The notes beneath the pieces are model-generated. The model did no database searches and was not told the DNA's origin. It saw only the letters and a program-made list of their open reading frames with translations. Below, in pieces: positions 1-64,000 of a stretch of 64,000 nucleotides of DNA. The stretch's first letter is position 1. Each line of letters opens with the position of its first letter. Source of the DNA: an uncultured Candidatus Saccharibacteria bacterium (GTDB lineage: Bacteria; Patescibacteriota; Minisyncoccia; Phycocordibacterales; PALSA-1337). Location: assembly GCA_964558375.1 (NCBI GenBank), contig CAZLCD010000001.1, forward strand, positions 17,091-81,090. The letters run 5' to 3'. Both the position numbers and the translations under genes were made by a program.

Positions 1-232
1 TAAATTTCTGAGCATTGGTATCGACATATTCTTTAATATCAATCCCGAGGGCTAGCGCATTTCTTTGAACCTTTATCCCATGCTCATCTGTACCAGTGTT
101 GAAAAACACTTCATAGCCTTGCGACTTTTTGACCCGCGCTATGACATCTGCACGTATAAATTCCAAAGCATGTCCAATATGAGGCTCGGCGTTTGCGTAA
201 GGCAAGGTGGTTGTTATATAGAAGTTCTTCAT
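1..232 (-). CDS. metG: Methionyl-tRNA synthetase, N-terminal part (gene continues beyond window start)
   Basis: Minus-strand translation from ATG at 232: MKNFYITTTLPYANAEPHIGHALEFIRADV... (class I HIGH motif region typical of MetRS). ATGA start/stop overlap with the downstream peptidase gene. Confidence 0.7.
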   Translation of the reverse strand, partial: MKNFYITTTLPYANAEPHIGHALEFIRADVIARVKKSQGYEVFFNTGTDEHGIKVQRNALALGIDIKEYVDTNAQKF

Positions 233-1500
233 TTGAAAGTTAGGATCTTTTTAAATTTATTATCATCTTTATATGGACCTATTATAGCCAAGTTTAGCTT
301 TTCATCAACAAAGATCATTTTGGCAATATTCTGTATTTCCTCCGGCGTAACCTTTTCCATCTCCTCTATTTCCTCCATTGGAGTTTTGACTTCCCCTTTC
401 AAAATATTGGCGATAGCCACATACTCTGCTCTAGCGTCTGAAGTCTCAAGTCCCAAGAGAAATCCACCCTTGATAGAATCCTTAACCATTCTCAACTCCC
501 TCTCAGAAATTGGTTCGTCTATTAATTTCTTACACTCATCAATTAAAGTTTTAATAACTTCTTCAATCCTTGAAACATCAACCCCAGCAGAAATAGTAAA
601 TATTCCATGATCTGTGTATGTATCATTGTAAGCATTTACATAGTACCCGACACCCATCTCTTCACGAAGTTTCTGGAAAAGACGCGAGCTCATACCCTTA
701 CCCAGAACAGCTGAGAGCATACTTATCGCGGGGTCGTATTTATTTTTTGCATCAAAGGTTCTTACACCCAAGACAAGATGCGCTTGATCCGTCTCTTTAA
801 ATTTAAGAGAGATCGCTGGCTCGCCTTGAACCTCTTTAATTAAAAGCTTTTTACTTTTCTTTTCTGTAGAAATATTTGAAAAATATTTTGAAACTTTTTC
901 TATAATACTTTTTTCATCAAATGACCCAGAAACAATGACTGTGGTAGCCTCGGTTACATAATGATCCTTTATATAATTTACAAAATTATCTCTTGTAAAG
1001 CTTCTGACAGTCTGTTCATTGCCGGCTATATTCCACCCCGCTGGCTGATCTCCATATACAAGTTCCATAAAAATATTATGGATATTTCGATGTGGCATAT
1101 CTTGATACATTTTTATTTCCTCAACTATCACCCCTTTTTCTTTTTCAATTTCTTTTTCATTTAATAAAGGATTTAAATAAATGTCAGATACGACATCGAG
1201 AGCTGTGTCTATATGCTCTGGACTAACTTTGGCATAGTAGCCTGTGTATTCTTGAGAAGTAAAAGCATTGTACTGAGCTCCTAGAGATTCTAGTTCGCGA
1301 GAGATATCTATGGATTTCGGACGCTTAGATGTACCCTTAAAAACCATATGCTCAAGAAAATGCGAAAGGCCACTCACCTCTTTTGTCTCATATTTTGAAC
1401 CTGTTTCGACAGTTACAAGAACTGTAACAGCGGGATTGTCGACCATTGGGACGGTGATGACCTTGAGGCCATTTGGGAGAATTGTTTGGTGGAATTGCAT
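229..1500 (-). CDS. M16 family (insulinase-like) zinc peptidase
   Basis: HxxEH inverted zinc-binding motif (HFLEHMVFKG) near the N-terminus, about 420 aa, typical M16 architecture. Confidence 0.8.
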   Translation of the reverse strand: MQFHQTILPNGLKVITVPMVDNPAVTVLVTVETGSKYETKEVSGLSHFLEHMVFKGTSKRPKSIDISRELESLGAQYNAFTSQEYTGYYAKVSPEHIDTALDVVSDIYLNPLLNEKEIEKEKGVIVEEIKMYQDMPHRNIHNIFMELVYGDQPAGWNIAGNEQTVRSFTRDNFVNYIKDHYVTEATTVIVSGSFDEKSIIEKVSKYFSNISTEKKSKKLLIKEVQGEPAISLKFKETDQAHLVLGVRTFDAKNKYDPAISMLSAVLGKGMSSRLFQKLREEMGVGYYVNAYNDTYTDHGIFTISAGVDVSRIEEVIKTLIDECKKLIDEPISERELRMVKDSIKGGFLLGLETSDARAEYVAIANILKGEVKTPMEEIEEMEKVTPEEIQNIAKMIFVDEKLNLAIIGPYKDDNKFKKILTFK

Positions 1501-1509
1501 GGGGTTAGG

Positions 1510-2835
1510 TTACAAAATAAACTCTTTTATATAAGATATCAACCCCTCCACCTTTACCCTCTCCTGCTTTCCACTATCCCTATCCCTCACCGTTACTCCT
1601 TCATTTTTTTCAATTGTATCAAAGTCTATTGTCACACAAAGAGGTGTACCTATCTCATCTTGTCTTCGATATCTTTTACCGATGTTTCCATTGTCGTCAA
1701 ACACCACTCCATCTATTTCTTTACGGATCATTTCATAAATCTCGCGAGCCTTCTCTACAAGCAATGGTTTGTTTTTAAGCAAAGGAAAGATAGCAACTTT
1801 AACAGGAGCAATCTTTGGAGAAAGTTTCAAGTAAACTCTTTTCTCGCCATCTATTTCGTCTTCGGTATAAGCATCAGAGAGTACAGCGAGAACAAGGCGA
1901 TCCACACCAAAGGTCGGTTCTATACAGTGAGGGATGAATCTCTCTTTGGTTTCTTCATCAAAATACGAAAGATCTACCTTACTAGCATCTGTATGGGCCT
2001 TGAGGTCAAAGTCTGTTCTATAAGCAAGACCGAGAAGTTCCTTCTGGCCAAAAGGAAAATCAAATTCTGTATCGACACTTCTCTTCGAATAGTGCGCACG
2101 ATCTGTGTCTGGAACTTCGATTTTATGAATTTTGGAAGCAGTCAGACCGATATCTTTTAAGAAAGACATTTGATCTTCATATAAAGCATTGAAAGTTTCA
2201 TCTATTTTTTTGGAATCACGAGGATCGACAAAGTATTCTATTTCCATTTGCTCAAATTCTCTTGTGCGGAAAATAAAATCTCTAGGAGCAATCTCATTGC
2301 GGAAAGCCTTACCGATCTGTGCTAAGCCAAAAGGAAGCTTGGGATGAATACTGTCTATGATATTTTTAAAATTAACAAACATACCCTGCGCAGTTTCCGG
2401 ACGGAGATATGAGACAGAATCTTCACTTTCTGTAGCACCGACAGAAGTTTTGAACATCATATTAAATTGTCGAGCCTCGCCGAGAGCACCTTCACAATCT
2501 GGACATTTCTTGGGATCTTCGAGTTGATCCGCACGGAAGCGATGTTTGCATTTCTTACATTCAACAAGAGGATCAGAGAAGCCACTTACATGACCACTAG
2601 CCTTCCAGACACTTTGATTCATAAGTATAGAAGCGTCTACTCCGTACATATCTGCTCGATCTTTAACGAAACGTTTCCACCACAGTCCCTTTATATTATT
2701 TTTTAAATCCAGACCAAAACAAACATAGTCCCACGTCCCTGCCAACCCACCATATATTTCTGATCCCTGAAAAATAAAACCCCGCCTCTTGCAGAGTGAT
2801 ATTATCTTTTCCATCTTTGTTTCTTCTTTTTGCAT
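1510..2835 (-). CDS. glyQS: Glycyl-tRNA synthetase (alpha2 dimeric type)
   Basis: Class II aaRS motifs and strong GlyRS-like sequence ([20 protein letters not shown]-like N-terminus, Cys-rich insertion CKKCKHRF...CPDC). Confidence 0.9.
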   Translation of the reverse strand: [441 protein letters not shown]

Positions 2836-2846
2836 TTAAATTAAAA

Positions 2847-4790
2847 TTATCTCACAACCTTTTCATCTCCATCTTTGAAAGTCGGATCTGAGCCGAACCT
2901 TGTCGTCAATGGATTTAGATTACTACTTAGAGATTGATTTGTAAAATCGTCCTGACCAGTGAGAGTGGCCTGATTAACCAAAACCGGGAATTGACCAACT
3001 TGAGTAACACTTGGAGTAACTGCGACTTGGAAAGAAACCTGATGACGATTGGTAGAATTGTTAAGGGTATAAGTGCCGATATCTCCTACATTCCAAACGA
3101 TAGTTCCATCGAGTTCATTGAAACTAATATTCTCAGTTGAGGGACTAGTCTTGCCCGTCCATTTTACATGAGCAGGAATACTCGCGGTAACTTTTGCATT
3201 ACTAACCGAGCTTGAGGTATTGTCTATAGTCCAAACTATAGTATAAGTAGTCTCTTGCTCGGCTTTCGGCGGAATAGGTCCGGTGTTGGTAAAAGGACCG
3301 GTTGAGCGAATAACCTGTCCACCGATAGAGACATTTGATGAAACCTTTATATATCTTTCAGCACTAGAGGAAATCGTTTCTAATGTATCAGACTCCGAAT
3401 TCCTTTTGCCCACAACCTTTACCAAGATTTTCATATCTGGATTAATAATAAACTTTGAAGAAGAGTTGAGATTGCGAGGAATGATACTGAAGCTCACCCT
3501 GCCACTTCCGCTAGCTGGGATGCTTTTCAAATCTCTAGTGTTGATCTGATTCCAAACAATTTCATTGTCGGCAGATTTGTACAAACCTTGTTCAGGAGAA
3601 ACAGAATTTTTGTCAAAAGAACTACCGGAGAAACCTACATGAACTTCGGCATCGATAATAGGTGTAGGTAAGTTGTTAAAATATTCGATAGCGACCCTTA
3701 GAGAATTGTCAAAAGAAGCCACATATTCTTGACCATCATCATCTCCATTTAGAGATAAGCCGATATTTATAAAAGGCTTTTTGATACTAATCTCTTTTGA
3801 AGAGTTGATGTATTCGGTGCCGATAGCCTTGGTATTGGTGAGACTCTGCGCACCCGCTACAAATCGAAAGATTCGATTTTCATCATCCTGACCATCGATC
3901 TTCCCTCTTATCTTTATCACCTTCTTGCCACCCGGAGGAATGTCGCCGATTTTCCATAGAGAATTTTCATTTAATGGTTTCAAGTCCGAACTAACATAGC
4001 TAAATCCGAAAGGATAGACAGATTTTAATAAAAGATTTTTGATAATCTCCTTCGAATTTGAATTCATAGTTACCGTAAGGTCGAACTCCTGACCAGAATT
4101 AACTTCTTCAATGGAATCCACTGTCAAGGTAAGTGGAGTTGAACCTATAAGCAAATCAAAAGTCTTTTCTTTTTTAAAGATGGAAGTAGAACCTTTAACA
4201 CGATATTCTATAGTAACCTTAATTTCTTTTTTACTATTTTCTTCACCATAGACAATGGCTTGAACAGTTTTTCGACCGACTCCACCAGAAGGAATATCAC
4301 TTATAAGTTCTCTAAAATTTTTTAATTCTTTAGAGCTATCATTTGCCTCAGTTGCCCCAGCTGGGAAATCGACGATCAGGTCGACTGTTTCGAGTTTGAT
4401 ATTATTATAATTTGAAACTTGAATATCGAAGGTCACCGGCTCGCCGCCAGCCACAGATACAGGTCCGTCAATAGTAATGTCTATATTGTTCGCCGAAACG
4501 ATATTTGATCCATTGAAAACCAAGTAGGCACCCGCACTCAAAGCCAGCACAAAAAATATAATCGACCCTATAAGAATTTTTGTAAAAAATGACATGGATG
4601 TATCTTTGTAACGCTGATTAAGTTTAATTTCATCAGGAGTTTCTTCCTTATGTTCCCAGTCACTTTGAATATCTGTACTCTGTTGCTCAAAGCGAAGGCG
4701 CCTTTTGGTGCGAATATTTGGAACATTGGGAGAATAAAGCGATTTTTTTAGCTCTTCAATTCGACTCTTTTCCTCTTGATTCATATGCAC
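2847..4790 (-). CDS. Hypothetical membrane-anchored protein with large beta-rich extracytoplasmic region
   Basis: Single N-proximal TM helix (ILIGSIIFFVLALSAGAYLVF) after a charged cytoplasmic N-terminus, followed by about 550 aa rich in T/S/N/G with repeated beta-like segments. No recognisable catalytic motif. Confidence 0.5.
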   Translation of the reverse strand: MHMNQEEKSRIEELKKSLYSPNVPNIRTKRRLRFEQQSTDIQSDWEHKEETPDEIKLNQRYKDTSMSFFTKILIGSIIFFVLALSAGAYLVFNGSNIVSANNIDITIDGPVSVAGGEPVTFDIQVSNYNNIKLETVDLIVDFPAGATEANDSSKELKNFRELISDIPSGGVGRKTVQAIVYGEENSKKEIKVTIEYRVKGSTSIFKKEKTFDLLIGSTPLTLTVDSIEEVNSGQEFDLTVTMNSNSKEIIKNLLLKSVYPFGFSYVSSDLKPLNENSLWKIGDIPPGGKKVIKIRGKIDGQDDENRIFRFVAGAQSLTNTKAIGTEYINSSKEISIKKPFINIGLSLNGDDDGQEYVASFDNSLRVAIEYFNNLPTPIIDAEVHVGFSGSSFDKNSVSPEQGLYKSADNEIVWNQINTRDLKSIPASGSGRVSFSIIPRNLNSSSKFIINPDMKILVKVVGKRNSESDTLETISSSAERYIKVSSNVSIGGQVIRSTGPFTNTGPIPPKAEQETTYTIVWTIDNTSSSVSNAKVTASIPAHVKWTGKTSPSTENISFNELDGTIVWNVGDIGTYTLNNSTNRHQVSFQVAVTPSVTQVGQFPVLVNQATLTGQDDFTNQSLSSNLNPLTTRFGSDPTFKDGDEKVVR

Positions 4791-4808
4791 AATTATAGCA
4801 TACCTCTA

Positions 4809-5378
4809 TTACAAATGACTTGCCTTAAGGGCAGAGTTCACAACTTCGACAATCTTTTTTTTATCCACCTTAAATGATTCAAGTAATTCTTGGTTCAAAA
4901 GATTATTTTCAACATATTTAGAAAAATTTTTGTTTGAAATATATCCAAGGGTATTGAGAATTCTTAGTATAGTCAGACATTCTATAGCTTCATAATTTTC
5001 TTCTTTAATCTCTTCTTTGATCGGGGTCTTATATAATTCCTCTATAATTTCAAATAGCTTTTCGTTTTTTTCTTCGCCATGAAGTAAACGCTTCAATAAT
5101 TTTAAGATTTTTAAATGCAGAATAGTTCCGGAAGTAGAAGTATATGGAAGTTCATGAGCACCCGTCACTCTCCAAACTTCCTTGCCTCGAACCACAGAAA
5201 TATTTGAGAAATTTGCATCCTGCACATGATAGCGAAGTTTGGACTGTGCCAACCTTATCCCCTGCGCCACCGCCCCTATCATCCCAAAGTCTTTTGTGAA
5301 GAGTAACAGAAACTTCCCCGCTTCGCCGTAAGGGCTACTATGAACAATAAACGCTGGGGTGGTGTAGATGTGATGCAT
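4809..5378 (-). CDS. recO: DNA repair protein RecO (short form lacking C-terminal zinc finger)
   Basis: N-terminal OB-fold region matches RecO (AFIVHSSPYGEAGKFLLLFTKDFGMIGAVAQGIR vs E. coli [34 protein letters not shown]). Confidence 0.65.
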   Translation of the reverse strand: MHHIYTTPAFIVHSSPYGEAGKFLLLFTKDFGMIGAVAQGIRLAQSKLRYHVQDANFSNISVVRGKEVWRVTGAHELPYTSTSGTILHLKILKLLKRLLHGEEKNEKLFEIIEELYKTPIKEEIKEENYEAIECLTILRILNTLGYISNKNFSKYVENNLLNQELLESFKVDKKKIVEVVNSALKASHL

Positions 5379-5382
5379 TTAT

Positions 5383-8300
5383 TTACCTCTCGATCTTCAT
5401 TTTAAGAGTAAGATCTCCTAGAGTGATCTGTTCTATATCTAAAGACTTAAACTCAATATCTTTTAATAAAGTTGCTTTTAGAATTGTCTCTTTATTTCTT
5501 AAAATCAAATCTGAATTGTCTTTCGATGAATCGATAGCGAGAACTACTTGATCTTTTATAGTCAAATTGCTCTCCTTCCTCAACTCCTGTATCGCTCTTA
5601 TAAGCTCGCGTACTATTCCCTTTTCTTTCAGATCTGGAGTGATGGTTGTATCCAAGACTACTTCTTCGTTAAGATTTTTATCGAAGACAACTTCTAGAAC
5701 ATTGACCTCGTCTTTTATTAACTCGAGCAAATCAGTAGGGATAGATTTCTTTATTGTAAGTTTTGATAGAGGTTGTCTGACATTGATCTTGGCTTTCATG
5801 CGCGCTTCAAGTCCTAGAGATGCCGTTATGCGCACTTCTCTCATATTTTCCAAAACACTATTATCAAATTTTGAAATCTCTGGCCAAGATTCTAAATGAA
5901 CACTTTCCTTCTCGCCCTTTAAACGAAGATAGATATCTTCTGCGATAAAAGGCATAAAAGGTGCCATCAGTTTTGTAAAATCGATAAGTATTTTTCTTAA
6001 GGTGGAAAGTGCCAAATCTCTATCACTCAAGTCTTCTCCTTTAAAACGATCGCGGGATCGACGCAAATACCAAGTCGAAAGATCGTCGACAAAATCCGCG
6101 ATAGGTCTAGAGGCTTTATCGACTTCGTATTTTGAAAGATTATCAGTGATGTCTTTTGTGATTTCATTGAGCCTTGTCATGATCCATATATCGAGAACAT
6201 GAGTACTTGCTGTATCTTTTTTAACTAATTTCTTTTCTAAAATATCAGGTGCGTACATTTCATAAAATGAAACGATATTGTTGAGACGACCGATATGTTT
6301 TTTGACGACTTCATCTACACCCTTTTCGGAAAAGGCAAAATCTTGACCCTTGACCACGGGCGAAGACATGAGGAAGTATCGAAGTGCATCAGCCCCGTAC
6401 TTATCCACCATAAGCATGAGATTTGGATAATTCTTTTTAGACTTTGACATTTTTTGACCATCTTCCGCTAGAACAAGACCGTTAACCACTACTTGTTTGT
6501 ATGGACTTTTGCCGAACAGCGCCACCCCAAGCACAAGCATGGAGTAGAACCATCCACGAGTCTGATCCAAACCTTCGGCGATAAAGTCTGCAGGATAACC
6601 CTTGGTCTTTCCCAAAATTTTACTAAATGGTCCAGGCTTTGGATTGAAGTCGCATTTGTTAAATGGATAATGTGCTTCACCGAAAGGCATAGAGCCGGAT
6701 TCAAACCAACAGTCAAAAACTTCCGGAACTCTTTGCATTTGATTGCCTTTTTCTGAAATAAGTTCTATGTCATCAATGAAAGGTCTATGAAGATCGATCT
6801 CGTATTTTTCATTGTGAGGTAAAGGATGGAAGTCGAGCTTTCTTGGTTTGGAATTTTTATTGTAATGTTCAGCTGAACCACGCAAAGCTATGGACTGCTT
6901 TTCATCCAAACCTTGCACGACGGTCTCGAGAAGGAAGAGTGGTGTATCGTGAGAGACAATTAGGATATTTTGACCCTTGTAACTTTTTTCCATATCATAG
7001 ATAAAATCCCCTACTCTCTTTTTTATATCAGTATAATTTTCACCTCCTTCAGGTGTCTGTGTAAAACGGTCTTTCTGAGCAAAGGCGTGCATAAAATCAT
7101 TGAAGTTTTTACCATTCCACACTCCAGCATTAAGTTCTGTGAGTCTATTGTCAGTTATTATCTTTGAGGCATCCAAATTAAGCTTCTTTGAAATAATTTC
7201 TGCGGTTTCTTTTGTTCTAATAAAAGGAGAAGTAAAAATTAGATCAATCTTTTTATTAGACAACCACTTGGAAGCATCGCTAGCTTGCTTTTTACCCATC
7301 TCACTAAGATGATGCGGATTGTCGGCTCGTGAACTTATGATTGCTTTTGTATTGTTTTCTGCTTCACCGTGCCTGCATACATAGTAAGTATTTCTAGCAT
7401 GACTATACTTTTTTAGATCATTTATAGAGCCTATCACCTTACACTCTTCAGTCTTGATATCCTTCCACACAGGAAGAGGTGCACCCCAGAAACGTGAACG
7501 GGAAATAGCCCAGTCTCGAGCACCGAGAAGCCAATTGCCGAACCTTCCCTCGCCCACCTCCTTTGGAACCCAGTCGATTTTTTTGTTTTCATTTACAAGC
7601 TTGTCGCGAATCGCTGTGACTTTTACAAACCAAGAAGAAGAAGCGTAGTTTAAAAGCGGAGTGTCGCAACGCCAACAATGCGGATACGAGTGAATAATTT
7701 TTTCTTTAGAGAAAAGGATATTTTTGTGAGCAAGGTATTTTATAATCTCAATATCTGCTTTTTGATGAGTTTCTATTTTATTGGCCTTATCCTCTGCTGT
7801 GTCCTTTGGCTTTACATCTTGCCCTGCAAAGTCTGTAACTTCTTTTTTGAATTTACCATCAGTACCAACATGTTGAATAAATGGCAGATTATTTTTTAAA
7901 GATAATTCATAATCATCAGCACCAAAAGCGGGAGCAATATGCACAATACCAGTCCCAGCATCTGTTGTAACAAAATCTGCTCCATAGATCTTCCATCCAT
8001 TCTGGAGATTTTTTAATTTGGCATCATCTGAATAATAATTAAAAATTGGCTCGTAAGACTGGCCGATGAGATCTTTGCCTTCTATCTCTTCGAGGGTTTT
8101 ATACTCTGTCTTTATAACTGATAGTCTGGATTGAGCAAGAATAAACTTTTCATTATTTATTTCTATCTTTATATATTTGATTGAGGGATTTATAGCCAAA
8201 GCCACATTCCCCGGTAAAGTCCAAGGGGTTGTAGTCCATGCCAAGAAAAAAGTATTCGCCTCGCTATTTTTTTCATCTTTCAATTTAAATTTAACATAGA

Positions 8301-8934
8301 CAGAAATATCTGTAATATCTTTATAACCTTGAGTCACTTCAAAATTGGAAAGTGTCGTTTCGCATCGCGGACAAAGGTTCATAGACTTGAACCCTTCGTA
8401 TATCAAACCTTTTTTATAGAGTTCAGCGAAAGCCCACCACACAGACTCGGTGTAGCTTGCATCCATAGTCCTATAATCATTTTCCATATCCACCCACCTT
8501 CCGAGGCGAGGAATTATCTTTCTCCAATCACTTGCATATTTCATCACACTGCCTTGTGCCATGGCATTGAACTTACCTATACCGTAGTCCACAATATCTT
8601 TTTTCGAGGCCAATTTTAATTCTTTCTCAACGATATTTTCTACAGGCAGACCATGACAATCCCAACCCCAACGACGGCGCACCCTATAGCCTTTCATAGT
8701 TTTGAAACGAGGAATAATGTCTTTGATAGTTCCAGGCACTACATGTCCATAGTGTGGCTCTCCAGTCGCAAAAGGTGGTCCATCATAGAAAACAAAGTCA
8801 CCCTTTGGCGAGCTCTTTTCCAAAGTCTTTTTGAAAATATTGTTCTTTTCCCAAAAGGCCAGTATTTTCTCCTCGGTCTCGGCTACCTTGCTTTTCTCTT
8901 GGGTTTTGTCTGTATTTATCGGTTCATTCTGCAT
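5383..8934 (-). CDS. ileS: Isoleucyl-tRNA synthetase carrying an internal histidine-phosphatase-like domain
   Basis: HIGH-type motif (PPFATGEPHYGH), KMSKS present, full-length IleRS similarity. About 190 aa inserted between the WGAPLPVW and DCWFESGS blocks, containing an RHGEAENN motif and a second His motif (LIVSHDTPL) of the histidine phosphatase superfamily. Confidence 0.9.
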   Translation of the reverse strand: MQNEPINTDKTQEKSKVAETEEKILAFWEKNNIFKKTLEKSSPKGDFVFYDGPPFATGEPHYGHVVPGTIKDIIPRFKTMKGYRVRRRWGWDCHGLPVENIVEKELKLASKKDIVDYGIGKFNAMAQGSVMKYASDWRKIIPRLGRWVDMENDYRTMDASYTESVWWAFAELYKKGLIYEGFKSMNLCPRCETTLSNFEVTQGYKDITDISVYVKFKLKDEKNSEANTFFLAWTTTPWTLPGNVALAINPSIKYIKIEINNEKFILAQSRLSVIKTEYKTLEEIEGKDLIGQSYEPIFNYYSDDAKLKNLQNGWKIYGADFVTTDAGTGIVHIAPAFGADDYELSLKNNLPFIQHVGTDGKFKKEVTDFAGQDVKPKDTAEDKANKIETHQKADIEIIKYLAHKNILFSKEKIIHSYPHCWRCDTPLLNYASSSWFVKVTAIRDKLVNENKKIDWVPKEVGEGRFGNWLLGARDWAISRSRFWGAPLPVWKDIKTEECKVIGSINDLKKYSHARNTYYVCRHGEAENNTKAIISSRADNPHHLSEMGKKQASDASKWLSNKKIDLIFTSPFIRTKETAEIISKKLNLDASKIITDNRLTELNAGVWNGKNFNDFMHAFAQKDRFTQTPEGGENYTDIKKRVGDFIYDMEKSYKGQNILIVSHDTPLFLLETVVQGLDEKQSIALRGSAEHYNKNSKPRKLDFHPLPHNEKYEIDLHRPFIDDIELISEKGNQMQRVPEVFDCWFESGSMPFGEAHYPFNKCDFNPKPGPFSKILGKTKGYPADFIAEGLDQTRGWFYSMLVLGVALFGKSPYKQVVVNGLVLAEDGQKMSKSKKNYPNLMLMVDKYGADALRYFLMSSPVVKGQDFAFSEKGVDEVVKKHIGRLNNIVSFYEMYAPDILEKKLVKKDTASTHVLDIWIMTRLNEITKDITDNLSKYEVDKASRPIADFVDDLSTWYLRRSRDRFKGEDLSDRDLALSTLRKILIDFTKLMAPFMPFIAEDIYLRLKGEKESVHLESWPEISKFDNSVLENMREVRITASLGLEARMKAKINVRQPLSKLTIKKSIPTDLLELIKDEVNVLEVVFDKNLNEEVVLDTTITPDLKEKGIVRELIRAIQELRKESNLTIKDQVVLAIDSSKDNSDLILRNKETILKATLLKDIEFKSLDIEQITLGDLTLKMKIER

Positions 8935-9050
8935 AATTACTAGCTATTCTAGCATTTTTCGTACAGGTTTTCTAATTTTCAATTGTCCGATTTTCTCGTA
9001 CACTTCACTTCCTTCATCTTCAACCTGTGACATTTTGCCACGCTTTCACC

Positions 9051-10751
9051 CTACATCCTCCCCGGAACTTTGATTCCTAGTACCCACAAACCATTCTGCA
9101 TTACTTGTGCAAAAACTTTGGTGAGCAGAACTCTGTAGGAAGAAATAGGATCTTCTTCATTAATAATCTGATGATTGGCATAGTAGAAATTGAAAGCGGA
9201 AGAAAGCTCGGTCAAATAGGTCACGATATGACTTGGTGCGTATTCAAGTCTAGCTCTTTCTATAATTTCTGGGAAACGTACTAGAAGCCTTTCGAGAGAG
9301 TCTATCTTTTCTGGTAAAGTTTTGATTTCTTCTGAGATTTTAGAATCTTTTGCTTTGGAGATGACGGTATTGGCACGGACAACGGCATACTGAAGATACG
9401 GACCAGAATCCCCTTCAAAAGATAGAGCTTTGTCTGGATCATATATAATATCTCCACCGATAGATTGACGAAGAATGGTGTATTTTAATCCTGCAATCGC
9501 GACTTCTGTCAGAACTTTATTTTTCTCTATATCGTCAAAATCTCTATCTTTAATTTTATCTTGCACAAGAGTTTCAAATTCTTTGATCAAATCTTCCGCT
9601 GAAACAATATTTCCTTTTCTCGAAGACATCTTACCGCTCTTCGGACGAAGAATGCCATGACTTATATGTTTAGTTTTTGAAGCCATGTTTGTATCGATCT
9701 GTTTTAGTACAGCGAGTATAACTTTAAAATATGCATTCTGTTCATTTGCAGTGATTACGATAGATTCACTAAGGTCTGGATACAATTTAAATTTATTTTC
9801 TGTAAGACCAAGTTCTTTGGCTTCGTATGTAGGCAAGCCTTGAGAATTGATGAACACTCGAGTATGTTCGCCGTATTTCTCTCCAGGAAAGACTATCGCC
9901 CCCTGGCTTTCTTCAAAAACTCCCTTTTTAAGAAATTCTTTCACGATCTTCACGCCATCATCAGCAACCTCGCTTTCAAAGAAAAAGTTGTTGAACTTGG
10001 TTCCGAGTTTCTCGTAAATTTCGTCAAAATATTCAAGACTAAGCTTTCGACCAGCACCATAAACCTTGTTTATTTCTGCGTCAGATTTTTCAAAGATCTT
10101 TTTGTTTATCTCAATAATTTCTTTTTTTGCAATTTCATCGGTTTCGTATTTTTCTGAACCAAGAACATACATATCTCCAAGAAACTTTATAGAAAAGCTT
10201 TTCTGTGCTTTATATTCTTCACTTTTACATACTGCCCAGATAGTCTTTGCCACATGCAGACCTACATCTCCCTGATAGCAAGCACGTATAACTTCAGCTC
10301 CAGAAAATTCTACTATTTTAGAAATGGACTCCCCTATTGTATTCGCCATAAGATGACCAATATGAAAAATCTTAAATGGATTCGGATCAGTGTATTCGAC
10401 CATTATTCTTTTGCCATCATCCAATTTAATCTTTCCAAAATTTTCTAAATCTTTTGATACTTCTATTATCTGATTCGCAAAATATGTATCGGCTATTTTA
10501 AAATTAATAAACCCCGGGCCGGCGATCTCTACCGATTCGACATTCTCTGGAATTTCTTTTTTAAATTCCTCAATGATTTTCTCTGCGAGAACCTTTGGCG
10601 ATACACCAAGAGACTTGGCATGCATCATGGCGATGTTCGAAGAAAAATCTCCATATTTTATATCCTCTGGATGATCCAATTTTATAAATGGATCAGAAAT
10701 ACCAGCCTTTTCTGAGGATTTCTTTAGCTGTTCGGTAATGGTTTTAATCAT
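9051..10751 (-). CDS. argS: Arginyl-tRNA synthetase
   Basis: HIGH motif (HIGHLMANTIGESI), ArgRS N-terminal and anticodon-binding regions, about 566 aa. Confidence 0.9.
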   Translation of the reverse strand: MIKTITEQLKKSSEKAGISDPFIKLDHPEDIKYGDFSSNIAMMHAKSLGVSPKVLAEKIIEEFKKEIPENVESVEIAGPGFINFKIADTYFANQIIEVSKDLENFGKIKLDDGKRIMVEYTDPNPFKIFHIGHLMANTIGESISKIVEFSGAEVIRACYQGDVGLHVAKTIWAVCKSEEYKAQKSFSIKFLGDMYVLGSEKYETDEIAKKEIIEINKKIFEKSDAEINKVYGAGRKLSLEYFDEIYEKLGTKFNNFFFESEVADDGVKIVKEFLKKGVFEESQGAIVFPGEKYGEHTRVFINSQGLPTYEAKELGLTENKFKLYPDLSESIVITANEQNAYFKVILAVLKQIDTNMASKTKHISHGILRPKSGKMSSRKGNIVSAEDLIKEFETLVQDKIKDRDFDDIEKNKVLTEVAIAGLKYTILRQSIGGDIIYDPDKALSFEGDSGPYLQYAVVRANTVISKAKDSKISEEIKTLPEKIDSLERLLVRFPEIIERARLEYAPSHIVTYLTELSSAFNFYYANHQIINEEDPISSYRVLLTKVFAQVMQNGLWVLGIKVPGRM

Positions 10752-10831
10752 GTGAATATTCTAGCATTAAAAGACTTTCTTTGGCGAAATTTGACTTTTT
10801 TACAATACATGTTAGCTTATATGAAGACTTC

Positions 10832-10951
10832 GGATTGGTACGGGAGGTTGTTAAGTTTTGCAGCCTTGCAGCGCCAGAGCGCTCGACAAAGACGTCTTTT
10901 TGTTGCCGTACCAATCCTATACCCGCGTAGCTGACTTACCAGTTGCGCGGG
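10832..10951 (-). promoter_or_regulatory. Structured GC-richer element in argS leader / glyA 3' region
   Basis: Perfect 12-bp inverted repeat (ggattggtacgg 10832-10843 / ccgtaccaatcc 10906-10917) enclosing two small palindromes, followed by a GC hairpin cccgcg...cgcggg (10922-10951) and a T-rich run. Confidence 0.3.
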
Positions 10952-10962
10952 TTAATTTTTAT

Positions 10963-12186
10963 CTATTTCTTAAGAATCTTATCGATCCTCTCCGCAATCT
11001 TTTTCATATCCTTTTCTTTCTTTCCACGAGTTGTCTCTGCGGCGGTACCGAGTCTTATACCAGAAGGATCTGTAGGAGGTCTAGTGTCGAAAGGTATAGC
11101 GTTTTTGTTTACAATTACCCCCTCTTTTTCTAGTCTATCACTTGCCTCTTTGCCAGAGATTCCTTTGAAGCCATTCTTCTGCGGACTAAAAGTATCGATG
11201 AGTATAAGATGACTATCTGTTCCTCCAGAAATTATTCTCCAGCCATGCTTCGCCAATTCTTCCGCAAGAACTTTTGCATTCTTTTTTACTTGGCTCGCGT
11301 ATTTTTTAAAAGCAGAAGTCGAAGCCTCCTTTAAAGCTACTGCGACCGCGGCAACCTGATTCATGTGTGGACCACCCTGAAGTCCTGGGAAGACGGCTTT
11401 GTCTATAAGGTCACCGATACTATATTCTATATTTTTATTATCTTTATTTGTTTTTGATATTTTTTTATCATTTCTTGAAAAGATAATAGCACTACGAGGA
11501 CCACGGAGAGTTTTGTGGACTGTTGTTGTTACGATATCTGCATATTGGAAAGGGCTTGGATATACCTTACCCGCCACAAGACCTGCGATATGTGACATGT
11601 CTATCATGAGAAGTGCGCCACAACTATCTGCTACTTCGCGAAGTTTTTTAAAATCAATCTGACGAGGGTATGCAGTATAACCACCGACGATTATTGTAGG
11701 CTTTTCCCGCAATGCTATTTCTTTTAATTCATCATAATCAAGAAGCTCGGTATTTTTATTTACTCCATATGGAATCTGTGTCCAAAACTTACCAGTCGCT
11801 GACACTTTGTGACCATGAGTAAGGTGACCTCCTTGATCAAGGGACATGCCCATTATTTTTCCACCCTGAGGAACGAGTGCGAGATACACAGCCAAGTTTG
11901 CCGGCGAACCGGAGAGAGCTTGGACATTTACATGCCAGTCATGAGCCTTAAGATCAAAAAGGTTTAGAGCTCGCTCGATAGCCAAAGACTCTACCTTATC
12001 CACTACTTCATTGCCACCATAATAGCGCTTCATTGGATAACCTTCTGCGTATTTGTTCGTAAGCTCTGAACCAAGAGCCTCAAGAACGTCCTTTGAAACA
12101 TAGTTTTCTGAAGCTATGAGGTTCACAACCGACTTTTGGCGCTTCTTTTCGGTATCAATTAGTTTTTTGATTTGTGTATCTTTCAT
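10963..12186 (-). CDS. glyA: Serine hydroxymethyltransferase
   Basis: Strong SHMT similarity from internal Met (MKDTQIKKLIDTEKKRQ...ASENYVS...). The six-frame ORF extends 53 codons upstream, but the likely true start is the ATG at 12186. Confidence 0.9.
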   Translation of the reverse strand: MKDTQIKKLIDTEKKRQKSVVNLIASENYVSKDVLEALGSELTNKYAEGYPMKRYYGGNEVVDKVESLAIERALNLFDLKAHDWHVNVQALSGSPANLAVYLALVPQGGKIMGMSLDQGGHLTHGHKVSATGKFWTQIPYGVNKNTELLDYDELKEIALREKPTIIVGGYTAYPRQIDFKKLREVADSCGALLMIDMSHIAGLVAGKVYPSPFQYADIVTTTVHKTLRGPRSAIIFSRNDKKISKTNKDNKNIEYSIGDLIDKAVFPGLQGGPHMNQVAAVAVALKEASTSAFKKYASQVKKNAKVLAEELAKHGWRIISGGTDSHLILIDTFSPQKNGFKGISGKEASDRLEKEGVIVNKNAIPFDTRPPTDPSGIRLGTAAETTRGKKEKDMKKIAERIDKILKK

Positions 12187-12257
12187 GGTGGTTATGCGAT
12201 TATTGATGCTTGTAATAAAAGCAATTGTAGCATTATATAAAAAATGGACAAATAAAA

Positions 12258-12312
12258 AAGGGGCTGGAGTCGAACACATGCAATATGTGACGACCCAGCG
12301 CCCGATGTTTGT
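12258..12312 (-). terminator. Rho-independent terminator downstream of tmk
   Basis: On the minus strand: GC stem (gggcgctgg...ccagcccc) with an internal hairpin, followed by a T-run (tttttt). It lies between the tmk stop and the glyA start. Confidence 0.4.
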
Positions 12313-12429
12313 GGTGATATCCATCACTCTGTAGTGAATTGTCACTCACGAGCTGTTAAAAAACAGCTTTTATGACTAACGTCTACTGTTCAATGTGCGG
12401 ACATCAAATAGATTACACCCGTCACTATT

Positions 12430-13062
12430 TTAAGTCAATAGTTTTTCCACAGTTTTGAGAAACTCCACCTTCACCTCTTCAAAAGGCCTGTTTGCGTCAA
12501 TCACAACATGTGGAACTTTTTTTAGAAAGATCTTATAGCCCTTTCGCAATAATTTATGAAAATCCACTTCCCTATCATCAAAATGATTGCCTTCTGTATT
12601 CTTAGAATTCCGAGAACGTGCACGCCTCAAACCCTCTTCAACATCTACATCGAGATAAATATAAAGATCGGGTTTTCTTGAGATATGACTTCTCAAATTC
12701 CAAAATAATTTTTCTAGATGTTTACCTTTCTGTGCATGAATCTGATAGGCATAAGAAGAAGCGTCGAAGCGATCAGAGATTACATTTTGACCTTTGGCGA
12801 GAGCAGGTTTTATAAGTTTCTCTACATGGTCAAAGCGCGCGGCGAACATCAGGCATATCATAGTCTCAGCCACAGCGTCTTTGGAAAGTGGGTGCTTGAG
12901 CGCTGTCTCTCTTATAGCTTCAGCGTAACTAGAGCCTCCAGGTTCACGAGTGAGAAGCACGGAGTCTCCAAGCTTTTCTTTGAGAGCCTTTATGAGGGAT
13001 GACTTCCCTGCACCTTCTCCACCTTCTATTACAATAAATTTGGGTTGTTGATGTTTAGTCAT
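12430..13062 (-). CDS. tmk: Thymidylate (dTMP) kinase
   Basis: P-loop IEGGEGAGKSS, TREPGG motif, length about 210 aa. Confidence 0.85.
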   Translation of the reverse strand: MTKHQQPKFIVIEGGEGAGKSSLIKALKEKLGDSVLLTREPGGSSYAEAIRETALKHPLSKDAVAETMICLMFAARFDHVEKLIKPALAKGQNVISDRFDASSYAYQIHAQKGKHLEKLFWNLRSHISRKPDLYIYLDVDVEEGLRRARSRNSKNTEGNHFDDREVDFHKLLRKGYKIFLKKVPHVVIDANRPFEEVKVEFLKTVEKLLT

Positions 13063-13135
13063 TGGAAATATTCTAGCATAGAAAAAGCGAGGTACTGTAC
13101 TTTGACAGCCCTCGCGTGAAAAGTGCGTGATGCGA

Positions 13136-13876
13136 TTATTTGGGAGGAGCCACTACCCCTCTTGTCATAACAACTGAATCCGCAGTGCTAGTTAGACCAC
13201 ATGCGCAAGTTTCCAATGTGCAATTCGGGCATCCTTTCCCAAAGACACTCAGATATTCTGCCATCAGACTCATTGGAAACCCCTGGAGCTCAGAAATTGT
13301 ATTCGCAACCGCAAACAAATTCGCGATTACATCAACAAGCTCCAACACCACTTCTTCGAAGAGTTTATTAGTGTGGCGAGCTACGTAGTCGATATATGCT
13401 TCGAGTAATTCTGCACCCTCTTCAGTTAGATGTGCTCCTGAATCCACTAAAGTGTTTTGAGGATAAATTCCTGCAAACATGAATTGCAGTCCAGCAACCG
13501 AAAGTGGGACGGGTAAATTTCCAGCTGGAGTTTCCAAACCTCTTACACTCGCCCGCTTATTGCCACAGGCACAAGGTGCTGTAGTGCAGTAGGGACAAAC
13601 TCCGGGAAATCTTTTCCTGACTTCCATATCCAGATCCAACGATAGGTGATTTGCCAGTGCCAAAGACCAGGAAAAAGCCATTACCGTACCTCTTCTGATA
13701 TCTTCTGCCTTGCCCTTACGAATCCCTTTGGTTGCTATAGTTGCGTAACGCAAGATCTTCATACACATTTGTGTAGGGCTGTACACTCGGCTATTTTGTA
13801 GCCAATATATTTCCCGATTTAAAGACTGAACATGGTAGAAGCTAACCCTTTCAGGGGGCGGTAGTATAGTGAGCAT
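13136..13876 (-). CDS. MazG/DCTPP1-like all-alpha NTP pyrophosphohydrolase domain protein with two CPxC-x4-CxC cysteine clusters
   Basis: Core EEGAELLEAY...EEVVLELVDVIANLFAVAN resembles the DCTPP1/MazG EVGELAELFQW...QEELSDVLIYLVALA helices. Two near-identical Cys motifs (CPYCTTAPCACG, CPNCTLETCACG). Local GC content is clearly higher (about 45%) than flanking genes. The start codon is uncertain. Confidence 0.45.
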   Translation of the reverse strand: MLTILPPPERVSFYHVQSLNREIYWLQNSRVYSPTQMCMKILRYATIATKGIRKGKAEDIRRGTVMAFSWSLALANHLSLDLDMEVRKRFPGVCPYCTTAPCACGNKRASVRGLETPAGNLPVPLSVAGLQFMFAGIYPQNTLVDSGAHLTEEGAELLEAYIDYVARHTNKLFEEVVLELVDVIANLFAVANTISELQGFPMSLMAEYLSVFGKGCPNCTLETCACGLTSTADSVVMTRGVVAPPK

Positions 13877-13937
13877 ATTTTTATTTAATTGTGATTGTTT
13901 CTGTCTGAATAAAACCTATCACCACTCATGAAAAATA

Positions 13938-14360
13938 TCAATTCCCCGTACTTCCAAAACCTCCTTTACCTCTAGCGGTCTCTGTGAGATTTTCTACTTC
14001 ATCGAACTCTACATGCTCTACTTTTTGAATGAGAAGCTGAGCGACTTTGTGTCCTTTTTCAAATTTAAAACTTTCCTCTGAAAGATTCATAAGACCGACA
14101 TGGATTTCACCTCTGTACCCAGAATCTATTACCCCTCCGAAAGTTTTTATCCCATACTTATGCGACAAACCACTTTTATCCCAGATCAATCCCACATACC
14201 CTTCTGGGATTTCTATAGCAATACCGACTGCTATAGATTTCCTTTCTTGAGGATCCATCTTGAAAGCATCGATAGCAAATAGATCCATGCCTGCATCACC
14301 AGGATGAGCGTGTTTTGGAATCTGAGCATCTGGATGGAGTTTTTTAATTTTGATTTTCAT
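13938..14360 (-). CDS. dut: dUTP diphosphatase (trimeric dUTPase)
   Basis: dUTPase motifs (GVIDSGYRGE, RGKGGFGSTG), 140 aa. Confidence 0.9.
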   Translation of the reverse strand: MKIKIKKLHPDAQIPKHAHPGDAGMDLFAIDAFKMDPQERKSIAVGIAIEIPEGYVGLIWDKSGLSHKYGIKTFGGVIDSGYRGEIHVGLMNLSEESFKFEKGHKVAQLLIQKVEHVEFDEVENLTETARGKGGFGSTGN

Positions 14361-14361
14361 T

Positions 14362-14853
14362 TTATTTTTTAAATTGATTCCCTATTATATTATTAACATT
14401 TTTTTTATTAAAATGGATCTCAGAATTTTCTAAGAGGTAAATCGTTTTGATTTTTACTTTAGCCATCCTATCGCGACACCACCGACAAAGCCACCAATGG
14501 CCCCATAGATACAGCTCTGATCCAGTTAGATCAAAACCTTTAACCAAAGCATCTTCTATAGCCTTAACTTCGCTATGATTTTTGGGATGACAGCCTTCAC
14601 ACAATTCATAGCCTTGTCCAGTTGGTATATTCAATCTTACTCGTTCACAAATATTAGAATTATGATAATCACTACCATTTGTGCCGTATCCAATAATGTT
14701 TTTATTCGAGACAATTACAGAGCCAGCTGGCATTGTCTTATCTAAGGAATATAACCTTGCATACTCCTTTGCAGCAGACATATAGACATTGTCCACAGGA
14801 ACATACCCTTGTATAAAGGGCTCTTCGAAATAATCTTCTTCTGATTCATCCAT
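14362..14853 (-). CDS. dCMP deaminase family (ComEB/DCTD-like zinc deaminase)
   Basis: HxE (HSEVKAI) and CxxC (LCRWC) catalytic zinc motifs, plus an upstream CEGCH cluster typical of the dCMP deaminase second zinc site. There is a 1-nt spacer to dut. Confidence 0.7.
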   Translation of the reverse strand: MDESEEDYFEEPFIQGYVPVDNVYMSAAKEYARLYSLDKTMPAGSVIVSNKNIIGYGTNGSDYHNSNICERVRLNIPTGQGYELCEGCHPKNHSEVKAIEDALVKGFDLTGSELYLWGHWWLCRWCRDRMAKVKIKTIYLLENSEIHFNKKNVNNIIGNQFKK

Positions 14854-14906
14854 ATTAGAATTAATTATTATTGTAGTATATAATAAATCTACTTTAAAGG
14901 CATACT

Positions 14907-15743
14907 ATGACAAAATTTGACGAAATCTACAGAGACCTTGTTAGCAACATAATGACAAATGGTATTGCCGAAATTTCCGAAAGAACTCGTCAAGAAACTA
15001 GAGCCATACCGGGCGCACACTTCTCTATTGATCTCGAAAAGGACGGCTTCCCACTTTTAACTTTAAGAAAAATCCCCATCAAGATGTTCGTAGCTGAACA
15101 AGTCTGGTTTATCTCTGGGGCACGTAAACCAGAAATATTTTTGAGAGATTACACAAAGATCTGGGATTTTTTTACAAACCCTGGAGATGTAGTAACTGTC
15201 GCTTATGGTTATAGATGGAGAAAACATTTTGGACGTGATCAGCTTGCCCTTTTGATCGATCTACTTGAAAAAGAACCTAGTTCTAGACAGGGAGTAATTA
15301 TAACTTGGGATCCAGCGCAAGATGGACTATCTTTGGCTAAGAAAAAAAATGTGCCTTGTCCATATTCATTTACAGTAAACATAATAGGCGGAAGACTTCA
15401 TCTGCATAATATAGTCAGATCGAATGACATAATATTAGGTTGTCCTAGCGATGTCGCTGGTTTCGCCTTACTTCAATGTATACTTGCACAACGGCTTGGT
15501 GTAAAACCAGGAATATATTCTCACTCTATTTCCAATGCTCATATATATGACAATCACTATGAAGGTGCGGAAAAAATAATATCGAGGACCAATGATCATC
15601 CGACTATAAAACTTGAATTACCAGAAAATGCTTTTACACTCGCAGAAAAGATGGATAAGGGATTAACTGATGCTATAATAGAAAATCTAACAAAACAGTA
15701 TGCTCCAATGGAAGCAATACAGGGTTTAAAAATTGCAATATAG
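14907..15743 (+). CDS. Thymidylate synthase (ThyA) fold enzyme with Asp at the dUMP-specificity Asn position (possible dCMP-directed methylase/hydroxymethylase)
   Basis: Gap-free alignment to E. coli ThyA across the active site: PCPYSFTVNIIGGRLHLHNIVRSNDIILGCPSDVAGFALL vs [40 protein letters not shown]. Catalytic Cys, Glu58, Asp169, His207 and Tyr209 are conserved. Asn177 is replaced by Asp, Arg127 by Gln and His147 by Pro. Confidence 0.85.
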   Translation: MTKFDEIYRDLVSNIMTNGIAEISERTRQETRAIPGAHFSIDLEKDGFPLLTLRKIPIKMFVAEQVWFISGARKPEIFLRDYTKIWDFFTNPGDVVTVAYGYRWRKHFGRDQLALLIDLLEKEPSSRQGVIITWDPAQDGLSLAKKKNVPCPYSFTVNIIGGRLHLHNIVRSNDIILGCPSDVAGFALLQCILAQRLGVKPGIYSHSISNAHIYDNHYEGAEKIISRTNDHPTIKLELPENAFTLAEKMDKGLTDAIIENLTKQYAPMEAIQGLKIAI

Positions 15744-15754
15744 AAAATAAAATT

Positions 15755-16390
15755 ATGTCCGTAATCACAAAAAACAAAATACTTGAAAAGATAAAGTCTG
15801 GAGATATTTCATTTAAGCCAGAACTAGATACCTTTCAGTTACAAGGCCATTCAGTAGACTTGCGCTTAGGCTTTACCTTCATGATACCCAAGTCTTGGCA
15901 TATGACACCAAAGGGCCGAGAAGCTTTCGACATTACTCATTTTGACAAAAAGTCTAGTGAATATTTCGATATAATAGAGCTAGAACAAGGACAATATTTC
16001 GACTTGTTACCTCATGAATATATACTCGTTGCTACTTTTGAGAAAATAAAATTGCCAGATAATATCATGGCTATCCTCTACCCTCGTTCATCTACAAATA
16101 GAAAAGGTATGTCACTAGACCTCACGGGGATTATCGATGCTGGATACGAAGGACAATTGATTTTACCTATCAGAAACAACACTCATTCACAGACAGTGAG
16201 ACTATACCCCGGCGAGAGACTTTGCCAAGTAGTGTTCGAAGAACTTTCTGATTCAGTAGAACATAAAAGTAAATACCACAACAAAGATGTGATCGATGGT
16301 GTTCAAAAAGAAAAGAAAGATGAGGTGGATTTTATAATGAAAGGAGATATTAAAGGTCTTAAAGGACAGTTTAAGGTAGGGTTGGAATAA
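15755..16390 (+). CDS. dcd: dCTP deaminase
   Basis: Dcd motifs (DLRLG, GIIDAGYEGQLILPIRN), about 210 aa. Confidence 0.85.
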   Translation: MSVITKNKILEKIKSGDISFKPELDTFQLQGHSVDLRLGFTFMIPKSWHMTPKGREAFDITHFDKKSSEYFDIIELEQGQYFDLLPHEYILVATFEKIKLPDNIMAILYPRSSTNRKGMSLDLTGIIDAGYEGQLILPIRNNTHSQTVRLYPGERLCQVVFEELSDSVEHKSKYHNKDVIDGVQKEKKDEVDFIMKGDIKGLKGQFKVGLE

Positions 16391-16411
16391 ATTCAAAAGT
16401 TTTTATATAAA

Positions 16412-17617
16412 TTAAATATTTCCACCATCGGTTTCACTATACGGTCTGATTATGAACTTACCCTGATCTCTTAATGTTTTTTCAGTCTCGTCTGGATTTG
16501 AGGAAATAATATTACCTGCTTCATAGAAAAACTTGGAGTCTCTGGCATAATTATCCAAGATAACTTTGAAGGTACTTGCATCAGCCCCCTCTAACTTTTT
16601 GTGGCCATAGTAAACAGAAACTCCGTCACTCATGTATATATCATAACTACCACCACATCCTATATATGTTGTATTCTGTGTTAGTAGTTTAAATGTTTCT
16701 GGATTAATTCCTTCTATCTTTTTTCCATCATAGAAAACATGACTTCTATCTCTAGATATATAGTGCCAACAAATATTAGCATCTTCATATGACTCATCTA
16801 TATTCCCCCAAACAATAGTTTTGAAGGTTTGTGGGTCTGCATCAATAATTATTTGACCTTTATAATAAACATTATTTTTATCCAAAGTATAGAGGTGTTT
16901 CTTATCTATATTTGAATTAAATTTATTTTCCAAAAGCTTAAACGAGTTTGGATCAGCTCCTTCTATTTCTTTAAAAACATTAGAGGAAGAAGATGCTATA
17001 TAAGTTAGTTTATAGATTTTGTTGTCAACCCAAATATAATCCCGTGATATCGGTTTTATGTTTTTTCCTTTTAATTCCTTATACTCTGTGAAGCCACGAC
17101 CATTAGAATAGCTGTAAATATTATCTTTATCTTTAAAATACGCGTAGCCCAGATAAGTGGCGTCGACTGATGGTGCTAAAAATCTATCGACCTTGGAATC
17201 GCGATAACCAATAAAAGAATAGAAATCTTTTGCTATATGCGGTAAGTTATCATCAATTGATACAAAAGAAGAACTATCGACGAGAGGTTGTATACTAACT
17301 CCAGATATATCAGATATTCTGGTATCTATACTCCATACAAACAAGCGATCTTTCACAAACCAACTATTTACAGCTTGAAATCCATCTTGCGTAAAAGGAG
17401 TTTTTCTGAAACAGAAATCATAGTGAGTGGTACAAACTTTTATGTATATATCATCACCAATCGTATATAACTTAAAATGTGAATTGAAAAGTTTAGGTTC
17501 TTCAAGTTTTTTATCTTCTTGTCGTTGATTCGCATATAATGTAAACATAGAAATTATTGCGATGATAATCACAACATATACAACTACTATTTTTATCTTT
17601 AGGTTTAATTTATCCAC
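16412..17617 (-). CDS. Membrane-anchored DKNYY repeat family protein
   Basis: N-terminal TM helix, then repeated DKNNVYYKGQ...ADPQTFK / DGKKIEGINPETFK / EGADASTFK units characteristic of DKNYY-type repeats. Confidence 0.55.
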   Translation of the reverse strand: MDKLNLKIKIVVVYVVIIIAIISMFTLYANQRQEDKKLEEPKLFNSHFKLYTIGDDIYIKVCTTHYDFCFRKTPFTQDGFQAVNSWFVKDRLFVWSIDTRISDISGVSIQPLVDSSSFVSIDDNLPHIAKDFYSFIGYRDSKVDRFLAPSVDATYLGYAYFKDKDNIYSYSNGRGFTEYKELKGKNIKPISRDYIWVDNKIYKLTYIASSSSNVFKEIEGADPNSFKLLENKFNSNIDKKHLYTLDKNNVYYKGQIIIDADPQTFKTIVWGNIDESYEDANICWHYISRDRSHVFYDGKKIEGINPETFKLLTQNTTYIGCGGSYDIYMSDGVSVYYGHKKLEGADASTFKVILDNYARDSKFFYEAGNIISSNPDETEKTLRDQGKFIIRPYSETDGGNI

Positions 17618-17637
17618 TTTTATAATTTATAATTAAA

Positions 17638-18288
17638 CTAGAGAAATTTAATCGAGTCTAAAATATGGTTAAATATCTTTCTACAGTTTTCAGTTTGTTT
17701 ACGTGTTCTGTCAGGATTTAATTTTAAAAAATCATAGTTAGTAAAATTCACAGAATCGTAATTACAAGCAGATTGCGTTAGTCCCACAAATCTATTTTCT
17801 TTTCTATAAAACCCTTTCAATGAATGACCTATTTCCAAATCACCCTCATATATAGTCATTCTGGTATCTGTTTTATATTTATCTTTTGTGATTTCCTTAT
17901 CGAACTCTGGGAATATATCTTGCTCTACTATATCTGTACTGCGTGGATCTGTAGGTATCAAGATAGTATTTTTTTGAGAATATATCCTTATCTCATGATA
18001 GCCCATATTATATCGATCATACTTAGCGGTTTTACCTATAGGGATAATCATAGATATGGTGCCGTCATCCCTATCTTCAGAAAGAAAGTCTTTTTTAATA
18101 TAGTCAAATGAGATACCTAGTTCAGCATTTTCTTTTCTTTCCCAAACTATATTTTCATAGTCAATATCTATGAATAATCCATCGTCTTTATTATTTTTAT
18201 AGATATAAAAACTAGTACAGATTATAAGAAATATAACCACATAAGATATTATTACGGATGATTTTAAATTTAACTTCCTCATATCCAT
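17638..18288 (-). CDS. Hypothetical membrane-anchored protein
   Basis: Single N-terminal TM helix (VIISYVVIFLIICTSFYIY), no recognisable domain. Confidence 0.4.
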   Translation of the reverse strand: MDMRKLNLKSSVIISYVVIFLIICTSFYIYKNNKDDGLFIDIDYENIVWERKENAELGISFDYIKKDFLSEDRDDGTISMIIPIGKTAKYDRYNMGYHEIRIYSQKNTILIPTDPRSTDIVEQDIFPEFDKEITKDKYKTDTRMTIYEGDLEIGHSLKGFYRKENRFVGLTQSACNYDSVNFTNYDFLKLNPDRTRKQTENCRKIFNHILDSIKFL

Positions 18289-18311
18289 AATTTATCATTA
18301 AATTGGATAAA

Positions 18312-18346
18312 TAAAAAGGGAGCCTACAGTGAAGTAGACTCCCGTG
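18312..18346 (-). terminator. Hairpin terminator downstream of the M23 peptidase gene
   Basis: gggagcctac / gtagactccc 9-10 bp stem followed by a T-run on the minus strand (A-run 18312-18320 on plus). Confidence 0.4.
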
Positions 18347-18377
18347 AATTGGGTTATTACCCAGGAAACAAAGAGCT

Positions 18378-20471
18378 TTACGGATTGAGCCAGAGGTTTG
18401 GTTCAATCACTTTTTCGTCTTGAGCGAATTTGCCATATGGATCAACAACCCTAAGCATTTTAGAATTGTTGTCGGTACGCCAAACTGAAAAATGGAGGTG
18501 GGGTTTTTCAGCACCTTTATCTCCAACTTTACCAATAATTGCACCTTTTGTGACCGACACACCACTTTTAGGTTTCCAGTTATTGGCATCAGTTTTATCT
18601 ACAAACGCAGACTCAATGTCTGATAAATGCAAATAGCGTGTATAGTAACCGTTATTATGATCAATGATTAGTCCATGGAATTCTCTCATGTTATCAGATG
18701 GTAATGTTGTAAACTTTTCACCTTGATAACTCTCGAATTTACTTAGGTCATCCGGCCCAACTGTTTTACCACTCGCTGGGGCATATATAATTGTTCCTAT
18801 TCCATATGGATAATCATAACCATCGTGACCATCATATTGAAGAGCTGAGGGACCTGCTTTTACTGTACCTACATAATCGAAAGGTAAATTGAGAACACTT
18901 TGAACTGTGGGCAGTATGATAGATAATCCACCATCACTTATCCTTACAGTCCCTTCGATTGCATGAATAAATTCTTCTCCAGCTTTTAAGACTGGAAAGA
19001 TATCTCCATTAAGGGTAAGTATGAACTTATCGACAGCATTTTCACCTGCAAACCTTTTCCCGTGATCCATAATTGCAGACACTTTTGCATCTACAAGTTT
19101 GATACCTGGTGCCAATGGGAAGCTTAGGAAAGGTTGGATCGATAGTTTGTCGTAGAATGCCCATCGGAACATCTCACTACTATTTGGATTCCGAATCGAT
19201 TGCTCTTTAAGATCTATCCTCTCAGCTGTATCTCCAGTGAATTCTTTTGCAGTCAGTGGTGCCCATCCTGTACCATCCTTCGAGGACTCCATCACCTGTA
19301 TATATCCAACTTGAGTCGCAGGTGCCTGAACGATTTCAGGACGAGTAGGTTCAGGGAAGCTTACAAGTTCTACTGGCTGACGACGGAATAGCAGAGTCAT
19401 TGCTGTACTGTGAGCCGTAATACTGAATGTATAGTCTTGGCTCACAGAATACAGATCGGAATCATCACTCTTCCACTCCAAGAACCTATGTCCAGAAGCA
19501 GGATTAGCTTTGAGCGTAACTCTAGTGCCTGCAGGAAACATATAGCTGTTTCCTGCAGCTGGCACAATACCGCCACCTACATCCGATGGATCGATAGTAT
19601 AGGAACCATTTCCATTAACATTTATTGTAAGTTCATAGAGTTTCGGCTTGAAGGCAACATTCACGGTTTTATTGGCTGTGACGCGCGATAGAGTGTAAGT
19701 ATTACCGCCAGTTTGAACTCTGGAGTTATTTACAAACCATTTGTCGATTTCATAATCTGAGTTAGCAGTAGCAGTGAAGCTCAAGCTACTATAGCCTTCT
19801 GCAGATAAGCTTCCTGCGGGACTGATATTTCCACCACTACCGGCAGATGCGTTCACAGTATAGACATTTCTAACAACTTTTAACACGACATCATCTATTC
19901 GAAATGTCGTATACAAGTTATTGTCAGTTTTGACTTTGAACATCAGATAGCATGAAGCTGCCGCCACAAGATCACCGAGAACCAACGAATGTGATTTCAG
20001 TGAGTAATTTCTTGAATCATTGTTTTGATCTTTATTCTTGTTTGAGTAATGAGCAAGAGGTTCTTCATGCGCCAAATCCCCATTGTAATCCAAAAATCTC
20101 AACATAACATCGAGCTTATCGTATTCCAACGATGTACCTTCGGCACTTGTGACATTAAGATAATAACTTACCTCAATCCTGTCTGCAGAGTCTTCCGGCT
20201 TAGGAAGTATGTACTGATAGAGTGCACCGTCTGCACTAAATGTCGTAGAATTCACATCTCCCAGGTATCCATAGTAAGATCCATTGCGAGCATTGACTCC
20301 TTGGATTATCCCAGCGCTTGTTGTAGCGCCTCCAGTATAACGAGTGATAGACCATGAGGATCTATTGTTTTCAAAACTACCGCCTAGTATTCCATCTCTG
20401 GATACTTCGCTCGATTTCAATGTAAAAACAGTGAGCACGAGCATCGACAAGCAGACAATTAACTTCTTCAT
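18378..20471 (-). CDS. Secreted M23 (LytM-type) metallopeptidase with large N-terminal beta-rich domains
   Basis: Signal peptide (MKKLIVCLSMLVLTVFTLKS). C-terminal M23 motifs: HxxxD (GHDGYD), YTRYLHLS, HLHF (HxH). Confidence 0.75.
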   Translation of the reverse strand: MKKLIVCLSMLVLTVFTLKSSEVSRDGILGGSFENNRSSWSITRYTGGATTSAGIIQGVNARNGSYYGYLGDVNSTTFSADGALYQYILPKPEDSADRIEVSYYLNVTSAEGTSLEYDKLDVMLRFLDYNGDLAHEEPLAHYSNKNKDQNNDSRNYSLKSHSLVLGDLVAAASCYLMFKVKTDNNLYTTFRIDDVVLKVVRNVYTVNASAGSGGNISPAGSLSAEGYSSLSFTATANSDYEIDKWFVNNSRVQTGGNTYTLSRVTANKTVNVAFKPKLYELTINVNGNGSYTIDPSDVGGGIVPAAGNSYMFPAGTRVTLKANPASGHRFLEWKSDDSDLYSVSQDYTFSITAHSTAMTLLFRRQPVELVSFPEPTRPEIVQAPATQVGYIQVMESSKDGTGWAPLTAKEFTGDTAERIDLKEQSIRNPNSSEMFRWAFYDKLSIQPFLSFPLAPGIKLVDAKVSAIMDHGKRFAGENAVDKFILTLNGDIFPVLKAGEEFIHAIEGTVRISDGGLSIILPTVQSVLNLPFDYVGTVKAGPSALQYDGHDGYDYPYGIGTIIYAPASGKTVGPDDLSKFESYQGEKFTTLPSDNMREFHGLIIDHNNGYYTRYLHLSDIESAFVDKTDANNWKPKSGVSVTKGAIIGKVGDKGAEKPHLHFSVWRTDNNSKMLRVVDPYGKFAQDEKVIEPNLWLNP

Positions 20472-20664
20472 ATGACCTATTCGCTTTCATTTTGTGTTTG
20501 TTTTCAACTTCCACTACCGTATCTAGCACAAACCAAATACAGCCTCGTACACTTTCGCATAGTAAGCACATCACAATAGATGCGCGGGAATTCTTTTTAT
20601 ATTTTATTTTAAATAGATACTTGGGTCAAGATTTTTAATCCAATTTTAATGTTATAATATTTCT

Positions 20665-21183
20665 ATGATCAAAGTCTTCATCATCGCTGCGGTTAGTGCC
20701 GATGGTTTCATAGCCAAGGACAGCCAACATGCCGCCCTTTGGACCAGCAAGGCCGACAAGAAGCGCTTTATCGAGCTTACCAAGCGTGCAGGAGTGGTGG
20801 TTATGGGCTCTACAACTTACAAAACTTTGGGGAGGCCACTTAAGGAGCGCGTCAATATTGTATATTCCAAAAATCAAAGTTTCGAAGGTGCAGAAGTTAC
20901 ACAAGATAATCCAAAAGATTTAATTAAAAAACTCGAAGAAAGAGGTTTTAAAGAATTAGCCATCTGTGGTGGATCTCATATATATTCTATGTTTCTAAAA
21001 GCAGGAGTAGTAGATACTATTTTTCTAACCATAGAGCCGATTATTTTTGGTAAAGGTATTACCCTATTCAATGAGGATTTGCATTACTTTTTAAAATTAA
21101 AAAACTCTCAAGCCTCAGAAAGTTCCGGATCACTTCTTTTAGAATATTCTGTCGATTATAGTGGAGCACCGAAGTTAAGTTAG
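20665..21183 (+). CDS. folA: Dihydrofolate reductase
   Basis: DHFR pattern IAAVSADGFIA...VVMGSTTYKTLGRPLKERVNIVYS...ICGGSHIY matching E. coli [24 protein letters not shown]...IGGGRVY. Confidence 0.7.
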   Translation: MIKVFIIAAVSADGFIAKDSQHAALWTSKADKKRFIELTKRAGVVVMGSTTYKTLGRPLKERVNIVYSKNQSFEGAEVTQDNPKDLIKKLEERGFKELAICGGSHIYSMFLKAGVVDTIFLTIEPIIFGKGITLFNEDLHYFLKLKNSQASESSGSLLLEYSVDYSGAPKLS

Positions 21184-21188
21184 GGAAT

Positions 21189-21311
21189 AAAAGCTAGAAG
21201 CACAATTGTATTGTGAAGCAGACTCCGCAGGCGAGTAGTCGCCGAGGATTAAGAAGTTTTTAGCAAAAAACTTCTGGTCTGCGGAATAATACAATTGTGC
21301 TTTTAGCTTTT
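21189..21311. repeat. Structured element or MITE-like unit with 24-bp terminal inverted repeats
   Basis: aaaagctagaagcacaattgtatt (21189-21212) is the near-perfect reverse complement of aatacaattgtgcttttagctttt (21288-21311). The interior holds two further hairpins (gcga gtag tcgc; agaagttttt agc aaaaacttct). It sits in the convergent folA/rplK intergenic region. Confidence 0.4.
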
Positions 21312-21365
21312 GGAACAAATAAAAAACACTAGTACATATTTCTTAGTGTTTTTTATTTAGACCTA

Positions 21366-21788
21366 CTACTTAACATCCACACCCATAGATCGGCAAGATC
21401 CTTCGATGATCTTCATCGCTGCCTCGATAGTACTAGCATTAAGATCTGGCATCTTTCGTTCTGCGATCTCTCGAACCTGAGCTTTGGTGATAGTACCTGC
21501 ACGCTTTACAGCATGTTTACCTGCACCCTTTTCAATACCGACAGCCTTTAGGATAAGAGAACTTGCTGGAGGAGTCTTCAAAACGAAATCATAAGTACGA
21601 TCATCGTAGACAGTGATCACAACAGGGATAAGGTCACCGATCATGGTCTTTGTAGCATCGTTGAACTTCTTGGTGAAGTCCCCAATATTAACACCAGCCT
21701 GACCCAAAGTCGGACCAAGTGGAGGAGCAGGAGTCGCCTTTCCTGCAGGAGCGATTACTTTTACTTTTTTAATTATTTTCTTAGCCAT
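21366..21788 (-). CDS. rplK: 50S ribosomal protein L11
   Basis: Highly conserved L11 sequence ([22 protein letters not shown]...). Confidence 0.95.
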
Positions 21789-21843
21789 TTTTTTAAATTA
21801 TTTATATAGTGCCTCTAGAAGCATGAGGTATAGAGATACTACT

Positions 21844-22389
21844 TTAAATCTTGCCAACTTGCAAGAAATCGAGCTCTACTGGAGTCTCTCTTCCAAACAT
21901 AGAAACAAGTACCTTAACCTTACCGCGACTGTCATCCACTTCACTCACCTTACCTTCAAGGTCTTTGAAAGGCCCGTCGACAATCTTAACCATCTCTCCT
22001 TGAGCGAGGTCGATAGTGTGTTTGACCTCGTCTTTATTCATACGAGCAAAGAGTGTGTCTACTTCTTTCTTTTCAAGAGGAACTGGAAAAACTCCAGAAC
22101 CTACGAAACCAGTAACTCTTGGGGTATTGCGAACCACATACCAAGAATCATCGGTTACAACCATGTCTACCAGCACATATCCAGGATAGATCTTCTCTTC
22201 TTCTTCGATTCTCTTCCCTCCTTTTATTTTGATTTTCTTTTCTGTAGGTACAAGAACATTGAAAATACGATCCTCCATTCCTAGAGATTCTATTCTTTGC
22301 TTTAAGTTGCGAGCTACAGCGTTTTCGTATCCAGCATAAGTGTGTATAGCATACCAACTTCTTTCTCCTCCAATTTGTTGTTTTGACAT
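21844..22389 (-). CDS. nusG: Transcription termination/antitermination factor NusG
   Basis: NGN and KOW regions (WYAIHTYAGYENAV...GEMVKIVDGPFKDLEGKVSEVD). Classical secE-nusG-rplK order. Confidence 0.9.
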   Translation of the reverse strand: MSKQQIGGERSWYAIHTYAGYENAVARNLKQRIESLGMEDRIFNVLVPTEKKIKIKGGKRIEEEEKIYPGYVLVDMVVTDDSWYVVRNTPRVTGFVGSGVFPVPLEKKEVDTLFARMNKDEVKHTIDLAQGEMVKIVDGPFKDLEGKVSEVDDSRGKVKVLVSMFGRETPVELDFLQVGKI

Positions 22390-22411
22390 ATTTTTTAAAT
22401 TTAAAAATTAA

Positions 22412-22588
22412 TTAAACAAATAATGTAAGAAGTCTAGAGAAGATATAGTCGAAAACACCTAAAAGTAGAGCCGTTAGGATAGATACCGCAACTACAAGTA
22501 TAGAGTAGGAAATAGCCTGTTTTCTGCTTGGCCATGTGACATGCGCCATTTCTGCACGAGTTTCTTTGATATATTCTGCTATTTTCAT
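22412..22588 (-). CDS. secE: Preprotein translocase subunit SecE (58 aa, below the ORF-track cutoff)
   Basis: Manual translation: MKIAEYIKETRAEMAHVTWPSRKQAISYSILVVAVSILTALLLGVFDYIFSRLLTLFV. Single TM helix, position immediately upstream of nusG. Confidence 0.7.
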   Translation of the reverse strand: MKIAEYIKETRAEMAHVTWPSRKQAISYSILVVAVSILTALLLGVFDYIFSRLLTLFV

Positions 22589-22602
22589 AGTTTTAAAGTT
22601 TT

Positions 22603-22647
22603 TTTATTAAAAAACCCCGAAGGGGGTAGTAACTAAATACTACCCCC
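22603..22647 (-). terminator. Rho-independent terminator
   Basis: Perfect 10-bp hairpin gggggtagta-actaaa-tactaccccc plus adjacent cccc-gaa-gggg and a T-run on the minus strand, downstream of the DUF541 gene. Confidence 0.55.
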
Positions 22648-22693
22648 TTATGAGCTTTGAGTCAAGGAAAAGGCTTCCTTAGACTATTTGTAA

Positions 22694-23473
22694 CTATCTG
22701 ATCTCGTAACTGATAGAAACTCTAGCTGTAACCTTCTGTTCTCCTACAGGAATCTCTGGGGCACTAGCTGCTTTTATATTCATAACATCTCCACCCATAG
22801 CAGACATTTCTCTTGCGTATGGATATACTTGTTCATCACTAGAATCATAGAAACTTGTGATCTTTACTAGCTTTACACCAAGGTCCTTTGCAATCTTCTG
22901 TGCTTTCTCTTTTGCATTTGCAATAGCCTCTTCACGAGCAATAGCTTTAACAGAATCTAGATCGTCAATAGCAAACTGTAGACCATTCACAGTTTGTATT
23001 CCGGCTTTACCTATAGAATCAAATAGTTCTCCAGCTTTTGCAAGATCGCGAATCTTAACTTCGATTGTCTGATTGACATCATAGCCAGTCAAAACATTTT
23101 TTCCATTTGGACAGCCATATTGAGTACAGATGCCTTGATTGTATTCATAATGAGGGTTAATAGAATATGAAGATGTCTTTATATCTTTTTCGAGAACACC
23201 CCCAGCTTTCACAGCTTTGAGAGCAGTGTCAATTTTCATTGTAGCTTTTTCTTGAGCTTCCTTTACTGTCTTTGCAGTTTCATTTACAGCAAATGAAAAT
23301 GTTGCAATATCAGGAATAGAGATAGCTTCACCCTTACCATTTACAGAGATGATATTCATCATTGGTGAATCATCACCTAGAGTTTTTAATTGTTTAATAG
23401 AAATAACCGCTAAGAAGATAATAAGGAACACTCCTACCCACTTTATTATATTGTAAATTTTTTCTTGATTCAT
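22694..23473 (-). CDS. SIMPL/DUF541 family periplasmic protein
   Basis: N-terminal TM/signal anchor plus the conserved DUF541 pattern (ISVNGKGEA...PDIA.FSF.V...AKT...A...A). Confidence 0.65.
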   Translation of the reverse strand: MNQEKIYNIIKWVGVFLIIFLAVISIKQLKTLGDDSPMMNIISVNGKGEAISIPDIATFSFAVNETAKTVKEAQEKATMKIDTALKAVKAGGVLEKDIKTSSYSINPHYEYNQGICTQYGCPNGKNVLTGYDVNQTIEVKIRDLAKAGELFDSIGKAGIQTVNGLQFAIDDLDSVKAIAREEAIANAKEKAQKIAKDLGVKLVKITSFYDSSDEQVYPYAREMSAMGGDVMNIKAASAPEIPVGEQKVTARVSISYEIR

Positions 23474-23527
23474 ATATTTTTAGATTTAGATTTTAGATTG
23501 GTGATTAATATGATAATACGACCTGCT

Positions 23528-24334
23528 TTAGGCATTATAACAGGCATCGATGAGATTTTCAAATAAAGCGAGCACCGTCATCTGCCCCACACCACCAGGC
23601 ACAGGAGTGATCATACCCACAATATCTTTTACTTTTTCAAAATCTACATCCCCTACCAGTCTCTCTTCTAGCCTAGTAATGCCGACATCGACCACTATCT
23701 GCCCTTCTTTAAAGAATTTTTGATCAAAGAAAAGTGCTCTGCCAGTAGCCAAGATAACAATATCTGCATCTTTTGTTTTTTCAGCGGTGTTTTCTGTACC
23801 TTTATGGCAGACAGTAACGATAGCGCCTTCTTCATGACACATACGAGATATAGGCTCTCCTACGAGTTTGGAACGACCAACTATAGTAACCTTTTTTTGA
23901 GCCAAGTTGATTTTATAAAATTTAAACAATTCCTTTACCCCACGCGCTGTGGCTGGCATAAACTTTGTATTGCAATTCAAACCATCGATATCTTTAGAGG
24001 CGTTTATAGAATTTAAAATAATTTCGGAATTTAAATGTGAAGGTAAAGGCAATTGAGTGATGATGCCGTGCACCTCTTTATCATTATTGTATTTTTCTAT
24101 TATTTTAATTAGCTCATCTTGTGTGATCCTTTCATCGAGTTGTACATGAACTTCCTTGATTCCCATTTTTTGCGCAAAGCTTTTCTTGGCTTTAATATAA
24201 GAATCTGAATCTGCTCTATTGCCAACTTGGATTATCACTAGGCAAGGCAATACAGAAAGACCTTCGATCCTTGTTTTTAAAAAAGAAGTATAGTGCTCGC
24301 GTGCTTTTCTTCCATCAAGAATAATTGCTGTCAT
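23528..24334 (-). CDS. folD: Bifunctional methylene-THF dehydrogenase/methenyl-THF cyclohydrolase
   Basis: FolD similarity throughout (ILDGRKA..., GRSKLVGEPISRM, PVPGGVGQMTVLAL). Confidence 0.9.
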   Translation of the reverse strand: MTAIILDGRKAREHYTSFLKTRIEGLSVLPCLVIIQVGNRADSDSYIKAKKSFAQKMGIKEVHVQLDERITQDELIKIIEKYNNDKEVHGIITQLPLPSHLNSEIILNSINASKDIDGLNCNTKFMPATARGVKELFKFYKINLAQKKVTIVGRSKLVGEPISRMCHEEGAIVTVCHKGTENTAEKTKDADIVILATGRALFFDQKFFKEGQIVVDVGITRLEERLVGDVDFEKVKDIVGMITPVPGGVGQMTVLALFENLIDACYNA

Positions 24335-24343
24335 ATCATTAAG

Positions 24344-25039
24344 CTACCATGATTTTTTTGGAATTTCTATAGTTACAGTTTTCTGCTCTTTGGTTGTGGC
24401 AGTTTCAAATGAAAGCGAAGTAGCTGTCAAAGCGATCTTTTGATCTGGTAGTCTTATGGTAGAGCCGTATTTACTATCCCCCACTATTGGATGTCCGATA
24501 TGGGAAAACTGCGCACGTATCTGATGATGTCGCCCAGTCTTTAAAATTATTTTTAAAAGAGAAAAGTCATTTTCTTTTTTGATTAATTCATAAGATAATT
24601 CTGCCCTATCAGAATCTTTGACCTCATTATCAAAAACTTCTGAGAAATTCTGATTCTCATCATGCTTTATAAAATTTATTAAAGTCTTTTTATCTTCTAT
24701 GATATTTCCATGGATCCATGCATGATAAACTTTTTCTATAGTATGATTTCTAAATTGTTCTGAAAGTCGTGAAGCCCCCTTTGATGTTTTTGCAAACAGC
24801 ACCACCCCATCTACGTTTCTGTCTAGACGATGAATAAGTCCTAGGAAAACATTACCAGGCTTTTCGTATTTATTTTTTAAATACATTTTAACCTCTTCAA
24901 TCATAGATATTTCACCACTCTTATCACCTTGCACCAAAGTTCCAGCCGGCTTATATACAGCGATCAAATGATTGTCTTCGTATAGGACTTTTAGGGTTTC
25001 CATGGAAATTTTATTTGCTAAATCTCGCAAAAATCCCAC
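24344..25039 (-). CDS. RluA-family pseudouridine synthase
   Basis: Catalytic HRLDRNVDGVVLFAKT motif. Confidence 0.8.
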   Translation of the reverse strand: MGFLRDLANKISMETLKVLYEDNHLIAVYKPAGTLVQGDKSGEISMIEEVKMYLKNKYEKPGNVFLGLIHRLDRNVDGVVLFAKTSKGASRLSEQFRNHTIEKVYHAWIHGNIIEDKKTLINFIKHDENQNFSEVFDNEVKDSDRAELSYELIKKENDFSLLKIILKTGRHHQIRAQFSHIGHPIVGDSKYGSTIRLPDQKIALTATSLSFETATTKEQKTVTIEIPKKSW

Positions 25040-25871
25040 AAGGCAGTAGTCTACCAGTCTTACTTTCTTCTAGAGTCAGCTCTCCCCTCTCTATAGAACC
25101 CCCAAACTTTTCAACTAGAGGCTTCAAAACATTTTCATAAGCTATAGCAGAATATCCAGCAGAGTATCCATTTATTATAAAAAACAGAGGCTTGTCTGAA
25201 AGAAGTTTTATGCAGTCCTCAACTAAAGAAATAAAATGCTCTTCGATTTTCCATATCTCTTTGTTTGCCCCATGACCGAAAGCTGGTGGGTCCATGATGA
25301 TAGCGTCATACTTGTTCCCTCTTTTAATTTCTCTGCCGACGAAGACTCGCGCATCTTCGAGAATCCAACGAATAGGCTTGTCAGCAAGGCCAGAAAGCTC
25401 TGCATTTTCGCGAGCCCAAGTGATGGCAGATTTTGAACCATCGACATGCACAACTTTTGCTCCAGCTTGAGCGCAAGCGAGTGATGCTCCACCTGTATAT
25501 CCAAAAAGATTCAATACATCTACACCTTCATTTCCTTTTAAAATTTCCCTCATCCATTCCCAATTCGCAACTTGCTCTGGAAAAAGTCCAGTGTGCTTGA
25601 AGGCTGTAGGCTTTATCCAAAATTTCAATCCTCCAAAATCAATAGGCCATTTCTCGAGCTTGCCATTTTTATCAAAATTTTTGTATATCCACTCTGCTGA
25701 AGTTTCGGATCGAGAAAAGCTAGCATCGGCAATTTTCCAAGATTTTTCATCTAGATTTTTCCTCCACAAAGCTTGTGGATCTGGACGAGACAAAACCACC
25801 TTGCCAAATCTTTCGAGCTTTTCACCATCTCCAGAATCGAGAAGCTCATAATCTTTTTCTTTATTTTTCAT
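25011..25871 (-). CDS. Class I SAM-dependent (rRNA) methyltransferase, RlmI/RlmK-like
   Basis: Rossmann GYTGGAS SAM-binding motif and DPPAFG motif. Its 3' end overlaps the RluA-family gene. Confidence 0.55.
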   Translation of the reverse strand: MKNKEKDYELLDSGDGEKLERFGKVVLSRPDPQALWRKNLDEKSWKIADASFSRSETSAEWIYKNFDKNGKLEKWPIDFGGLKFWIKPTAFKHTGLFPEQVANWEWMREILKGNEGVDVLNLFGYTGGASLACAQAGAKVVHVDGSKSAITWARENAELSGLADKPIRWILEDARVFVGREIKRGNKYDAIIMDPPAFGHGANKEIWKIEEHFISLVEDCIKLLSDKPLFFIINGYSAGYSAIAYENVLKPLVEKFGGSIERGELTLEESKTGRLLPCGIFARFSK

Positions 25872-25873
25872 AA

Positions 25874-26350
25874 TTAATTATTTTTATGATTATGATTTTT
25901 TGCAAAAACATAAACAGCAAAGCCAAAGATACTAATAGAACTAAGAGCCGACAAAGCACAATACTGGCAGAAAGCTTTTATTATAAAAGCCATTAAGAAA
26001 ATAAAGTATAAGGAAGCTAGACAACCGACCACAGAAAGAGCTAGCGCAATTCTCAAATAAATCTCTTTCTTTGAATCAAGGTGAGCAAAAAGCAAAATTG
26101 CGACAACTAGATAATAGATGGAACCAAAGAGAGATTGTGGTATACCCATGAACTCTGAATACCTACTAGTTAAAACTGTTTCGCAACCATCTATAGTGCA
26201 TGGTGGTATCTCACCTTGATAATGTTTGACTGTCAGAAAAGTAGCATCAGCAAAGCCAATAAAAGCAATGATAAGAAGGACTATCGGCAGCCATTTAGGA
26301 AGTAGTTGTAGTTGAAGCGGCGTCTTCAATAAGTTTTTTAAATTCTTCAT
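25874..26350 (-). CDS. Vitamin K epoxide reductase (VKOR) family membrane protein
   Basis: Loop cysteines (CTIDGC) and TM CxxC (CQYCALS), about 4-5 TM helices. Paired with the adjacent DsbA-like gene. Confidence 0.6.
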   Translation of the reverse strand: MKNLKNLLKTPLQLQLLPKWLPIVLLIIAFIGFADATFLTVKHYQGEIPPCTIDGCETVLTSRYSEFMGIPQSLFGSIYYLVVAILLFAHLDSKKEIYLRIALALSVVGCLASLYFIFLMAFIIKAFCQYCALSALSSISIFGFAVYVFAKNHNHKNN

Positions 26351-26951
26351 AAGTTTGTGGATTTTTTATTTTTTTACCATTCAAGAAAAATGTAGGGGTA
26401 CTGTCTACCTTGGCCTTCATACCGCTCTTTACATTATCATTTATCTTGTCCTCTACAGCCTTCGAAGCATAGTCTGCCTTAAATTTAACAATATCGAGCC
26501 CAAGATTTTCGGCATAAGTATTGAACACTGAAGCAGTATCAGTTAGTGCAGACCAATTTTCTTGATTATTAAAAATCATACTATACATTTCCCAAAACTT
26601 ACCCTGAATTCCAGCCGCTTCAGCAGCCTTGGATGCTGGCACAGCATTTGGGTGACTAGCTAGAGGAAAGTGACGATATACTACTCTAACCTTGTCAAAA
26701 TTTTCCTCAGATAACTTTTCTACCATAGGGAAAAACGCTCCGCAAGCTGGGCACTGGAAATCACTGTATTCTATAAGAACCACAGGAGAAGAAGTGGCAC
26801 CCTTAACCCAATCATTCTCTGTAACTTGCTCAACAGAAGCGATACCAGCACTTTCCCTCTCAGCCTTATTGGCCGCCGCAATCATACCCCAAGTAATAAG
26901 TCCAATAACAATAATAAAACTGCCCCAGGTCAATATTCGTTTTGTATTCAT
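26295..26951 (-). CDS. DsbA-like thioredoxin-fold thiol:disulfide oxidoreductase (membrane-anchored)
   Basis: N-terminal TM helix and CxxC active site (FQCPACGAF). Confidence 0.65.
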   Translation of the reverse strand: MNTKRILTWGSFIIVIGLITWGMIAAANKAERESAGIASVEQVTENDWVKGATSSPVVLIEYSDFQCPACGAFFPMVEKLSEENFDKVRVVYRHFPLASHPNAVPASKAAEAAGIQGKFWEMYSMIFNNQENWSALTDTASVFNTYAENLGLDIVKFKADYASKAVEDKINDNVKSGMKAKVDSTPTFFLNGKKIKNPQTYEEFKKLIEDAASTTTTS

Positions 26952-26961
26952 ATGGGGCCTA

Positions 26962-27531
26962 TTATAGCAGATTTGAGAAACCGATCAAAAGATAGATACC
27001 GAGAATGTTCATGAACAAAGTAATAGGTATGAGCACAGCAATTTTAATTTTTGACATTCCAAGCAAGGTCACGCCAAATTCGTCTGGCAAAGGAGATGCG
27101 ATAATCAGTGCCCCGAGAAGTGGAGATAACCATTTCATAAAACCAAAGTGTAGAGATTTGAAAATATATTTTACAGTTGATGGTTTTAACACTTTCATAA
27201 GATCCGAAGCGAAACGATCTCTGATAAAGAAAAATAAAATCATATCTCCACACATCGCGCCAAGCCCTCCCCAGAAAGCGATACCATGTAGTGGAAAATC
27301 TTTTGCAAGATGAACCAAAGCTATAGATGAAGGAGCTAGAGTGAAAGCAGAAGTAAAAAATATACCAGTGATAAAAGAAGCTAGGATATAGTAATCCCTA
27401 AATAGAGAAATTACATAATCAATAACACCCATCTTTGAGAGAAAGATAGCGATAATAACACCGATAGCAATCATGAATAGATCATGAAGGAAAACTCTAT
27501 GCTGCTTTTTTATATGGATTTTTTTATTCAT
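26962..27531 (-). CDS. Hypothetical integral membrane protein
   Basis: Multiple hydrophobic helices, no motif recognised. Confidence 0.4.
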   Translation of the reverse strand: MNKKIHIKKQHRVFLHDLFMIAIGVIIAIFLSKMGVIDYVISLFRDYYILASFITGIFFTSAFTLAPSSIALVHLAKDFPLHGIAFWGGLGAMCGDMILFFFIRDRFASDLMKVLKPSTVKYIFKSLHFGFMKWLSPLLGALIIASPLPDEFGVTLLGMSKIKIAVLIPITLFMNILGIYLLIGFSNLL

Positions 27532-27545
27532 GTTTTATTTATACT

Positions 27546-27989
27546 TTATTCATGATGATACTTCTCACCTCTCAAAATACTAAAGCCTCTATATATCTGC
27601 TCGGCCAAAATACCACGGACAAGCTCATGAGGAAAGACGAGCGTGGATAGTGACCAAGAAAAATTGGCTTTCTCTTTAAGGGAATCGCTGAGGCCGTAAG
27701 CACCACCGATAATGAAAATCAAATTTTTGACACTTTCATTCATTCTTTTATTTAGGAAATCTGAGAAGATTGGCGATGTCATAGACTTCCCTTTTTCATC
27801 AAGGATAACCACGAAAGAATTTTCTGGAATTGCCTTGAGAATTTTTTCACCCTCCTCCTTTTTGTCTGAAGTTCCAATGAACTTCCATTCGATATTTGAA
27901 TAATGAGAAATCCTAGAGGTGTATTCTAAAACAATATCTTGCGCGAGATAGTCTTTATTCTTACCTGGAGAAAAGATGATAATGTTCAT
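27546..27989 (-). CDS. rlmH: 23S rRNA (pseudouridine1915-N3)-methyltransferase RlmH
   Basis: SPOUT RlmH signature (IIGGAYGLS...LSTLVFPHELVRGILAEQIYRGFSILRGEKYHH). Confidence 0.85.
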   Translation of the reverse strand: MNIIIFSPGKNKDYLAQDIVLEYTSRISHYSNIEWKFIGTSDKKEEGEKILKAIPENSFVVILDEKGKSMTSPIFSDFLNKRMNESVKNLIFIIGGAYGLSDSLKEKANFSWSLSTLVFPHELVRGILAEQIYRGFSILRGEKYHHE

Positions 27990-28097
27990 CCCAGTATTAT
28001 AACAGGTTTTACTTATTTTCCCCCTTCCATCTCAAGAAAAATTCTTTTATAAATAACAATCCCCAGACCGTATTGTCTGGGGAGCTTCGCGTATTTT

Positions 28098-28403
28098 CTA
28101 CGAATTCGTAAGTTTTGCAGTTGGTGGAAGGTTCTTCTGTAACACTTTTCGGATGACTTCTTCCACTTTTTCTGGGTAGTAAGTGGCCGAACCTCCCTGC
28201 CTAACACTGAGAATCACGTTGCCGTATCCAGAGATGACTTTGGCATCTTGGATACACAGAGTGACTTCCGTAAGCACGATTTTTCTTTCATGGAGAAATC
28301 CTGAGATTTCTCGTAAAAGTTTTTTGTGAACTCTTTCCCAAGACTTCAATCTTTTCAGGTTAGGTCCTAGGAGTGAAATTGAAACTGTGGTATCTGTACT
28401 CAT
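28098..28403 (-). CDS. Hypothetical protein, possibly divergent ribosome silencing factor RsfS-like
   Basis: Position immediately upstream of rlmH (the conserved rsfS-rlmH arrangement) and a weak match to the RsfS DVIVHVMQ motif (NVILSVRQ). The sequence match is poor. Confidence 0.3.
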   Translation of the reverse strand: MSTDTTVSISLLGPNLKRLKSWERVHKKLLREISGFLHERKIVLTEVTLCIQDAKVISGYGNVILSVRQGGSATYYPEKVEEVIRKVLQKNLPPTAKLTNS

Positions 28404-28548
28404 AGCAAAAACGGTGATTTGTTTTGGTTGAGAAGTTTATTTGTACTTTCAACATTAACCTACCTTTAAACTCAAGAGCTGTCAAATAAACAAAGAGCCC
28501 GCCGATTTTGCGGCAGGCATGGGTCGATGTTCACCTAATGCATTTAAG

Positions 28549-28923
28549 TCAAAGTTTGGAAACATTTTCTGGAGGCAGATCTAAAGCTATAAGAATGTCA
28601 TTGCGCAGCACTTTGTTGTAATTAGTCCCGCACTTAATATTCGCATACGCAATCTCCAGAATGTCCCACCAAGGAAGACCCTGTTGCTGCAACCCTTCAC
28701 ACCAAAAAGATCCTCGATGAATCAGCCGCCCCGTCAATTCACACAAGACAGCTGTTAGTGGTGAGAAGATCATTTCACTTCCCTTTCTTTTCAAATGAAT
28801 GCAACCATTTAAATGAATGCGACCATCCAATGGTCCTTTGGGTTCAACCCACGACTCCCAATTCTCTTTATCTCTGCCAATCCGCAATAAAACTTCTAGA
28901 AACTTCGATGTGTCTAAGTTCAT
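28549..28923 (-). CDS. Hypothetical protein (slightly higher GC)
   Basis: ORF only; contains a short tandem duplication (RIHLNGCIHLK). Confidence 0.35.
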   Translation of the reverse strand: MNLDTSKFLEVLLRIGRDKENWESWVEPKGPLDGRIHLNGCIHLKRKGSEMIFSPLTAVLCELTGRLIHRGSFWCEGLQQQGLPWWDILEIAYANIKCGTNYNKVLRNDILIALDLPPENVSKL

Positions 28924-29025
28924 AATTTCCTTTCCCTTCGATCATTATAGTTGTCTAAAATTAAATAGTAGCACAGAAGGAGGGAGAGTCAAAGGAAAAG
29001 TTTGCCTTGTATTTTTTATTTATCT

Positions 29026-29346
29026 TTATTCCACCTTAACCGCCGTTCCAGAAATAGTGATCATAAGCATAGAACCTTTTGCACCCACAGTCTCATAGTC
29101 AAAATCAATTCCAACTATAGCATTCCCTCCTAGCTTTTGAGCCTCCTCTTCTAGCTCTCGTATTGCCAAGATTTTTCCTTCATCCAATTTCTTTTCATAA
29201 GTTGCAGAACGACCACCAACAATATCTCTTACACTAGCGAAAATATCACTAAAGATATTGGCACCGATGATCACATCTGCGGTTATGATACCGAGATACT
29301 CTGTAATTCTTTTACCTTCTATATTTGGTGTGGTTGTTTTAATCAT
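29026..29346 (-). CDS. YbjQ/UPF0145 family protein
   Basis: Conserved UPF0145 pattern ([32 protein letters not shown]...[16 protein letters not shown]). Confidence 0.7.
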
Positions 29347-29496
29347 GGTTTTTGTGATTAGCTTTTATGGGATGATTATACTATAGATTTAGAACCTTTA
29401 TACAATTTAAATATAATATTATTTTAAATTGGTAAAAGATTTTTGAGTATGGGGAATTAAAAAAGTCGCTGGGCGAAACCATGCGACAAGATGTGG

Positions 29497-29677
29497 ATTA
29501 TTTCGAAAACTCCGTGAAAGCTCTCATGAGCGGTACACCCAGAGAAATTCCGAGTACCGCCAAAGAAGTTGCTAGGCCAAATCTGTAATCCCCTGTTGCA
29601 CTTCCAACAAGAAGACCTGAACCTATGATGGAGATAGCCCAAACGATAAGAAGAACTTGTCTGCGTGTTAGTTTCAT
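29497..29677 (-). CDS. Possible small two-TM membrane protein (about 59 aa, unlisted)
   Basis: Manual translation MKLTRRQVLLIVWAISIIGSGLLVGSATGDYRFGLATSLAVLGISLGVPLMRAFTEFSK. The exact frame and ends could not be confirmed (count is off by one nucleotide). Confidence 0.25.
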
Positions 29678-29746
29678 AAAGTTTATACTAGCAAATTAAA
29701 TTGATTAGTCAACAAACTTCCGTAGAAAAAGCACACCGGGTTTGGA

Positions 29747-30028
29747 TTAGATAGTACTAGCTTGTATAGCAGAAAAAATTATAAAGAAAATCACGTCTAC
29801 AGCTAGTGCAAAGAAGGTGAGATATTTACCACTTGATCCTTTCAATACATATATAAGCGAGATCAGTGAAAAGAGTGTAGATAATGATGCCGCCACTAAT
29901 CCAAGCATTATTAAACCAAGACCTCCAAAATCTCTACCTAATGAATTGGTTGCGTAAATAAATACAAACACCACTACTGGTAATGATAATAAAAATCCTA
30001 GAACTGAAGTTATGCTGGTATTTTTCAT
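29747..30028 (-). CDS. Small hypothetical membrane protein
   Basis: Three hydrophobic helices in 93 aa. Confidence 0.35.
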   Translation of the reverse strand: MKNTSITSVLGFLLSLPVVVFVFIYATNSLGRDFGGLGLIMLGLVAASLSTLFSLISLIYVLKGSSGKYLTFFALAVDVIFFIIFSAIQASTI

Positions 30029-30103
30029 ATCTCTAATATTACCATGTTTTTATTTTTTATAGGGGTGCCGTCGTAGAGGAAGTTAGAACTATATTTAGAT
30101 AAC

Positions 30104-30607
30104 TTAGATATAATTTTTTATCTTCTCCACAACACCTGACTCATTTAAAGAATCATTATTAAAACGTTTGCCCTGCTCTTGCATTTTCTCAATCAAATAA
30201 TCGTGAGATCGCCATTCTATAGTACTTTCTCTTTCCACATCTTCTTGACTCCTTAGTTCAGGTTTGAAACTTTTTGTTTTTACAAGAAAATATAATGTAG
30301 TCTTTTCTATCCGAGAATCTTTTCCTGGGTCGAAGTATTCATCTCTTGTAGATCCGATATAATCAATAATTTCTCCCGTGATACCGAATTCTTCCATGAG
30401 ACCCCTGTGGAGAGTCTGTTCGATAGTCTCCCCCATTTCCATAGTCTCTCTCATTAAGATATAAAAGTTTTTAAATTCTAAAAAAGACTTATGCCCTTTT
30501 ATTTCTTTAAAATAATGACAACAGATTTCATTTTTCTCATTTATCGCTACAGCACCAACCGAAAGATGGTAAGGATGTTCTTTTGTACCTTTGAAGTAGT
30601 TTTTCAT
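30104..30607 (-). CDS. NUDIX hydrolase (degenerate Nudix box)
   Basis: GETIEQTLHRGLMEEFGI approximates the Gx5Ex7REUxEExGU box. Confidence 0.5.
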   Translation of the reverse strand: MKNYFKGTKEHPYHLSVGAVAINEKNEICCHYFKEIKGHKSFLEFKNFYILMRETMEMGETIEQTLHRGLMEEFGITGEIIDYIGSTRDEYFDPGKDSRIEKTTLYFLVKTKSFKPELRSQEDVERESTIEWRSHDYLIEKMQEQGKRFNNDSLNESGVVEKIKNYI

Positions 30608-30659
30608 GAATGATCATAATTAGCTTTTATGGAATAATTATACTATAGATTTAAGACCC

Positions 30660-31511
30660 CTATCCAAGCTTAATGAGAACCAGAACTACGATAGCCAGCA
30701 AAATAAATAGTACCTTATGACGTGTAAGTTTCTCTCCGAAAAACTTCCAAGCCACAATCGAACTCACCAATATATAGAAACTATTGATAGTGTATACCAA
30801 TGAAAATGGTCCGATTGAAAGCGCCTTCACCATAGCCACGGTTCCAACAAAAGTTAAGGTACCGATAAGAGCAGACCACATTATTAATTTTCCATCTATT
30901 TTCCTTTCAACTGATCGATTATTCTTATTTAGAAGTAGGATAAGCACAGAGGCAATCGTAGCAAAAAACAATTGCCAAAAGATGTAGTCGCCCATCACAC
31001 TGGATATCGAACCAGACTTTTGGATAAATTTGATGAAGGTTGATAGCAAAATAATACCCATTGCAATAGGTATTAAACCGTTACTCAGAGTTATATGCTT
31101 ATGTGTATGATTATAGAAACCAATGAGCAGGAATGTTCCGATAAGTGCAACTATTTGTAAAACTGAAAGAATGTCATTGAAGAAGAAAATACCGATAATC
31201 ACAACGAGAACATGTGAACCTAAACTGGTTATTGGAAAAGATGCACTTGTATCGAGTCTTTTTAATATAACCATAACAAGAAGTACATATGATGCATTTG
31301 CGATTCCCCATAAAAAGCCGAAAAGCATTGTGTGCACATCAAAAGATATATCATCCCTAAAGAATACAAAACTCAAAATTGTACCTACCATAAAACTGAG
31401 GACTGAGTAGATAAATTTATTGTAACCCTTTGCTGCAGGAACCTTGAATAAGGCTTGCATGCCACCAAAGGCAACCATAGCGATAATCGAATTGATAAAC
31501 CATGAATCCAT
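30660..31511 (-). CDS. Multi-TM membrane protein, possibly DMT/EamA-like transporter
   Basis: About 10 predicted TM helices with an internal two-half repeat pattern. Confidence 0.4.
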   Translation of the reverse strand: MDSWFINSIIAMVAFGGMQALFKVPAAKGYNKFIYSVLSFMVGTILSFVFFRDDISFDVHTMLFGFLWGIANASYVLLVMVILKRLDTSASFPITSLGSHVLVVIIGIFFFNDILSVLQIVALIGTFLLIGFYNHTHKHITLSNGLIPIAMGIILLSTFIKFIQKSGSISSVMGDYIFWQLFFATIASVLILLLNKNNRSVERKIDGKLIMWSALIGTLTFVGTVAMVKALSIGPFSLVYTINSFYILVSSIVAWKFFGEKLTRHKVLFILLAIVVLVLIKLG

Positions 31512-31593
31512 AGAATAAAGTATACCTCGTAATAGACAGAGTTAGAACTATATTTGAGAAAAGGAATGATGCGACAATTTATGTTCCAGAGCT

Positions 31594-32088
31594 TTACAAT
31601 TGCAGATTTCTAATTTTAAATAATAAGTAAATCGCCAAGATTGTTAGGATTACTGGGATATCAAAAACAAATAAGGACATCATAAGCGAGCCGAAAGTGG
31701 ATGTGTCTAATAGAGCAGCAGAAATATTTCCACCAAATAGAATACTCCCAACCCAAAAAACAAAAACGAGGAATAGTGAGTATGGGATCCCCAAAACTGT
31801 TATTAAAATTAGGGATGAACGGATCCACTTTTTTATATTTGGTGCCTTTCTGTATATTTTTAATGTAGTTAAACCAAAAAGAAGGATGGATATTATTGCA
31901 CATAAAAGTAGTAGCCAAAATATATAGACATCATTTGATTCCACAATTGTCTTTGTCAGATATAAATCTCTTAAGCCTAACAAACACATTGTAGGTAAAT
32001 AAATAGTCAGAGCTGCAAAAAATATACCGAGTCCATACCTTGTGGAGATGTAGCGTTGTTGAATATTCATTAATATAAATTGTAACAT
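31594..32088 (-). CDS. Hypothetical membrane protein (start trimmed to avoid tRNA-His)
   Basis: The six-frame ORF extends to 32184 across the tRNA-His gene. The internal Met at 32088 (MLQFILMNIQQRY...) is the more plausible start. Confidence 0.4.
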   Translation of the reverse strand: MLQFILMNIQQRYISTRYGLGIFFAALTIYLPTMCLLGLRDLYLTKTIVESNDVYIFWLLLLCAIISILLFGLTTLKIYRKAPNIKKWIRSSLILITVLGIPYSLFLVFVFWVGSILFGGNISAALLDTSTFGSLMMSLFVFDIPVILTILAIYLLFKIRNLQL

Positions 32089-32143
32089 ATTCGAACCCAA
32101 AATACCCCCTGTTTTTATACAGAAGTAACCTAATATAACGATG

Positions 32144-32215
32144 GGTGCCCAGAGAGAATCGGACTCTCGACTCAGGTTCCACAAACCCGGGTTTTACCAC
32201 TAAACTATGGGCACC
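32144..32215 (-). tRNA. tRNA-His (anticodon GTG) with encoded G-1
   Basis: Cloverleaf on the minus strand: 8-bp acceptor including G-1:C73, D-stem GTTT/AAAC, anticodon loop TTGTGGA, T-arm GAGAG-TCCGATT-CTCTC. No CCA encoded. Confidence 0.8.
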
Positions 32216-32310
32216 ATATCACGCTTAGCTATTATATCAGCAAAACGTTGTGTCTCAACACTATCATGATGTACTAGAAAATGGCAATTGGATACCTATA
32301 AATTCATTAG

Positions 32311-32394
32311 TGCCCAGGAGAGGACTCGAACCTCCACGCCCGTGAGGGCTTATCCACCTCAAGGATAAATGTCTACCAGTTTCAACACCTGGGC
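32311..32394 (-). tRNA. tRNA-Leu (anticodon GAG), long variable arm
   Basis: Minus strand GCCCAGG acceptor, anticodon stem TATCC/GGATA with loop TTGAGGT, long variable arm, T-arm GGAGG-TTCGAGT-CCTCT. Confidence 0.8.
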
Positions 32395-32415
32395 ATTTAA
32401 AACCAAACAAAAACC

Positions 32416-32853
32416 CTAAGCCGCCACTTCTTCCTCCTTCTTCTCTTCAGCTACTACTGCATCGTGTTTTGTATCTGTATTCTGATCCTTATCAATAGAA
32501 AGCATACGGCGCATCTGGCGGCGGATTTCTTTTGCAGCCTTTTCACGCACAAAGTAAAGCTTTGCTCGGCGAACCTTAGAACGACGTAGAAGTTCAACCT
32601 TATCGATCATAGGAGTGTATAGAGGGAAGATCTTCTCAACACCCACACCATCGATCACCTTTCTTACAGTAAATGTAGCTCCGGCTTCAGTACCGTGCTT
32701 ACGAGCTAGAACCAAGCCTTCGAAAGCCTGTAGACGTGTCTTACCCTTCTCTTGAATCTTTTGCCAAACTTTCACAGTATCTCCAGGTTTAATATCCAGA
32801 GTCTTTCTCTCTTCTATCTTAACGGATGAAATAATATTAGTATTTGTTGCCAT
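32416..32853 (-). CDS. rplS: 50S ribosomal protein L19
   Basis: Conserved L19 sequence (PGDTVKVWQKIQEKGKTRLQAFEGLVLARKH...FTVRKV). Confidence 0.9.
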   Translation of the reverse strand: MATNTNIISSVKIEERKTLDIKPGDTVKVWQKIQEKGKTRLQAFEGLVLARKHGTEAGATFTVRKVIDGVGVEKIFPLYTPMIDKVELLRRSKVRRAKLYFVREKAAKEIRRQMRRMLSIDKDQNTDTKHDAVVAEEKKEEEVAA

Positions 32854-32880
32854 AATTTTTATTGTGTAGTGTAGACAAAT

Positions 32881-33627
32881 CTAACACAGCTCCTTGATTT
32901 TCGCAACTTCAGCGATACCTAGTTCAGTAAAAGCATTTATAAAGTCCTTAGGAATTGGAGCTTTTACTAAGATCTTTTTACCAAGAACATTTGTGAAATT
33001 TATACTATAAGCATGTAGAGCATTCCTAGTAAAACCTATTGTATTGGTCTTTTCTGGAGCATAAAGCCCGTCGCAGACAACAGGATGGTTTAAAGCCTTA
33101 AAGTGAACACGGATCTGATGAGTTCGACCGGTCTTGGGTTCAACCTCAAGGAAAGAGTACCCCCCTCTAGTAGAGATAAGGGTGTACCAAGTCTCCGCAT
33201 CACGAAGCTCCCCTCTTGCGCCACGAGTGGCTGACCATCGACGAAAGTCTTTTGGACTTCTACCTATTGGACGATTTATAATACCAAACTGATCTTTTAT
33301 TTCTCCATATACGAAAGTAAGATACTTTTTGACAAGTGTTCTCTCTTGAAACTGCTCTTTGAGACATGCATGCCCTGCTTTTGTCTTGGCTATAAGAAGT
33401 ACACCAGAAGTATCACGATCAAGCCTATGTACGATGCCCGGACGCTCTATGACACCATAGTCCTTAGTCTCTATTGGCTCTCCAACATTCTTAGTCTTTG
33501 GATAATTTTCCAAAACCCAATCCGTGATGAATGGACCTTTTGACTTTCCGTCTGGATGTATGACAATACCCGCAGGCTTGTCTATGGCCACAATGTCTTT
33601 GTCTTCGTATAAGATAGGGATTTGCAT
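32881..33627 (-). CDS. RluA-family pseudouridine synthase (start trimmed)
   Basis: HRLDRDTSGVLLIAKT motif. The six-frame ORF runs into the tRNA-Val gene, so the start was reassigned to the ATG at 33627 (MQIPILYEDKDIVAIDKPAG). Confidence 0.8.
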   Translation of the reverse strand: MQIPILYEDKDIVAIDKPAGIVIHPDGKSKGPFITDWVLENYPKTKNVGEPIETKDYGVIERPGIVHRLDRDTSGVLLIAKTKAGHACLKEQFQERTLVKKYLTFVYGEIKDQFGIINRPIGRSPKDFRRWSATRGARGELRDAETWYTLISTRGGYSFLEVEPKTGRTHQIRVHFKALNHPVVCDGLYAPEKTNTIGFTRNALHAYSINFTNVLGKKILVKAPIPKDFINAFTELGIAEVAKIKELC

Positions 33628-33641
33628 AGCTTGGGTTCTAG

Positions 33642-33714
33642 TGCGCGATGCAGGACTCGAACCTGCGACCTTTCCAGTGTAAATGGATTGCTCTACCAAC
33701 TGAGCTAATCGCGC
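33642..33714 (-). tRNA. tRNA-Val (anticodon TAC)
   Basis: Minus strand GCGCGAT acceptor, D-arm GCTC-AGTTGGTA-GAGC, anticodon loop TTTACAC, T-arm GCAGG-TTCGAGT-CCTGC. Confidence 0.8.
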
Positions 33715-33767
33715 ATTAAGATTTATTTATACACTAATAAATAGGAAAATTCAAGGATAATTTGTAA

Positions 33768-33812
33768 AAAAATTAAAATCACCTCCTACAAAATAGAAAG
33801 TGATTTTAATTA
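33768..33812 (-). terminator. Hairpin terminator downstream of the DUF378 gene
   Basis: 9-bp stem taaaatcac...gtgatttta followed by a T-run on the minus strand. Confidence 0.4.
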
Positions 33813-33840
33813 AATCTTATGTTCCTAACCTCCCTACAAT

Positions 33841-34092
33841 CTACACTGCTGAACTTGTTTCACAGCAATCCTTACAAGTTTTCTTATGTGTAACGATAAG
33901 ATAAATAGCTGATAGACCTACTAGTATATAGACTACTTTTGCGATAACTGCAGGCAAGTATTCTACTATACCCATACCTGAAGCACCCAAACCTAGACCA
34001 ACCAATAACCAATTCAAGCCTCCTACGATAACCAAAATAAATGCAATTGTGTGTAATACTTTCATAATATTTGATAAATTATTAATAATCAA
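33841..34092 (-). CDS. DUF378-like small membrane protein
   Basis: LVIVGGLNWLLVGL motif typical of DUF378, two TM helices. The start may be the internal MKVLHT. Confidence 0.5.
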   Translation of the reverse strand: MIINNLSNIMKVLHTIAFILVIVGGLNWLLVGLGLGASGMGIVEYLPAVIAKVVYILVGLSAIYLIVTHKKTCKDCCETSSAV

Positions 34093-34169
34093 TTACTGCG
34101 ATAATTATACCATTTTACACATAGCAAAGCATAGAGGTTATACACAACTATTCAACAGTTAATCCATAA

Positions 34170-34191
34170 ATGTGCCTTCGGTAGGAATCGA
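34170..34191 (-). repeat. 22-nt duplicate of the tRNA-Arg 3' end (att-like direct repeat)
   Basis: atgtgccttcggtaggaatcga at 34170-34191 is identical to 34347-34368 (T-loop 3' part, T-stem 3' strand and acceptor 3' strand of tRNA-Arg). The 155-nt spacer is GC-rich. Confidence 0.5.
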
Positions 34192-34349
34192 GTCACAGGT
34201 CTCGGACTGACGTCCTCGCCCGCGACCCCGCCTCGCTCGATGCAATTCGCTACGCTCATATAGCATCTTCGCTCCGGCCGTTCGATTCCTACAATAAGTC
34301 ATCTGTGGTACATAAAATACCGAGATAAACTCGGCATTTTATGACCATG

Positions 34350-34421
34350 TGCCTTCGGTAGGAATCGAACCTACATCAAGACCTTAGAAGAGTCCTGTTC
34401 TATCCATTGAACTACGAAGGC
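34350..34421 (-). tRNA. tRNA-Arg (anticodon TCT)
   Basis: Minus strand GCCTTCG acceptor, D-arm GTTC-AATGGATA-GAAC, anticodon loop CTTCTAA, T-arm TAGG-TTCGATT-CCTA. Confidence 0.8.
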
Positions 34422-34463
34422 TATTAGAAGAATATACCAGTAAAATGCTAAATTTACAAAATT

Positions 34464-34793
34464 TTACAAAGAAGGATCTTTTACAGTACCAAAACCTTTT
34501 TTAATTTGAGCTTGTATCTCTGCCTTAAGATCAAACAATTTTATTATCGATTGCAGCTCTTTTTTATCGAAAATTTTAGATACGGACTTTTTCGCGGCAG
34601 TAGAACCTTGAGAGCCACTGTCTATAACTTTTTCATATAGTAAGAATCCACCATAGACTAGTCCTGCGGTGCAGATAAAGCCGATCAACAAGATAGTTAG
34701 CCAATCGACAAAGGGGTTTCTGCCTATTTCCCGGATGGAGCCGTAGACCGAAAGGTTTGGTACATTATTATATTTTTTATTAAAGGGGTTCAT
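34464..34793 (-). CDS. Small hypothetical membrane protein (last gene of the pilMNO operon)
   Basis: One TM helix. Lies 3 nt downstream of the pilO-like gene. Confidence 0.35.
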   Translation of the reverse strand: MNPFNKKYNNVPNLSVYGSIREIGRNPFVDWLTILLIGFICTAGLVYGGFLLYEKVIDSGSQGSTAAKKSVSKIFDKKELQSIIKLFDLKAEIQAQIKKGFGTVKDPSL

Positions 34794-34796
34794 AAA

Positions 34797-35297
34797 TTAT
34801 TTTGTAGTTAGGACAGATAGGTCAAAGGTCATCTCCCATTTTTTATCTCTATTAAATAGACTAACATTTTCAAGAGAGATACTATAAGGCAAATTCTCGA
34901 TCAATGTTAGTGCTAGCATCACATTGATCCATCCTCCTTTTATATCTATATGCGTTCTGACCTTGAGGGCATCTTTTACAATAGAGGAAATTCTTATTTC
35001 GGTTTTAGAGCTGGGACCGATGGATTCTATGGTCTTTATAAAATTTAAAACTTTACTTTCTGAAACAAATAAATTTGGGAGCTTTGCTCGGTCGATAGCG
35101 GTGTCTTTATAGACTTGCATAAGTTCATTTTCATATTGTTGCTTACCCCTCTCAGTCTCGACCTCTTTACTTACCTTTAAATAATTTTCTTTTTGCTTCA
35201 AAACCGTGTCGTAGACATACCAATATCCAAAACCTGAAACCAAGAAAGTGGCAGTTGCAAAGAAAATCAATATATAGTGTTTGGAATTTGTTTTCAT
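34797..35297 (-). CDS. pilO: Type IV pilus assembly protein PilO-like
   Basis: N-terminal TM, coiled segment, then a C-terminal beta domain. Third gene of the pilM-pilN-pilO order. Confidence 0.5.
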   Translation of the reverse strand: MKTNSKHYILIFFATATFLVSGFGYWYVYDTVLKQKENYLKVSKEVETERGKQQYENELMQVYKDTAIDRAKLPNLFVSESKVLNFIKTIESIGPSSKTEIRISSIVKDALKVRTHIDIKGGWINVMLALTLIENLPYSISLENVSLFNRDKKWEMTFDLSVLTTK

Positions 35298-35300
35298 ATT

Positions 35301-35849
35301 TTATTTGAAAGTGATGAGCATAGCGAAGTCTATATCCTTGACCTTGGTAAAATCCGATATTGGCAGCTCTACACTAAATACCGAAGGGTTATTTTGAAAA
35401 ATTTCTTTGAAGTTAAAGAGGTCTTCTCTGGTCAAGGCTCTACCCTGTACTACGACCTTGGCTGTAGACGAAGCATTGGTAGAAGCCGAGACACTGAAGG
35501 CACTGAGAGTGATGGACTTAGTTTTAAGCTCGGCAGTTTTTTTGATAAAGTCAGAGTAGAAAATATTTCTTTGATTGGATTTAATTTTTTTCAATAATTC
35601 TGCATCGCTCGTCAGTTCTTTGGTAATCTGAGTAATACTCAAATTACTTTCCCCTTCTGTATCTTTTTTAATTTTCTCCAAAGAACTTTGCTCTTGTGAG
35701 TAGATAATCATATACGAAGGTATCAGAGAAGCGATACCAAGAATTAGCGCACAAGAAAGAAAAAACATAAGCATCACGAAGACGCGAGTGCGGTATTCCC
35801 GTCTCAAAGCATGCATTTCTTTTTCTGGTAAAAGTGTATAGTGAATCAT
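35301..35849 (-). CDS. pilN: Type IV pilus assembly protein PilN-like
   Basis: Short cytoplasmic N-terminus, single TM helix and periplasmic domain. Lies between pilM and pilO. Confidence 0.5.
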   Translation of the reverse strand: MIHYTLLPEKEMHALRREYRTRVFVMLMFFLSCALILGIASLIPSYMIIYSQEQSSLEKIKKDTEGESNLSITQITKELTSDAELLKKIKSNQRNIFYSDFIKKTAELKTKSITLSAFSVSASTNASSTAKVVVQGRALTREDLFNFKEIFQNNPSVFSVELPISDFTKVKDIDFAMLITFK

Positions 35850-35855
35850 AAAAAT

Positions 35856-36794
35856 TTATGGCAAAGCTAGACCTGCGGCCACGGCGTATTCGAGCGAATC
35901 GTCATGTTTTAATTTTGGAATATGATGCGCGTTTGAAAAAGCATTTCTCCAGATTTGGGCCAGCTCTACTGGAATCTTTGGATCTGGAGAGAGGTTCGAA
36001 AATCCACCAACTCGAACCGCATCACATCCAGCAAGAATAATGCGATTGATAGGTGCGCCATCACCATAGTCGAGCCAATACGTATAGACTTTATTTAATT
36101 CTCTTTGAAGAATCGAAATATCTGCACCTTTCTCTATAGCTAGGGTTGAAGTGAAGCACACTACCCCGCCACAGACAATATATATACCCACTTTTCTGTT
36201 CATGCTATTTACAATTATCTGAGTCTCAATTGAATCCCTAGGAACCACCGCATGTGCTATGGCCTTGGCTTGTATTTCAAAAGAAATCACTTGAACTCCA
36301 GCCGCAGAAATGACCTTGAGATAAGAATCGACCAACTCTTTGGGAGCCACCGAAACACTTGCTTGAATTTTACCATTTTTATTTATATCAGGAATTCTGT
36401 CATAGAAAAATATCGCGTCCTTGGCTGCTAGAGGAACATTTTCCTCGAGCTTGAAGTCAATTTTTTGACGTATCTCATCTTCGCGAGCATTGGCAATTTC
36501 TGTTTTAAAAAGATACATGCGTTCTTCTGGTAGCGAAGCCTTAACCGTATGTATTCTCAAACTCTTGGTCAAAGAATGAATAGCCGCCCCAAGTTCCGCT
36601 TCGTTTTTTATATGACCACCCTCTACTACCCCAGCCTTTAGGGGAATGGAGCCGTAGCGATGCAGCTTATAGCTACTTATGCCTTTGGAAAAATCTATAC
36701 AGTGGACAGCGTCGTCAGAAATATCCAAGCCTGCATAGTGAATATTCAGAAACTTTGGCGGTGGAAATAATTTGAAAAATGTCTTGGTAAACAT
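35856..36794 (-). CDS. pilM: Type IV pilus assembly ATPase-fold protein PilM
   Basis: Actin-like fold protein with AGLDISDDAVHCI N-terminus typical of PilM. Confidence 0.7.
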   Translation of the reverse strand: MFTKTFFKLFPPPKFLNIHYAGLDISDDAVHCIDFSKGISSYKLHRYGSIPLKAGVVEGGHIKNEAELGAAIHSLTKSLRIHTVKASLPEERMYLFKTEIANAREDEIRQKIDFKLEENVPLAAKDAIFFYDRIPDINKNGKIQASVSVAPKELVDSYLKVISAAGVQVISFEIQAKAIAHAVVPRDSIETQIIVNSMNRKVGIYIVCGGVVCFTSTLAIEKGADISILQRELNKVYTYWLDYGDGAPINRIILAGCDAVRVGGFSNLSPDPKIPVELAQIWRNAFSNAHHIPKLKHDDSLEYAVAAGLALP

Positions 36795-36822
36795 GTGAGC
36801 TTGCCCACTATTATAACATACC

Positions 36823-37425
36823 CTATTTCCTAGTTTTCAAAAATTCAATGATTGGCGGAATAAAGGAGATTACGATTATTATTAAAACAATCGGCGTTAA
36901 GTATTTTTCGGCATCAGGAATGATATTGCCCAAAATATAACCGAGCCCAAGCATTCCCCAAGTCCAGATGAAGCCACCGACAATATTGTATTTGATAAAT
37001 GTTTTGTATTCCATGCCGGCAATACCAGCCACTATCGGCGCGAAGGTTCTAACAATGGGGATGAACCTGGCTAGGATTATGGTTTTCACGCCGTGCTTTT
37101 CATAAAATCTCTGTGCATGTTCAATATGCTTTTTGTGAAAAAAAATCGAATCCTCCTTTTTAAAAATCATCGGTCCGGTTTTGCGGCCAAAAGAATAGCC
37201 GACACTATCGCCAATCACAGCTGCCAAGAAACATAGTATGAGCAACCAGAAAATCGATATCAAATCTTGCGAAGCCAAGAATCCAGCGGTGAACAGAAGC
37301 GAATCTCCCGGCAAGAAAAAGCCGAAGAATAACCCGGACTCGGCAAAGACAATAAAGACAACACCGAGCAAGCCCAAGGTTTTTATAATAATTAGCGGAT
37401 CAAGCAAATTGTGTAGCCATTCCAT
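36823..37425 (-). CDS. DedA family membrane protein
   Basis: DedA signature (FAESGLFFGFFLPGDSLLFTAGFLAS...GRK.G). Confidence 0.7.
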   Translation of the reverse strand: MEWLHNLLDPLIIIKTLGLLGVVFIVFAESGLFFGFFLPGDSLLFTAGFLASQDLISIFWLLILCFLAAVIGDSVGYSFGRKTGPMIFKKEDSIFFHKKHIEHAQRFYEKHGVKTIILARFIPIVRTFAPIVAGIAGMEYKTFIKYNIVGGFIWTWGMLGLGYILGNIIPDAEKYLTPIVLIIIVISFIPPIIEFLKTRK

Positions 37426-37451
37426 AATTGTTTTTCTATTTTACTTATTTT

Positions 37452-37856
37452 TTATTTTGCTTTGGTGCCTGCAGGAATATTTGCACTCGGCTCAAGTAAA
37501 GAAAAGGCGCCTTCGGGAGTTGAGAGAGCAAAAAGCATTCCATTACTTTCAAAACCTTTTATCATACGAGGCTCTAGATTGGTCACGAACATGCAGGTTC
37601 GGCCGATAAGGATCGTCGGATCAGGAAAGTACGTTGAGATACCGGAGACAATCTGACGAGGAGAGCCCTCCGCAAAGTCCACCATGAGCTTCAATAGCTT
37701 GTCCGTCTCAGGGATTTTCTCAGCAGAAAGTATCTTACCGCTTTTTATTTCTACCTTTGCAAAATCTTCGTAGGAGATTTTTGATGTATTATTTTTTAAT
37801 ATGTCTTCCATATGTTTTATATATTTTATCTTACTATTTTGATCTCCTCTTATCAA
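37452..37856 (-). CDS. tRNA-binding domain protein (CsaA/Trbp111/MetRS C-terminal domain-like)
   Basis: OB-fold tRNA-binding pattern (KVEIKSGKILSAEKIPETDKLLKLMVDFAEGSPRQIVSGI...VTNLEPRMIKGFESNGMLFA). Confidence 0.7.
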   Translation of the reverse strand: MIRGDQNSKIKYIKHMEDILKNNTSKISYEDFAKVEIKSGKILSAEKIPETDKLLKLMVDFAEGSPRQIVSGISTYFPDPTILIGRTCMFVTNLEPRMIKGFESNGMLFALSTPEGAFSLLEPSANIPAGTKAK

Positions 37857-38229
37857 GAAAGCTTTGAAGTATCAGAGCTGCAGCGGAAGCATCAAGCATA
37901 TCGTTTTTACCCTGAAATCTTTCAGCATTGGCACTAGTCATGAACTCTGGTTCGAGATGTACGATGAATCCCTCCTTCTCCAAATCCATTTTAAAATTGA
38001 GACTTTCAGGCAAAATAGTGTTGGCCTCCCCTTTATAATTTTTCGACTCCCCTATTACTATTTCTTTTACTTCTTTTGTTTTGGCGACAGAGACCACATC
38101 TGCCAAAACTTTCTCTCTTAGATGTTTCGAATTATTCAGCACAATAAGTGGCATAGCAAACTGCCCTTCTTCATCAGAAAAGGCAATGCCTACGCGCTTG
38201 GATCCATAGTCGATACCGAGGAGTTTCAT
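37834..38229 (-). CDS. ruvX: Holliday junction resolvase-like RNase H fold protein RuvX/YqgF
   Basis: MKLLGIDYGSKRVGIAFSDE N-terminus typical of YqgF. Confidence 0.85.
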   Translation of the reverse strand: MKLLGIDYGSKRVGIAFSDEEGQFAMPLIVLNNSKHLREKVLADVVSVAKTKEVKEIVIGESKNYKGEANTILPESLNFKMDLEKEGFIVHLEPEFMTSANAERFQGKNDMLDASAAALILQSFLDKRRSK

Positions 38230-38297
38230 GGGTTTAGTGTACTCTAAGTTGAATTTTGTAGCAAAATATGGGAGTATTTGAGAGTTATGAAGTATAC

Positions 38298-38384
38298 GGA
38301 TGGGTGCCAGAGTGGTCTAATGGAACAGTCTTGAAAACTGTCGCCCGCGCAAGTGGGCCGTGAGTTCGAATCTCACCCCATCCG
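38298..38384 (+). tRNA. tRNA-Ser (anticodon TGA), long variable arm
   Basis: GGATGGG acceptor, anticodon stem ACAGT/ACTGT with loop CTTGAAA, long variable arm, T-arm TGAG-TTCGAAT-CTCA. Confidence 0.8.
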
Positions 38385-38390
38385 CAGATT

Positions 38391-38885
38391 ATGGAGATCT
38401 TAGAATCAAAAATAAATAGAGCAAAAGAACTAATTTATACAAGTAGACATATTTCACTTGCTACTACAAATGCAGACGGTTCACCTCACAATAGTCCTGT
38501 TAGATTTTTCTATGATGAAAAACTTGAAAATATATATTGGGGTTCAAATACCGAAGCTTTACATTCTCAGAATATACTAAGAACTGGTCAGATATTTGCG
38601 GTTTTATTTGATAGGATAGAATACGGTGGAGTTTATATAAAATGTGAAGGTGGTCATATACTTGAGGGGAAAGAATTAGAAGTTGGATTGGAAATTACCA
38701 ACTCTTCGAGGACAAAGGAGGGGCAACAAAAAATTAATTTGGATTATTATTCAGAAGGAAGTGTTCAGAAAATGTGGTCAGCAAAAATTACTAATATTTG
38801 GATAAATATGCCAGTGAGAGATGAGAATGGTTTTATATTAAGAGATGAGAGAGTAGAATTAGACAGAAATATTTTAAAGTTCTAA
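38391..38885 (+). CDS. Pyridoxamine 5'-phosphate oxidase-like FMN-binding family protein
   Basis: PNPOx-like split-barrel pattern (ISLATTNADGSPHNSPVRFFYDE...). Starts 7 nt after tRNA-Ser. Confidence 0.6.
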   Translation: MEILESKINRAKELIYTSRHISLATTNADGSPHNSPVRFFYDEKLENIYWGSNTEALHSQNILRTGQIFAVLFDRIEYGGVYIKCEGGHILEGKELEVGLEITNSSRTKEGQQKINLDYYSEGSVQKMWSAKITNIWINMPVRDENGFILRDERVELDRNILKF

Positions 38886-38907
38886 ACGCATCTAGCTACT
38901 CCCGCAC
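38881..38907. repeat. Direct repeat copy 1 (pairs with 39801-39827)
   Basis: tctaaacgcatctagctactcccgcac vs tctgaacgcatctagtcactccctcag. About 24/27 identical, flanking a higher-GC two-gene cassette. Confidence 0.5.
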
Positions 38908-38981
38908 TAGACGATATATACTTTATGTGTTAATATATTTTCAGACTGACAATTTCGTCATCTGAACAAAAAAGGTAAATC

Positions 38982-39383
38982 TTGAATACAATAGAACTTG
39001 CAAAGATGCTAATGGAAAAATTAGACATCTCGTATGTTGAGCTCGCTATACAGTGTGGACTTAAGCGACAAACTGTTTACGAAAATCTTCAACGTGCCGC
39101 TTCTGGCAAATCAAAAAGGGAAGGTTTTCATATGATGGTGCTACGACTTGCTCTAAAAAATGGCTTCGAAGCTGAAGCACTAACGGTTCTCTTCGGGGAA
39201 AGTAAATCACTGAGAGTTTCTAGTTTAACTCGTGCGGGAATCATGTATCCTGACCTGACTCTGTACGAATTATCCAAACTCCGCAATGCTGAGGAGGTGA
39301 CCCGCATGTCGTCGCTTCCCGCTGAAGTCATCAAGTCTATCATCGAGGAATCCCGTTCCAAAGGAAAAAATGAGAAAAAATGA
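38982..39383 (+). CDS. Hypothetical HTH-containing protein (higher GC)
   Basis: Helix-turn-helix-like segment ELAIQCGLKRQTVYENLQ. GC about 47%, against about 33% in flanking DNA. Confidence 0.4.
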   Translation: MNTIELAKMLMEKLDISYVELAIQCGLKRQTVYENLQRAASGKSKREGFHMMVLRLALKNGFEAEALTVLFGESKSLRVSSLTRAGIMYPDLTLYELSKLRNAEEVTRMSSLPAEVIKSIIEESRSKGKNEKK

Positions 39384-39712
39384 AAACATCAAATAAGGTC
39401 CGTAAGGCGGCCCTGAGGCAATACCCAAGGAAGCTCGCCAAACTCCGTTCCCTAGTGAGAAAAGGAACCAAAAACCATGAAGCTGTGCGAGAAACAGCTG
39501 AGGAAGTTCTTGGACTGCTGCAACTTCTCTTCCCTGTCGCACAGAAATGTAAGGGTGTGGATGATGTGGAAGCCATCGGAATGAGGGTTCGAGGAGGTCT
39601 CGGTTTTTGCTTGGAATGTGATAACCCTCCATTACCTCCAAATAATATCCTTTGCAAAGAGTGCCTTACTAAATTCCACGGAGGATATTCCTCAGCCTGT
39701 ACAAGGAAGTAG
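39380..39712 (+). CDS. Hypothetical basic protein with C-terminal CxxC...CxxC zinc-ribbon (higher GC)
   Basis: 4-nt ATGA overlap with the upstream HTH gene. C-terminal CLECDNPPLPPNNILCKEC. Confidence 0.4.
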   Translation: MKTSNKVRKAALRQYPRKLAKLRSLVRKGTKNHEAVRETAEEVLGLLQLLFPVAQKCKGVDDVEAIGMRVRGGLGFCLECDNPPLPPNNILCKECLTKFHGGYSSACTRK

Positions 39713-39800
39713 AGATGCCCTCAACCGAACCACAAGGCCAGTGAACTTCATCACTGGCTTTTTTACTGAGTTTAAATTTAATACTCTTCAGATCTATAGT

Positions 39801-39827
39801 TCTGAACGCATCTAGTCACTCCCTCAG
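39801..39827. repeat. Direct repeat copy 2
   Basis: See copy 1 at 38881-38907. Confidence 0.5.
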
Positions 39828-39849
39828 ATTAGTTTTATAATAACCCCCT

Positions 39850-40482
39850 ATGCCCCACCATCTAAATGAAGAATATGTGTTGGCTGAGATAGAAAAATTA
39901 AAGTACCCTTACGGACTTAATAGTGTAATAAGATTTAATTTAAAAAGAGAAGAAACTTTTCAAACCCAAAGTGTAGCTGAGCATGTAACAAACATGATCT
40001 TTCTGGCCCATTACTTTCGAGACCTTGAAGACCCTCGACACGAACTAGATTTTGAAAAAGTAATCAAGCTTATAATGACGCATGATATGGGTGAGATCGA
40101 GACGGGTGATGTGATTGTTGTTCACAAAAAAGAAAGTCATGAAATTTTAGAAAGAGAGGCGATCAAGTTGGTCAGACAAAAATCTCCAGAATTTATTGCA
40201 AAAGAAATAGAGAGTCTATACGAAGAATTTGAGAGTCCAGAAACACAAGAAGGTAGGTACGCAAGAGCTATTGATAAGCTTGAGGGTCAGATGTTTTGGA
40301 TGGATAAGAAAGGAGTAGAAATGGTAGTTCATATACACAAGACGGTTGGATTGAAGACAAAGATTGTTCATCCTATACATATGAAGAAAGTATTTGATAT
40401 GCTAGATGACTACAACTTCCCTGTTATAAAAAGATTTCTAGAGGTTATGGAGAAAAAGAAGTATTCGTATGGGGTGATCTAG
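39850..40482 (+). CDS. HD-domain phosphohydrolase, YfbR-like 5'-deoxynucleotidase
   Basis: YfbR-type motifs (ETFQTQSVAEHVTNMIFLAHYF; THDMGEIETGDV). Confidence 0.65.
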   Translation: MPHHLNEEYVLAEIEKLKYPYGLNSVIRFNLKREETFQTQSVAEHVTNMIFLAHYFRDLEDPRHELDFEKVIKLIMTHDMGEIETGDVIVVHKKESHEILEREAIKLVRQKSPEFIAKEIESLYEEFESPETQEGRYARAIDKLEGQMFWMDKKGVEMVVHIHKTVGLKTKIVHPIHMKKVFDMLDDYNFPVIKRFLEVMEKKKYSYGVI

Positions 40483-40534
40483 GAAGACTTAAATAAATTG
40501 CAGAAACAGCAAAAATCTGTTAGATTTTCTAAAT

Positions 40535-40607
40535 GCGCCTATAGCTCAGTCGGTAGAGCATCTCCCTTTTAAGGAGTGGGTCGTTGGTTCGATTCCAACT
40601 AGGCGCA
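40535..40607 (+). tRNA. tRNA-Lys (anticodon TTT)
   Basis: GCGCCTA acceptor, D-arm GCTC-AGTCGGTA-GAGC, anticodon loop CTTTTAA, T-arm GTTGG-TTCGATT-CCAAC. Confidence 0.85.
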
Positions 40608-40611
40608 CAAA

Positions 40612-41124
40612 ATGAGCAAAGACGAAACTATCCCTGAATTTGGAATTAAAAGGGAAAATGAAGAACGTAGAGATGGTGGATGTGCTGTTGTTTTTGATCC
40701 GCAGACTCAAAAGTATGCGGTGGGTAAACAGACAAAAGATGGCCTATTTAGATTATTTTCTGGTGGAGTTGATGCAAGTGAAGATATCCAGGAAGGTGTT
40801 CTGCGTGAAGTAATTGAAGAGAGCGGGCTTAATGATTTTAAATATATAGAAAAGATTGCGGAAGCTTTTTCTCACTATCACAATAATCTGCGCAATGTAA
40901 ATCGAGTCGCTAAAGCCACTTGTTTTTTAATTATTCTTAAAAGCACAGACCTTACCGATGTGAAGCTTGAAGAGCATGAAAAGTTTACCTTGGCATGGGC
41001 TACAGCAGAGGAGATTATCTCTAATTGGCAGTCAAGAAATCAGAACAAAGATTATGATCATTGGATTTATTTTTTTAATAAATCTGTAGCTAGAGCAAGG
41101 GAGTTGGGGTATGTTCCAAAATAA
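40612..41124 (+). CDS. NUDIX hydrolase
   Basis: Canonical Nudix box GGVDASEDIQEGVLREVIEESGL (Gx5Ex7REVxEExGL). Starts 5 nt after tRNA-Lys. Confidence 0.7.
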   Translation: MSKDETIPEFGIKRENEERRDGGCAVVFDPQTQKYAVGKQTKDGLFRLFSGGVDASEDIQEGVLREVIEESGLNDFKYIEKIAEAFSHYHNNLRNVNRVAKATCFLIILKSTDLTDVKLEEHEKFTLAWATAEEIISNWQSRNQNKDYDHWIYFFNKSVARARELGYVPK

Positions 41125-41247
41125 ATTTGTCTTTTTTAAATTATTTTGATAAGATTGTAACGTGCTTGAAGGGCTTATGCTCTCTTACGGCTTTCCGCTG
41201 TTACAAGCACAACAAAATACATCGCTTTACTGCGGTGTTTTTTGTTT

Positions 41248-41715
41248 CTATTCCTCATCCCCTATTCCAGAGTGGAGTATCCTGTCATTATCCTTATTTG
41301 TCTTCCAATAAGGAATTATGCTCCAAAAAAATTTATTACCATTTTCTATTTGTTTTATTACCACCCTAATACGCTTAGAATCTAATATTGCTATGAATTC
41401 AAAATAAGTAACATCTTTTAATACATACTCCCAGCGAGAGTTATTTTTAACTAATTCAAAGCTTCGACCATTTCTCTTACCTTGTAATGTGTGAGAACTA
41501 GAGATAATTATGGGCGCATACTTTAATATCCTAAATCTTCTATATTGATCCTCCTGTAACCTTTTTGAATTTCTCTTTTTAAATTCAATATGCTCAAATC
41601 CTTTTTGATTAAAAGAGACTTGTCCCTTAAAATACGGACAATAGGCCTCTATTAGAGTTTTATAATAAATCTCCATTTCTTCCTTCAGTTTTTTGAGTTT
41701 TTCTTCATCTGACAT
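41248..41715 (-). CDS. Hypothetical protein
   Basis: ORF with charged N-terminal helix, no motif recognised. Confidence 0.4.
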   Translation of the reverse strand: MSDEEKLKKLKEEMEIYYKTLIEAYCPYFKGQVSFNQKGFEHIEFKKRNSKRLQEDQYRRFRILKYAPIIISSSHTLQGKRNGRSFELVKNNSRWEYVLKDVTYFEFIAILDSKRIRVVIKQIENGNKFFWSIIPYWKTNKDNDRILHSGIGDEE

Positions 41716-41859
41716 AATTATTGTAATATTGATAATAATGATATCAATTATATAGATCGGACATTAAGAAAAGATAAAGGAAAAATAAAGATTTGATAAA
41801 GATCTCAACTAGACAATGGTTTTTAAATAATAGGAAGCCATACAGGGCCCTCCTCCCCT

Positions 41860-42780
41860 TCAAAAAACTACCCTCCCAAGCCACCCCCTAGAATCATCAA
41901 CCTCCCCCATTCGAATATCGTTGTAGGTCTTCATAAATTCCTTTGTGATTTTATTTTGTGGGATTACTTTACCATCTATACTTTTTATGGAAACGATATT
42001 AGCCGAACTACCAGAGAGAAAGACTTCATCAGCATTGTACAATTCTTCTTTTGTAATCTTTTTCTCTACGCATTGAACACCCTTCATCTTGGCAATTTCT
42101 ATAACAGTATTTCTCGTGATACCTTCTAGAATGTCACTATCAGTATCTGGTGTAAAAAGTACTCCATCCTTTATCACAAAAACATTTGCCACAGTCGCCT
42201 CAGAGACATGACCAGCGCTATTTAGAGAAATGGCTTCATCAAAACCTTTAAGTAAAGCTTCATTTTTTATGAGGCAAGCATTGGCATAACTTCCATTGAT
42301 CTTAGCCTTGGGAGGTATCATATTGTGAGCAATGCGTATCCATGAAGAAATGCAGGTATTTATTTCTTCTTTACCGTAGAAAGATTTTGCAGGAATAATA
42401 TACATAGACATATCAGTTTTCAATCCACTCATGCGAGTACCAATAGCGTTCTCATCAATAAAATACGCGACACGCACCAATGCATTTTCTTTAATATTAT
42501 TTTTATAAATCAAATCCTTCACAACTTTTTCAAATGCATCATATGAAATAAAATCAGCAAAAGGATTCATACTGACAATTAAGCTTGATTTGCACAGTCG
42601 ATTATAATGATCTTTCAATCTAAAAGTATAGAGCCCATCTGTTCGCGAAATAATATTGAAAACCGTATATACACTCATACCATATAGAACGGAGGAACTA
42701 GCGATGCTTAGATTTGCATCTTTAAATGGGACGAAGTCACCACGAAGATAGCTGATTGTATTTTCTAGTTTGAATGACAT
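41860..42780 (-). CDS. Class IV PLP-dependent aminotransferase (IlvE/DAAT/PabC-like)
   Basis: Fold-type IV pattern (GDFVPFKDANLSIASSSVLYGMSVYT...NVFVIKDGVLFTPD...). Confidence 0.7.
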   Translation of the reverse strand: MSFKLENTISYLRGDFVPFKDANLSIASSSVLYGMSVYTVFNIISRTDGLYTFRLKDHYNRLCKSSLIVSMNPFADFISYDAFEKVVKDLIYKNNIKENALVRVAYFIDENAIGTRMSGLKTDMSMYIIPAKSFYGKEEINTCISSWIRIAHNMIPPKAKINGSYANACLIKNEALLKGFDEAISLNSAGHVSEATVANVFVIKDGVLFTPDTDSDILEGITRNTVIEIAKMKGVQCVEKKITKEELYNADEVFLSGSSANIVSIKSIDGKVIPQNKITKEFMKTYNDIRMGEVDDSRGWLGRVVF

Positions 42781-43415
42781 AGGATAATTTCTTCAAGTTT
42801 TGTTTCAAGTTCATACTTCCCTCGTCTTGATTCATGATAAATATCAATGAGTTTTTCGAGGGTCGGATATAAGTCTTTTTCACTTATTCCATTCAAAATC
42901 ATGGTTTTGACTTTCCAGAAGATCATACCATGAATAGCTTCCACAGCCTCGCCTTTATCGATCGCTTTTCTATACAATACCCAAGCCTCTTTTTTATTTC
43001 CCCGACCAAAAGCATCAGCCAAAGCGAAGGCATTGTACTCGGATTTTAAAGATTTTTCTACCAGATCAAACATCATAGTCTTCTCTGCTTTCTTTTCGAT
43101 TTTTGTAATGGTAGCTTTATCGAGTTTACCTTCCATTACAATAAAAATGTTTTCTGATTCAGAAATTGCTTTTAAGTTCTCTATGAATCCTTCTTTATTT
43201 TCTTTTTTGGCACACAGCCTATCGAGAAGTAAGATGCCTTTGCTTACAAAAAGTCCTTGATTGCTCGTATATTCTTCAAGTCTAGATGCATCGAAGTTTT
43301 CTTCATCAATTTTTAAGAAAAATGCATCAGGTTTCTTTTTTCTCAAAGAATTTACAAGTTCCAAAGCTTTGGTCTTAACTTTCTCAATATCTGTACCGTG
43401 ATAGAAATAAATCAT
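42765..43415 (-). CDS. holA: Possible DNA polymerase III delta subunit-like protein (short)
   Basis: Weak N-terminal clamp-loader delta-like pattern (MIYFYHGTDIEKVKTKALELV...). Adjacent to polA. Low confidence. Confidence 0.35.
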   Translation of the reverse strand: MIYFYHGTDIEKVKTKALELVNSLRKKKPDAFFLKIDEENFDASRLEEYTSNQGLFVSKGILLLDRLCAKKENKEGFIENLKAISESENIFIVMEGKLDKATITKIEKKAEKTMMFDLVEKSLKSEYNAFALADAFGRGNKKEAWVLYRKAIDKGEAVEAIHGMIFWKVKTMILNGISEKDLYPTLEKLIDIYHESRRGKYELETKLEEIILCHSN

Positions 43416-43442
43416 AGTTTTATATATTTTCTGTGTGGTTCT

Positions 43443-45878
43443 CTATTTCATCTCTCCCCAATTTTTCCCAATAGCAAAATTGGCTACGGCTTTAATTCCT
43501 TTAATATCTTTCGGATCAATTACTGACTCCATAATCTCTTTTATCTTAGCAACAACTTTCTTTGAGAGATCTTCTCTGATTTCATAGACAAGTTCATCAT
43601 GAACCTGCAAGATAAGGTAAACGTCTTTCTCCATTTTTTCTGAGACAATATAATCATCAATTCTTTTCATAGCAATCTTTACAATATCCGCATTGGTTCC
43701 CTGAATAGGCGCATTGATAGCCATGCGCTCCGCCATAGCTTTAATAAAAGGTAGTTTGGAATTGATACCTTCAAAGTATCTTTTTCTACCAAAGAAAGTT
43801 TCGGTATAACCCTTTCTCTGCGCTTCAGCTTTAGTATTATTCAAATAATTTGCAAGTCCGGAAAACTTTTTGAAATATTCATTATAAAATTTCTGCGCCT
43901 CCGCTCGATCCGTCCCTTCACCGAGATTTTGGCGAAGAGCATTGACCCCCATACCATAAAGTATTCCGAAGTTTATAACCTTGGCCTTGCGACGCATTTC
44001 TTTATCGACCTTATCCAAAGGCACTTCAAAAACTTCCGAGGCTACCGCCGTATGCACATCCTCCCCTTTTGTAAAAATTTCAATGAGCCTTTCATCTCCA
44101 GAAAGAAAAGCGGCGATGCGAAGCTCGATCTGAGAATAGTCGAGAGATGCCAAAACGAAATCTTTTGGAGCAATAAAGGCCTTTCGTATAGCACGACCAA
44201 GCTCAGTTTTTATAGGGATGTTCTGAAGGTTGGGACCTTGAGAAGACATACGTCCAGTGGTTGATCCTGCTTGTAGGAAGTGTGCATGCAAACGACCGTC
44301 CTTATCCACAAGAACAGGGATAGTGTCTATGTAAGTTGAAAGAAGCTTTTGAAGTTCTCGGTATTCAAAAAGAAGTGGCACGATAGGGTGAGTATCACGA
44401 AGCTTTTCGAGTTCAGATTCACGAGTAGATCGAGCACCACCTGAAGTCTTTTTCAAACCCTTGGCAGTGAGAGCCATTTTATCAAAAAGAATTTCACCAA
44501 GCTGTTTTGGAGAGTTGATATTAAACTCTACTCCGGCATATTCCCAGATCTTTTTCTCAAGTTTAGAAAGTTCAGTATGATAAGTCTTTGAAAGATCTTT
44601 AAGAAAATCGACATCGACCTTCACACCTCTTGTATCCATCTTTTCAATAATTGGAATAATTGGCTTTTCGATATCTTCATAAACTTTTCGCAGACCCCTC
44701 TTATCCAGTTCAGAAAAAACTATTTCCTTAGCTTTAGTAAAATCAGTTTCTCTAGTAAATTCTTTAATGTCGTCTAAGCTAGGATCTGTAAGGTTAGAAT
44801 TAACTAGCCACAGAGCCACCGAAGTTTCGGTCAAATCATTTTTAGAAATATTCTCTTCTATTTCTACAATTTTATTTTTATCATTTCCCTTTTTTTCTTC
44901 ATCTTGCTGACTATCTTTATTTTCCAAACCCAGAGTGGATTTTAATCTAGCCCCCAAGGTACGAAATTCCAATTCATTGAACAACTTGGATACTTTTTCA
45001 ATATCAATGCCTGACATAAATTCTTTTTCTGGCAAATCAAAATCAATTGGTGCATCACGACGAATGGTTGCAAGCATTTTACTAAACTCTGCTTCTTCTC
45101 TACCCTCTTTAAGTAAAGTTAGTATGCGATCCGTAATGCCGACTTTTTTAAATTTAATTTCGCTTTTTTCTTTATTAAGTTCTTTATAGATATTTTCAAT
45201 AGTGCCAAATTCTTTTATAAGAATAGTCGCAGTCTTTTCGCCAATACCAGCAATACCGATAATATTATCAGAAGGATCTCCTCTTAGACCTTTGTAATCC
45301 GGCAGAAGCTTCGGACCAAAACCGAATCTTTCATTAACCGCATCCTCATCATAGATAATTGTATCTTTAATCCCCTTTTTTAAAGTGTAGACTTGAACCT
45401 TTTTGTCATTGATAAGTTGCAAAGTATCCATATCACCAGAAGCGATAACAATATCAATTTCTTTATTATTTTTTAATTTTTCAACTATAGTGCCGAGCAT
45501 ATCGTCAGCTTCGAAACCTGCCTTATCATATATAGGAATATCGAAAGCTTTGAAGACATCTCTCGAACGTTTGATCTGGGTTATGAGATCGCCATCGGTT
45601 TTGGCACGACCAGCCTTGTAATCTTTATAGGCATCATTGCGAAAGGTCGGTCCAGGAAGATCGTAGCAAGCTACCACATAGTCCGGCTTAAGTTCGCCGA
45701 CAATTTTAATAAGCATAGTTGTAAGGCCATATAGAGCCCCTGTAGGCTCGCCTTTTGCCGAAGCAAAGTCAGGCAAAGCATGGTATGCCCTGTGTAGTAT
45801 CGCATGTGAATCAAGAAGTATAAGTCGTTTGGCCATATGGCTATTGTACCTCAAATTTGAATTCTCTAGAATTTTCAT
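43443..45878 (-). CDS. polA: DNA polymerase I
   Basis: 5'-3' exonuclease N-terminal domain (LILLDSHAILHRAYHAL...) and family A polymerase motifs (RRKAKVINFGILYGMG; QVHDELVYE). Confidence 0.9.
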   Translation of the reverse strand: MKILENSNLRYNSHMAKRLILLDSHAILHRAYHALPDFASAKGEPTGALYGLTTMLIKIVGELKPDYVVACYDLPGPTFRNDAYKDYKAGRAKTDGDLITQIKRSRDVFKAFDIPIYDKAGFEADDMLGTIVEKLKNNKEIDIVIASGDMDTLQLINDKKVQVYTLKKGIKDTIIYDEDAVNERFGFGPKLLPDYKGLRGDPSDNIIGIAGIGEKTATILIKEFGTIENIYKELNKEKSEIKFKKVGITDRILTLLKEGREEAEFSKMLATIRRDAPIDFDLPEKEFMSGIDIEKVSKLFNELEFRTLGARLKSTLGLENKDSQQDEEKKGNDKNKIVEIEENISKNDLTETSVALWLVNSNLTDPSLDDIKEFTRETDFTKAKEIVFSELDKRGLRKVYEDIEKPIIPIIEKMDTRGVKVDVDFLKDLSKTYHTELSKLEKKIWEYAGVEFNINSPKQLGEILFDKMALTAKGLKKTSGGARSTRESELEKLRDTHPIVPLLFEYRELQKLLSTYIDTIPVLVDKDGRLHAHFLQAGSTTGRMSSQGPNLQNIPIKTELGRAIRKAFIAPKDFVLASLDYSQIELRIAAFLSGDERLIEIFTKGEDVHTAVASEVFEVPLDKVDKEMRRKAKVINFGILYGMGVNALRQNLGEGTDRAEAQKFYNEYFKKFSGLANYLNNTKAEAQRKGYTETFFGRKRYFEGINSKLPFIKAMAERMAINAPIQGTNADIVKIAMKRIDDYIVSEKMEKDVYLILQVHDELVYEIREDLSKKVVAKIKEIMESVIDPKDIKGIKAVANFAIGKNWGEMK

Positions 45879-46284
45879 CTATAAAAGTGCAGTAGATTTT
45901 AACATGGTCTTCCGGTAAGATTTCTTTAACATTTTCTGGCCATTCTATAACTATTAAATTGTTTGGATTATCAACTATCTCTTCAAAGTTTAAGTCTTGC
46001 AATTCACTTGCCTTTTCTATCCTATAAGCGTCGATATGTATAAGTCTTTTAAAGTGATTGTGTTTTGTCTCATAAAGTTTTTCTATAACAAAAGTGGGGC
46101 TAGTGATATTTTCTATAATTCCTAATTCTCTAGCGACTGCTTGAGTAAAGGTTGTTTTGCCAGAGCCGAGATTTCCATAAAGTCCTACTATCGTAGCTTC
46201 ATTGCTTTTGAAAGGTAAAGAAGCAAGCCAGTCTTTGGCAAGGCTTTGTGTTTCTTCTAAGGATTTAGTGATGATGGGTTTCAT
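45841..46284 (-). CDS. tsaE: tRNA threonylcarbamoyladenosine biosynthesis protein TsaE
   Basis: P-loop GNLGSGKTTFTQAVAREL typical of YjeE/TsaE. Overlaps the polA 5' end. Confidence 0.8.
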   Translation of the reverse strand: MKPIITKSLEETQSLAKDWLASLPFKSNEATIVGLYGNLGSGKTTFTQAVARELGIIENITSPTFVIEKLYETKHNHFKRLIHIDAYRIEKASELQDLNFEEIVDNPNNLIVIEWPENVKEILPEDHVKIYCTFIDENSREFKFEVQ

Positions 46285-46359
46285 TTAAATTTGGTGGGGG
46301 TTTAGATAATATAGCATAAAAAAACCTCCGCTCTGAGGGGCGGAGGAGTTTGGGAACGT

Positions 46360-46899
46360 TTACTGCGATAAACTTCTTGGAACATAAGGACGTGGCAACT
46401 GAGGCCAGTGTCCCGCGGGTTTCGGTTGAGGTCTTTTCTTAAGGTAGTCTTTGAACCCCTCAGGACCAAGGTCTTCTTCTAGCTTTTTGAAAGCGGCTTC
46501 TTGCGCAATGGCACGAGAAGCAGCTTCATTGTGAGATTTTGATGATTTCGCCAGAAATCTGGCTGATTCTTCATCAAAGGCTTTTGGATCACCTGACTTG
46601 GCAACAAGAATACGGTCCTGACCTCTGATGTTTGGGTACTTAATCGAAGCCCCAAAGTCATTCAGCTGTTTTGTTCTTTGTTCAAAAACAGTGATGGCTG
46701 TCTTTTTTGGATCCTCAACAACTGGAGCTATTGCTAGCTCTAGGTTTTCTGAGGGTGTGTCTGTGAACACAGCTCCACTAGTCTCCACCACACTGACTTC
46801 TTCAAACAAGACTTCCTTGGAGACCTTTTTTGAAGTAATTAGGGTTGTAGAGATGACAACAAGAAACAGTACGGTGATAGCGACTGTAAGTCTTTTCAT
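46360..46899 (-). CDS. Hypothetical secreted protein
   Basis: Signal peptide (MKRLTVAITVLFLVVISTTL). Confidence 0.4.
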   Translation of the reverse strand: MKRLTVAITVLFLVVISTTLITSKKVSKEVLFEEVSVVETSGAVFTDTPSENLELAIAPVVEDPKKTAITVFEQRTKQLNDFGASIKYPNIRGQDRILVAKSGDPKAFDEESARFLAKSSKSHNEAASRAIAQEAAFKKLEEDLGPEGFKDYLKKRPQPKPAGHWPQLPRPYVPRSLSQ

Positions 46900-47684
46900 A
46901 ATTTTGTAAGTTTGGGCGGTTTAGGAATGACTGGGGTGAGGTAGTTTGGAGGAAAAGATATGATTTCTTCTTCGTTGAAAACAAATGCACTTACCGCAGG
47001 CTGATTGCTCAGCCTAGCATTATTGGCTTCGGACAGACCAAGTAAGTAAAATATTTTTTCACGAGGTTGAAAAAGTCTTCTTGCCCTCATCGTTTGCTGT
47101 TGCGTACGACAAGGGATGTCGAGTATTTGTGGTCCATTCGCAAGGTTGCGAGCAAAGAACAGGACGGGGCTCCCTACTTCGATGGTTTGCAAGTATCCGT
47201 CCGTTGTTGATGTGGTGCCAATCTTGGTCGGATACCAAGTAATTGGGAACATTCTGGAAGCTGGAAATGAATTTGTGCTTCCATGAACTCCCCCAGTGAC
47301 TCCAACAACGTGAACTTCATCGTAGCCTATTGGCTCGTATGATTCTGGACCAACTTGTCGATAATACTCGATAACCATATCGGCGAAGTTGAATGGGAGA
47401 TGATGATATACTGTGCGAGTAATGATCAGCACCTCTGCATCCAACTGATATTGAATACGACTAACATCTTTCCAGGATTTGAATCCCGGAACAACAGATA
47501 CGTTTTGACGTACAGTCAGAGAATATGAACAGTTGGTTGGACTTAGTCCAACCATTTGTGCATTGCCGCACAACGTTGACATAACCAAAACCAACCACAC
47601 CAACACCGATGACAGAAGATTTCTTGTCTTCATAAGTTTTTGGGACTTGTTTGTTGAGGTTTCAATGAGCATCCAAGTGTACAA
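46896..47684 (-). CDS. Hypothetical secreted protein (higher-GC island)
   Basis: Signal-like N-terminus. GC about 44%. Confidence 0.4.
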   Translation of the reverse strand: MYTWMLIETSTNKSQKLMKTRNLLSSVLVWLVLVMSTLCGNAQMVGLSPTNCSYSLTVRQNVSVVPGFKSWKDVSRIQYQLDAEVLIITRTVYHHLPFNFADMVIEYYRQVGPESYEPIGYDEVHVVGVTGGVHGSTNSFPASRMFPITWYPTKIGTTSTTDGYLQTIEVGSPVLFFARNLANGPQILDIPCRTQQQTMRARRLFQPREKIFYLLGLSEANNARLSNQPAVSAFVFNEEEIISFPPNYLTPVIPKPPKLTKL

Positions 47685-47885
47685 TCGTAACCGGATGAGA
47701 GCATGGGGCGTGGTGACACGTCACATATATCCACCTAAACCTTACTGCTTAATAGAATTTTGTCAACTATTGACATTTTCTACTTTAAGCGTACTATTTT
47801 GCCCAGCAAGGAATTGATTTTAGAGCGTCTGAAACCGTTAGGTTTCCTCGAAAAATCAAGCTCTTTGAAAGCGAAAGGCATTAAA

Positions 47886-49232
47886 GTGAAAACATTAAGT
47901 CTTAGTTTCATTGCGTTATGGATGGTTCTGTCCACGATGGTAAGTCAGGCTCAAGTGAACCTGACAATCTCAAAAACCGATAATTCTGTCGAAGTAAGGT
48001 GGCCAACAATTATTGGCGGAACCTATAACCTCTGGTCGTCATCAAACATGACATCATGGTCATCACAAACAATCACAGCGACTGGTTCAGCAATATCAGT
48101 TCGTAGCGAAGTTGCAAATCGTTTGCAGATGTACAGAAGAGTCTCACGTTTAGCCTCGCCAAACGGAGGGTTCCTAAATCTTAAGAATGGACAGGTTCTC
48201 TCAAACACGGTGGCCTTACAAATCTCCGGATTCACCACCGATTCGTCTCAGGTCGGTTACATTGCCCTGCTTGATATCGTTGGATCAATAACCAATCAGA
48301 TTGGAAGGATTGATCTTGGTAATATTACAAATCGACAGTTTGTGGTCGACACCAGATACTTAGCTATTGGAGCTCATAAATTTGGGCTCCAGCTAATCAG
48401 CCTTACTGGTTCAGAAACCGGAGATGGATCATCTATCACCTACAGCGATCCAATCGATGTTGTAGTGAGCAATCCGATTTCTTTAACACAGAACGAAATC
48501 ACGCATATTCCTTATGGGAAAAACTATGTCATATGTGAGGATGCTGGATATTTCGAAAATTCAATTCGTACAAACATTGAGAATGTTCTAATCGAGGGTT
48601 TAGTAGGTTTTCAACAACTTGGACCACATAGAGACCTGCGTACAGGAATCTGGAATGATAATCCTTGGAGTTGGAATATTATGAAAACACCGGATGATTG
48701 GACTAATCTCAACTTATTCCAAATGGGTGGACACTACGGTATCAGCCCAACGCATGCAATCTTCTTTGGTCGTGGTGACCAAAGTGGATATTATGGGGAT
48801 AGAAATGATCCTATATCCCAATTCAGCACAAAAACCCTTCAGGGTTTAAGTCTGTCAAATAGATTGACGTTTGGTCTATTCATTGGTCATGAACCACGGG
48901 CTCTCATTCATCTCTTGGGAGAGACACGTAAAAGAACCTTGCAGGAGTTGAGGAATCAAGGATTGTTCCCTCGATATTTTGCTTATCTCCGAGGCCCTCA
49001 CGATCAGGATCGTGAAAATGGAGACATCTCAGAAGATGAGGAGATCTTCTGGACACGATTCATAAATAGAATCGGCCGACTCAACGCTCTAGGGTTTTCT
49101 GAATATACTTATGCTCAGGCAAGGGTGTACGCCAGTTTCAGGGATGATGGAACCCACAATCCAGTATCCGATAGGTTTGACTGGATGGGTTGCGAGGACC
49201 TTCGCCTCGATGAAATTGTTTTGGAGCGTTAA
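47886..49232 (+). CDS. Hypothetical secreted protein (higher-GC island); GTG start
   Basis: A GTG at 47886 gives a classical signal peptide VKTLSLSFIALWMVLSTMVSQA|QV. The six-frame ORF begins further upstream at 47760. Confidence 0.45.
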   Translation: MKTLSLSFIALWMVLSTMVSQAQVNLTISKTDNSVEVRWPTIIGGTYNLWSSSNMTSWSSQTITATGSAISVRSEVANRLQMYRRVSRLASPNGGFLNLKNGQVLSNTVALQISGFTTDSSQVGYIALLDIVGSITNQIGRIDLGNITNRQFVVDTRYLAIGAHKFGLQLISLTGSETGDGSSITYSDPIDVVVSNPISLTQNEITHIPYGKNYVICEDAGYFENSIRTNIENVLIEGLVGFQQLGPHRDLRTGIWNDNPWSWNIMKTPDDWTNLNLFQMGGHYGISPTHAIFFGRGDQSGYYGDRNDPISQFSTKTLQGLSLSNRLTFGLFIGHEPRALIHLLGETRKRTLQELRNQGLFPRYFAYLRGPHDQDRENGDISEDEEIFWTRFINRIGRLNALGFSEYTYAQARVYASFRDDGTHNPVSDRFDWMGCEDLRLDEIVLER

Positions 49233-49331
49233 GCAGTTAGACATACTTCCCCGGCAGCGATGCTGGGGAATGTTTTTTATACAAACAAAAACCCGGTCGT
49301 CTGCAACAAGTGCAAACGCCGGGGGTGAAAA

Positions 49332-49700
49332 CTAACGGTAGTGCTGGTAGTACCTCCTCCTTTCTGGATCATAGGACTCATGCGTCCTATTCCAGGTTCT
49401 CCTCTCCATATCAATCCTGGGTCCGTAGTACGGATCCCAAGATTTATCGACTCGGGTATCCGTTCCTTGATCGTGATCGTATCTGTACGATCCGTCCCAT
49501 GATTGAACATGAACAGATCTCCTCCGTGGACCTTGAGGGAAAATTTCATCCACCTCAGTCTGTCCCATTGGGGCAAGGTTCCATTCTTGACCCCTCACTG
49601 GTCGTGAGTACGTAGTACCATTGTGGTTGTTCCAGCTTATGCAGCCGGAAGTCATAACCGCCACCAACATGCCAAAGAACAAAACAAACTTATTTTTCAT
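49332..49700 (-). CDS. Small lipoprotein rich in R/Y/W/D (higher GC)
   Basis: Signal peptide with lipobox-like TSGC. Highly charged aromatic C-terminus. Confidence 0.4.
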   Translation of the reverse strand: MKNKFVLFFGMLVAVMTSGCISWNNHNGTTYSRPVRGQEWNLAPMGQTEVDEIFPQGPRRRSVHVQSWDGSYRYDHDQGTDTRVDKSWDPYYGPRIDMERRTWNRTHESYDPERRRYYQHYR

Positions 49701-49822
49701 AACTACGCTTACCTTTCTGGTTAAAATTTCCTAACGTTTACTGACACCCTAACAGTATATCACAAAACAAGGTAAAGTCAATACCCTCCAAATTTAGCTT
49801 ATGAGATATAATAAAACCCATA

Positions 49823-51493
49823 ATGATCCAATTTGACGAAGACAAGCAAAACAGAAAAATCGACGAACTTCTAAAGCGCGAAGAGGAGGAACTCGTCCAA
49901 CTCCTTTCTGCAAAATACAGCATCGAATACGTAGACCTTTCCATCACCCTCATCAACACCGACGCCATGCGACTTATCGAGGAAAAGAAAGCCAGAGAAG
50001 CAAAGATGGTTGCCTTTTCACTTGTAGACAAAAAGCTCAAGATCGCCGTACGACTACCAGATGATGTGAAGACTCAAGAGATAATCAACGAATTGAAAGC
50101 TAAGGGATATATAGTCACCATAGCCATCACCTCAATGGCAAGTCTGGAGCGTGCATGGAAATCTTACAAAGACCTTTCTTTTGCTTATGAGACCAAGTCT
50201 GGTTCACTTGATGTAAATAGTGACGAAATATCTGCAGTCATAGATCAAGCCCAAGGATTACCGACAATCATTTCTATACTTGAAGAAATTTTATCAATGA
50301 AAAAAAGCTATCGAGTATCAAGAATACTAGAAACAATAATCGCTGGTGCCCTAGCGACAGGAGCATCCGATGTACACATTGAGCCAGAGGAAGAATACAT
50401 TGGTCTGCGATACAGACTCGATGGAGTGCTGGTGCATGTAATTAATTTTGACAAAGACACCTATGCCCTACTGCTGTCTCGTATCAAACTTCTTTCTGGA
50501 CTAAAATTAAATATAAAAAAAGATTCTCAAGATGGAAGATTTAGCGTACACATCAAAGATTCAGATATAGAAATCCGTACATCCATACTACCCGGTGCAT
50601 ACAATGAATCCATCGTAATGCGTATATTGAACCCCAAGTCCATCGGCGTGCCACTCGAGGAGCTTGGCATACCACCGAAACTTTTAACAATGATTCTAAA
50701 AGAAATAGAAAAGCCAAATGGTATGTTGTTAACTACAGGACCTACAGGTTCAGGAAAAACCACAACTCTTTATGCTTTTTTAAAGAAAGTTCATAACCCT
50801 ACAGTCAAGATCATCACAATCGAAGATCCTATCGAATACCATCTGCCAGGAATAGTCCAGACACAGACCAATGACAAAGGCTATACATTCTTAGATGGAC
50901 TACGATCTGCACTAAGACAAGATCCAGACATTATCATGGTTGGTGAGATCCGAGACGGGGAGACAGCAGCTATCGCCATCAACTCCGCGCTTACAGGTCA
51001 CCTTGTTTTCTCTACCCTTCATACAAACAGCGCCGCAGGAGCCTTCCCTCGCCTCATCGACCTAGGAATCAATTCGAAGATTATGAGCTCTGCTATAAAT
51101 ATAGTGCTAGCCCAACGTCTTGTTCGTAAACTTTGTGAACATTGCAAAAAACCCGTCGCTATAGAAGGAAATATTAAGACGCAGATAGACAATGTTATTT
51201 CTACGATTTTTGATAAAAGTGAAATACCAGCAATGCCTGCAAATATCTTTACAACAGGTGCCTGTGAAAAGTGCAATCAGACAGGATACAAAGGCAGAAT
51301 CGGTATCTATGAAGGTATGAGGATAACCCCAGAGGTCAATAGTATTATAGAAATGAATCCAAGTGAAGAAGAACTAGAGAAAGCTTCCGCTCCACAATCA
51401 ATACTTACCTTAAAACAAGATGGCGTGATAAAAATCTTGCAAGGAATCACATCTTTTGAAGAACTTGAGAGAGTAATCACTATTGAGAATTAA
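49823..51493 (+). CDS. pilB: Type IV pilus assembly ATPase PilB (GspE family)
   Basis: Walker A GPTGSGKTTTLYAFL, Asp/His boxes, C-terminal tetracysteine (CEHC...CEKC). Confidence 0.85.
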   Translation: MIQFDEDKQNRKIDELLKREEEELVQLLSAKYSIEYVDLSITLINTDAMRLIEEKKAREAKMVAFSLVDKKLKIAVRLPDDVKTQEIINELKAKGYIVTIAITSMASLERAWKSYKDLSFAYETKSGSLDVNSDEISAVIDQAQGLPTIISILEEILSMKKSYRVSRILETIIAGALATGASDVHIEPEEEYIGLRYRLDGVLVHVINFDKDTYALLLSRIKLLSGLKLNIKKDSQDGRFSVHIKDSDIEIRTSILPGAYNESIVMRILNPKSIGVPLEELGIPPKLLTMILKEIEKPNGMLLTTGPTGSGKTTTLYAFLKKVHNPTVKIITIEDPIEYHLPGIVQTQTNDKGYTFLDGLRSALRQDPDIIMVGEIRDGETAAIAINSALTGHLVFSTLHTNSAAGAFPRLIDLGINSKIMSSAINIVLAQRLVRKLCEHCKKPVAIEGNIKTQIDNVISTIFDKSEIPAMPANIFTTGACEKCNQTGYKGRIGIYEGMRITPEVNSIIEMNPSEEELEKASAPQSILTLKQDGVIKILQGITSFEELERVITIEN

Positions 51494-51563
51494 CAAGATA
51501 GCCTTGTCAATTGAATTTTGAAAAAATGAGGAGTAAGATTGATGGTAGACAATCAGGTGCGTG

Positions 51564-51713
51564 AATCTCTAAACAATACTTTCAATGCGATCACCAAAAG
51601 TTAAACGTAGCCTCAAGGATAGTCCCAGTAGGTATGCACAAGTGCATACAACCAGAGCGTCCTCAAAACTACATCAGATGACTTGAACAAACAAGCCATA
51701 TTGTTTAGAGATT
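51564..51713 (+). ncRNA. Candidate structured RNA (6S-like symmetric hairpin) upstream of ruvB
   Basis: 15-bp closing inverted repeat (aatctctaaacaata 51564-51578 / tattgtttagagatt 51699-51713), non-complementary interior, and a perfect 8-bp palindrome gtatgcac-aa-gtgcatac exactly at the centre (51632-51649). Strand assignment is arbitrary. Confidence 0.3.
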
Positions 51714-51792
51714 TATGAACCCGATTAAGATGTTACAATGTAAATATACGGTTAATATTGATTCATATAAAGACTAGCATAAGATATTAAAT

Positions 51793-52785
51793 ATGTCAAG
51801 TGATAATAAAGATACGGCTATAGAAACAAGTCATCTGGACCAGACCTTGCGACCATCGCGCTGGGCTGATTATATTGGTCAAAAGTCCATAAAAGACAAT
51901 CTTCATATACTACTTACAGCAGCACAGGAGAGAAAACATCCACCTGAGCATATACTTTTTTATGGTCCACCAGGACTCGGCAAAACAACCCTTGCACATC
52001 TTATTGCAAAAGAGAGCGGAACGCAAATGAAAGTGACATCAGGACCAGCAATACTTAAGGTTGGTGACCTTGCCTCTATCCTTACCAACCTCTCTCATGG
52101 AGACATACTTTTTATAGACGAAATACACCGCTTGAACAAAGCCATAGAAGAAGTTCTCTATCCAGCTATGGAAAGTGGGGTGCTAGATATCATTATCGGC
52201 AAAGGTCCTTCAGCAAGAACCATACAATTAGAGATCCCTTCTTTTACCCTTATCGCTGCTACCACACGTATAGCCATGATCTCTTCCCCACTGCGGTCAC
52301 GTTTCTCTGGGGGTGTCTTCAAACTTGAATTTTATACAGAAAAAGAGATTGGTGAAATTATAAAACGCTCTTCAAAGATACTGGGCATAGATATACACGA
52401 CAAAGCTATCGAGGCCATATCTTCTCGCAGTCGCTTTACCCCAAGAACAGCAAACTACTTTTTAAAGAGATGTCGCGACTATGCCCAAATAGAAAAAACT
52501 CTCCTATCTCAAGATATAGTAGAGAAAGCCTTAAAGATGTTAGGTATTGACCATCTTGGTCTCAACAATGCAGATAGAGATATTTTGAAAGTAATGATAG
52601 AAAAATTTGGCGGAGGTCCCGTAGGTCTCAATACCATAGCTGCTGCCCTTTCGGAAGAGCAAGCTACTATCGAAGAGGTTTATGAACCCTACCTCATACA
52701 GCTCGGCTTACTTGAAAGAACACCTAGAGGAAGAATGGTGACAGAGAAAGCTTACGGGCATTTAAATATAAAAAACCGCCCTTAG
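51793..52785 (+). CDS. ruvB: Holliday junction branch migration ATPase RuvB
   Basis: AAA+ Walker A GPPGLGKTTLAHLIA, RuvB-specific regions. Confidence 0.9.
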   Translation: MSSDNKDTAIETSHLDQTLRPSRWADYIGQKSIKDNLHILLTAAQERKHPPEHILFYGPPGLGKTTLAHLIAKESGTQMKVTSGPAILKVGDLASILTNLSHGDILFIDEIHRLNKAIEEVLYPAMESGVLDIIIGKGPSARTIQLEIPSFTLIAATTRIAMISSPLRSRFSGGVFKLEFYTEKEIGEIIKRSSKILGIDIHDKAIEAISSRSRFTPRTANYFLKRCRDYAQIEKTLLSQDIVEKALKMLGIDHLGLNNADRDILKVMIEKFGGGPVGLNTIAAALSEEQATIEEVYEPYLIQLGLLERTPRGRMVTEKAYGHLNIKNRP

Positions 52786-52796
52786 GGCGGTTTTTG
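52771..52796. terminator. Bidirectional rho-independent terminator
   Basis: aaaaaccgccc-ttag-ggcggttttt: perfect hairpin flanked by an A-run and a T-run, overlapping the ruvB stop. Confidence 0.6.
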
Positions 52797-52797
52797 T

Positions 52798-52995
52798 TTA
52801 CTCTTCCCACTTATCCTTAAAAGGATCGACTTCTTCATCGTCTAGAGCAGAAATTTCATCTTCATCCTCTTCTTCAAGCGGTTCACCAACGATCAAGTCT
52901 GGATCAAGCACCTTCTCTTCATCATCCAAGATAACTTCTTTCATTTCAGAAACAGTATCCTCTTTCTTTACATCTTCTTTTTTAATCTTTGGCAT
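52798..52995 (-). CDS. Small highly acidic hypothetical protein
   Basis: 65 aa, more than 40% D/E. Confidence 0.3.
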   Translation of the reverse strand: MPKIKKEDVKKEDTVSEMKEVILDDEEKVLDPDLIVGEPLEEEDEDEISALDDEEVDPFKDKWEE

Positions 52996-53070
52996 TTTTT
53001 TAATTTAAATTTACTTTTATCTTTTAGATTTCATATTTGTAACAAAACTACAAATATTTTGCAACCATAT

Positions 53071-53559
53071 TTAGTTGTGGATAACGTTTTTTTGAGTTTT
53101 TGTATGAGCTTCACAGGTTATCGCTACAGCTATTGCGTCGTATTCATCATCTAACATCTTTCTTTTATCAAATTTAATTTTAAGTAAGAGAGGAATCATT
53201 TTTATAATCTGACTTTTATCACTACCTCCATGACCAGTAACAGCTACCTTTATCTGAGGTGGGCTGTATTCATGTATTGGGATATCTCTAAGGCTCGCTT
53301 CGTAAGCTATGACACCTCGCGCTTCGGCTACCTTCATGGCTGTTTTTTGATTCTTAGTTATGAAGAGCGATTCTATGGACATAACTTCCGGAGAAAATTC
53401 TTCTATGACCGCCCTTACTCTTTGCCCAACCTCTTTTAATCTTTTGTGAAAATCATCTTTAGGAGAAGTCGAAAAACATTCGGAGTGAATCAAGATCCCA
53501 TCATGGATTATTGCAATCCCTACCCTATCGTATCCGGGATCTATACCGATTATTCTCAT
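53071..53559 (-). CDS. ruvC: Crossover junction endodeoxyribonuclease RuvC
   Basis: MRIIGIDPGYDRVGIAI N-terminus with catalytic Asp, RNase H fold. Confidence 0.85.
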   Translation of the reverse strand: MRIIGIDPGYDRVGIAIIHDGILIHSECFSTSPKDDFHKRLKEVGQRVRAVIEEFSPEVMSIESLFITKNQKTAMKVAEARGVIAYEASLRDIPIHEYSPPQIKVAVTGHGGSDKSQIIKMIPLLLKIKFDKRKMLDDEYDAIAVAITCEAHTKTQKNVIHN

Positions 53560-53572
53560 AGATAATTAATAG

Positions 53573-54103
53573 TTATTCGGCATTAGTGTAAACATCTTGA
53601 ACTTCGTCATTTTCTTCGAGGGCTTCTACCAAAGTCTGCAGAAGTGATATGTCCGCGTCTTCAAGTGGCATAGTCATATTTGGAACCACTCCTTCTGCAC
53701 TTTTTGTAAATGCCCAAGAGGCACTTCCAGGCGAAGCAAGCTCTGAGCCGTGTTTGGCAAGAATAGCCTTTATCTCTTGAGCAGCCTTGTTGCGATTGTC
53801 GGTAAGAGCTTCGATGAGTATAGCGACTCCGCCTGGACCGTAGGATTCGTAAGTGATGTGTTCCATCTGAGCACTGTTGTCTGTCGTCGCCTTTTTTATC
53901 GCTCGATCGATAGTATCGTTTGGCATATTTTCTTTCTTTGCTTTTTCTATAGCCAAGGCCAGTCCTGGGGACTTCATATTGCCACCAGCTTTCTTTGCTT
54001 CTACAGAGATAAAGCGCACAAGCTTTCCAAAAACTTTACTTTTCTGTCCATCATTCTTAGCCTTCTGATGCTTGATCTTTGAAAATTTATTATGTCCGGC
54101 CAT
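53573..54103 (-). CDS. yebC: YebC/PmpR (TACO1) family protein, short form
   Basis: MAGHNKFSKIKHQKAKNDGQKSKVFGKL...NMPNDTIDRAIKK matches the YebC N-terminal region. Confidence 0.75.
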   Translation of the reverse strand: MAGHNKFSKIKHQKAKNDGQKSKVFGKLVRFISVEAKKAGGNMKSPGLALAIEKAKKENMPNDTIDRAIKKATTDNSAQMEHITYESYGPGGVAILIEALTDNRNKAAQEIKAILAKHGSELASPGSASWAFTKSAEGVVPNMTMPLEDADISLLQTLVEALEENDEVQDVYTNAE

Positions 54104-54122
54104 GGTTTTATTTTTTAAAGTT

Positions 54123-55340
54123 TTAATTGACCACCATCTTCACGAACCTCTTCTTCCCTATCCTCAAAGTCACACTATCTGAAGCTTTGAGAAAAATATC
54201 GGAGATGATTTCATCTGTACCAACAACAGATACAGCATTACCTTCTACAAGACGCTTCCAGTCTGCATTTGAGCTCACCACTTCTGCCTTTACCAAAGCA
54301 TCACGAACACTTGATCCACGCGCTATTTGTATTTCCATAATATCGTCTGGCACTTCACCTTTTGAAAAAGTTTTTTCGAAAGCTTGTTCAGCTTTTTGTG
54401 CTGCTTCACTTCCATGAATCATATTTATAATTTCTTTGGCTAATTTTATTTTAAATTCTTTTGGATTTGTACCAGATTCTATAGATTTTTTAATTGAGTC
54501 AATTTCTTCAAGGGAAATATCAGTAATAATTTCAAACCCTGGGATAATTAGATTATCAGCCCAGCTCATCACTTTTCCAAATATCTCTTCTGCACTCTGG
54601 TCTAAGCTAACCATATTACCTTCTGTTTTGCCCATTTTCTTACCAGAAGAATCTATGAGAAGCTTGCTTGCTATCACAAATTTTTCTTTTTCCTTCATCT
54701 TCTTCATAAGATCGCGGCCCATAAGCATATTGAAGGTCTGATCATTACCCCCCACCTCGCCATCTACATCCATAGCTACAGAATCATAGCCTTGCATCAA
54801 AGGATACATAAGTTCATGCAAGAAAAGATCTTTGCCTTCTTCTATTCTCTTCTGAAACATGTCGCGCTTGATAGTCTGAGCATGACTTACTTGAGACATC
54901 AATTTTAAAATATCTTCTAGAGTCATCTTGGCCAACCATTCGGAGTTGTATCTCAAGGTCGCCGGATTGTCTCCATCGAACGATATAAAGCGTGAAGCTT
55001 GCTCTTTATATAACCTGCAATTTTCTAAAACTTTTTCATGCGTTAATGGCACGCGAGCAGACATCTTGTCTGTAGGATCGCCGATCATTGCTGTAAAGTC
55101 TCCTATGAGGAGGATAATCTTATGACCAAGCTTTTGGAGTTGTGCTAATTTTTTTAAAGGAATTAAGTGCCCAAGATGCAAGGTCGGCCCAGTCGGATCG
55201 ATACCAAGATAGAAAGAAAGTTTCTCCCCCTTCATCATTTTGCTTTTCAAAAAGTCTTTGTTGGGGAAAATAGCTTCGACGCCTCGAGACAAAACTTCAT
55301 CGATCACTACTTCTTCTGAATTTTTTTTATCAGTTATCAT
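54123..55340 (-). CDS. tyrS: Tyrosyl-tRNA synthetase
   Basis: HIGH-type motif GIDPTGPTLHLGH, KMGKT (KMSKS variant), C-terminal S4-like domain. Confidence 0.85.
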   Translation of the reverse strand: MITDKKNSEEVVIDEVLSRGVEAIFPNKDFLKSKMMKGEKLSFYLGIDPTGPTLHLGHLIPLKKLAQLQKLGHKIILLIGDFTAMIGDPTDKMSARVPLTHEKVLENCRLYKEQASRFISFDGDNPATLRYNSEWLAKMTLEDILKLMSQVSHAQTIKRDMFQKRIEEGKDLFLHELMYPLMQGYDSVAMDVDGEVGGNDQTFNMLMGRDLMKKMKEKEKFVIASKLLIDSSGKKMGKTEGNMVSLDQSAEEIFGKVMSWADNLIIPGFEIITDISLEEIDSIKKSIESGTNPKEFKIKLAKEIINMIHGSEAAQKAEQAFEKTFSKGEVPDDIMEIQIARGSSVRDALVKAEVVSSNADWKRLVEGNAVSVVGTDEIISDIFLKASDSVTLRIGKKRFVKMVVN

Positions 55341-55380
55341 AATTCTATGTAATATAGCATAAATATGCTAAAATCTCGAA

Positions 55381-57921
55381 ATGAGTCGTAAGAAAAAGTT
55401 CCTCAGACATATCAAGTGGCATATAGTAAAACCGCTTCTCATTTTGAGCTTATCTCTAGTACTTATATTGTCTAGTATAGGTATTATATGGTTTTCAACC
55501 TTAAAGATTCCAGATCTAAGTGCTTTCGAGGCACGCAAGGTTACTCAATCGACAAAAATCTTTGACCGAACTGGAGAGATACTGCTTTATGATGTACACA
55601 ATGATGCTAAGCGCACCATAATTGCCTTTGAATACATTTCAAAATACATAAAAGACGCGACAATCGCTATAGAGGATTTGGAATTTTATACACATAAAGG
55701 AATCAAGCCTACAGCCATTCTTCGTGCAGTTTTGTCGAACCTTGCTCCGGGTGGTCTAACTCAAGGAGGTTCAACCATCACTCAGCAAGTTATAAAAAAC
55801 TCTGTTTTAACAAAAGATAGAACAATCACAAGAAAATTGAAGGAGTGGATCTTGGCTTTGAAACTCGAGAAGGCTCTTACCAAGGATCAGATACTAGATA
55901 CCTATCTCAATGAAAATCCTTATGGAGGAAGTATCTACGGAGTAGAAGAAGCTAGCAAAACTTTCTTTGGAAAAAGCGCTCATGATGTGACATTGGCTGA
56001 AGCTGCCTACATTGCGGCTATCCCCCAAGCTCCGACGTTTTATTCTCCATATGGCCCAAACAAAGCTCGCCTAGACCTAAGGAAAAATCTAGTCTTGCAA
56101 CAAATGAAGGCCAATGGCTTTATAACCGACGAAGAATATCAAGCTGCATCCAAGGATGAAGTTAATTTCTTAGAAAAAAACACAACGGGTATACGTGCTC
56201 CCCACTTTTCCCTATATGTCAAAGAATATTTGGTAAATAAATACGGCGAAGAAGTAGTCGAAGAAGGTGGTTTAAAAGTTACAACAACTTTAAATTATGA
56301 TTTTCAAGAAAGAGCCGAAAAGGTTATTTCCAATTTTGCACCAAACCTTGCATCACAGTTCAATGCAAGCAACACCGCCATGATAGCCATAGATCCAAAA
56401 ACTGGAGATATTTTGACCATGGTTGGATCTCGAAATTATTTTGACAAAGAAATACAAGGAAATTTTAATATTACAACTGCTTTTAGACAACCAGGATCGA
56501 CCTTCAAACCCTTCGTCTACGCTACAGCTTTCATGAAGGGTTATACTCCGGAAACAGTCTTGTTCGATACAAAAACAGAATTTTCTTCAGAATGTACACC
56601 CGAAGGTAAACCAAAAAATCCAAAAGACGATATAAAAGTCTGTTATTCTCCAGACAATTATGACGACATTTTCGAGGGACCACAGACCATACGTACAGCC
56701 CTTGCTCATTCTAGAAACATACCCGCAGTAAAAGCTCTGTACCTTGCCGGCATTTATGACTCCATACAAACAGCCGAAGCCATGGGAATAACCAGCCTAA
56801 AAGATCCGGATCGTTACGGACTAACCTTGGTGCTTGGAGGTGGAGAAGTATCTCTCATAGAACTTACAAGTGCTTATGGAGTCTTTGCAAATGATGGTAT
56901 AAGAAATCCATATCGATCGATACTAAAAGTCGAAGACAAAGATGGCAATATTCTAGAAAAAGCAGAGTTCAACCAAACCCAAGCCATACCAGTACAAGTT
57001 GCTCGTCAAATATCCGACATACTATCTGACCCCTCCGTTCGGTTGAGTGGTGTCACTTCAGCGGTTGGCCATCTCAACAGACAGATTGCCACTAAGACCG
57101 GAACAACCAACGACTTCCGCGATGTATGGATCGAAGGCTATACACCGAACATCGTGGTCGGTGCCTGGGCCGGCAAAAATGACAATACCCCGATGGAAAG
57201 AAAGGTGGCCGGCACTATCATCACCCCTGTCTGGGGAGCCTTTATGTCAGAGATAAATGATATTTTAGAAAAAGAAAATTTCAAGAAGCCAGAGCCTTCA
57301 TCTCCCGATGTAAAGCCAGTCCTTCGTGGTATCTGGAAAGGAGGAGTATCTTATAAAATAGACTCTATTTCACAGAAGCTAGCCACAAACTTTACACCTT
57401 TAGAATTACAAAAAGAAGTAGTTTTCAATAATGTACACACTATTCTTCATTGGCTAGACAAGAAAAATCCAAACGGAGAACCATTGAAAGATCCGAAGGA
57501 AGATTCCCAATATGAAAACTGGGAATATGGTGTTCGAAAGTGGCTTGATGGTTACAAGCTCACCAACCCAAGTTTTGCAGAAACAAATGAGATCAAAATC
57601 CCGACAGAAACTGACGATGTCCACACCGCAGAAAATATCCCAAAAATTAGCATAGTCTCCCCAAAGTCTGGAGACAAGGTACCTTACGGAACAAGAACCT
57701 TTATCAAGATCAGCCCTGTGGGCAAGTACCCTATCAAAAAATCCGAGCTATACATAAACGACAAGTATGTATTATCAAGTGAAATAAACCCAACATCCAT
57801 AAGTTTTATACCAGAAGACATAAACAATATACAAGACAAAAACATCATAAAGGTTGTTGTCTACGATGCAGTCTTAAACAAAGCCGAGGCGACTGTAGAT
57901 ATAGAAATTACCAGGGAGTAA
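55381..57921 (+). CDS. Class A penicillin-binding protein (transglycosylase + transpeptidase)
   Basis: N-terminal TM, GT51 motifs (EDLEFYTHKGI, GGSTITQQ), transpeptidase SxxK/SxN/KTG (STFK...KTGTT). Confidence 0.9.
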   Translation: MSRKKKFLRHIKWHIVKPLLILSLSLVLILSSIGIIWFSTLKIPDLSAFEARKVTQSTKIFDRTGEILLYDVHNDAKRTIIAFEYISKYIKDATIAIEDLEFYTHKGIKPTAILRAVLSNLAPGGLTQGGSTITQQVIKNSVLTKDRTITRKLKEWILALKLEKALTKDQILDTYLNENPYGGSIYGVEEASKTFFGKSAHDVTLAEAAYIAAIPQAPTFYSPYGPNKARLDLRKNLVLQQMKANGFITDEEYQAASKDEVNFLEKNTTGIRAPHFSLYVKEYLVNKYGEEVVEEGGLKVTTTLNYDFQERAEKVISNFAPNLASQFNASNTAMIAIDPKTGDILTMVGSRNYFDKEIQGNFNITTAFRQPGSTFKPFVYATAFMKGYTPETVLFDTKTEFSSECTPEGKPKNPKDDIKVCYSPDNYDDIFEGPQTIRTALAHSRNIPAVKALYLAGIYDSIQTAEAMGITSLKDPDRYGLTLVLGGGEVSLIELTSAYGVFANDGIRNPYRSILKVEDKDGNILEKAEFNQTQAIPVQVARQISDILSDPSVRLSGVTSAVGHLNRQIATKTGTTNDFRDVWIEGYTPNIVVGAWAGKNDNTPMERKVAGTIITPVWGAFMSEINDILEKENFKKPEPSSPDVKPVLRGIWKGGVSYKIDSISQKLATNFTPLELQKEVVFNNVHTILHWLDKKNPNGEPLKDPKEDSQYENWEYGVRKWLDGYKLTNPSFAETNEIKIPTETDDVHTAENIPKISIVSPKSGDKVPYGTRTFIKISPVGKYPIKKSELYINDKYVLSSEINPTSISFIPEDINNIQDKNIIKVVVYDAVLNKAEATVDIEITRE

Positions 57922-57930
57922 TGCCCCTCT

Positions 57931-58188
57931 TTACTTAATATCCTTTATAAAAAACTCTTTGGGGTTCGCGCCGAGCGCTTTCAATATACTATTCTTTTTA
58001 ATAAAAATCTGACTTTTTATAGCTGAGCTGGTTTTTATTTTCAAAATCCCCTCCGCAACAGATATATGTTCCATGGGTATCTCCTCCCCTATTTCTTTCT
58101 TTAGGATTTTAGCGATAGCCATGCGTTTACCGATTTCCTTTACAGCCGAAGATTTAAATTTATCAAAAAAAGATCCGATCTCTTTCAT
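57931..58188 (-). CDS. Small hypothetical protein downstream of dnaN (possibly DUF721/DciA-like)
   Basis: Position immediately after dnaN only; no motif confirmed. Confidence 0.3.
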   Translation of the reverse strand: MKEIGSFFDKFKSSAVKEIGKRMAIAKILKKEIGEEIPMEHISVAEGILKIKTSSAIKSQIFIKKNSILKALGANPKEFFIKDIK

Positions 58189-58190
58189 AT

Positions 58191-59300
58191 TTATCTATTC
58201 ATAGGCATCACCAAGTATCTAAAGGATGTATCGGAAACAGGAAGAATAATCATGGGTTTGTTCAGTCCACTAAAATTCAAGGTGACACTGTCAGAATCAA
58301 TGGACTGAAAGCAATCGATAATGTATTTGTAATTGAAGTTTATTTCTAGCGCTTCCCCTGTTATCACCGCATCCAAACTTGTGCTGTTTTCACCAATATC
58401 ATTGTTTTTGGTTTTGATTTCACAAACCTTGGATGATGGATTTATTTTAAAGTTGATTTGATTAAATTTATCAGAAAATATATTTGAAAGTTTGAGAGCA
58501 TTGACCAAGTCTTGTTTCAAAGCTACCACTTCAGTTGTAGTTACCTTTGGGATAATCTGTTTATAGTCAGGGAAAACACCATCGATCACCCTAGAGATGA
58601 GGTAAATATCCTTATAACTAAAGGATATTTGGTTTTTATCGAGCACAATCTCTATTTCATCATTTATACCCTCCAATATTCTTATAATGTCCGGAATATT
58701 TTTGTAGGGTATCAATATTTGACCGAAATCCTTAGTCTTTTTTATTTTTACCTTTTTCTCTGCTAGTCGAAATGAGTCTGTCGCCACGAAAACTACAAAT
58801 TCTCCGTCGCAATAAATATAAACACTGGATAATTCAGGTTTAATACTAGAAACTGAAGCACTATACCAGACAGATTTCAATCCCTTAGCAAAATCACTAC
58901 CATTTAGGCTAAAAGAGTTTTCATTTGAAGCTACCCTTGGAATACTTGGGAAGTCGTCTGCGCTTATGGTCTTGATTAACCCAGAACTGCGCGGAGAGAG
59001 GATTTTTAAGTTACTTTGATCAGTGAGTAGTGTAATATTATTTTCATCATCTGTTATACCATTTAAAAAGGAATTGATTATCTGCGCAGGGACAGCTAAA
59101 ATCCCACCCTCTTCTATCTTTGCAGGAACAACTATCTCAATACCTAGATCTAGGTTTGTGGATTTTATAACTAAACTGTTTTTGGAAGAAGCGTCTATCA
59201 ATAAACAAGAAAGAACCGGTAGGGTCATGTGCTTGCCCGCCACCTTCTCGGCATAACCGATCGCTAATTTGAATTTACCCTGTGAACATTCTATTCTCAT
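58191..59300 (-). CDS. dnaN: DNA polymerase III beta sliding clamp
   Basis: Three-domain beta-clamp similarity. Start reassigned to the internal ATG at 59300 (MRIECSQGKFKLAIGY...). Confidence 0.9.
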   Translation of the reverse strand: MRIECSQGKFKLAIGYAEKVAGKHMTLPVLSCLLIDASSKNSLVIKSTNLDLGIEIVVPAKIEEGGILAVPAQIINSFLNGITDDENNITLLTDQSNLKILSPRSSGLIKTISADDFPSIPRVASNENSFSLNGSDFAKGLKSVWYSASVSSIKPELSSVYIYCDGEFVVFVATDSFRLAEKKVKIKKTKDFGQILIPYKNIPDIIRILEGINDEIEIVLDKNQISFSYKDIYLISRVIDGVFPDYKQIIPKVTTTEVVALKQDLVNALKLSNIFSDKFNQINFKINPSSKVCEIKTKNNDIGENSTSLDAVITGEALEINFNYKYIIDCFQSIDSDSVTLNFSGLNKPMIILPVSDTSFRYLVMPMNR

Positions 59301-59538
59301 GTTTGTGTATATATTATATATAAATCTTATTACTATTATTAGTCCTGTGGATATGGTGATAAGTGGTATAAACCCATACATAGAGCCATATTACAGCTCT
59401 CGTCCATGTGGATATTTTTATAATAAGTTCTTGAGGTTTTTTCATATTTTTATTTTTCTAATTTTATTCTCAAGTTGTTCATATATCAATCACCATCAAT
59501 CAACAGTTTTTCCACAAGCTTACCAACAAGCTTATCCA
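59301..59538. promoter_or_regulatory. Candidate oriC (DnaA-box cluster plus AT-rich unwinding region) between dnaA and dnaN
   Basis: DnaA-box-like 9-mers: tgtggatat at 59346 and 59407 (reverse complement of aTATCCACA), ttttccaca at 59506, ttatccact at 59532. AT-rich tatatattatatataaa at 59308-59325. Confidence 0.5.
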
Positions 59539-60885
59539 CTACATCATTGCGCGGATCTGGGAAATCTCATTAACCAAAACAGAGTTTGTTTTGAGTTCAC
59601 CCTTTATCTTTTCACAAGAATGTATAACGGTAGTATGATCTCTTCCACCAAGCTTGTCCCCTATTGAAGGGAAAGAAACATTGAAGTCTTCTCTAAGAAT
59701 ATACATTATCACTTGGCGAGGCTTCACCACCTCCTTTTTTCTTGTTTTATCCAAGATACTGTCTTCACTTACATTATAGAAGTCTGTTATTAATTTTATT
59801 ACTTCCTTTATAGATATGTTTTTCTTTGGCTTGGTATTGTTTTTAACGAGATTTTTGATCTCTATTAAGCTCAAAGGGCGGTTTTTGAGTTGAGTCTGGC
59901 AGACAATGGCATTGATAGTCCCCTCTATTTCTCGGATATTGGTCTCTATATTTGCAGCTAAAAAGTCCAAGACTTCGTTACTAAGCTCGACATTATTCAT
60001 AAGACCCTTAGCCTTGAGAATGGCGATTCTGGATTCATTGTCAGGCTCAGGAATGTCGATAATCATCCCCGCTCCGAAGCGAGACTTCAATCTGCTTTCA
60101 AGACCGGGGATGAAGTTTGGATGCTTGTCTGAAGAAAAGACTAATTGGCGGTTGCTCTGGTAGAATGTTTCAAATAGATGAAACAACTCCTCTTGAAATT
60201 TTTCTTTACTAGCAAAAAACTGGATATCATCCATGATAATAACATCATATTTTCTATACTTATCTTTGAATTTTTGTATGCTATTTGTCTGTAAAGAAGA
60301 AAAGTATTCGGAACCAAATCTCTCCGAGGTCAAATAAAAAACCTTTTTCTGAGGAAAATCCTTTTTTATATGATTGCCTATGGACTGTATAAGGTGAGTT
60401 TTTCCAACACCAGTGTTTCCGTATATAAATAGAGGGTTGTATGTGGCTCCGGGATTTTTGATCACCGCCTTTGAAGCAGCATGGGCAAGTTCATTGAAGG
60501 GACCGACAATAAAGGAGTCAAAAACGTATCGAGGATTGAGATTATCCTCCTTGTTTATATAGAAATTTTCCAAAGGCATGGAAATGGTGGGGCTAAACTG
60601 AGATGGCTTGTTCTCGACAGGCTTTTTCTTGTCGCTACTTTTAACAATAGAGTATTCGAGTGCTCTTATCTGATCATCGAGCTGCCTTAAGCTCTTAAGT
60701 ATAGCGTTGTGATATTTTTTGTATAGCCATTGTTGAATAAAAGGGTTAGGAACACCAAGATATATCACCCCCTCCTCTTTTTTGACTATGTAGGTGTCTT
60801 TGAACCAAGTAGAAAAATTGTTTTGTGAAATGGCAATTTCCAAATCTATAAGCGCTCTATTCCATAAATCACTATAATCTTTCAT
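59539..60885 (-). CDS. dnaA: Chromosomal replication initiator DnaA
   Basis: AAA+ Walker A GNTGVGKTHL, DnaA domain IV. Confidence 0.95.
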   Translation of the reverse strand: MKDYSDLWNRALIDLEIAISQNNFSTWFKDTYIVKKEEGVIYLGVPNPFIQQWLYKKYHNAILKSLRQLDDQIRALEYSIVKSSDKKKPVENKPSQFSPTISMPLENFYINKEDNLNPRYVFDSFIVGPFNELAHAASKAVIKNPGATYNPLFIYGNTGVGKTHLIQSIGNHIKKDFPQKKVFYLTSERFGSEYFSSLQTNSIQKFKDKYRKYDVIIMDDIQFFASKEKFQEELFHLFETFYQSNRQLVFSSDKHPNFIPGLESRLKSRFGAGMIIDIPEPDNESRIAILKAKGLMNNVELSNEVLDFLAANIETNIREIEGTINAIVCQTQLKNRPLSLIEIKNLVKNNTKPKKNISIKEVIKLITDFYNVSEDSILDKTRKKEVVKPRQVIMYILREDFNVSFPSIGDKLGGRDHTTVIHSCEKIKGELKTNSVLVNEISQIRAMM

Positions 60886-61006
60886 GAATAAATTTTTTTA
60901 GATAAAATAATAAAGTAATTATATACTTGTTTATAAATTAGCAAACTTGTGGAAGTCGTATAACTATGTTGATAAACTGTGGATTATAATATATACTACT
61001 TTCACT
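60886..61006. promoter_or_regulatory. dnaA upstream region with additional DnaA-box-like sites
   Basis: cttgtggaag and ctgtggatta (TGTGGAT core) within the AT-rich spacer between dnaA and rpmH. Confidence 0.4.
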
Positions 61007-61141
61007 ATGTCATTTACATACCAACCAAAGAAAAGAAAGAGAGCAAAGACACATGGATTTTTGGTGCGTTCAAAGTCGCCTACAGGACGAAATGTCCTTA
61101 GACGTCGACGTACAAAAGGCCGTAAAAAGATAGCTGTATAA
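61007..61141 (+). CDS. rpmH: 50S ribosomal protein L34
   Basis: [44 protein letters not shown]. Internal start within the listed ORF; classical rpmH-rnpA-yidC order. Confidence 0.85.
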
Positions 61142-61142
61142 T

Positions 61143-61478
61143 ATGCTACCTCGATCAGAGAGGATTTCTACAAAACTATTCAAAGAAGTAATACAGAAAG
61201 GCGCTATACACCATAGCGATTTTCTTATTCTGAGAAGTCAAAAAACCCTTAATTTGAGCCGTTTTGGCATATCGGTGCCCAAGAAAGTCGCCAAGACAGC
61301 TGTCTTGAGGAATAAAATCAAGAGAAGGCTCTATTTAATTATAAAAAGCTTGAAACCAAGGATATCCATACCGACAAACACTATAATTATAGTAAAAAGT
61401 GGCTTGGAAAAGGCCAACCTGAAGCAAACCCATGAAGAAGTAGTCAAAATCTTTGTTAAAAGTGGGATTTTGAAGTAG
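61143..61478 (+). CDS. rnpA: RNase P protein component
   Basis: Basic protein with RNR motif region (RNKIKRRLY). Sits between rpmH and yidC. Confidence 0.8.
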   Translation: MLPRSERISTKLFKEVIQKGAIHHSDFLILRSQKTLNLSRFGISVPKKVAKTAVLRNKIKRRLYLIIKSLKPRISIPTNTIIIVKSGLEKANLKQTHEEVVKIFVKSGILK

Positions 61479-61488
61479 AATACACATT

Positions 61489-62214
61489 ATGTTTTCATAT
61501 CTATATCACACCCTCATCTTTAATCCACTTTACAATGGACTTATATTTTTGTTCGACACCGTACCATTCATAGATGCTGGCTTTGCGGTGATTATTTTCA
61601 CCATCATCGTGCGCCTAATACTCTTCCCTCTTTCCAAGAAAGCCATAGTCACTCAAGTTCGCATGAAAGAGATAGAGCCAGAGCTAAATAAGCTAAAGAA
61701 AGCAGTTCCAGACAAGCAACAGCAAGCCTTGAAGGTTATGGAACTCTATAAAACAAAAGGGGTCAATCCTTTTTCAAGCTTCTTCCTACTATTCCTTCAA
61801 CTTCCTATCATCTGGGCACTATACTCCATTTTCTTAAATTCAGGTCTACCTAAAGTTCAAGAAAGTCTACTCTATAGCTTCGTATCTATACCAGAGATCA
61901 ATATGAGTTTCTTAAGTTTTGCCAACATCGCAGACAAAAGCATCTTTTTTGCTCTCTTGGCTGCAGTTGCTCAATATTTACAGCTACACTTCTCACTTGC
62001 TTCAAGCGGACCTGTTGCAAAGTCGGACAATCCATCCATGGATATGGCTCAGAACATGATGAAAAATATGAAATACGTTTTCCCTGTTATGGTTTTCCTC
62101 ATCTCCTACAAAATATCAGCCGTAGTCGCTATATATTGGACAGTTAGTAGTTTATTCACTTTAGCTCAAGAGATTGTAGTAAAGAAACATTTGCTGGCTC
62201 ACAAACCGCTATAG
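61489..62214 (+). CDS. yidC: Membrane protein insertase YidC (short YidC/Oxa1 form)
   Basis: Five-TM core with a conserved hydrophilic groove region. Synteny after rnpA. Confidence 0.8.
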   Translation: MFSYLYHTLIFNPLYNGLIFLFDTVPFIDAGFAVIIFTIIVRLILFPLSKKAIVTQVRMKEIEPELNKLKKAVPDKQQQALKVMELYKTKGVNPFSSFFLLFLQLPIIWALYSIFLNSGLPKVQESLLYSFVSIPEINMSFLSFANIADKSIFFALLAAVAQYLQLHFSLASSGPVAKSDNPSMDMAQNMMKNMKYVFPVMVFLISYKISAVVAIYWTVSSLFTLAQEIVVKKHLLAHKPL

Positions 62215-62239
62215 GCTAAAAGTTAGACTGACCTTTCTT

Positions 62240-63496
62240 CTATTGGTTGAGGTCTAGTGACCACAATGTCAGATCCCCTTTGTTTATGAAATAGAGGAAG
62301 TCTTCTCTAGGATCCAAGACTAAGTTGGTTGCATCGATAATTTTGTCTGAAAGTGTAAGAAGGTTTGCAAGTATATGAACTTCACCTGTGACAGTGTCTA
62401 GATGCCATATCTGATCCACAAAAGACTTTGATCCCTTATACCATTCATCTGGATACACCCCACTCTCTATCTCAGAGGGTACAGCACAATACACTTCATT
62501 TTTTCGGAGTGTGCTCCACACACATTTGTCAGCTAAGGTTTTGAAGATAACTTCAGTTGTTGTTCCATTTTCAATATTTAGAAGTCTGGTTGCTATACTA
62601 TCCCCATTTGTACCAGAGTATATTGCTTTCTTACCATCGCGACTTATCTTGGCTGAAAGTCCCTTTACCCCACCGAAAATCTTCTTTGTTTTGCCAGTTT
62701 TGGTATCAATACTATACATATATCCAGAAGATATAGCAGAACCCTTAGTTGTAATACTTATTGTAGAAGTCTCTGGCCAATCAATGTTCACTTGTGTAAG
62801 AGGAATATCAGAAATTTTCGTCTTATTTTTTTCATCAAAGGTAGAGATATATCCTATTCCCTTTCCACCCTCTATATTCCAACTAAAGATTTTATTCTCA
62901 ATTGGTGAGACGACGATCTGATCTATTTCTTGGGATAGATATCTGCCACGTATTTCATATGGAGAAAGGGTCGAGGTCGATGACGCTGTCATTTGCGTTT
63001 TTCGTATTTCTGAATAGAAGTTCGTCACTATATCTGAATTTTCTTTTAAATATCTCAAGATCACTACATCCAAGTTTTTATTCCAATAGCTTTCATATAC
63101 TTTCGGTAATGTTGTATTTGAAATTTTATTTATCTCTTCTCTATCTCCGAAAGCCTCACTTACATGCCCTGTTCCTCTATCTACAAACCTCACCACAGAT
63201 GAGCTTGCTGTACTACTAGCTGACATACCTGCTGTAGGTGTAGTGCTTAGTTGACGCAGCTTCGGTAATTGTCTTGTGACGATATCTGGGGTCGAAGTCG
63301 CTGTACTTGTGGCTGTTGGTTCTACATTATTTACTGGTGGCTTTACATTGTTGCGGAAGAATGGAAAGAAGCCTTTAGGAGTCTCAGTACCGTCTGGGGC
63401 GAGGTATACATCAGGGTTCTGAGTGTAATACCAATAATACACTCCACCAGCGAGGAGTAATATTATAACTATAGCTACAATGATTTTCTTGAGCAT
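62240..63496 (-). CDS. Hypothetical membrane-anchored protein, probable beta-propeller periplasmic domain
   Basis: N-terminal TM, S/T-rich linker, then repeated beta-strand segments. No catalytic motif. Confidence 0.4.
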   Translation of the reverse strand: MLKKIIVAIVIILLLAGGVYYWYYTQNPDVYLAPDGTETPKGFFPFFRNNVKPPVNNVEPTATSTATSTPDIVTRQLPKLRQLSTTPTAGMSASSTASSSVVRFVDRGTGHVSEAFGDREEINKISNTTLPKVYESYWNKNLDVVILRYLKENSDIVTNFYSEIRKTQMTASSTSTLSPYEIRGRYLSQEIDQIVVSPIENKIFSWNIEGGKGIGYISTFDEKNKTKISDIPLTQVNIDWPETSTISITTKGSAISSGYMYSIDTKTGKTKKIFGGVKGLSAKISRDGKKAIYSGTNGDSIATRLLNIENGTTTEVIFKTLADKCVWSTLRKNEVYCAVPSEIESGVYPDEWYKGSKSFVDQIWHLDTVTGEVHILANLLTLSDKIIDATNLVLDPREDFLYFINKGDLTLWSLDLNQ

Positions 63497-63497
63497 T

Positions 63498-63986
63498 TTA
63501 TTTTTTCTTTAATGTTTTTTCTATAAGGTCTATTCTGGCTTGCATCATTTTGGTGTATTGATCTAAAGTAATTCCTATGGCAACCACGGGCGCAGGATTG
63601 GCAAGGGCGGCTTTATATTCTGTGAGTTTGTTATTTATAAGTTTTACCTCAAATTCAGGCGGGTTAGTAATTCCTTGAAATTTACTTACAGAATTTCTTA
63701 TTACCTCCTCTTCTTTTATTTGATCCAAATAAAATATTTCTTGCTTTCTCAAATTTAAACCAGCTACTCTATCAGTCGCATTAATAATCTCTATTTTCTG
63801 ATCATAAACTTCTTTAATTGTATTTTCGATAATGGTGATTTGTGCTCTATCTAGTGCACCGGTACTGGTATGAATAAGATCATAAGCTCTAGCAAAGTTT
63901 ACTTGACCAACAGCTTCTGCCTTCAATTTATTTTCTGTGACAACCCCCTTCTTTACATCAAGTTTTAATTTCTCTAATTCAACCAA
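63498..63986 (-). CDS. Hypothetical coiled-coil protein (N-terminus may lie beyond the listed start or window)
   Basis: ORF begins with a non-ATG (TTG) codon in the track. Helical, K/E-rich sequence. Confidence 0.3.
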   Translation of the reverse strand: MVELEKLKLDVKKGVVTENKLKAEAVGQVNFARAYDLIHTSTGALDRAQITIIENTIKEVYDQKIEIINATDRVAGLNLRKQEIFYLDQIKEEEVIRNSVSKFQGITNPPEFEVKLINNKLTEYKAALANPAPVVAIGITLDQYTKMMQARIDLIEKTLKKK

Positions 63987-64000
63987 CTCCTCCTCAGTCA

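Follow-up and report, generated by a model that had tools for sequence, protein, structure and literature searches.

A Folded Non-Coding Element of Patescibacteria With a Stem Matching the Neighboring Stable-RNA Gene: A Candidate Non-Autonomous Mobile Element

A GC-rich segment that follows a tRNA-Arg gene in the 64,000-nt stretch of DNA analyzed here (the window) belongs to a family of small, GC-rich, folded non-coding elements in Patescibacteria. Members of the family share a conserved core of ~60–90 nt, in which two hairpin arms (P2 and P3) sit on a closing stem (P1). Along its 3′ strand, P1 directly repeats the neighboring stable-RNA gene from C56 of the T-loop onward, and in most copies the 5′ strand of P1 is an inverted complement of the same gene-end stretch. 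To judge from the sequences, what is new is a conserved junction core capping a stem that appears to be written from the 3′ end of the neighbor gene, the gene end being present in inverted form to one side of the core and in direct form to the other; this arrangement is undescribed in Rfam and in the literature searched. We place the chance that this is a non-autonomous mobile structured element, with a tRNA-derived stem and acting as a single strand, at roughly 55%. We infer mobility from distribution only, because no mobility gene is linked to the copies.

Results and Discussion

Organization of the tRNA-Arg Locus

The features of the locus all read on the minus strand, in the following order from the tRNA gene onward:

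34349–34421, minus strand: intact tRNA-Arg(UCU) gene (ARAGORN; Rfam tRNA, 69.8 bits)
34347–34368, minus strand: repeat copy 1 (X1), within the functional tRNA, from T55/C56 through the acceptor 3′ strand and the discriminator A to CAT
34305–34346, minus strand: AT-rich hairpin with a GC-rich top and a U-rich tail (inverted repeat, MFE fold, terminator scan)
34293–34304, minus strand: 12-nt linker, (AG)ATGACTTATT (by-eye comparison)
34280–34292, minus strand: left arm X′ (GTAGGAATCGAAC), complement of the T-loop and T-stem 3′ strand (inverted repeat, BLAST)
34192–34278, minus strand: whole conserved core of 87 nt, from GCCGGAGC to GTGAC (covariance model R1)
34230–34278, minus strand: core arm P2, GCC-GGA-GC / GC-GA-GGC (covariance-model alignment, family consensus, covariation)
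34191–34227, minus strand: core arm P3, GGGGUCGCGGGC ... GA-GGAC-GUCA-GUCC-GA ... G(A)CCUGUGAC + U (covariance-model alignment)
34170–34191, minus strand: repeat copy 2 (X2) (repeat search; comparison with L051 and L021)

A previous sequence-only reading of this DNA had reported a 22-nt direct repeat, the second copy of which would belong to an intact tRNA-Arg(TCT) gene. Both claims hold: ATGTGCCTTCGGTAGGAATCGA occurs exactly, at 34170–34191 and 34347–34368, and only twice in the 64 kb, and the tRNA gene at the second repeat is intact and lies on the minus strand. No third copy of the 22-mer was found in the 64 kb with up to three mismatches allowed, and 0 are expected from shuffles. Read on the minus strand, the repeat comprises T55 of the T-loop, the T-stem 3′ strand, the acceptor 3′ strand, the discriminator A, and then the trailer bases CAT; the gene does not encode CCA. 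A promoter scan placed a promoter-like TTGTAA-17-TATATT upstream of the tRNA gene (34459–34431), and ARAGORN found neither a tmRNA nor a permuted tRNA in the window.

The AT-rich hairpin behind the gene, with arms at 34311–34324 and 34330–34343, is the trailer hairpin of tRNA-Arg and resembles a terminator. The linker that follows, in which a single base differs in the related locus L006, may be a degenerate counterpart of the acceptor-complement arm of other family members, to judge from its sequence. X′ pairs with 34181–34191 to form an 11-bp P1, and it is complementary to the tRNA copy itself over 13 nt (34280–34292 versus 34358–34370). The register of P1 in the window is that of the family, with X′ 3 nt before GCCGGAGC and its partner starting from +1. 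The 11-bp inverted repeat described in the earlier reading therefore exists, with its second arm at 34282–34292, one base off the coordinates given at that time. Within X2, positions 34181–34191 make up the 3′ arm of P1 and the CCGAAGGCACAT tail is unpaired in the window; the DNA beyond X2 is orthologous to the empty site in L051 and L021.

The base composition required correction. The window has 38% GC, not the 33% that had been given for the genome, and the whole 155-nt spacer between the repeats has 52%, not about 60%. The higher value applies to the 102 nt at 34192–34293 (61% GC), which hold the highest-GC 100-nt stretch in the window (0.62), and the 11-bp P1 does enclose this most GC-rich 100 nt, as had been proposed. 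The predicted fold is more stable on the minus strand (−80.5 kcal/mol, z = −6.3) than on the plus strand (−59.5 kcal/mol, z = −3.3). With an exact 22-nt repeat and a folded GC-rich core, the basic picture stands: the tRNA 3′ end is duplicated, and between its two copies lies an inserted, structured segment rich in GC.

Identification and Size of the Family

The core consensus of the family is GCCGGAGC-hairpin-GCGAGGCGGGGUCGCG-hairpin-YGUGAC. A pattern scan of metagenomes with GCCGGAGC N(8-38) GAGGYGGGGTCGCG N(15-45) YGTGAC recovered at least 124 copies in at least 120 loci, sampled from one subfamily by an exact search pattern that inflates the apparent sequence conservation of the core. The assignment of the family to Patescibacteria is based on loci in metagenome-assembled genomes (MAGs).

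A covariance model (R1) built from 45 gap-free 87-nt copies matched the window at 34186–34287 on the minus strand with 41 bits (E = 4.9e-11), and the window core is the only significant match in the 64 kb. Beyond the window, R1 gave 14 matches in 12 loci, namely the relative L006 and 11 loci in GTDB-representative Patescibacteria MAGs. The window copy has the core, the stem that copies the adjacent gene end, the G·U pair, the bulged A, and the P1 register of the R1 family. A weak R1 match (14 bits, E = 0.03) was also observed at 21224–21286.

The 20-mer TCGATTCCTACCGAAGGCAC was used to scan one genome per species in a GTDB-representative collection that does not include the source genome. The scan yielded 45 loci, nearly all in Patescibacteria MAGs and with one exact copy apiece. 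Most of these loci have only RluA, tRNA-Val, or a plain terminator after tRNA-Arg, and several have related elements after tRNA-Arg or tRNA-Val that share GAGCCGGAGC...GCGAGGCGGGGTCGCG...YGTGACC. The same arm architecture with a different core is present in L025, L030, L033, L038, and L050. Divergent subfamilies were observed at these same loci and at L136.

Rfam 15 identified the tRNA alone in the window, even with E values up to 10 on 34050–34450, and in 13 family loci (E up to 1) its matches were to tRNA, rRNA, and tmRNA only, with nothing overlapping the cores. The Rfam covariance-model scan of the spacer that had been suggested together with the sequence-only reading thus matched no family besides tRNA. 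A curated Rfam family (ribozyme, riboswitch, tmRNA, omega-RNA/HEARO, or intron) was rejected as an identity of the element, as none matches at the cores. A literature search by exact sequence and keywords returned no description of the element or of its architecture. Scans of viral contigs with the window-specific core, the arm pattern, and the family pattern gave 0 matches, and BLAST searches of plasmids and phages with a consensus copy gave no match.

Structure and Covariation of the Core

The structure of the core was written by hand, with P2 as GCC-GGA-[GCGC GACG GCGC]-GA-GGC, P3 as GGUCGCG...ANYA tetraloop...A bulge...YGUGACC, and P1 derived from the flanks. Counted against the same 45 sequences from which it had been written, this structure gives 85% paired cells, compared to 73% in shuffles and 35–46% in slid controls, and a covariation score of 0.383, compared to 0.169 in shuffles (0/500 reach the observed score) and 0.08–0.16 in slid controls. 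Pairing in P3 reaches 97%, and nine of its pairs are altered on both sides. The G·U pair at columns 44–72 is invariant (45/45), as is the bulged A at column 67, and another position in the 45-copy alignment alternates between G·U and G-C. Because of the invariant G·U and the bulged A, the fold is strand-specific, i.e., that of an RNA or of one DNA strand.

In longer copies, additional modules with many tandem G·A pairs are inserted. Among them is UGAGC-GNA-GCGAA, which the window copy carries in P2 and other copies carry in P3. In the window, P2 has an inserted distal stem (GAUGC/GCAUC) whose loop bears the module as UGAGC-GUA-GCGAA (tandem G·A), and P3 retains the invariant G·U pair and bulged A of the family.

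These features of RNA type (tandem G·A, ANYA tetraloops, invariant G·U, invariant bulged A, and modular hairpins) are also in line with a host-beneficial, cis-acting RNA module. Such a module could be a processing, stability, or termination signal, or a highly expressed small RNA cut by RNase P/Z out of tRNA or rRNA precursors, with a core that binds a cellular protein, and the tRNA-derived stem would be merely a stable closing helix. We regard this explanation as possible, at less than even odds by a good measure.

Genomic Context and Flank Classes

Among the matches listed, 78 of 124 copies are located no more than 250 nt downstream of a tRNA on the same strand, with 19 isotypes represented and a median gap of 59.5 nt, and tRNA neighbors are on the same strand in 95 cases and on the opposite strand in 6. 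Copies were also identified after tmRNA (L132), after the rplL stop codon (L056), and between 23S and 5S rRNA (L060 and L092). Tandem copies occur in L162 and L122. The recurrent neighbors are RluA, L19, PilM, and AlaRS, and the ORF clusters among the matches listed contain only housekeeping families.

An exact direct repeat of at least 12 nt (median length 20 nt) is present in 45 of the 124 copies among the matches listed, and in 37 of these 45 repeat-bearing copies it begins directly after GTGAC. For tRNAs, C56 is the first base of the repeat in 31 of 32 cases, and in 20 of 32 its last base lies no more than 2 nt from the tRNA 3′ end. The set also includes simple copies whose repeats derive from the trailer.

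The flanks of the core fall into two classes. In the palindromic class, the left flank is better described as an inverted complement of the tRNA 3′ end and trailer, which applies to 73 of the 78 tRNA-adjacent copies. P1 reaches at least 7 bp in 41 of 118 copies, compared to 8% with mismatched partners. Because the left flank is inverted, the X′-core-X unit makes a hairpin that follows the trailer hairpin of the tRNA, sometimes with an additional hairpin at the acceptor/T-stem boundary. The window copy belongs to this class, with its 11-bp P1 and degenerate acceptor arm.

In the smaller direct class, the core has a 5′ extension (UGAG-hairpin-GCAAG) and is located inside a partial or complete gene duplicate. 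The two flanking sequences adjoin each other in the intact gene, the junction shows no target duplication, and immediately up- or downstream there is an intact copy of that gene. This class includes sites in the T-loops of tRNA-Gly, tRNA-Gln, tRNA-Glu, and tRNA-Ile, in the D-loop region of tRNA-Ser, and in the 5′ part of 5S rRNA. The junction in the intact copy reads RGGTT/CGA, a motif that is also the universal T-loop consensus and hence confounded; the non-tRNA sites (5S and D-loop) were judged by eye to fit GGT(Y)/C. Each of the two classes leaves one gene end intact beside the core-bearing copy.

The order of a scaffold followed by ~20 nt that match a target, immediately 3′ of a fixed motif (GGTT), resembles a guide-RNA-like module, in which the core would be the scaffold, the next 18–22 nt the guide, and the inverted arm a mask, with a nuclease or transposase encoded elsewhere. 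The direct class, without target duplication at the junction, and the strand-specific fold are consistent with such a module as well. However, there is no TnpB, IscB, or Cas gene near any copy among the matches listed and no Rfam match of omega-RNA type or to HEARO, the core is short for such scaffolds (61 nt), the putative guide is base-paired, and the intact target next door would be cut by an active nuclease. We therefore consider a guide-RNA-like module very improbable.

The context of some copies bears on the form in which the element acts. In L050, a canonical copy is located between tRNA-Val and tRNA-Arg, 20 nt before tRNA-Arg and with no terminator between, whereas empty Val-Arg spacers measure 4–12 nt. 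Because it lies between two tRNAs without a terminator, this copy must be in the tRNA precursor transcript. The L050 arrangement, together with the G·A motifs and the tetraloops, favors RNA as the active form. The terminator-like hairpin between the tRNA and the element, in the window and in many copies, argues for caution on RNA expression. The position of copies in stable-RNA operons, including between two co-transcribed tRNAs and in the 23S–5S spacer, also speaks for a host module.

Conservation, Gain, and Loss Among Relatives

In two ENA contigs from other samples (L003 and L004), the tRNA and the element are 100% identical to those of the window, and the spacer beyond X2 differs. In a Logan contig (L006), the ~177-nt unit after the tRNA is 96.6% identical to that of the window, with five substitutions; the neighboring proteins are 64–82% identical to those of the window, and the spacer beyond X2 cannot be aligned. 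One of the substitutions in L006 changes GGAC/GUCC to GGAU/GUCC, i.e., C-G to U·G, by which pairing is retained on the minus strand only. The trailer bases in the repeat are CAT in the window and CCTG in L006, and within each genome they are alike in both copies.

Logan contigs break within the repeat, which shows that it is difficult for assemblers and could be cited for a chance repeat or an assembly artifact. Independent assemblies refute this explanation, as L003 and L004 from ENA and L006 from Logan all have the arrangement seen in the window. In addition, 0 chance matches are expected and the architecture is family-wide, so that we assign this explanation a negligible probability.

The strong conservation of the element compared to its diverged flanks is a further point for a host module, as is the lack of a mobility gene nearby. 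On sequence grounds, the conservation between the window and L006 would fit a host function and a selfish element equally well.

The closest syntenic relative among the GTDB-representative loci is L051, with the gene order PilM-p182-p166-p109-tRNA-Arg-DUF378...RluA-L19 and with 74% (DUF378), 80% (RluA), and 88% (L19) identity to the window. The tRNA-Arg site of L051 is empty, with only a 125-nt spacer to DUF378 that resembles the DNA after X2 in the window. Its tRNA-Val site is occupied by a core with a 19-nt repeat; in the window, there is nothing after tRNA-Val. The tRNA-Arg site is also empty in L021 and L034. A comparison of empty and occupied sites, which the sequence-only reading had recommended, thus shows the site to be polymorphic, occupied in the window and empty in these three relatives. 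An element of this kind is present at only ~8 of the 45 loci with the same tRNA-Arg 3′ end, and decayed copies or remnants were identified in L046, L024, and L050. A homolog search with the 109-aa neighbor protein returned two clusters only.

This distribution weighs against a host module: presence at the same tRNA-Arg 3′ end is patchy, the occupied tRNA differs between syntenic relatives, and both decayed and tandem copies exist. Moreover, a signal would need neither a fresh copy of the local gene end nor an adjacent partial duplicate.

Search for a Mobilizing Enzyme

A tRNA 3′-end direct repeat that starts in the T-loop is the textbook signature of integrative elements that target tRNA genes. 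Its presence here, together with the polymorphic occupancy of the site, raises the possibility of a classical integrase event, in which the repeats would be the attL and attR of an element without cargo (CIME-like) or of an element moved in trans by an integrase. Of the traits of integrative elements, the tRNA 3′-end repeats and the empty and occupied sites are present, and an integrase or its remnant is absent from the window: no integrase remnant was found between the two repeats, and neither the 47-aa ORF across the insert, which is the only ORF there, nor the flanking ORFs contain a recombinase domain or any relevant Pfam domain.

The wider neighborhood of the copies gave similar results. 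No reverse transcriptase was identified among the nine ORFs around the window locus or in the recurrent neighbor clusters, and no transposase, integrase, or reverse transcriptase is recurrent near the copies among the matches listed. Likewise, no HUH (Y1) transposase or RAYT was seen near the copies in the 64 kb of the source genome and in fragments of up to 14 kb from the others.

One locus, L130, contains a 5.3-kb island with a 598-aa large serine recombinase; tRNA-Val lies on one side of the island and, on the other, a core with a 19-nt flanking repeat. This island is a point for the integrase explanation, yet it was found at only 1 of 124 copies among the matches listed, and a recombinase is present in 2 of ~170 loci (L130 and a distant relative in L071). 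The left side of the L130 element bears another partial copy of the tRNA end, the third at this locus; the island is therefore more simply explained as a separate insertion, and the large serine recombinase was rejected as the mobilizer. Clean insertions in partial duplicates at 5S rRNA, D-loops, and rplL also argue against the integrase explanation, as att integration yields none such, and covariation in the core is unexpected for an att site. Overall, we find a classical integrase event unlikely.

Of the three origins that had been considered for the segment, the scar of a decayed or excised integrase island is not supported by these results: no integrase remnant is present, the core recurs beside tRNAs of 19 isotypes, tmRNA, 5S rRNA, and rplL, its helices covary, and the unit is conserved between the window and L006 despite the divergence of the neighboring proteins. 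The other two, a miniature integrative element or a small tRNA-derived RNA, came closest, with the qualification that the core is not derived from tRNA and only the stem arms are.

Proposed Mode of Insertion

If the element is mobile, as we favor, the active strand would most likely be RNA, produced by transcription that runs on past the tRNA from the tRNA promoter; alternatively, it may be sense DNA that is exposed in heavily transcribed genes. Entry may occur at a ..GGTT/CGA.. hairpin loop, i.e., at position 55/56 of the T-loop, or at similar sites in D-loops, 5S rRNA, and tRNA 3′ ends. Insertions would survive only where one gene end is preserved by a short duplication at the site. X′, the inverted arm, would lock the spare 3′ end (X2) in a self-contained hairpin, and we propose that X2 would therefore be no competitor of the real 3′ end in tRNA folding. 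The X′ arm itself may arise by fold-back or quasipalindrome template switching, which is a known mutational route.

A more far-reaching possibility is an RNA machine or handle: the core would target exposed loops of stable RNAs or of their genes (T-loop 55/56, D-loop, 5S rRNA), as a small self-inserting or self-processing RNA or as a scaffold whose ~20-nt guide is the copied tRNA end, masked by the inverted arm. We hold this to be rather unlikely. If true, the element would found a new class of mobile elements that are directed by RNA and restricted to the reduced genomes of Patescibacteria.

Comparison With Known Elements

The element shares with tRNA-gene integrative elements and CIMEs a tRNA 3′-end repeat that starts in the T-loop, an intact tRNA, and sites that are empty or occupied among relatives. 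It differs from them in the lack of an integrase or remnant, in an insert of only 155 nt, in its covarying core and inverted target copy, and in its occurrence in 5S rRNA, in D-loops, and after rplL.

REPINs and REP sequences with RAYT, as well as IS200/IS605-derived PATEs, are similarly small, non-coding, and multi-copy, with strand-specific hairpins at gene ends. The apparent insertion of the direct class after a short motif (which is also the T-loop consensus) and the lack of a junction duplication may be further similarities, and, as in those elements, no transposase is encoded in cis. By contrast, the closing stem of the element described here comes from the local target gene and not from repeats borne by the element, its core is a three-way junction with RNA-type motifs, and an intact duplicate of the target is always adjacent.

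MITEs are comparable in size, in the lack of coding capacity, and in dispersal. Their terminal inverted repeats are constant, whereas those of the present element vary from copy to copy and match the local target gene. A short target-site duplication is also lacking, with no duplication at the junction in the direct class, and a MITE was rejected on these grounds.

Small RNAs from the spacers and trailers of tRNA operons, such as 3′ETS-leuZ, resemble the element in their position directly after or between tRNA genes, and the L050 copy is within a precursor as they are. Those RNAs are locus-specific spacers, whereas the element is dispersed, with a conserved folded core and target-derived arms. 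The omega-RNAs of TnpB and IscB also combine a structured scaffold with ~20 nt identical to sequence beside a fixed motif; here, by contrast, there is no nuclease gene and no Rfam match, the scaffold is much shorter, and the "guide" is paired with an inverted copy.

Group I introns are known from tRNA genes of Patescibacteria (PMC13011429). They occupy the anticodon loop, reach lengths of several hundred nt, are recognized by the Rfam group I models, and undergo splicing; the same study reports that the phylum has no group II introns. The element resembles these group I introns as an extra structured RNA tied to tRNA genes in the same phylum. It differs in its position at 55/56 of the T-loop in a spare partial copy, with an intact gene adjacent and no match to an intron model. 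A self-splicing intron (group I or II) was rejected as no intron model matches and as the interrupted copies are partial or decayed, with an intact gene adjacent.

A retron or DGR RNA was likewise rejected, as no reverse transcriptase is adjacent in the neighborhoods scanned. On reasoning alone, three further identities were discarded: derivation from mature tRNA in the manner of a primer-binding site, since it is the genomic trailer, and not CCA, to which the arms are complementary; integron attC or Xer-type hairpin sites; and hairpin-capped DNA ends.

Implications for Patescibacteria

Taken at slightly better than even odds, the element is a small non-autonomous mobile DNA or RNA with a target-derived stem and an RNA-like junction core, somewhat like a REPIN/PATE or a miniature integrative element. 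Patescibacteria have very small genomes, and it is unexpected that a folded non-coding element is retained in many copies beside the most highly expressed genes of such genomes. The annotation of these genomes would also benefit from recognition of the family, as the copies give rise to spurious partial tRNAs and contig breaks. Questions of movement and binding are now open to direct testing, since the family has its own covariance model, the point of insertion is defined (T-loop 55/56), and sites with and without the element are clearly distinguished.

To our knowledge, there is almost no characterized RNA biology in Patescibacteria. Should RNA be the active form, this group would gain a new and abundant small RNA. 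Should the element be moved via single strands or RNA, it would exemplify a new strategy of mobile DNA, in which essential genes serve as safe harbors and are left intact.

Composition and variation of the element family

The core of the element family is the conserved folded segment with its two hairpins, P2 and P3. In the 'direct' class, in which the core and its 5' extension lie inside a partial or complete gene duplicate, the hairpin UGA-N5-CGAAUACUUGGAG-N5-UCA is usually located 5' of the core. This hairpin is also found by itself in one metagenome locus (L100, ~1433, minus strand) and within P3 of another core (L122, ~5290), and so acts as a separable module. Different core types bearing the same tRNA-derived arms are present in L136 (1555-1680), where the alternative core CGGGAAAGGGGTCGGGAAAACGGCAGTTTTCCCGCAGCGGAAG lies 3' of tRNA-Arg, and in L079, downstream of its core. 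The family thus extends beyond the copies that fit the pattern used in the scan.

Rearranged and decayed copies were identified as well. One locus carries a repeated unit directly after a core:

L039, ~1780-1830, minus strand: three copies of the 26-nt unit AGAGTTGTGACCAAAAGATGCAACTT

This array is a tandem amplification of the 3' end of the core together with its flank. In L050 (6730-7075), a single tRNA-Arg has elements on both sides: the upstream one is a canonical core that belongs to tRNA-Val and lies only 20 nt 5' of tRNA-Arg, and the downstream one, ahead of RluA, is AT-rich and decayed, with the same arm architecture.

The covariance model built from 45 family copies gave one weak match elsewhere in the window, and a further hairpin lies between the DUF378 gene and tRNA-Val:

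Window 21224-21286, plus strand: weak model match (14.3 bits, E = 0.03)
Window 33771-33811, minus strand: 19-bp AT-rich hairpin with a T run, directly 3' of the DUF378 gene

The former contains a P3-like hairpin with an AGCA loop and could be a degenerate relative or noise; the latter is likely the terminator of the DUF378 gene.

Genes and islands near the cores

An ORF and an island lie close to cores:

L079, 1153-1828: LAGLIDADG-type homing endonuclease-like ORF, from a by-eye reading of sequence motifs
L130, 7303-12830: 5.3-kb island between tRNA-Val and the core element

Among the matches listed, LAGLIDADG-like ORFs, assigned by eye, occur near cores in three metagenome loci, and they are probably tied to rRNA or tRNA introns, not to the core element. 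At the start of the L130 island stands a large serine recombinase of 598 aa (Resolvase + Recombinase + Zn_ribbon_recom). The core element comes after the island and is itself followed by 19 nt copied from the tRNA-Val end. For an island with a serine recombinase, a position at the 3' end of a tRNA is already unusual.

The tRNA-Arg repeat in close relatives

The post-discriminator bases at the duplicated tRNA-Arg 3' end are CAT in the window (34170-34172, 34347-34349) vs. CCTG in L006 (3024-3028, 3201-3205), a contig with a window-like locus. That these bases differ between the genomes yet agree in both repeat copies of each suggests conversion between copies or re-formation of the repeat. In L002 (Logan SRR17409987, 3320-3399), the 109-aa neighbour protein is identical and lies beside a tRNA-Arg(TCT) whose 5' half differs (GCCCTTG...CTGCGGACTTCT), with the contig stopping within the anticodon. 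This 5' half may represent a tRNA allele swapped between very close strains.

Two other Logan contigs, L001 and L005, terminate inside the T-loop (..GGTTCGATTCCT), their assembly breaking at the duplicated 22-mer. Loci of the element family are therefore expected to be often in pieces in short-read assemblies.
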